Part shown: positions 1 to 26,908 of the stretch, one piece after another | How the letters are laid out: the number at the start of each line of letters is the position of its first letter | Numbering within the stretch: the first letter of the stretch is position 1 | Assembly (NCBI GenBank): GCA_964587175.1 | Contig: CAZPKK010000017.1 | Coordinates: forward strand, 1-26,908 | DNA: 26,908 nucleotides | Reading direction: 5' to 3' | From: an uncultured Clostridium sp. | GTDB lineage: Bacteria; Bacillota; Clostridia; TANB77; CAG-508 | Translations under genes and position numbers: made by a program | Notes under the pieces: model-generated | The model's database searches: none | Told to the model about the DNA's origin: nothing | The model's input: the letters and a program-made list of their open reading frames with translations, nothing else

Positions 1-1413
1 ACTGTTTTATATGAGTTACTTCCTAAAAATACATGTGTATCACAGTTACCCATTATGGTTTCATACGATTTTTCATATACTGCTTCTAATTGATCTAGAT
101 TTTGCAAAATAACACTAAAAGATATTGCTCTACTTCTTGAAGTTGATATTTTTTTGTCAAAATCTGGTATTTGACCAATATTGGCAAACTCATCTAATAT
201 GAAAAATGTTGGCATTTTTAACTTTCCACCATTTTTATCAGCAAAATCGTACAACTGTTGAATCATCTGCGAGAAGAATATTGTAAGTAAGAAATCATAT
301 GCCTTATGTGTGTCTGATGATATAACATATACTGCAGTCTTTTTTGAACCTATTTCATCAAAATCTATTGTGTCTGTTGATGTAACTTCTGCAATTTCTT
401 TTGAGTCGAATTTACCAAGTTTTGATTGCAATGAACTTAGTATTGAACCATATGTTTTCTCTGGTGCTATTTCTATAGATTTATAATTCATTCTTGCTGG
501 ATGGTCATATGGAAGTTGGTTCATTAAATCTGTAAGCAAGTTGCTTCCACCATTTGTGTTTGCTGCCCTTACTAGCTCTGAACAGCTTGCTAAGTTTTGC
601 TCTTCTTCTGGCCTTGTCGCCATTAGATAATATATTAGAGCTTTTAATAGCATTTCTGCCATATCATCCCAGTATGGGTCATTGCTTGATCCTTCTGATT
701 TTTGTCCTTTTACAATTGTATTTGCTATAACATCAACATCTATTTCACTTCTTATATGTAATAATGGATTATATCCATCACTATTTGCAGGATTTACTAA
801 GTTTAATACCTTTATTTCATATCCATTTTTTTTCAAGTAGCCTGCTGTTTTATCGTATAATTCGCCTTTTGGGTCTGTAAATACGTATGAGCCTAACATT
901 TGATAAGCATTAGGTATTGAGTATGATGCAGATTTACCAGAACCTGATCCGTCCAACTACTAATACATTTACATTTCCTCTTTTATTAACCGGCAAATAA
1001 TTATGTTTAGATAATATTATTCCTTTATTTTTACTAAGTATGCTATATTGCTCTCCACCTTCGCTCCAATCACTTGAACCATGTTCAATATCGGTATATT
1101 CATGTTTTGGTTTTGATTTATACAATCCTATTATTGCAAATATTAAATATATTATAGTAAAGTAAAGGAGTGTTTTTCCAAAATATCCTATATAAGAAGA
1201 TGCAAATACTCTTGTAATTGAACTAAAACTTACTATTTCCGTAAATACATTTTCTAAGAATATATCAAAATCAAATGTACCGCTCTGACAAGCAAGGCCT
1301 ATAGAATATCCTATAGGCGCAATAAGTATTATGGATAGAATTACCCATAATATTGCTATTATTATTATGCTTTTTTTGTTATCTTTTAAGGTTTTAGTAA
1401 TTTTATAATTCAT
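1..1413 (-). pseudogene. TraG/VirD4-family type IV coupling protein (T4CP). The frame is broken inside Walker A and the 3' end runs off the window.
   Basis: ORF 934..1413 encodes hydrophobic N-terminal helices and HGSSDWSE, then ...NVNVLVVG followed by a stop. Skipping one base near 951 lets the reading continue as GSGSGKSASYSIPNAYQMLGSYVFTDPKGELYDK...TFFILDEFANIGQIPDFDKKISTSRSRAISFSVILQNLDQLE down to position 1. That stretch contains Walker A, a DPKGE motif, a hhhhDEF Walker B and a Q..QL motif. RBS gaaggtga lies upstream of the ATG at 1413. Confidence 0.8.
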
Positions 1414-1436
1414 TTATTTTCACCTTCTCTTTTGTT

Positions 1437-1757
1437 TTATTTAGATATGTCTTCTCTATTTCTATTTTTATTAATTGCTTCATTGATTAACTCAAGATTT
1501 CCAGTTAAAATTTTTATTTGGTCACCGTCTTTTATGTTTTTTAGATTTCCTGTTGCTCTTGCTTTTTCATTACCATTTCTTATAACTATATTGTCCTGAG
1601 TAGGGATTACCGCCATTTCCCCTTCTTTTACATCTCTTATTGATATACTTATACCAGAACCTTTTGGTGGAATACTTATTCCTTCGCTTCCTTCATCAGC
1701 TATTGTTTGTCCTCCAACAATGTGTAAAAATTCTTTTGAATGTACATTTGTACTCAT
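1437..1757 (-). CDS. Hypothetical protein (106 aa), immediately upstream of and co-oriented with the T4CP gene
   Basis: Complete ORF with RBS agaagggggaaaagga before the ATG, and a 23-nt gap to the T4CP start. I do not recognise the family. Confidence 0.55.
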   Translation of the reverse strand: MSTNVHSKEFLHIVGGQTIADEGSEGISIPPKGSGISISIRDVKEGEMAVIPTQDNIVIRNGNEKARATGNLKNIKDGDQIKILTGNLELINEAINKNRNREDISK

Positions 1758-1771
1758 TCCTTTTCCCCCTT

Positions 1772-2296
1772 CTATACGTCTTTCTTATCATCTCTTATTT
1801 CAAATGAGAAGTATGACTTATATGGTTTTAGTTTGCATTTTCCCTTAACTTCATTTGTGTCCTTGTCAAAGTATAATACTGGTTTTATTTCTTCTGTTGT
1901 TTCTGGGTCAATAATAGTTATTGGTCTTTTTAAGTTTGGTGTATATTTAAAATCCTTATATTCTGTTTCCTCTTCAGAATAAAGAGTATCGAATTTTATT
2001 AATGTGGGCTTTTTAGATATTGTTACTTTATTTTCTTCTAAAATTCCCATATTTACTACTACTCTGTCTTTTCCAAAAGAAAGTATAACTAAGTCTTCTT
2101 CTTCTTTTGGCTCGTCAACAAAAAAAGTTTTCTTTTTAACATCCCCTCTTATTTCTTCTGTATAATCTAATCTTTCTATTGTATATTTAGGTGATTCTTT
2201 TAAAAATTCTTTCTCTGTTTCATTTACTTTATATATAACTGTGTTAACTCCTTGTGGATCGGTTATACTAAAGTGTTTACCTTGTACAATCTCCAT
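1772..2296 (-). CDS. Hypothetical acidic/Lys-rich protein (about 174 aa), first gene of the T4CP operon
   Basis: ORF 1772..2302. The start is more likely the second ATG (2296), which is preceded by agagggtag. A consensus promoter lies upstream. I do not recognise the family. Confidence 0.5.
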   Translation of the reverse strand: MEIVQGKHFSITDPQGVNTVIYKVNETEKEFLKESPKYTIERLDYTEEIRGDVKKKTFFVDEPKEEEDLVILSFGKDRVVVNMGILEENKVTISKKPTLIKFDTLYSEEETEYKDFKYTPNLKRPITIIDPETTEEIKPVLYFDKDTNEVKGKCKLKPYKSYFSFEIRDDKKDV

Positions 2297-2365
2297 ACAC
2301 ATCTACCCTCTTTCTATGAATCTTCACTGCCATAGTTTGTCTTTTGTTAGAATCACTACTCTTTT

Positions 2366-2394
2366 ATTATAACGTAATTCTAGCGATAAGTCAA
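2366..2394 (-). promoter_or_regulatory. Sigma-70-type promoter for the 176aa/106aa/T4CP operon
   Basis: The minus strand reads TTGACT, a 17-nt spacer, then TATAAT, about 70 nt upstream of the 2296 start. Confidence 0.55.
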
Positions 2395-2490
2395 TATTTT
2401 TTTTAGATTATGTTAACGCCTTTTAATGCTTTTTGTCTTTTTTATTATGATTGACATTATTTTCTAAACTATCAGCTACTGTTACATATT

Positions 2491-3393
2491 TTAACTTAAA
2501 TTATTTCTTGGATTAAATGTTGAAATCTGTTTAAATTTCTGAAAAATATCCATTTCCTCTTTTGTTGGTGTTTTAGGTATCATAATTTTTACTTCTGCTA
2601 TTAATTCTCCTCTTCCACCTTTTCCATCTTTATATCCTTTTTCTGGAATTTTTACTTTTTCTCCACTTTCAATTCCTTGCGGAATATGTAAAAAGATTGT
2701 TTCACCAATTGTATCTACTGATACTTTTGTTCCTAGTGCGGCTTCCCATGGGGTAATTTTTAAATCCGTATATAAATCTATACCTTTAAGAATATATTTT
2801 TTGTCGTTCTTTATGTTTATTTTTATTAATAAGTCTCCGTTCTTTCCGCCATTCTCTCCTTTTTTCCCTTGTCCTATTAGTCTTATTTTTTCACCATTTC
2901 TTATTCCTGCTGGTATTTTTATTGTAAAGGTTTTCATTTTGCCATTTTGTGCTCTTAAAGAAATTTTTTTATCTAAACCATAAAAAGCCTCTTCTATAGA
3001 TACATCTATTTCTGTCTCTATATTCTCACCTTTTACTGCAACTTTTTCTTTACTTTTCTTTGGTTTTGCTGTGTTATTTTCATTCTGCTCCCCAAAAAAC
3101 ATATTAAAAAAATTGCTGAAAATAGAACCATCTTCTCTTTTACTTTCTTCAAACTTCTTTTTTCTACCAATATTAGAATTCCACATTCTGTCATATTTTC
3201 TTCTAGACGCTGGAGTTGAAAGAACTTTATATGCTTCATTTATATCTTTAAATCTTTCTTCTGAAAAATAACTTTCGGAATTTATGTCTGGATGATATTT
3301 TTTTGCTTGCTCTCTATATGCTGTTTTTATCTCTTCTGACGTAGACTTGTTATCTTCTAAACCAAGAATTTTATAATAGTCTTTAAAAATCAT
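2491..3393 (-). CDS. J-domain co-chaperone with a DnaJ C-terminal domain but no zinc finger (CbpA-like)
   Basis: N-terminal sequence DYYKILGL...AYREQAKKYHPDIN contains the HPD motif. The C-terminal half resembles DnaJ_C beta domains (GENIETEIDVSIEEAFYG, GEKIRLIGQGKKG). No CxxCxGxG repeats are present. Confidence 0.85.
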   Translation of the reverse strand: MIFKDYYKILGLEDNKSTSEEIKTAYREQAKKYHPDINSESYFSEERFKDINEAYKVLSTPASRRKYDRMWNSNIGRKKKFEESKREDGSIFSNFFNMFFGEQNENNTAKPKKSKEKVAVKGENIETEIDVSIEEAFYGLDKKISLRAQNGKMKTFTIKIPAGIRNGEKIRLIGQGKKGENGGKNGDLLIKINIKNDKKYILKGIDLYTDLKITPWEAALGTKVSVDTIGETIFLHIPQGIESGEKVKIPEKGYKDGKGGRGELIAEVKIMIPKTPTKEEMDIFQKFKQISTFNPRNNLS

Positions 3394-3481
3394 AAGCTCT
3401 ACCCCCTAAAAGCATTACTATTATATCATACAAATCAGAAGAAATAAAGAGAAAAATAGCATTTTTTTGGTTTTCAAAAGT

Positions 3482-3510
3482 CAAAAATAGAAAACAGTTT
3501 TGAAACTGTT
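3482..3510 (-). terminator. Rho-independent terminator downstream of yqeK
   Basis: Minus-strand hairpin AACAGTT/AACTGTT with a 4-nt loop, followed by a T-rich tail (tttctattttt). Confidence 0.5.
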
Positions 3511-3527
3511 CCCTACTTTCTTTCATA

Positions 3528-4151
3528 TTAATTGATCAAAATCTCTTTGATTAATTTGTTTCTAGTTAAAATGCTGTCCATATGAATTAATTTCTTCTTT
3601 TTAATTGTATAAGCTAATGAAGAGTCGATCTCATACAACACAGCCTTATTCAGGTTTTTTAAAGCCATTTGTCTAATTTTATCTAACTCCAAGTTTTTCT
3701 CTTCATCGTCTTTATAAATTCTTCCATCTTCAATTTTATCTGCTACAAAAATAACCTTTGCAAGCAAATCCATATTTTCATTTCCTGTTGTATGATACTT
3801 TATTGCATTCTGCATTTCCTCATCAAAACCATATCTTTTTTTGCAAATGTCTGCACCAATTTTTCCATGAAGTAGACCTACATTAATTTGTTCCACTTCA
3901 TCTACCTCAATATTATTCTGTTTAGCATATTTTAACTTTTCCTCTTCTGGAATTTCTTTTGCAATATCGTGTGCCAAGCCAACTAACTTCGCCTTGTTAA
4001 TATCCACACTATATATTTCTGCAAGTTCTTCTGCTTTTTTCATTACTCCTAGAGAATGTTTATATCTTTTTTCTGATAATTCTCTTTTTACATCTTTATC
4101 TATTTTTTGTAACAAATCTTCCTCTTCTTTATTATTTTTAAAATCCATCAT
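3528..4151 (-). CDS. yqeK: HD-domain hydrolase, YqeK-type bis(5'-nucleosyl)-tetraphosphatase
   Basis: RYKHSLGV...LAHDIAKE HD motifs, about 200 aa, and an overall YqeK-like layout. RBS aaggaagga. Confidence 0.8.
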   Translation of the reverse strand: MMDFKNNKEEEDLLQKIDKDVKRELSEKRYKHSLGVMKKAEELAEIYSVDINKAKLVGLAHDIAKEIPEEEKLKYAKQNNIEVDEVEQINVGLLHGKIGADICKKRYGFDEEMQNAIKYHTTGNENMDLLAKVIFVADKIEDGRIYKDDEEKNLELDKIRQMALKNLNKAVLYEIDSSLAYTIKKKKLIHMDSILTRNKLIKEILIN

Positions 4152-4169
4152 TTTGTTTCCTTCCTTATA

Positions 4170-5231
4170 CTATTTTGAAAAAGATAATTCAATTAAGCTA
4201 TCTAATAATTTTGAATAGCTTACACCTACTTCTTCCCATAATTTTGGATACATACTTATTTGCGTAAAACCGGGCATTGTATTTATTTCATTAATTAATA
4301 CTGTGTTCGTATTATTCTCTATGAAAAAGTCAACCCTTGAAAGCCCACTTCCATCTGTTGCCTTAAATGCCTTTATCGCAGTTTCTCTTATTTCATTTGA
4401 TACATTTTCTGGAATATCTGCTGGAATTACTACTCTAGACTCAGCATTCTTATACTTCGCATCAAAAGTGTAAAACTCCTCTGCTGGCAATATTTCCCCT
4501 ACACAAGAGGCTAATGGATGACTATTGCCTAATACTGCACATTCAACTTCTCTTCCTTTGATTTCTTCTTCTATTAAAATCTTATCATCATATAAAGATG
4601 CAGATGTTACAGTTTCTATCAATTCTCTTTCATTATGTGCTTTTCCTATTCCCACAGAAGAACCAGAATTCGATGGCTTTACAAACACTGGGTATGAAAG
4701 CTCCTCTTTCACCAATTTAGCAATCTCTTCAATCTCATATTCTTTTTCATTAAATTCTTTATCTATCTTTACAAATCTATCTCCTCTTCTTTTTATATAA
4801 ACATACTTTGCTTGAGGTATCTTCGCTCTGTCAAATATAATTTTTGCATATACTTTATCCATACAAATGCTTGAGCTTAATACTCCACATCCAACATAAG
4901 GTTTATTTAATAATTCCAACATTCCTTGTATTGTACCATCTTCCCCATATAGTCCATGTAGTACTGGAAATACCACATCACATTTTTTCAAATATTCTAT
5001 TGGATTTAGTATCTCACTTTTTTCCTCTATTTTTTCTCCTACTTCTAAAACATCTATATTTTCCAACTTTTTAGTATATTCAAACCAATCTCCATTTTTT
5101 GCAATATAAATCGGATAAATATTATATTTCTCTTTATCAAGATTTTTTATAACTGAGGTTCCTGATGTAATTGACACGTCATGCTCTGTTGACATTCCAC
5201 CAAATATAACACCTAATTTTAATTTTTGCAT
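4170..5231 (-). CDS. ddl: D-alanine--D-alanine ligase
   Basis: GVIFGGMSTEHDVSITSG, HGLYGEDGTIQG, an ATP-grasp core and NEINTMPGFT. RBS aaggagga. Confidence 0.95.
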   Translation of the reverse strand: MQKLKLGVIFGGMSTEHDVSITSGTSVIKNLDKEKYNIYPIYIAKNGDWFEYTKKLENIDVLEVGEKIEEKSEILNPIEYLKKCDVVFPVLHGLYGEDGTIQGMLELLNKPYVGCGVLSSSICMDKVYAKIIFDRAKIPQAKYVYIKRRGDRFVKIDKEFNEKEYEIEEIAKLVKEELSYPVFVKPSNSGSSVGIGKAHNERELIETVTSASLYDDKILIEEEIKGREVECAVLGNSHPLASCVGEILPAEEFYTFDAKYKNAESRVVIPADIPENVSNEIRETAIKAFKATDGSGLSRVDFFIENNTNTVLINEINTMPGFTQISMYPKLWEEVGVSYSKLLDSLIELSFSK

Positions 5232-5280
5232 AATATCAAATCCTCCTTAATAGACGTTCTTCGTTTGCGTCAATTTGCAA

Positions 5281-6690
5281 TTATTCACAAATCGCATTAA
5301 ATATTTCTTGAAAATTCAATCTATTTGAAGCTTTTAAAAGCACTGCATCACCTTTACTTGCTTTTTCTTTCAATAGCTTTATTGCCTCACTATTATCCTT
5401 ACAAACATATACATCTTTTTCATTCTTTCCTTGTTTTACTGCTGTTTCAGCAATATATTTTGCTAAATCTCCTACGGTTATCAAAAGTTCAATATTATTT
5501 TTTGCAACCTCCTCTCCCACTTTTTCATGTAATACTTTTGAAAAATCACCTAGTTCCAGCATATCTCCAAGCACCGCAATTTTTTTATTTGCATTTATTT
5601 TTCCTAAGTACTCTATACCTGCTTTCATCGAATCATAATTCGCATTATAACAGTCATTTATAATAGTTAGACCATTCTTTGTTTTTTCTAATTGCATTCT
5701 CCTTTTAGTAAGTTCAAAGTCAGCAATTCCTTTTAATATATCACTCATGTCTATATCAAACAAATTTCCAATCGCAATCGCACATAAACTATTTAGCACA
5801 AAATGATTTCCACCAACAGGAATATTAACATCATACGTTTTTCCATTAACATCTATCTTATATGTACTCCCTTTTTCTGATGTAACTATATTATGTGGCA
5901 TAATATCGCTTTTGTTTTCCATTCCAAAAGTCACGACTTTGAAGTTTTCACTACTTTTTTCTTTGTTCCACTTATAAAGTAAATCATTATCATTATTTAT
6001 TACTAAAACACCATCTTTTTGTATGCCATCTAATATTTCTAACTTTGCTTTTAAAATATTTTCTCTTGAGCCCAAATTTCCTATATGTGCTGTTCCAACA
6101 TTTGTAATGACAGCAACTGTGGGTTTTGCAATCTTTGTTAAATTACTTATTTCTCCTTTTTGATTCATTCCCATCTCAATAACCATTACTTCATGGTTTT
6201 TGAGTCTTAAGATAGTAAGAGGAAGACCTATTTGATTATTATAGTTTCCAAGAGTCTTTAGTGTGTTATACTTTTTAGACATCACACTTGCAATAATATC
6301 TTTTGTGCTTGTCTTTCCTGCACTTCCCGTTACTCCAATTACAGGAATATCATATAAGTCTCTTTTGTATCCAGCTAGTTTCTGTAATGCTTTTATTGAA
6401 TCTTCTACTAAGATTATAGTAATATTTTTATATTTTTCTTTTAGTTCTTCAATATTCATATTATTTTCTATACTAAATTTCTGCAAAATACAAACTTTGG
6501 CACCATTTTTTATTGCAGCATCGTATAGCAAATTCCCATCATGATTCTCTCCTTTTATTCCTATATATACATATCCTTCCTTCACTTCCCTTGTGTCCTG
6601 AGTAAAATCTTCTAAAATTTCATTTTCATCACCACAAATTATTTGCCCATTACATATTTTTTCCACATCTTTTGCAATTATTTTCTTCAT
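5281..6690 (-). CDS. murF: UDP-N-acetylmuramoyl-tripeptide--D-alanyl-D-alanine ligase
   Basis: Mur-ligase P-loop GVTGSAGKTSTKD, DCYNANYDSM, a length of 469 aa, and a position directly upstream of ddl. Confidence 0.93.
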   Translation of the reverse strand: MKKIIAKDVEKICNGQIICGDENEILEDFTQDTREVKEGYVYIGIKGENHDGNLLYDAAIKNGAKVCILQKFSIENNMNIEELKEKYKNITIILVEDSIKALQKLAGYKRDLYDIPVIGVTGSAGKTSTKDIIASVMSKKYNTLKTLGNYNNQIGLPLTILRLKNHEVMVIEMGMNQKGEISNLTKIAKPTVAVITNVGTAHIGNLGSRENILKAKLEILDGIQKDGVLVINNDNDLLYKWNKEKSSENFKVVTFGMENKSDIMPHNIVTSEKGSTYKIDVNGKTYDVNIPVGGNHFVLNSLCAIAIGNLFDIDMSDILKGIADFELTKRRMQLEKTKNGLTIINDCYNANYDSMKAGIEYLGKINANKKIAVLGDMLELGDFSKVLHEKVGEEVAKNNIELLITVGDLAKYIAETAVKQGKNEKDVYVCKDNSEAIKLLKEKASKGDAVLLKASNRLNFQEIFNAICE

Positions 6691-6745
6691 TTATATCATC
6701 CCTTTTTCAAAGACTTTTATATCTTATTATATTTTGATTATGGGT

Positions 6746-6774
6746 ATTATATTCTATAAATAGAATTTTAGCAA
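6746..6774 (-). promoter_or_regulatory. Sigma-70-type promoter for murF-ddl-yqeK
   Basis: The minus strand reads TTGCTA, a 17-nt spacer, then TATAAT, about 55 nt upstream of the murF ATG. Confidence 0.55.
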
Positions 6775-6779
6775 GTATG

Positions 6780-7020
6780 ATATGTCGATTCATATCGTTC
6801 CGATAGCAAGTGACAAATGAATTTGAAAAGCATGACTACTTCTGGCTTTATTTAGTTTGAGTAGTATTTAGAAGAGAAGTGGCTTCGACTTTTGTAGCGT
6901 TTTGCTTTGCAAATACGCACGGACTATAGAGACTTAACTCTGTTGCTCCGGAAATTTCTAACGAAATTTCCTATGCAAGATAATCATCCACGGGTATAAC
7001 CCGTGGTTTACCCTTGAAGT
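6780..7020. ncRNA. Candidate structured RNA or unclassified structured element (identity and strand unknown)
   Basis: No ORF of 60 aa or more. GC is clearly above the surroundings. There are several perfect or near-perfect hairpins: gcgttttgc/gcaaatacgc at about 6898-6919, ggaaatttc-taac-gaaatttcc at about 6951-6972, and ccacggg-tataa-cccgtgg at about 6989-7007. The block lies between the ABC-F terminator and the murF promoter. Confidence 0.3.
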
Positions 7021-7021
7021 T

Positions 7022-7060
7022 AAAAAAGAGAAACCATTTACTGCCGTAAGTAATTTCTCT
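7022..7060 (-). terminator. Rho-independent terminator of the ABC-F gene
   Basis: Minus-strand stem AGAGAAA/TTTCTCT with an inner ttact/agtaa helix, followed by TTTTTT. Confidence 0.65.
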
Positions 7061-7132
7061 TTCTCAATTTATGGATAAGCGTTTTCCTCTACTTTTTTTC
7101 TAAATTAACACCTATACCTATTTTATATTTTC

Positions 7133-8713
7133 TTATTCAATTTCTAAATATTCGTCATATGTTACTTCTTTATCTACTACTCCATTTTGTTTTAAATCTA
7201 TTATTCTGTTCGCTACTGTTTGAGTTAATTGATGATCGTGTGATGTGAATAATAATATTCCTTTGAATTTCATTAATCCTTCATTTAATGCAGTTATACT
7301 TTCCATATCTAGATGATTTGTTGGCTCATCAAATATTAGTAAATTTGCCCCTGATAGCATTATTTTAGAAAGCACACATCTTACTTTCTCTCCTCCTGAT
7401 AAAACATTAACTTCTTTTAATGCTTCTTCTCCCGAAAATAACATTCTTCCTAAAAAGCTTCTTACATATGTTTCATCTGGATCTTTTGAATATTGTCTTA
7501 ACCAATCTGTTATTGATAAATCAGATTCAAACAAATAATTGTTATCTTTTGGGAAATAATTTGTTGTTATTGTTGTACCATATTTGATAGTTCCCGAATC
7601 TGGTTCTAATTCCCCTGCTAAAATTTGGAATAAGACTGTTTTTGCATTTTCATTATCTGCTAAAAATGTTATTTTATCACCTGGTTTTACTACAAAAGAA
7701 ACTTTATCTAATATTTTCTCTCCATTTATTGTTTTTGATATATTTCTAACTTCTAAAATATCTTTGCCAGGTTCTCTATCTGGCTTAAAATCAATATATG
7801 GATATCTTCTATTTGATGGTTTTATTTCGTCTAGTTCAATTTTTTCTAATGACTTCTTTCTCGATGTTGCTTGTTTAGATTTTGAAGCATTTGCACTAAA
7901 TCTTGCAATAAATTCTTGAAGTTCTTTGATTTTTTCTTCTTTCTTTTTATTAGCTTCCTTCATCTGCTTTAATGCTAATTGGCTTGATTCATACCAAAAA
8001 TCATAATTTCCCGGATACACTTTTATTTTTCCGAAATCCACATCTGCAATATGTGTACATACTTTATTTAAAAAGTATCTGTCATGTGATACAACTATAA
8101 CCGTGTTTTCAAAATTAATTAAAAACTCTTCTAGCCAACTTATACTTTTTACATCTAAGTCATTTGTAGGTTCATCTAAAAGCAATATATCAGGGTTTCC
8201 AAATAGCGCTTGAGCTAGTAAAACTTTTACTTTTTCTTTTGGTTCTATTTCACTCATTATTTTATAATGTTTTTCTGTGTCTATTCCTAAATCATTTAAT
8301 AGAACTGCTGCATCAGATTCTGCATTCCAACCATCAAGTTCTGCAAATCTTTCTTCTAATTTTGCAGCTTTCATTCCATCTTCTTCTGAAAAATCTGGTT
8401 TCGCATATATTGCTTCTTTTTCTTTCACTATATTATATAATTCTTGATTACCCATAATTACTGTGTCCATAACAGTGTATTCTTCAAATGCGAAGTGATT
8501 TTGTTGCAAAACTGAAATTCTTTCTTGCTTTTCTTTTGAAACTTCTCCCTTACTTGGTTCTATTTCTCCTGATAAAACTTTTAAGAAAGTAGATTTTCCA
8601 GCTCCATTTGCTCCTATAATTCCATAGCAACATCCTTTATTAAATTTAATGTTTACATCTTCAAACAAAGTCCTTTTTCCAAATCTAATTGTAACTCCTG
8701 TTGCTGTTAACAT
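7133..8713 (-). CDS. ABC-F family ATPase, YbiT/YkpA-like (two ABC domains, no TM domain)
   Basis: NBD1 has GANGAGKST and LLLDEPTNDLD. The linker has FSANASKSKQATSRKK. NBD2 has LSGGEKVR and LIFDEPTNHLD. It is near-colinear with E. coli YbiT as I remember that sequence. I chose the start at the second ATG (8713) because of RBS spacing and the YbiT N-terminus. Confidence 0.9.
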   Translation of the reverse strand: MLTATGVTIRFGKRTLFEDVNIKFNKGCCYGIIGANGAGKSTFLKVLSGEIEPSKGEVSKEKQERISVLQQNHFAFEEYTVMDTVIMGNQELYNIVKEKEAIYAKPDFSEEDGMKAAKLEERFAELDGWNAESDAAVLLNDLGIDTEKHYKIMSEIEPKEKVKVLLAQALFGNPDILLLDEPTNDLDVKSISWLEEFLINFENTVIVVSHDRYFLNKVCTHIADVDFGKIKVYPGNYDFWYESSQLALKQMKEANKKKEEKIKELQEFIARFSANASKSKQATSRKKSLEKIELDEIKPSNRRYPYIDFKPDREPGKDILEVRNISKTINGEKILDKVSFVVKPGDKITFLADNENAKTVLFQILAGELEPDSGTIKYGTTITTNYFPKDNNYLFESDLSITDWLRQYSKDPDETYVRSFLGRMLFSGEEALKEVNVLSGGEKVRCVLSKIMLSGANLLIFDEPTNHLDMESITALNEGLMKFKGILLFTSHDHQLTQTVANRIIDLKQNGVVDKEVTYDEYLEIE

Positions 8714-8815
8714 TCTCATTTCCTCCTACCACTATTTTTTCTAACATATATTATTTTAACATGCATTTACTGTTTTGTCACTCATTATTCAAACATACGG
8801 ACAGCCAATTTGTAT

Positions 8816-9766
8816 TTAATCTAGCATTCCCTTTTTCTTAAGCCATATTGTAGCTATTATACCAATTAATAATGAGGCTAAAACTATTATAGGGAAACCC
8901 AACAGATTATTTTCCATTGGAACTGTTACATTCATTCCCCAATAGCTGGCTATCATTGTTGGTATTGCTAAAATAATAGTAATTGACGTTAGATATTTCA
9001 TTACTCCATTTAGATTATTTGAAATAATTGAAGCATATGCATCCATCGTTCCTGTGAGGATGTCTCTATATATCCCCGCCATTTCTATGGCTTGTTTATT
9101 TTCTATAATTGCATCTTCTAGTAAATCTTCATCTTCTTCGTATAATTTTATTAAATTTCCGCGCATAGTTTTTTCCATAACTACTTCATTTGATTTTAAG
9201 GATGTCGTAAAATACACAAGTCCTTTTTCTAAACTTAATAATTTTAGAAGCTCCTTATTTTTCATAGATTTTTTTAATACACTTTCTGCTATTTCTGTCT
9301 CTTTATTCAGTTTTCTTAATAAATTTAGAAACATCTCAGAATTTGAGTAGAAAATTTGTAACAGCATCCTACTTTTCTTATAAGTAATTATGGTTTTCAG
9401 TTTCTTTTTGTGCAAATCTTCTATAATCTGATTTTTAGTTAATGAAACTGTTATTATATAGTCATCTCTAACAAAAACAACTCCAATTGGCATTGTACTA
9501 TATACCTTTGAACCAGATTCAATATCCATAATAGGTGTATCTATAATAAATAGTATTGTATTATCGTCATCTTCAACATCTACTCTTGCTTTTTCCTCTG
9601 GGTCTAATGCGTATCGTATAAAATCTTCTTGTATATTAATATTTTGGCATACTTCTTCTATTTCTTTGTCACTCGGTGAAACCATGTTTATCCAGTTTCC
9701 CCTTTTAAATTCTTTAGTCTCTGTTGTTAAATTTGTTTCCAAATCTGTATAATACATTTTAAACAT
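8816..9766 (-). CDS. corA: CorA-family magnesium/cobalt transporter
   Basis: The C-terminus has YWGMNV (the GMN signature) flanked by two TM helices, after a long soluble N-terminal domain. RBS aaggggtga precedes the ATG at 9766. Confidence 0.88.
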   Translation of the reverse strand: MFKMYYTDLETNLTTETKEFKRGNWINMVSPSDKEIEEVCQNINIQEDFIRYALDPEEKARVDVEDDDNTILFIIDTPIMDIESGSKVYSTMPIGVVFVRDDYIITVSLTKNQIIEDLHKKKLKTIITYKKSRMLLQIFYSNSEMFLNLLRKLNKETEIAESVLKKSMKNKELLKLLSLEKGLVYFTTSLKSNEVVMEKTMRGNLIKLYEEDEDLLEDAIIENKQAIEMAGIYRDILTGTMDAYASIISNNLNGVMKYLTSITIILAIPTMIASYWGMNVTVPMENNLLGFPIIVLASLLIGIIATIWLKKKGMLD

Positions 9767-9835
9767 AGTTATCACCCCTTAGGATAATATATTAACATAA
9801 ATCATCTTTAATTACAACTTAAATTCGAAAAATTG

Positions 9836-9864
9836 TTGACAAAACCTTGTTTAGGAATTATAAT
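9836..9864 (+). promoter_or_regulatory. Consensus sigma-70 promoter for monocistronic tRNA-Lys
   Basis: TTGACA, a 17-nt spacer, then TATAAT, ending 20 nt before the tRNA 5' end. Confidence 0.7.
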
Positions 9865-9884
9865 ATTAATGTTGTTTTTGTTAT

Positions 9885-9960
9885 GCGCCATTAGCTCAGT
9901 TGGTAGAGCAGTTGACTCTTAATCAAATGGTCGGAGGTTCGAATCCTCTATGGCGCACCA
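9885..9960 (+). tRNA. tRNA-Lys (anticodon CUU)
   Basis: Cloverleaf folded by hand: acceptor gcgccat/atggcgc, D arm gctc..gagc, anticodon loop ctCTTaa, T arm ggagg-ttcgaat-cctct, encoded CCA. Confidence 0.93.
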
Positions 9961-9967
9961 ACTTTTG

Positions 9968-9995
9968 AAAGATGGTTTTTTCCATCTTTTTTTAT
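9968..9995 (+). terminator. Rho-independent terminator after tRNA-Lys
   Basis: aaagatgg-tttttt-ccatcttt hairpin followed by a T-run. Confidence 0.75.
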
Positions 9996-10023
9996 TTGAT
10001 ATTTATTTGAAGTATGATATAAT
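9996..10023 (+). promoter_or_regulatory. Putative glyA promoter (extended -10)
   Basis: TTGATA, a 16-nt spacer, then TGaTATAAT. This leaves only about a 25-nt leader before the ATG at 10054. Confidence 0.45.
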
Positions 10024-10053
10024 GTGATAAATTTATTTAATGGGGGTGCTAAA

Positions 10054-11334
10054 ATGGAATTTGAACACGTAAAAAATACTGATATTGATGTTTATGAAGC
10101 TTTAATGTCAGAAAAGAAAAGAGAACAAAATTGTTTAGAATTAATAGCTAGTGAAAATTTCACAAGCTTTTCTGTAATGGAAGCAATGGGAAGCTTTCAC
10201 ACAAACAAGTATGCTGAAGGTTATCCGGGAAACAGATATTATGCTGGTTGCAACTATGTAGATGTAACCGAAAATTTAGCTAGAGATAGAGCATGTAAAT
10301 TATTTGGTGCAGAACATGCTAATGTTCAACCACATAGTGGTGCACAAGCTAATGAAGCCGTCTATATTGCTTGTTTGAGAACAGGAGATAAAGTATTAAC
10401 AATGACACTAAATTCAGGAGCTCACATAACTCATATGTCTTCTGCAACAGCTCAGTCCAGATTTTACACACCTGTATATTATGACGTAAATCCTGATACT
10501 TATTTAATAGATTATGATGAAGTTGAAAGATTAGCTTTAGAAAATTTACCTAGACTAATTATCTGCGGAGCTAGTGCTTATCCTAGGCAGATTGATTTTG
10601 AACGTTTTAGAAAGATTACAGATAAAGTAAATGAAATTAAAGCACAAACTGAAGAATTAACTCAAGATAATAAGTGTCTTCTTATGTGTGATATGGCACA
10701 TATAGCAGGTTTAGTTGCTACTGGAGCTCATCCAACCCCTATACCTTATTGTGATTTTGTAACTTCTACTACTCATAAAACTTTAAGAGGTCCTAGAGGA
10801 GGCTTAATTCTTTGCAAAGCAGAATGGGCTAAAAAAATAGATTTAGCTGTTTTTCCAAGATTACAAGGTGGTGGTTTACAACATGTTGTTGCTGCAAAAG
10901 CTGTATGTTTTGGTGAAGATTTAAAGCCAGAATTTACCGAATATATAAATCAAGTGCTTGCTAATGCTAAAATCCTAGCAAAAAGTTTAAAGTCTTACGG
11001 ATTTAATGTTTTAACTGGAGGGACAGATAATCATCTTATTTTGCTAGATTTAAGAAATAAAAGAATTACTGGAAAAGAATTAGAAGAAAGGCTAGATAAT
11101 GTAGGAATTACAGTTAATAAAAATGCTGTGCCTTTTGATACTGAGAAGAAAACAACAACTAGTGGAATTCGTTTAGGAACTCCTGCTCTTACAACAAGAG
11201 GTTTTACTGAGGATGATATGGAAGTTATTGCAAAACTTATTAACATTATGTCTGATGATAATTATAAAGAACATGTGGAAAGTGTAAAGGAAGAAGTTGC
11301 AAATCTTTGCAAGAAACATCCATTGTATGAATAA
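10054..11334 (+). CDS. glyA: Serine hydroxymethyltransferase (divergent, with an internal insertion)
   Basis: [45 protein letters not shown] and [12 protein letters not shown] (PLP lysine). RBS gggggtg precedes the ATG at 10054. Confidence 0.9.
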
Positions 11335-11396
11335 TTTATTTTACACAACAGGCACTCTCCCCTTTTTTAATTGTATAAGATTAATAATTAGATAGA

Positions 11397-11455
11397 GTGA
11401 AACAGTGGTGATAGTATTAATCCTGTCACCACTGTTTCACTTTTATTTTTATTTT
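11397..11455 (+). terminator. Strong hairpin terminator between the convergent glyA and GT39-like genes
   Basis: gtgaaacagtggtga...tcaccactgtttcac (15-bp stem) followed by ttttatttttatttt. Confidence 0.8.
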
Positions 11456-13033
11456 CTAATATATATAATACACTGTACTTAACCATAATCTTGTAATATC
11501 ATCGCAATTATTATATCCTAATGCATTTTTTATGGTTTCTATTATACTATCATTATCTTGTCCATCATTTATAAAAACAATAATTCCATTTGAAACATCT
11601 TTTCCTTCTAATATATTTTGTATATTTTCTTCTGTACAATCCATATCTTTTGCAATATACGATTCATCTATTTTGGAAAACAATAAAATATCATTTAGGA
11701 ATCCTGATGTTTCTGATTTATAGATATATATTGTTGGTAGATTCAATTCTGTGCTCAATTTTTCTACTATTTGCTTTTTTTCTGCATATAAAAGCTCTGG
11801 CTCCATATTAAATATTAATGGTGAAACTAAAACAAAGCAAAGCAATATAATAATTAATATGTTTACTGTTTTTTCTTTAAATATGTTCTGTATTACTTTA
11901 TATAAACAATATATTACTATAATAAATATAAGTCCACATACTGGTACAATATATCTTAAAACATTCCAAGGCGAAGCTATTGAAGCAATTATAAAGAAAA
12001 ATAGAGATGGTATTATAATAATTTCTAAAATATCTTTTTTATCTTTGTCTAATTTGTTTAATCTCTTTTTTCTTATTTTTATAAATATTAAAGATATTAT
12101 TATGATTGCTAAAATGGTATATAGCAAGTTGTTAAAACCATAATAATTTAAGTTATGCATCTGCTCTTTCATACTTGGTAATATTTGACTGATTTTTTCA
12201 AGTTTACTTATTACGCTCTGCCCTCTATATCCAAAAAACATATGCTGTATTGAATATGGGAATATAAGTAATGATACCCCACCTGCAATAAGCATTGTTA
12301 ATGTATAAAATAAAGCTTCTTTTTTTCTTTTTGCTTTAATATATTTTATTAAAAATACTATATACAAAACTGCTAAATAAAATAAATAATAATAGTGTGT
12401 TAGTACTCCTGTAAGTACAGAACTTCCAATTCCAATTAATAGTTTAATATCCAGTTTTTCTTTTTCTAATAGCTTTATATGTAAAAAAGTAATTATCAAT
12501 ACTTCTAATGTTAAAAGTGAATACATTCTAATGTATATAACATTGCTTAAGCTTGCCAATACTATTGAAGAAACAAAAGCTAAAACGGCTGATTTTACTT
12601 CTGCATTTTTTTCATTTTTTAATAATTTCTTTAATATTAGATACATGAAAATTGTAACAAAAGCATATATTATTATATTTAATCCAAAGCCTGACCATTT
12701 AGAAAAGTGTCCTTGAGTAATAGTCATTGCAATTCTTAAGAAAAGATAATAAAGAGGCGGGTGGACATCATTTTTTTGATTTTCATATACTGGTGTCCAA
12801 TCTCCTACTTCATCCTCTTGCAATGATAAATAATCTTCATAGTATTCTTTGTTGTGCCAATTATCAAAGAAATCTTCATTGTCTGTTATCTCTATTTTGT
12901 CATAATTTGTTAGTCCAAAAGAATATGCTTCATCTATATGTAAATATGGTTTATTTACTCCAACAAAAATATATATTACCGTTTGCAAAATTAATAATAT
13001 TAATAATACTATTAATCTCTTTTTGCTTTTCAT
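11456..13033 (-). CDS. GT-C fold membrane glycosyltransferase (GT39/ArnT/PMT-like)
   Basis: Roughly 11-13 hydrophobic helices, HIDEAYS in the first loop, an HPPLYY motif, and a soluble C-terminal domain. The start is set at ATG 13033 (RBS agagggga) instead of the longest ORF, which would overlap VanW. Confidence 0.7.
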   Translation of the reverse strand: MKSKKRLIVLLILLILQTVIYIFVGVNKPYLHIDEAYSFGLTNYDKIEITDNEDFFDNWHNKEYYEDYLSLQEDEVGDWTPVYENQKNDVHPPLYYLFLRIAMTITQGHFSKWSGFGLNIIIYAFVTIFMYLILKKLLKNEKNAEVKSAVLAFVSSIVLASLSNVIYIRMYSLLTLEVLIITFLHIKLLEKEKLDIKLLIGIGSSVLTGVLTHYYYLFYLAVLYIVFLIKYIKAKRKKEALFYTLTMLIAGGVSLLIFPYSIQHMFFGYRGQSVISKLEKISQILPSMKEQMHNLNYYGFNNLLYTILAIIIISLIFIKIRKKRLNKLDKDKKDILEIIIIPSLFFFIIASIASPWNVLRYIVPVCGLIFIIVIYCLYKVIQNIFKEKTVNILIIILLCFVLVSPLIFNMEPELLYAEKKQIVEKLSTELNLPTIYIYKSETSGFLNDILLFSKIDESYIAKDMDCTEENIQNILEGKDVSNGIIVFINDGQDNDSIIETIKNALGYNNCDDITRLWLSTVYYIY

Positions 13034-13070
13034 TTGAATATCCCCTCTTTTAGTTATATACCATTTTTTG

Positions 13071-14885
13071 TTATGTTTCTTCTGTAGTATTGCTTTCTTC
13101 ATCATTTGTATCATCTTGACTAGTAGTTTCTTCTTCTTTTTCTACCTTTTTTGTTCCTCTTCTTATTATTCTTGTCATTGGATTATATGTATCTTTTGAT
13201 AGTAATGTTTTTGAAACCACTTCACCATTTAATTTAAGTATTCTATATGCTTCGCTTGTGCAACCATTATATCCTGATTGTTCAACTTCTTCTTTTCCCT
13301 CTTCTAATGTTGAATCATTTTCATATTGAGTTGTATATGATATATATGAAAGTACATTGGATTGAATTACAACCTCGTATTCTGTTTCTTCTTCTATTCC
13401 ATATATACTCATTGTACATACTCCGTTTTTTACTGTTGCTACAATTTTTATAGGATATGTTCTAGTGTTCTTGAATTTAAAATCTATAGAACCCCATGCA
13501 ACTGTTGCATCTCTTCCAGCATCAACATATGATGTTAAAAATTGATGATTACTTCTTTCCACAATTTCTAAATTTGCTAGTAATACTGCATTATATAATG
13601 TCGAAGAGGTTTGACAAATACCTCCTCCTACATCTTGCACTACCTTTCCTCCGGCATATGCTCCCGCTTCCTTATATCCTGCTTCTATTGTTCTTTCACC
13701 TACTGTTTGATTGTATGAAAATGTCTCTCCTGGCATAATAATTGTTCCATTTATTTTTTCTGCAGATATTTCCAAATTATTACTTCTATTTGTATTAGTA
13801 GGATCATATCTTGTAGTATATGTTGCAAGTTCATCTGGAAATGCTTCTTCTCCTAAATCTTCAAGTGTTTTATCTGGTATTGTAATTTCTAATGGTATAA
13901 CATATTCTTCTTTGTCTTCTGCTATTATTTTCTCTGCCTCTTCCATTGATATTGCAAAATCCACTCCATTTACATGTGTATGGACTTCTGTTTTTCCTGT
14001 TTCTTCATTTGTTGATACATAGGCATCTTGTGGTTCTTTATATATTTCGCTCCTTATTTGTTCTAAGTCTATTTCTGCTGGTTCTACGATTTCAGTAGGA
14101 ATTTCAATTAGTGCATATTTATTATTTATATCTTTAATTTCTTCTATAATGATTTCTTTTAACTCATCTTTTTTTATAGATAATCCTTCATTTCCTCTTA
14201 CTATTATTAGGTTTTCGTCTTCTATATAATAACTATTTTCTACTACTGTACCTGGTAATTTTGAAGAAATATCATTTATCTTCTCTTCTAATTCTTCATC
14301 ATTGTAATTTAAATCACAATCAATTTCTCTTCCGAATATTATAGTATATAAAATATTATAATTATTTGATATAATATTTCCATTTCTTCCAATATTATAT
14401 GCCTCACTTACTGCTGTTTCCACATCAAATGAAGCCTCTATCTGACTAGCACTTAGTGTGGTTTCATAATCATCTTTTTTTAGTGTCATTTCTTCTGAAA
14501 GTTTTGCGTTGATTATTTCATTGATTTCCTCTTTTGCTTCTTCTTTAGTCATATTGCTAATGTCTATACCCATTATTGTAATATTTCCTAATATTTTTTC
14601 ATTGTTTATATTAACTAGAGCAAAAACAATAGATAATATTATCAATATTATAATTAACGCAGAAATTATAATAACAGGAACTTTAATGTTTTTTCTTGGC
14701 TTTCTTTCGTTTTTCTTGATTTCTTTTTTATTTTCTATTGTATTTTTTTCTGGTTCATTTTTATTTTCAATCTTTCCTGCATCAGTTTCTTTATTAATTA
14801 TTTCTGTATTTCCTTCTTTTTTATTGTTTTTTTCTTCTATTTCTTTGTTTTCTATTTTTTCCTTTTTTGATTCATTTTCAATCAT
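13071..14885 (-). CDS. VanW-family protein with a Lys/Glu/Asn-rich N-terminal tail, one TM helix and a C-terminal G5-like region
   Basis: VanW core FSYNQTVGERTIEAGYKEAGAYAGGKVVQDVGGGICQTSSTLYNAVLLANLEIVERSNH...DATVAWGSIDFKFKN. The TM helix is VPVIIISALIIILIILSIVFALV. Confidence 0.88.
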   Translation of the reverse strand: MIENESKKEKIENKEIEEKNNKKEGNTEIINKETDAGKIENKNEPEKNTIENKKEIKKNERKPRKNIKVPVIIISALIIILIILSIVFALVNINNEKILGNITIMGIDISNMTKEEAKEEINEIINAKLSEEMTLKKDDYETTLSASQIEASFDVETAVSEAYNIGRNGNIISNNYNILYTIIFGREIDCDLNYNDEELEEKINDISSKLPGTVVENSYYIEDENLIIVRGNEGLSIKKDELKEIIIEEIKDINNKYALIEIPTEIVEPAEIDLEQIRSEIYKEPQDAYVSTNEETGKTEVHTHVNGVDFAISMEEAEKIIAEDKEEYVIPLEITIPDKTLEDLGEEAFPDELATYTTRYDPTNTNRSNNLEISAEKINGTIIMPGETFSYNQTVGERTIEAGYKEAGAYAGGKVVQDVGGGICQTSSTLYNAVLLANLEIVERSNHQFLTSYVDAGRDATVAWGSIDFKFKNTRTYPIKIVATVKNGVCTMSIYGIEEETEYEVVIQSNVLSYISYTTQYENDSTLEEGKEEVEQSGYNGCTSEAYRILKLNGEVVSKTLLSKDTYNPMTRIIRRGTKKVEKEEETTSQDDTNDEESNTTEET

Positions 14886-14999
14886 AAATCTACTTCTCCT
14901 TTTATTTCATCTTATACGGATTTACATGTTTATATTACCATAAGCATCTGTTTTTTACAACTAATTTTCTACTATATTTTACAAAAAAAATGTTTTTAC

Positions 15000-15028
15000 T
15001 AGACATTTTTTTGTTTTTTATGTATAAT
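15000..15028 (+). promoter_or_regulatory. Putative promoter of the XRE-S24 gene
   Basis: TAGACA, a 17-nt spacer ending in TG, then TATAAT. Confidence 0.5.
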
Positions 15029-15061
15029 TTATAAAGATTTTGATGAAAGAAGTTGATACAA

Positions 15062-15649
15062 ATGATAGGTGATATGCTTTCGAGAGCTCGAAATGAAAAA
15101 AACGTACAAAAAGCTGAACTTTCTAGACGTACAAATATTAATATTGGACATATTTCTCATATAGAAAAAGAGGAAAGAAATCCGAGTCATAGGGCATTAA
15201 AAACCATTTGCAGGGCTTTAGAAATTCCTTATCAGCCCTTTATGTATATGTATGATAAAGTTTTTACAGAAGAACAAAAACTAAATAAGATGCCCGAACA
15301 TATTTCATATAACAAAATTTTAGCTGTCAGTTCTTTAGATTCTTTTATTGAGTGTCCTGTTGACTTACCAGGTGCTTCACTCGCTATAAAAGTAAGTGAT
15401 AATTCTATGGAACCTAGATTAGAAAAAGATGTATATGCTTTTGTTGAGCTTAATACCCCTTTAGAGAATAAGGATATTGGTGTTATAGAATATAAAGGTA
15501 AAATCCTCATAAGAAGATATGTAATAAGAAAAGATTCTTTATTATTAAGAGCTGATAACAAGAATTTTAAGGATATAGTACTTGAAGAAAAAGATGATTA
15601 TAATATTATTGGAAAAATAATTGGAACTAACACTGGTTTAATCTTTTAA
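15062..15649 (+). CDS. XRE-family HTH plus S24 (LexA/CI-like) peptidase-domain repressor
   Basis: The N-terminus NVQKAELSRRTNINIGHISHIEKEERNPSHRALKTICRALEI is an XRE-type HTH. The C-terminus has VSDNSMEP (the S24 Ser motif). The ORF opens at 15053 (TTG), but ATG 15062 is the more likely start. Confidence 0.75.
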   Translation: MIGDMLSRARNEKNVQKAELSRRTNINIGHISHIEKEERNPSHRALKTICRALEIPYQPFMYMYDKVFTEEQKLNKMPEHISYNKILAVSSLDSFIECPVDLPGASLAIKVSDNSMEPRLEKDVYAFVELNTPLENKDIGVIEYKGKILIRRYVIRKDSLLLRADNKNFKDIVLEEKDDYNIIGKIIGTNTGLIF

Positions 15650-15713
15650 ATAAATGATTAGATTTTATTAATTGATTTTTTTGCAAAATTTTTTATTTTT
15701 TTTATAAAAACTA

Positions 15714-15742
15714 TTGAATATTTTGTATTTTAATAATATAAT
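15714..15742 (+). promoter_or_regulatory. Putative promoter of the CBM-like gene
   Basis: TTGAAT, a 17-nt spacer, then TATAAT, about 45 nt before the ATG at 15789. Confidence 0.5.
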
Positions 15743-15788
15743 TTGTTATATTATAGAATTAATTAACAAGAGATAAAAGGAGATAAAA

Positions 15789-16253
15789 ATGGAATTGGTT
15801 AAAAACATATTTTTTAATACTGATAAACTAATAGAAAATAGCATAGTGAAGATTTCTTATACTGGTAAGTTGTTTCAAGATGATTCTGAAGAGGTCTTTG
15901 TTCATTATGGTTTTGGAAACAACTGGAATAATTTAAATGAGAAGAAAATGGAAAAAACAGAACTTGGCTTTCAAGTTGAAATTGAACTTGTTTCTGATGA
16001 GACTTTAAATTTATGTTTTAGAAATTCTAATAATGAATGGGATAATAATGAAGGTCAAAATTATATTTTTCCTATTGAAAAATCAGAACTTGCATTAATA
16101 GTAAAAGAAGACACTTCTGTAAATGCTCCTCGTAAATTGAGAAAAACTTATTTATGGAGTAAGAAACTACGTATTGCTGTTTATAAAATAATTACTTATT
16201 TACCTAAAATTATTTCTGGAAATTATAAGAGAAAGGTAAAAAACGAAGAGTAG
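15789..16253 (+). CDS. Small carbohydrate-binding-module-like protein (CBM25/53 starch-binding type) with a basic C-terminal tail
   Basis: The pattern VHYGFGNNWNN...EWDNNEGQNYIF matches the HyG..NW...WDNN.G.NY motif of these CBMs as I remember it. RBS aaaggaga. Confidence 0.5.
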   Translation: MELVKNIFFNTDKLIENSIVKISYTGKLFQDDSEEVFVHYGFGNNWNNLNEKKMEKTELGFQVEIELVSDETLNLCFRNSNNEWDNNEGQNYIFPIEKSELALIVKEDTSVNAPRKLRKTYLWSKKLRIAVYKIITYLPKIISGNYKRKVKNEE

Positions 16254-16406
16254 AAAGTTTATTGGTTTAAGTATCTTTTTATGATATTTAAACTCTTTTT
16301 ATATATACTTGAATGGATAAGCACTCTTTTTATTAGATTCTTTCATATGTATAATATAAGATGTATATTTAAAAATATACGTTTTTTTATTTTAAATTAG
16401 ATTTTT

Positions 16407-17162
16407 TTACATTTCCCAGCCACCATTTATAGAAATTACTTCTCCTGTTGTATAGTCATCTTCTATCATCCAAGCTACACATTTTGCAATATTTTGACTA
16501 GTTCCAATTTTCCCAAGTGGTATTTCTTTCTTTATTTCTTCTAAATCTTTTTCTGAATATCCCTTGTTCATATCTGTGTCAATAATTCCTGGAGCTATTG
16601 CATTTACTCGTATGTTTGATGGGCCAAGTTCTTTTGCTAGTGCTTTTGTAAAACCAATTAGTCCTGCTTTTGATGTAGAATAATGAACTTCTAAACTTCC
16701 GCCAGTAATTCCCCAAATAGATGATATATTAATAATTAAACCTTTTTTATTATGAATCATATTTTTTACAGCTTCTCTTGTACAATAAAAAGCTGAATTT
16801 AGATTATTGTCCATCATTGTTTTCCAATCTTCATCTGTTAATTCTGTGAATAACTTTGCTTGAGAAATACCCGCATTGTTAATAAGTACATCTATTCTTC
16901 CATATTTATTTAATGCATAATTTATTAACTCTACTGATTCTTCCTTTTTAGATACATCTGCTTTGAAAATATCTACAGTAAATCCATCTTTTTTTAGTTC
17001 TTTTTCCACATTTTTAGCACAGTCTTCAGATTTATTATAATTTAAAATAATCGTATGCCTTAATGTGGCTAGATGTTTTATGATTGCGGCCCCCATTCCC
17101 CTTGAGCCGCCTGTTACAATTATTACTTTATTTGCTGTACTTTTTCCTTGATTTTCTACCAT
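16407..17162 (-). CDS. Short-chain dehydrogenase/reductase (FabG-like 3-oxoacyl-ACP reductase family)
   Basis: TGGSRGMG cofactor motif, NNAG, and the S...YSTSK catalytic triad. Confidence 0.85.
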   Translation of the reverse strand: MVENQGKSTANKVIIVTGGSRGMGAAIIKHLATLRHTIILNYNKSEDCAKNVEKELKKDGFTVDIFKADVSKKEESVELINYALNKYGRIDVLINNAGISQAKLFTELTDEDWKTMMDNNLNSAFYCTREAVKNMIHNKKGLIINISSIWGITGGSLEVHYSTSKAGLIGFTKALAKELGPSNIRVNAIAPGIIDTDMNKGYSEKDLEEIKKEIPLGKIGTSQNIAKCVAWMIEDDYTTGEVISINGGWEM

Positions 17163-17238
17163 GATTTATATTCGCTCCTTTATATGTGAAAATTATTTAA
17201 AAAAAGAAGAACTAGAAATTCCAGTTCCTCTTTTTGTT

Positions 17239-17314
<76 letters not shown>

Positions 17315-17318
17315 ATTT

Positions 17319-17393
17319 TGGTGACCCCGACGGGAATCGAACCCATGTCTCCGCCGTGAAAGGGCGATGTCTTAACCGCTTGACCACGGGGCC
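17319..17393 (-). tRNA. tRNA-Glu (anticodon UUC)
   Basis: Reverse complement ggccccgtggtcaagcggttaagaca...ctTTCac...gggttcgattccc...cca. Confidence 0.92.
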
Positions 17394-17433
17394 TTGTTAC
17401 TAGGGCTTTTTTTGCTAAGTCCTAGATGTTTTT

Positions 17434-17509
17434 TGGTGAGCCATCGCGGATTCGAACCGCGGACAACTTGATTAAAAGTCAAGTGCTCTACCACCTGAGC
17501 TAATGACCC
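17434..17509 (-). tRNA. tRNA-Lys (anticodon UUU)
   Basis: Reverse complement gggtcattagctcaggtggtagagc...ctTTTaa...gcggttcgaatccgc...cca. Confidence 0.92.
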
Positions 17510-17632
17510 ATATTTTAGCTTGCGCTCATTTTCGTGAACGCAAGTATTATTCTAAACTATTTTTTTATTTTTGTCAATACAAATTGTGAAATTTCTGTGA
17601 ATTTTATTGTTTTATAGGCTATTTTTTATATT

Positions 17633-17818
17633 TTAGTTATTTATTTCTTTTAGTAATTCTTCTACATCTATTCCATGTACTTCACAAGCTTCTTCTAGTG
17701 TTTCTGCCTGAGATGCTGGGCATCCTAAGCAATGCATTCCAGCTTCCATCAAAATTTCTGCTTTTTCTGGGGCCATTTCTAAAAGCTCCCCTATTTTTGT
17801 GTTTTTATTAAATTTCAT
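17633..17818 (-). CDS. DUF1858-type small protein (hybrid-cluster-protein-associated redox disulfide domain)
   Basis: IGELLEMAPEKAEILMEAGMHCLGCPASQAETLEEAC matches this family. The start is set at the internal ATG, which is preceded by aggaggag. Confidence 0.75.
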   Translation of the reverse strand: MKFNKNTKIGELLEMAPEKAEILMEAGMHCLGCPASQAETLEEACEVHGIDVEELLKEINN

Positions 17819-17917
17819 TTTACTCTCCTCCTGTTTCATTATTTATATATTTTTCTACAAGTTTTCCCACAAATTAAACAATATATTAAAATTTTATCAT
17901 AATTTTTAAAAAAAGTA

Positions 17918-17946
17918 TAGACAAAACTAAAAATTTGTTGTATTAT
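17918..17946 (+). promoter_or_regulatory. Putative promoter of the T4SS-like operon
   Basis: TAGACA, a 17-nt spacer, then TATTAT. Confidence 0.4.
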
Positions 17947-18128
17947 TGGTAGAAATTGGAAAGGTGGTGTTTAAATTTACCTTACTTGATTTATTCTTTA
18001 CGTTTTTTATTATTCATCTTTTTATTACTCTTTATTCAATTTATTTGTTTTTCAATAACAAGGTTTTCCATAACACACAAGGCTCTAAATTAAATCTAAA
18101 ATCCAAATTTTTTAATGAAAATCAGTAA
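17946..18128 (+). CDS. Possible small single-pass membrane protein (first ORF of the T4SS-like operon)
   Basis: A 60-codon ORF with a hydrophobic core LLDLFFTFFIIHLFITLYSIYLFF. An in-frame GTG-GTG pair follows ggaaag. There is no homology evidence, and it could be spurious in AT-rich DNA. Confidence 0.25.
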   Translation: MVEIGKVVFKFTLLDLFFTFFIIHLFITLYSIYLFFNNKVFHNTQGSKLNLKSKFFNENQ

Positions 18129-18205
18129 AAAATGGAGGTGTTTTTATTAAGCGTTTTTTCTTTATTATTATTTTTTCTTTTATTTATTGTTATATTGGTT
18201 ATAAA

Positions 18206-19888
18206 TTGTTTTCTGATATTTTTTATTCAAACTCAGTAATTATTACATATGGAATTCAGCCTTTCGATATTTGCATTCAGAACCCTGAATTATGGAAATA
18301 TATAAAAATAGTATTTTTTATTACATATATTTTTTCTTCTTTTGTTATTTCGAATTTCTTATTTTTTGTGTTTTCTTTATTTTTCAGAAAAACAATTAGA
18401 ATTTTTGACAAGTTTTTCTCTAAATTAAAAGTCAAAAAAAATAATTACACAAATAAAAAGCAAAAAAATATTTTACCAAAAAAAGATTTATCTATTTTTG
18501 TTGGAAATGATTTTGAAAAAAATCTTCCGATTTATTTGCCAGAAAAGAGTTTATATCAAAATGTTTTAATTACAGGAACTATAGGTACTGGAAAAACAAG
18601 TAGTGCAATGTACCCATTCACTAAGCAATTAATAGAATATTACTGCGAAAATAATTTACGAAAAATAGGAATGCTTGTGTTGGATGTAAAAGGAAATTAT
18701 TATAGAAAAGTATCTGAATTTGCGAAAAATTGTGGCAGAGAAAATGATTTAATTATAATTAGTCTTGGTGGAAAATATAAGTATAATCCACTTCATAAAC
18801 CAAATTTAAAACCATCTGTTATAGCAAATAGATTAAAAAGTATCTTGCTTTTATTTTCTCCAAATAATTCTGAGTCTTATTGGTTAGATAAAGTAGAACA
18901 AGTTTTAACAGAATGTATTAAATTATGTAGGTTATATAATAATGGATATGTTACTTTTGAAGAAATACATAAATTAATTTCAGTTGATAATTATTACACA
19001 GAAAAAATAGAAATATTACGAGATAAATTCGTAAAAAATGAATTTTCAAAAGAGGATATATATAATTTACTCTCTTCTTTAACCTTTTTTCAAAAAGAAT
19101 TTTTTTCTTTAGATTTACGTACTCTATCTATTTTAAAATCTGAAATCACCCGAATAACTAATGTATTTGTTTCTGATTATGAAATTTATAAAACCTTTAA
19201 CCTTAAAGCAGAAGAGTTAAATTTTTATGGATTTGAAGATTTAATAAACAAAGGAAAAATAGTTGTACTTAATATGAATATTTCCGAATATAAAATTTTA
19301 TCTAAAATAATAGCAACATATTTAAAATTAGATTTCCAAACAGAAGTAATGGCAAGACTCTCAAATAACTTTCTAAACTCTACTAGAACAGTTGCTTTTA
19401 TTTCAGATGAATATCATGAATATTGTACTATTTCTGACAGTGAATTTTATGCTCAAAGTAGAGAGGCAAAATGTATTAATATAGTAGCAACTCAAAGCTA
19501 TACTTCTCTTTTGAATGCTTTAGATAATAAATATTCTGTAGAGGTAATTATTCAAAATTTGGTAAATAAATTTTGGTTTAGAACTGATGATATTTTTACA
19601 ATTGAAATTGTGCAGAAGCAAATTGGTAAAGAGGATAAAGAAAAATTGTTAAAAAGCATTTCAGAAAATGCAAAAGAAACAAACTATAGTTATATTTCCA
19701 ACTCATTAAATTCAACAGATTCTAGTATTTCCGAGAGTATTAGTAAACAAGTTTATTTTGAATATGTTTATGACACAAAATTTTTTACACAAGAATTAGA
19801 AAATTTTTGTGCTCTTTCTTTTTTATCTGATGGAAGTAAAATTCTAAAGCCACAAAAGATTAGGCTCAAGCCTTATTTTGAAAAATAA
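18206..19888 (+). CDS. T4SS coupling-protein-like P-loop NTPase (TraD/TraG/VirD4-type) with an N-terminal TM region
   Basis: Walker A is LITGTIGTGKTSS. Walker B is VAFISDEYHEY, followed by AQSREAKCINIVATQSYTSL (the T4CP-like R...Q...L pattern). A hydrophobic N-terminus is present. The true start may lie upstream at about 18146 (see findings). Confidence 0.55.
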   Translation: MFSDIFYSNSVIITYGIQPFDICIQNPELWKYIKIVFFITYIFSSFVISNFLFFVFSLFFRKTIRIFDKFFSKLKVKKNNYTNKKQKNILPKKDLSIFVGNDFEKNLPIYLPEKSLYQNVLITGTIGTGKTSSAMYPFTKQLIEYYCENNLRKIGMLVLDVKGNYYRKVSEFAKNCGRENDLIIISLGGKYKYNPLHKPNLKPSVIANRLKSILLLFSPNNSESYWLDKVEQVLTECIKLCRLYNNGYVTFEEIHKLISVDNYYTEKIEILRDKFVKNEFSKEDIYNLLSSLTFFQKEFFSLDLRTLSILKSEITRITNVFVSDYEIYKTFNLKAEELNFYGFEDLINKGKIVVLNMNISEYKILSKIIATYLKLDFQTEVMARLSNNFLNSTRTVAFISDEYHEYCTISDSEFYAQSREAKCINIVATQSYTSLLNALDNKYSVEVIIQNLVNKFWFRTDDIFTIEIVQKQIGKEDKEKLLKSISENAKETNYSYISNSLNSTDSSISESISKQVYFEYVYDTKFFTQELENFCALSFLSDGSKILKPQKIRLKPYFEK

Positions 19889-19911
19889 ATTATATTTTAA
19901 GGAGGTACTTT

Positions 19912-20262
19912 ATGAAAAAACAAAAAATCAAATTTTTTTTTATTTTTATTTCATTTTTATTATTTATTTTATTTTTTACTTTTTCTATCCCTCAAGTTTT
20001 CGCTGGACTTTTTGATAGCACTCCTGAACTAGTATCTGTTTTAAATTCAGCTTTTGAAGATATTGAAGGTTGGCTTTTAACATTAGCCACCCCTGCCGCC
20101 GCTGTTGCTGTTGGAGTTGGTGTTTTTATGAAAAAATTTAGTTTTGGTGATGAAGAAAGAATTAAAACAGCAAAAAAATTGATTAGAGGATCATTATTTT
20201 CTTATGGTTTTATTCTTGCAATTAATTTAATTTTGTCTGCAATTCAGTCTTTAATTTCTTAA
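19912..20262 (+). CDS. VirB2/TrbC-like pilin-type small membrane protein
   Basis: Lys-rich n-region, then a hydrophobic signal sequence ending VFA|G. An Ala/Gly-rich helix (LATPAAAVAVGVGVFM) and a second C-terminal helix follow. RBS aaggaggt. The call rests on topology and context, not on an alignment. Confidence 0.5.
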   Translation: MKKQKIKFFFIFISFLLFILFFTFSIPQVFAGLFDSTPELVSVLNSAFEDIEGWLLTLATPAAAVAVGVGVFMKKFSFGDEERIKTAKKLIRGSLFSYGFILAINLILSAIQSLIS

Positions 20263-20280
20263 TTTTAAGGAGGTGCATTT

Positions 20281-21174
20281 TTGGAAGAAGCAACTACAAA
20301 TATATCTAATATTACCCAAGTTATTGTTGATACTATTAATAATTTATTATCTACATTATTTTCTTCTGTAGATAATAGTGTTTATGAAACATTAGACGAT
20401 TTAGCATTTATTAATGTTAATTCTTTTGATTCTTATTTTTTTAATAATATTTTCGGAGATAATAACAGTAATGGATTAATAATAATAGCAAATGCTTTAT
20501 TATTAGCAGTATGTATTTATTATTGTTTTAAGTTAATGTATTCATATTTTACAGGTGCACAAATTGAAAGACCATATCAGTTTGTTTTTAAGCTATTGAT
20601 TTTCGGAATTGTTATAAATAGTAGTCATTTTATTTGTGAAGGATTAATTTATTATAATTCTGTTATTTCTGCAGCAATTCGCGATGTTGGGAAAGAGTTT
20701 TTTGGGCAAGAAATATGTTTTTCTAATCTGATACAAAATTTGAATTCTATTATATCCATAGATTCTACTAGTTTTAGTGTGTTTTCTTTTGATGGATTAT
20801 TAAAAAGCTTGATTTCCATTAGTTTTATTAATTTACTTTTTTCTTATTCATTAAGATATATAATGCTTCAAGTTCTCTGTTTTCTTACACCTTTTTCTTT
20901 TTTAACTTTAATAAATCAGTCAACTTCTAGTTTTTTCAAGGCATGGCTTAAAATATTTTTATCTTTGCTTTTTCTTCAAACCTTTATTTCAATTATATTG
21001 TTAATCATTTTTGCTTTAGACTTTACTGACTCGGATATTACTTCTAAACTTTTATGTATAGGTTCAATATATGCTTTAATTAGGGCAAATTCATATGTTC
21101 AACATTTTATTGGTGGTATTTCTACTAATGTTTCACAAAATTTTAGTTCACTAATTAAAGCTAATATGAGTTAA
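20281..21174 (+). CDS. VirB6/TrbL-like polytopic membrane protein
   Basis: About six hydrophobic helices. A TTG start lies 5 nt after aaggaggtg, and the gene sits between the VirB2-like and VirB3-like genes. Confidence 0.45.
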   Translation: MEEATTNISNITQVIVDTINNLLSTLFSSVDNSVYETLDDLAFINVNSFDSYFFNNIFGDNNSNGLIIIANALLLAVCIYYCFKLMYSYFTGAQIERPYQFVFKLLIFGIVINSSHFICEGLIYYNSVISAAIRDVGKEFFGQEICFSNLIQNLNSIISIDSTSFSVFSFDGLLKSLISISFINLLFSYSLRYIMLQVLCFLTPFSFLTLINQSTSSFFKAWLKIFLSLLFLQTFISIILLIIFALDFTDSDITSKLLCIGSIYALIRANSYVQHFIGGISTNVSQNFSSLIKANMS

Positions 21175-21189
21175 AATAGGAGGTTTTTT

Positions 21190-21483
21190 ATGAAATTTAT
21201 TTTTCCACAAAATTATAATTTTAATAGTAAGCTTTTTGGTTTTATTGATTACTCTACTTTAATACTAAATATATTATGGGGATTAATAGTCTTTTCTATT
21301 GTATATTTTTTTATTCCAAATATTACTTTTAAAGTAGCAGTATTTATTGTTTTATTTTTACCTTTTGCATTATTTAGTATTATTGGTTTTAATAATGAAA
21401 AAATGATATATATAATAGTATATATTTTTAAATATATTAAATGTCAAAAGATTTATCTATATACTAAAAAAAATCAATTTTAA
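21190..21483 (+). CDS. VirB3-like small membrane protein (TcpE/PrgI-type)
   Basis: 97 aa with two hydrophobic helices after a short polar N-terminus. RBS taggaggt. The size, topology and position are typical of Firmicutes VirB3 analogues. Confidence 0.45.
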   Translation: MKFIFPQNYNFNSKLFGFIDYSTLILNILWGLIVFSIVYFFIPNITFKVAVFIVLFLPFALFSIIGFNNEKMIYIIVYIFKYIKCQKIYLYTKKNQF

Positions 21484-21554
21484 TAGGCTTTTTAATATAT
21501 TAAAATTTTTTTCAGTATATTCATCAAAAAAACGGTATTTTCCTATTTTTTACA

Positions 21555-21583
21555 TTGTAAAATTATATATAAAATGATATAAT
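21555..21583 (+). promoter_or_regulatory. Putative promoter of the DnaD-domain gene (extended -10)
   Basis: TTGTAA, a 17-nt spacer ending in TGa, then TATAAT. Confidence 0.45.
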
Positions 21584-21616
21584 CCTACTTGTACTTTTAA
21601 GAAGGGGGAATTTGTA

Positions 21617-22591
21617 ATGAAATTGGAAAATGCAGATTTATCATCATTATTTTCAAATACATTGTTACCAGATATATTTTTTTCTGAATATTTATCTGAA
21701 GCTAGTGGTGATTTTATAAAAGTATATTTATACATGGTATTTTTGTCTAAATATGAAAAAGATATAAAAATAAATGATTTATCTAAAAAATTAGTTCTCC
21801 CTGTAAAAACAATTCAAGATGCAGTTAAATATTGGGAAGATAAATGTTTAATTACTAAGAAAAATACTGGTTATATAATAAATAATATGCAAGAAATAGA
21901 ACTTCATAAATTATATAAACCAAAAACAGCTTTATCTGCAGAGCAACTACAAAAATCGGCCGAAAATCAAAAAAGAGCTAAAGCAATTGATTTTATTAAT
22001 AATAAATATTTTTCTGGTTTAATGCCTACTACTTGGTATCCAGAAATTGAGCTATGGTTTAAGAAATATAATTTCGACGAAGAAGTTATGATTGCTTTAT
22101 TTGGCTATTGTTTTGATAAATCTGCTTTACATAAAAATTATGTTCAAACTGTTGCAGAAGCATGGAATAAAAATAATATTAAAACTTTTAATGATTTAGA
22201 TGTTTATTATGAAAAACAAGAAAAAATAAATGTTATTGCTAAAAATATTTCTAAGAAATTAGGACTCTCTAGAGCTCTTACACAATATGAATATGCTTAT
22301 ATTGAAAAATGGATTATTGATTTTTGCTTTGGACTGGATATAATAGAAATAGCATTGAAAAGAACGACCTCTAAATCAAATCCTACTTTTGATTACTTGG
22401 ATAAACTATTAACAGATTGGCATGATAGAGGATTTAAAACAGTTAATGATGTGCAGAATTTCTTGGCAGAAATAAAAGAGAAAAATAAAAAAGTCAAAAA
22501 TCTTGAAAAACAAACTGGATATGATAAATATGATCAAAGAACTTATGATAATTTAGATAACTTATATGCAAATATAAAAAAGGTTAATTAG
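21617..22591 (+). CDS. DnaD-domain replication initiation/helicase-loading protein (Firmicutes DnaB/DnaD family)
   Basis: An N-terminal winged-helix-like region is followed by two DnaD-type repeats (YVQTVAEAWNKNNIKTFNDL and YLDKLLTDWHDRGFKTVNDV). It sits directly upstream of dnaI, as in the Bacillus dnaB-dnaI operon. Confidence 0.75.
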   Translation: MKLENADLSSLFSNTLLPDIFFSEYLSEASGDFIKVYLYMVFLSKYEKDIKINDLSKKLVLPVKTIQDAVKYWEDKCLITKKNTGYIINNMQEIELHKLYKPKTALSAEQLQKSAENQKRAKAIDFINNKYFSGLMPTTWYPEIELWFKKYNFDEEVMIALFGYCFDKSALHKNYVQTVAEAWNKNNIKTFNDLDVYYEKQEKINVIAKNISKKLGLSRALTQYEYAYIEKWIIDFCFGLDIIEIALKRTTSKSNPTFDYLDKLLTDWHDRGFKTVNDVQNFLAEIKEKNKKVKNLEKQTGYDKYDQRTYDNLDNLYANIKKVN

Positions 22592-22647
22592 TGGATTTTA
22601 TGCTTTTTACTAAAATAATTAAAATTCTAATTTAGAAAGGAATATTT

Positions 22648-23646
22648 ATGAGTAATACTGTTTTAAAAGATTTGTTGTCTCAATATAGCAAAAAGAAAAT
22701 TGATGCTGAGCAAGATGCTGAAAAAAGGAAGGAAGAATTATATAAAAAATATCCTAAGCTCCAAACAATTGATGACAAGCTAACGAAATTAGCAATTTCA
22801 ACAACAAAATCTTTAATTAATAATAATGATAAAACTTTATTAGATGAATTAAATAAAAATATATATTCATTAAAAGCAGAAAAAAATAAAATATTGAAAA
22901 ATAATAATATTTCAGAAGATTATTTTAAACCTCATTATGAATGTAGTATTTGCAAGGATTCAGGTTATGTTACTAATAGTGATTTCACTACTTCTATGTG
23001 TTCTTGTTTAAAGCAAAAACTATATGATGAACAATATAATAAATCTAATATGTCTAATTTAGATACTCAAAATTTTAATAATTTTTCTGATTTGTTCTAT
23101 TCAGATAAAGTAGATGAAAATAAATATCGTTCTAATATTTCTCCTAGAGAGAATATTAATTTGATTAAAAATATTTGCTTAAAATTCATAGATAATTTTG
23201 ATGATAAAAATCAGAAAAATCTATTATTTACTGGAAATACTGGACTTGGCAAAACTTTTTTGTCAAGTTGCATAGCTAATGAAATTATTAAAAAAGGAAA
23301 AAATGTTCTTTATCAAACTGCTCCGGTTATGCTGGATTCTATTATTGATTTTCGTTTTAATAAGCCTAACTCTACTAATATTTTAGAAAGCATATTAAAT
23401 GTGGATTTACTTATTATAGATGATTTAGGTACAGAATGTATGAATAATATGAAATTTACAGAAATATTTAATATAATAAATACTAGATTACTAAATCAAA
23501 TTAAAATTACTAAAACAATTATTTCTACTAATTTAAGTTTAAAAAATCTATATTCAAATTATGATGAACGAATTGTTTCTAGGATTGTTGGAAATTATGA
23601 TATCTGTTATTTTTTTGGAGATGATATTAGATTTAAAAAAAGATAA
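22648..23646 (+). CDS. dnaI: Primosomal helicase loader DnaI (DnaC/IstB-like AAA+)
   Basis: N-terminal Cys cluster CSICKDSGYV...MCSCLKQ (zinc module), Walker A GNTGLGKTF, Walker B LLIIDDLG. Confidence 0.8.
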   Translation: MSNTVLKDLLSQYSKKKIDAEQDAEKRKEELYKKYPKLQTIDDKLTKLAISTTKSLINNNDKTLLDELNKNIYSLKAEKNKILKNNNISEDYFKPHYECSICKDSGYVTNSDFTTSMCSCLKQKLYDEQYNKSNMSNLDTQNFNNFSDLFYSDKVDENKYRSNISPRENINLIKNICLKFIDNFDDKNQKNLLFTGNTGLGKTFLSSCIANEIIKKGKNVLYQTAPVMLDSIIDFRFNKPNSTNILESILNVDLLIIDDLGTECMNNMKFTEIFNIINTRLLNQIKITKTIISTNLSLKNLYSNYDERIVSRIVGNYDICYFFGDDIRFKKR

Positions 23647-23650
23647 GATA

Positions 23651-23685
23651 AAACGTAGGTAATATATTTTGCCTACGTTTTTTAC
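23651..23685 (+). terminator. Hairpin terminator between the convergent dnaI and gyrA genes
   Basis: aaacgtagg...cctacgttt stem followed by tttt. Confidence 0.7.
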
Positions 23686-23705
23686 TTTTAGTATAATTTA
23701 TGCTT

Positions 23706-26144
23706 TTATTTTTCTTCTTTATCTTCTGAAGAAATTGTTTCTATACTTACTACTTTTCCCTCATTAGTTCTCATTAAAGTTACTCCTTGTGTAGAACGAC
23801 CTAACACACTAATGTCTGAAACCTTTAATCTTATAATAGTTCCCGTATCTGTTATAAGCATCACATCTTCATCATCAGTTGCAATTCTAATTCCTACTAT
23901 ATTTCCTGTTTTAGGAGTTACCTTATATGTTATTACTCCTTTTCCTCCTCTAGTTTGTACTCTATATTCATCAAGTTCTGTTCTTTTTCCAAAACCATTT
24001 TCTGTTATTGCAAGAAGTGTACCTTTGCTTCCATTCACAATAGATTCCATACCAATTACAAAGTCTCCTTCATCAAGTCTAATGCCAATTACTCCTTGTG
24101 AAACTCTGCCCATTGGTCTTACGTCTTTTTCATCAAATGTAATACACATTCCTTTATGTGTTACTAATACTACATTATCTTCTCCATCTGTAAGCCTTAC
24201 ATCTATAAGTTCATCATCTTCTTTTAGTGTTATTCCAATTAGACCGCTTTTTCTTACAGAAATATATTCATTAAGCGATGTTTTCTTTATAATTCCATTT
24301 CTTGTTGCCATTAATAAATATTTTCCTTCTGCAAAATTAGCAATTGGAATAACTGCCGATATTTTTTCTCCTCCATCTAACATTAGAAGATTTACTATTG
24401 CTGTACCTTTAGCAGTCCTTCCTGCTTCTGGAATTTCATATCCTCTTAATCTATACACTTTTCCTTTATTACTAAAGAATAATATTGTATCATGTGTAGA
24501 ACAAGTAAATATTTCTTTTACAAAATCTTCTTCCCTTGTTGCAATTCCTGTTATTCCCTTTCCTCCTCTTTTTTGGCTTTTATATGTATCAATTGGCATC
24601 CTTTTTACATATCCAAAATGAGTTAAAGCAACAACACATTGTTCTTCTTTGATTAAGTCTTCTACATCAAATTCTCCTTCTGCCGCAACTATCTTTGTTT
24701 TTCTTTCATCTCCAAATTTGTCTTTAATTTCTAATAGTTCTTCTTTGATAATGTCATATACAAGCTTATCACTTGCAAGTATTGCTCTTAAATGTTCAAT
24801 TAATTTCATTAATTCTGCATATTCTTCTTCTATTTTTTCACGTTGCAAACCTGATAATGTTTTTAATCTCATATCTAATATTGCTTGTGCTTGTATATCA
24901 GAAAGACCAAATCTTTCCATTAATCTTTCCTTTGCATCATCATATGAATTTCTAATTATTTCAATTACTTCGTCAATATTGTCTAAAGCTATTTTTAATC
25001 CTTCTAAAATATGAGCTCTCGCCAAAGCCTTATCTAAATCAAACTGAGTTCTACGAAGGATTACTGTTTTTCTATGGTCTATATAGTATTCTAAACATTG
25101 TCTTAATGTTAATATTTTTGGTTCTCCATTAACCAATGCTAACATTATAATTCCAAAAGTATCTTGCATTTGAGTATATTTGTAAAGCTGATTTAAAATA
25201 ACTTGTGCATTTACATCTCTTTTCAATTCTACTACAACTCTTACTTTTTCTTCTCTGTCAGATTCATCTCTAACTTCTGAAATTCCTTCTACTTTTTTTT
25301 CTTTAACAAGATTTGCAATATGTTCAATAAGCTTTGCTTTATTTACTTGATATGGTAAAGATCTTACAACTATTCTTTGTTTATTTCCACTCATCTCTTC
25401 TATTTCAGCTTCTGCTCTCATTGTAACTTTTCCTTTACCAGTAGTATATGCTTGTTTTATTCCCTCTTTTCCTAAAATTAGTCCTTCTGTAGGAAAATCT
25501 GGACCTTTTATTATACTCATCAATTGTTCATCTGTTACATTGTCATCATCAATTATTTTAACAATGCCATTTACTACTTCTGTTAAATTATGTGGTGGTA
25601 TATTCGTAGCCATTCCTACTGCGATTCCTGAAGAACCATTTATTAATAGTGTTGGTATTTTAGATGGTAATACTGTTGGTTCTTGTAGTCTATCATCATA
25701 GTTAGGCATGAAATCAACTGTATTTTTTTCTATGTCTGTAAGCATTGTTTCAGCAATTTTTGACATTCTTGCTTCAGTATACCTCATAGCTGCTGGTGCG
25801 TCTCCATCAACAGATCCAAAATTTCCATGTCCATCTATTAATGGATATCTAAGTGAAAAATCTTGTGCCATTCTTACCATAGCATCATAAACAGATGCAT
25901 CTCCATGTGGATGATATCTTCCTAGAACAGAACCTACTGTGTTAGCACTTTTTCTATATGGCTTATCAGAGGTTATCCCATCTTCATACATAGCATATAA
26001 AATTCTTCTATGTACTGGTTTTAAACCATCTCTTACATCTGGAAGTGCACGAGAAACAATAACACTCATCGCATAATCTATATACGAATTTTTCATTTCT
26101 GTCTCTATGTTTCTTTCGATAATTTTTCCTTCATTTTCTTCCAT
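23706..26144 (-). CDS. gyrA: DNA gyrase subunit A
   Basis: [32 protein letters not shown] (the QRDR region), [10 protein letters not shown] (catalytic Tyr) and a GyrA-box QKRGGKG in the C-terminal domain. Length 812 aa. Confidence 0.95.
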
Positions 26145-26190
26145 TCTTATTATTCCGTCCTTTCAAAAATGTTCTAATAATTACTCTTGT

Positions 26191-26219
26191 ATTATACTAA
26201 AACTTCCTTTGTTTTGCAA
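26191..26219 (-). promoter_or_regulatory. Sigma-70-type promoter dedicated to gyrA
   Basis: The minus strand reads TTGCAA, a 17-nt spacer, then TATAAT, about 45 nt upstream of the gyrA ATG. Confidence 0.55.
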
Positions 26220-26221
26220 GC

Positions 26222-26252
26222 AAAAAGGGCTAATTCTTTTTTAAATTAGCCC
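26222..26252 (-). terminator. Rho-independent terminator of the VR-bearing gene
   Basis: Minus-strand stem gggctaatt/aattagccc followed by ttttt. Confidence 0.7.
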
Positions 26253-26278
26253 AAAGATTTAGATTAGAAAAATAAAAT

Positions 26279-26908
26279 TTATTTCATATTCCATAACGTG
26301 CATCCATCATATGTTTCTCCACTATCTGTAAGTGAGACATCAGACTCTAGAGAAACTACGGGACGGACGCCGCAATAGTCATTGCCCGTAGTGCCGTACG
26401 AGTAGTACAAGTCGCAACCGCCCACGCCGCCACGGTACACACCGCGCAACCCAAAGCCCGCATAGGAGGAGCCGGTACCGACATACGACGAGCCAAGCCA
26501 GTACCATACGCCATCAGTTGAGCCAGAACCGCCTGTATTAGCTCCTGTACTACTATTTGTGAATAACATCTTATATGCTGTACTTTCTGTTGAAATTCCT
26601 TCTGTTTGTCCATTATTGGAGTCTGTTAATGTGTTTGGATAGTACCAATAATAGTTGCTTTCTAGGGTTGTTATTTCTCCTGATTCACCAGTATCATATG
26701 CTGATGATTGCCAGCCTGATGCTGAATCATACCAATAGAAACTAAGATGAGTAGAACTTAATGTTCCTATTCGATCATTTGTTGCTTCATAATATATAAC
26801 ACCTGTTTCAAACCAATAATATGTTACTTTGTTTCCATATTCATATATGTAGCTTGCACCATATTTTGTGCCTGACCCTGTTTGCTCTGGGTCATATACT
26901 CCTACATT
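26279..26908 (-). CDS. Partial (5'-truncated by the window edge) Tyr/Trp/Gly-rich putative surface or ligand-binding protein with a hypervariable-type C-terminal cassette
   Basis: By hand translation the frame stays open from the stop at 26279 to the window edge: ...NVGVYDPEQTGSGTKYGASYIYEYGNKVTYYWFETGVIYYEATNDRIGTLSSTHLSFYWYDSASGWQSSAYDTGESGEITTLESNYYWYYPNTL...MLFTNSS.... The M at 26569 is internal, not the start. The C-terminus ends ...YCGVRPVVSLESDVSLTDSGETYDGCTLWNMK. Confidence 0.75.
   Translation of the reverse strand, partial: NVGVYDPEQTGSGTKYGASYIYEYGNKVTYYWFETGVIYYEATNDRIGTLSSTHLSFYWYDSASGWQSSAYDTGESGEITTLESNYYWYYPNTLTDSNNGQTEGISTESTAYKMLFTNSSTGANTGGSGSTDGVWYWLGSSYVGTGSSYAGFGLRGVYRGGVGGCDLYYSYGTTGNDYCGVRPVVSLESDVSLTDSGETYDGCTLWNMK
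26354..26533 (-). other. Candidate DGR variable region (VR) inside the 3' end of the partial CDS
   Basis: There is an abrupt switch to GC-rich, A-poor codons. By my count the Gly codons are 12 GGC, 4 GGT, 1 GGG and 0 GGA. Arg is CGN only, and Ser codons 26/27/33/34/56 in the core are TCG/TCC (two TCT/TCA Ser codons sit at the cassette's 5' margin). The boundaries are sharp and the 3' end is the G/C run gcggcgtccgtccc. See findings. Confidence 0.55.

Follow-up and report, generated by a model that had tools for sequence, protein, structure and literature searches.

Targeted hypermutation of proteins is known in prokaryotes, to our knowledge, only from diversity-generating retroelements (DGRs), and the highest density of them known is found in gut bacteria. 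The DGR of Treponema denticola (TvpA and its remote targets) has variable regions (VRs) at the 3' ends of surface-protein genes that are dispersed over the chromosome; a single cassette serves several of these targets, which lie far from the reverse transcriptase (RT) and vary in their presence between strains (Wu et al. 2018, PMC5758913). Remote targets and MutS-like (MSL) accessory genes are both documented features of DGRs, the latter being represented by the MSL gene of the Legionella pneumophila Corby DGR, which has architecture D (Wu et al. 2018, PMC5758913). Mtd of Bordetella phage BPP-1 illustrates the adenine-specific transfer from template repeat (TR) to VR, with NNY codons derived from AAY, a C-terminal VR that is followed by a short constant tail, and a 3' IMH (initiation of mutagenic homing) element that differs between VR and TR. 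Finally, DGRs act on type V pilus adhesins in Bacteroides (bioRxiv 10.1101/2024.11.15.621889).

The window, by which we mean the whole stretch of 26,908 nt analysed here, ends inside a gene whose 3' part holds a candidate VR. With the T. denticola DGR this locus and its family share VRs at the 3' ends of dispersed chromosomal genes for putative surface proteins, a single cassette that would serve several targets at a distance from the RT, and a strain-variable presence. It differs in that no cognate TR was found in the 26.9 kb, and in that the family, unlike TvpA with its C-type-lectin/FGE-type fold, has no CLec/FGE signature detectable by sequence or fold search. Two contigs on which we rely below, L012 (which carries a homolog of the window gene) and L059 (from a sister strain), contain small MutS_I ORFs, in line with the Corby DGR, and L012 also has a bAvd ORF beside its TR and RT, as do Corby-type MSL DGRs. 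Unlike in the Corby DGR, however, the two MSL ORFs of L012 are inverted and its RT is convergent on the TR, L059 has a 175-aa ORF at the avd site, and no MSL, avd, TR or RT gene was found in the window. The resemblance to BPP-1 lies in the adenine-specific TR-to-VR transfer (seen in L012), the AAY-derived NNY codons, the C-terminal VR with its short constant tail, and a 3' element that reads GTAGTTTCTCTA in VRs and GTAGCTTCTAAA in the TR; in contrast to BPP-1, the window target is a chromosomal gene and not a phage one, does not encode a tail fibre and has no CLec match, and a downstream hairpin is not conserved in its family. As in the Bacteroides systems, the host is a gut bacterium and the protein is putatively pilin-like or pilus-associated, but the host is an AT-rich, Clostridia-like Firmicute, the protein family is unrelated, and the N-terminus of the homologs resembles the type IV pilin methylation motif rather than a type V pilin.

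The features of the window to which the following text refers are these:
26279..>26908, minus strand: 3' part of the target gene, 209 codons plus the stop TAA at 26279-26281; the window ends before the N-terminal part
26354..26533, minus strand: GC-rich, adenine-poor patch of 180 nt, 61% GC, in which 12 of 17 Gly codons are GGC
26355..26500, minus strand: probable core variable region, homologous codon for codon with the L012 VR (3712-3857) and TR (4968-5113); it encodes WLGSSYVGTGSSYAGFGLRGVYRGGVGGCDLYYSYGTTGNDYCGVRPV
26348..26359, minus strand: IMH-like element GTAGTTTCTCTA, 12 nt, at the 3' edge of the VR
26227..26252, minus strand: terminator-like hairpin that would end the target gene transcript, followed by a gyrA promoter-like site
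23706..26144, minus strand: gyrA, adjoining the target gene

The GC content of the patch is 61.1%, against a mean of 28.1% (sd 5.8%) over all 180-nt windows of the 26.9 kb; the highest value outside the patch, 52.8%, is that of the tRNA cluster at 17239-17509. Its Gly codons are GGC (12), GGT (4) and GGG (1), with no GGA, while the 125 codons upstream in the same ORF have seven GGA, three GGT, two GGC and one GGG, and ten long window ORFs have 178 GGA, 61 GGT, 14 GGG and 12 GGC. The share of GGC among Gly codons is 71% in the patch versus 4.5% (12/265) in those ten other genes. All three Arg codons are CGN, and the Ser codons are TCG or TCC, a TCT and a TCA being confined to the 5' margin. An A occupies the third position in three of 60 codons (TCA, GTA and GTA) versus 61 of the 125 upstream, adenine makes up 11% of the coding strand of the patch versus 38% in the remainder of the target gene, and 14 of the 15 adenines in the 144-nt core sit at codon positions 1 or 2. 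Since third-position GC is 0.71 in the patch versus 0.21 in the rest of the gene, the shift is one of codons and not of amino acids alone. A preliminary description of this sequence had reported the same pattern, and everything countable in it (Gly counts, CGN Arg codons, Ser codons, third-position A) agrees with our recount; the distance from the patch to the stop, which it gave as about 25 codons, is 24.

A DGR with which this patch can be compared is found on contig L012, beside a gene for a protein (P0031) that is 40% identical to the window protein. The order there is target - MutS_I ORF - bAvd - TR - RT(-) - MutS_I ORF, and the 3' patch of the target gene recurs as a 155-nt repeat downstream of it, between bAvd and the RVT_1 gene. 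The VR (3712-3857) and the TR (4968-5113) agree at 122 of 146 positions; of the 24 mismatches, 23 are at adenines of the TR, and the sole exception is at the 3' boundary. The RT carries the motif IGAMTSQ, which we take to be the [ILV]GxxxSQ hallmark of DGR RTs. Within 4188-6672 of this contig, avd, TR and RT are flanked by the small MutS_I ORFs (4188-4628, plus strand; 6268-6672, minus strand), and the RT is encoded on the other strand, running towards the TR; the inverted MutS_I pair is unusual, though MSL accessory genes as such have been described.

The window patch aligns with the VR and the TR of L012 codon for codon and with zero indels. Its identity to the TR is 0.19 at the 42 adenine sites versus 0.67 at the 105 non-adenine sites (Fisher p = 1.6e-7). 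All 16 window codons that are homologous to AAY codons of the TR are of the form NNY (GGT, GGC, TCC, TAT, GGC, TAC, CGT, GGC, GGC, GGT, GAC, TAC, TAC, GGC, GGC and GAC), against a background NNY frequency of 0.45 (p = 2.6e-6), and the residues that they encode are G, S, Y, R and D. Over the same stretch, homologs of the window protein have a fixed scaffold, YWLGSxYVxTxxGxAxFGLRxVxxGxVxxxxLYxSxGxxxxxxxGVRPVV, in which the x positions are hypervariable. The designation of the patch as a DGR variable region is therefore well supported, with indel-free homology to a verified VR/TR pair, divergence at adenine sites, NNY codons at 16 of 16 positions and a fixed scaffold in homologs, and it is highly probable from this comparison of sequences that 26354-26533 was written by a DGR. 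The 33 nt of the 5' margin (26501-26533) are GC-enriched, yet lie outside the homologous TR-VR alignment.

At the other edge of the VR, seven family members share GTAGTTTCTCTA without a single nucleotide difference, even at synonymous sites, although their proteins have no more than ~40-64% identity. Each locus has one copy of the motif, invariably where the VR ends, and at the corresponding position the L012 TR reads GTAGCTTCTAAA. We infer that GTAGTTTCTCTA is the VR-specific part of an IMH-like element, with a putative role in initiating mutagenic homing. The preliminary description had likened the G/C run in which the cassette ends to IMH elements. A 3' element is indeed conserved here, but the G/C run is only a part of it, and the nucleotide-invariant part is GTAGTTTCTCTA. 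In the window, a hairpin can also be drawn at 26300-26356 (minus strand), where GTTTCTCTA, within the 3' motif, pairs with TGGAGAAAC some 35 nt downstream (z = -2.2). A BPP-1-style hairpin 3' of the VR was rejected as a family feature, since it has no counterpart in L012 (z = +0.9) or L063 (z = +0.6) and is not significant in L011 (z = -1.2).

Downstream of the target gene, the expectation of only a terminator and gyrA is borne out: the hairpin (26252-26227, minus strand) is followed by a gyrA promoter-like site and then by gyrA, and this hairpin leaves the window copy with no avd-TR-RT downstream of the target. Over the whole 26.9 kb, a repeat search and a low-stringency self-BLAST revealed no TR copy of the patch, and no RVT_1 or Avd match was obtained from Pfam for the 20 window ORFs scanned, in keeping with what had been stated before. 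The 20 were drawn from 39 listed ORFs of at least 80 aa and cover the evident genes, short nested or overlapping ORFs being left out. Among viral contigs, the 3' 16-mer was matched 44 times, in no case with extended similarity to the VR, and these matches are therefore taken as chance; neither the central scaffold pattern nor the family profile had a match there. Searches for TR-like DNA by blastn were negative in both phage and plasmid records, as was tblastn in phage records. One viral contig of 35% GC (IMG/VR 3300035670_000322) has the 16-mer GGCGTCCGTCCCGTAG twice, at 3276-3291 and 3993-4008, 717 nt apart; the contig shows no extended similarity to the window VR, and the pair may be an unrelated phage VR/TR that encodes the same GVRPV motif.

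The partial window protein has 36 metagenomic homologs, the closest of which (P0001/P0158) is 63% identical to it; no ortholog above 64% identity was found among 5.8 billion clusters, and nothing closer than distant relatives (L001 and L010) was recovered from genome and metagenome collections by the family profile. The family itself is large, with 2,703 clusters at 50% identity retrieved by an exhaustive profile search at E <= 1e-3 and 310 at E <= 1e-30. Full-length homologs of 340-440 aa begin with KGITLIALIITIVVLLILA and have a pilin-like hydrophobic helix at the N-terminus. Matches to N_methyl in P0031, P0036 and L001a are below the gathering score (E 0.001-0.4), the conserved pilin Glu5 is replaced by Ala in the homologs, and the AF2 model of P0031 has helices at 7-34 and 37-70. 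The partial window protein has no sequence match in Pfam, NCBIfam or PDB, and no Pfam model covers the VR-bearing domain of the ten family representatives that were scanned.

Of nine family loci examined, only that on L012 has an adjacent cassette, the other eight having no adjacent TR or RT, and in several samples paralogs are found at two or more different housekeeping loci. Remote or trans targets thus appear to be the norm for this family, which agrees with the earlier proposal that the cassette must act on the window gene from upstream or in trans. Sample ERZ28620187, for example, holds two paralogs at different loci. Contigs L068 and L070-L073, and the window itself (at 26908), break inside or just upstream of the target genes, a sign that N-terminal or central sequence may be repeated among paralogs. 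When L068 and L070, paralogs that come from the same sample, were compared as possible products of a shared TR, differences not of the adenine type were also seen, and one copy was frameshifted. VR-internal frameshifts occur at L008 4580-5176, at L001 20206-20492 (L001c), in L010 and at L068 915-1075; these may be pseudogenes, or assemblies that collapsed over heterogeneous VR reads.

A C-type-lectin fold, which the preliminary description had anticipated for the VR domain, is not supported. AF2 gave confident models, of pLDDT 85, both for the window fragment (pTM 0.77) and for full-length P0031 (pTM 0.73), and Foldseek detected no PDB or BFVD neighbour of either at E <= 1e-3; the best match was an IgA peptidase of Thomasclavelia ramosa (E = 7.6e-3, TM 0.22). 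A PDB profile search, Pfam and NCBIfam were all negative for a CLec/FGE signature, and hhalign against the Lcl_C-like (DUF1566-like) target of L059 gave a probability of 0.1. A very divergent CLec fold is possible on the basis of these models.

Judged by its GyrA, to which hundreds of contigs have a match of 94-96% identity, the window belongs to an abundant gut lineage; an exact match to this GyrA is not recorded, and the top GyrA match (P0037) was set aside as a misassembled internal duplication. Sister strains whose GyrA is 96% identical have the order dnaA-dnaN-recF-gyrB-[variable island]-gyrA, the island consisting of TraC-like and VirB4-like genes, two ORFs without assignment, and ParE. 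The interval between gyrB and gyrA, close to the origin of replication, thus varies between strains, and at this position (26145-26908) the window has the VR-bearing gene instead. As tblastn found no homolog of the target on the six sister-strain contigs (L057-L062), we regard the gene as a strain-specific insertion in the window. A different DGR, complete with RT, is present in two of these contigs (L059 19097-22445 and L062 13166-16635), some 7-10 kb away on the other side of gyrA. In L059 it comprises, in order, a MutS_I ORF, a 416-aa prepilin-like/fn3 target with a weak Lcl_C match, a 175-aa ORF that has no family match and sits where avd would be expected, the TR and the RT, and 21 of 22 mismatches between TR (21949-22073) and VR (21119-21243) are at A. 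This DGR, which neither the window nor L057 and L058 possess, is inserted beside the tRNA cluster. It was rejected as a source for the window VR, its TR being unrelated.

Copies of the VR in different family members can be placed along a gradient of composition, given here for each copy as VR GC and third-position A. The verified live VRs stand at 0.56/0.04 (L012) and 0.57/0.03 (L059), and the window VR, at 0.62/0.02, has the most extreme value observed, with both its ORF and its 3' motif intact. Across 15 sequence variants of the P0029/P0160 cluster, drawn from many samples, the VR-homologous segment does not vary except for a few scattered substitutions; this static copy stands at 0.39/0.28, with a third-position GC of 0.26, and it no longer has the 3' motif GTAGTTTCTCTA, the loss of which was seen in static copy L065. 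The VR of P0001/P0158 is identical on nine contigs from several cohorts, has no RT within 7 kb, and yet has 50% GC. It seems, therefore, that an orphaned VR can stay GC-rich for a time, and composition by itself is no proof of current activity. With that reservation, the place of a VR between the live and the static copies can serve as a simple proxy, obtainable from the sequence only, for how recently it has been rewritten.

These results lead to the question of how the patch came about and whether it is still being renewed. It is, on balance, probable that it is a VR which is still rewritten, or was until very recently, from a TR outside the window, either upstream in the gyrB-gyrA island or in trans. 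The VR homology, the site pattern and the live/static gradient are observed, while a cognate TR and RT would be expected in the source genome. That a sister lineage (GyrA 96% identical) has a bona fide DGR on another pilin-like protein counts in favour of a DGR; against a live one it counts that both verified cassettes (L012 and L059) have their TR and RT downstream of the target, where the window has a terminator and gyrA. It is possible, although we think this the less probable course, that the VR was written in an ancestor or donor and orphaned, by a move of the gene into the island or by loss of the cassette, so that it is now frozen and drifting towards host codons. The window has no cassette, with terminator and gyrA downstream, as this would predict; the family does include frozen copies (P0029/P0160 in 15 variants, P0001/P0158 on nine contigs) as well as frameshifted VRs (L008, L001c, L010 and L068), and a strain-specific gene without an ortholog above 64% identity fits a recent horizontal arrival, possibly without its cassette. 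The window VR itself, however, shows zero amelioration (third-position A 0.02, third-position GC 0.71), going beyond even the verified live VRs, and retains an intact ORF and 3' motif, so that the orphaning would need to be very recent.

Two readings dispense with a DGR altogether. Were the patch a tract recombined or horizontally acquired from a GC-rich donor, unrelated to retrohoming, an abrupt compositional boundary within the ORF and a strain-specific gene would be expected, and both are seen; but homologs from many AT-rich genomes have this patch too, delimited identically, and it coincides exactly with the segment homologous to the L012 TR, its divergence is specific to adenine sites, and no similar DNA was found in phage or plasmid collections. 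We hold such an origin to be very improbable. No more can be said for amino-acid composition or local translational selection, that is, for a Gly/Tyr/Ser-rich domain that happens on G/C-ending codons, which we rate lower still. A peptide rich in Gly, Tyr and Ser does raise GC at codon positions 1 and 2, but it leaves the third position (GC 0.71 versus 0.21) and the preference for GGC (71% versus 4.5%) to be accounted for, and the static homolog has the same scaffold with a third-position GC of 0.26. Since that homolog manages with host-like codons, the protein sequence does not require those of the patch, and the earlier argument that amino-acid composition alone cannot explain it is upheld.

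Under the favoured reading of a live or very recently live VR, TR RNA would be copied by a DGR reverse transcriptase together with Avd and, within this clade, MutS-like accessory proteins. Template adenines would be miscopied, converting AAY into NNY codons, and the cDNA would replace the VR, with the 3' element (the G/C-rich stretch plus GTAGTTTCTCTA) setting the direction of transfer. Repeated overwriting from the TR would also account for a VR that keeps the adenine-avoiding, G/C-ending codons of its TR and not the A/T-ending codons of the host. The predicted product is a pilin-like surface protein with a diversified C-terminal binding domain. The mechanism is the known DGR mechanism, unchanged; what is new is the target family, which is unannotated, pilin-like and without a neighbour in fold searches, together with the visible gradient that leads from live copies to fossil ones. 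A wider proposal, rather speculative and in our view doubtful, is that the family as a whole consists of pilin-like surface proteins from AT-rich gut Firmicutes which display a C-terminal, hitherto unrecognised non-C-type-lectin DGR scaffold on a pseudopilus or a fibre akin to a type IV pilus, the several paralogs dispersed over each genome being rewritten in trans by one MutS-like-associated DGR and their VRs passing from 60% GC when fresh to 39% as fossils.

For the detection of DGR targets, the locus illustrates that an adenine-purged island of G/C-ending codons in an AT-rich genome makes a VR recognisable from the raw sequence even where the cassette is remote. RT-anchored DGR finders, which are the standard, would overlook remote targets of this kind. 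The analysis also suggests that DGRs of Clostridia-like gut bacteria target a large family of pilin-like proteins which lacks annotation and whose VR domain had no match among solved structures or predicted viral ones.

Several other features of the window may be recorded here. T4SS-like genes lie beside DnaB_2/DnaC-like replication genes at 18206-21483 and are conserved in sister strains; they include a TrwB/TraG-type coupling protein (18206-19888), a weak T4SS-pilin-like ORF (19912-20262) and two ORFs without a family match, and the segment may be the remnant of an integrated conjugative element. A 552-aa ORF on the minus strand (11456-13114) has no Pfam match and a GC content of 20-26%, below that of its neighbours. 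Finally, an 80-nt inverted repeat of 85% complementarity (9885-9960 and 17434-17509) corresponds to two tRNA-Lys genes on opposite strands (anticodons CTT and TTT), the copy at 17434-17509 being adjoined by tRNA-Thr and tRNA-Glu.
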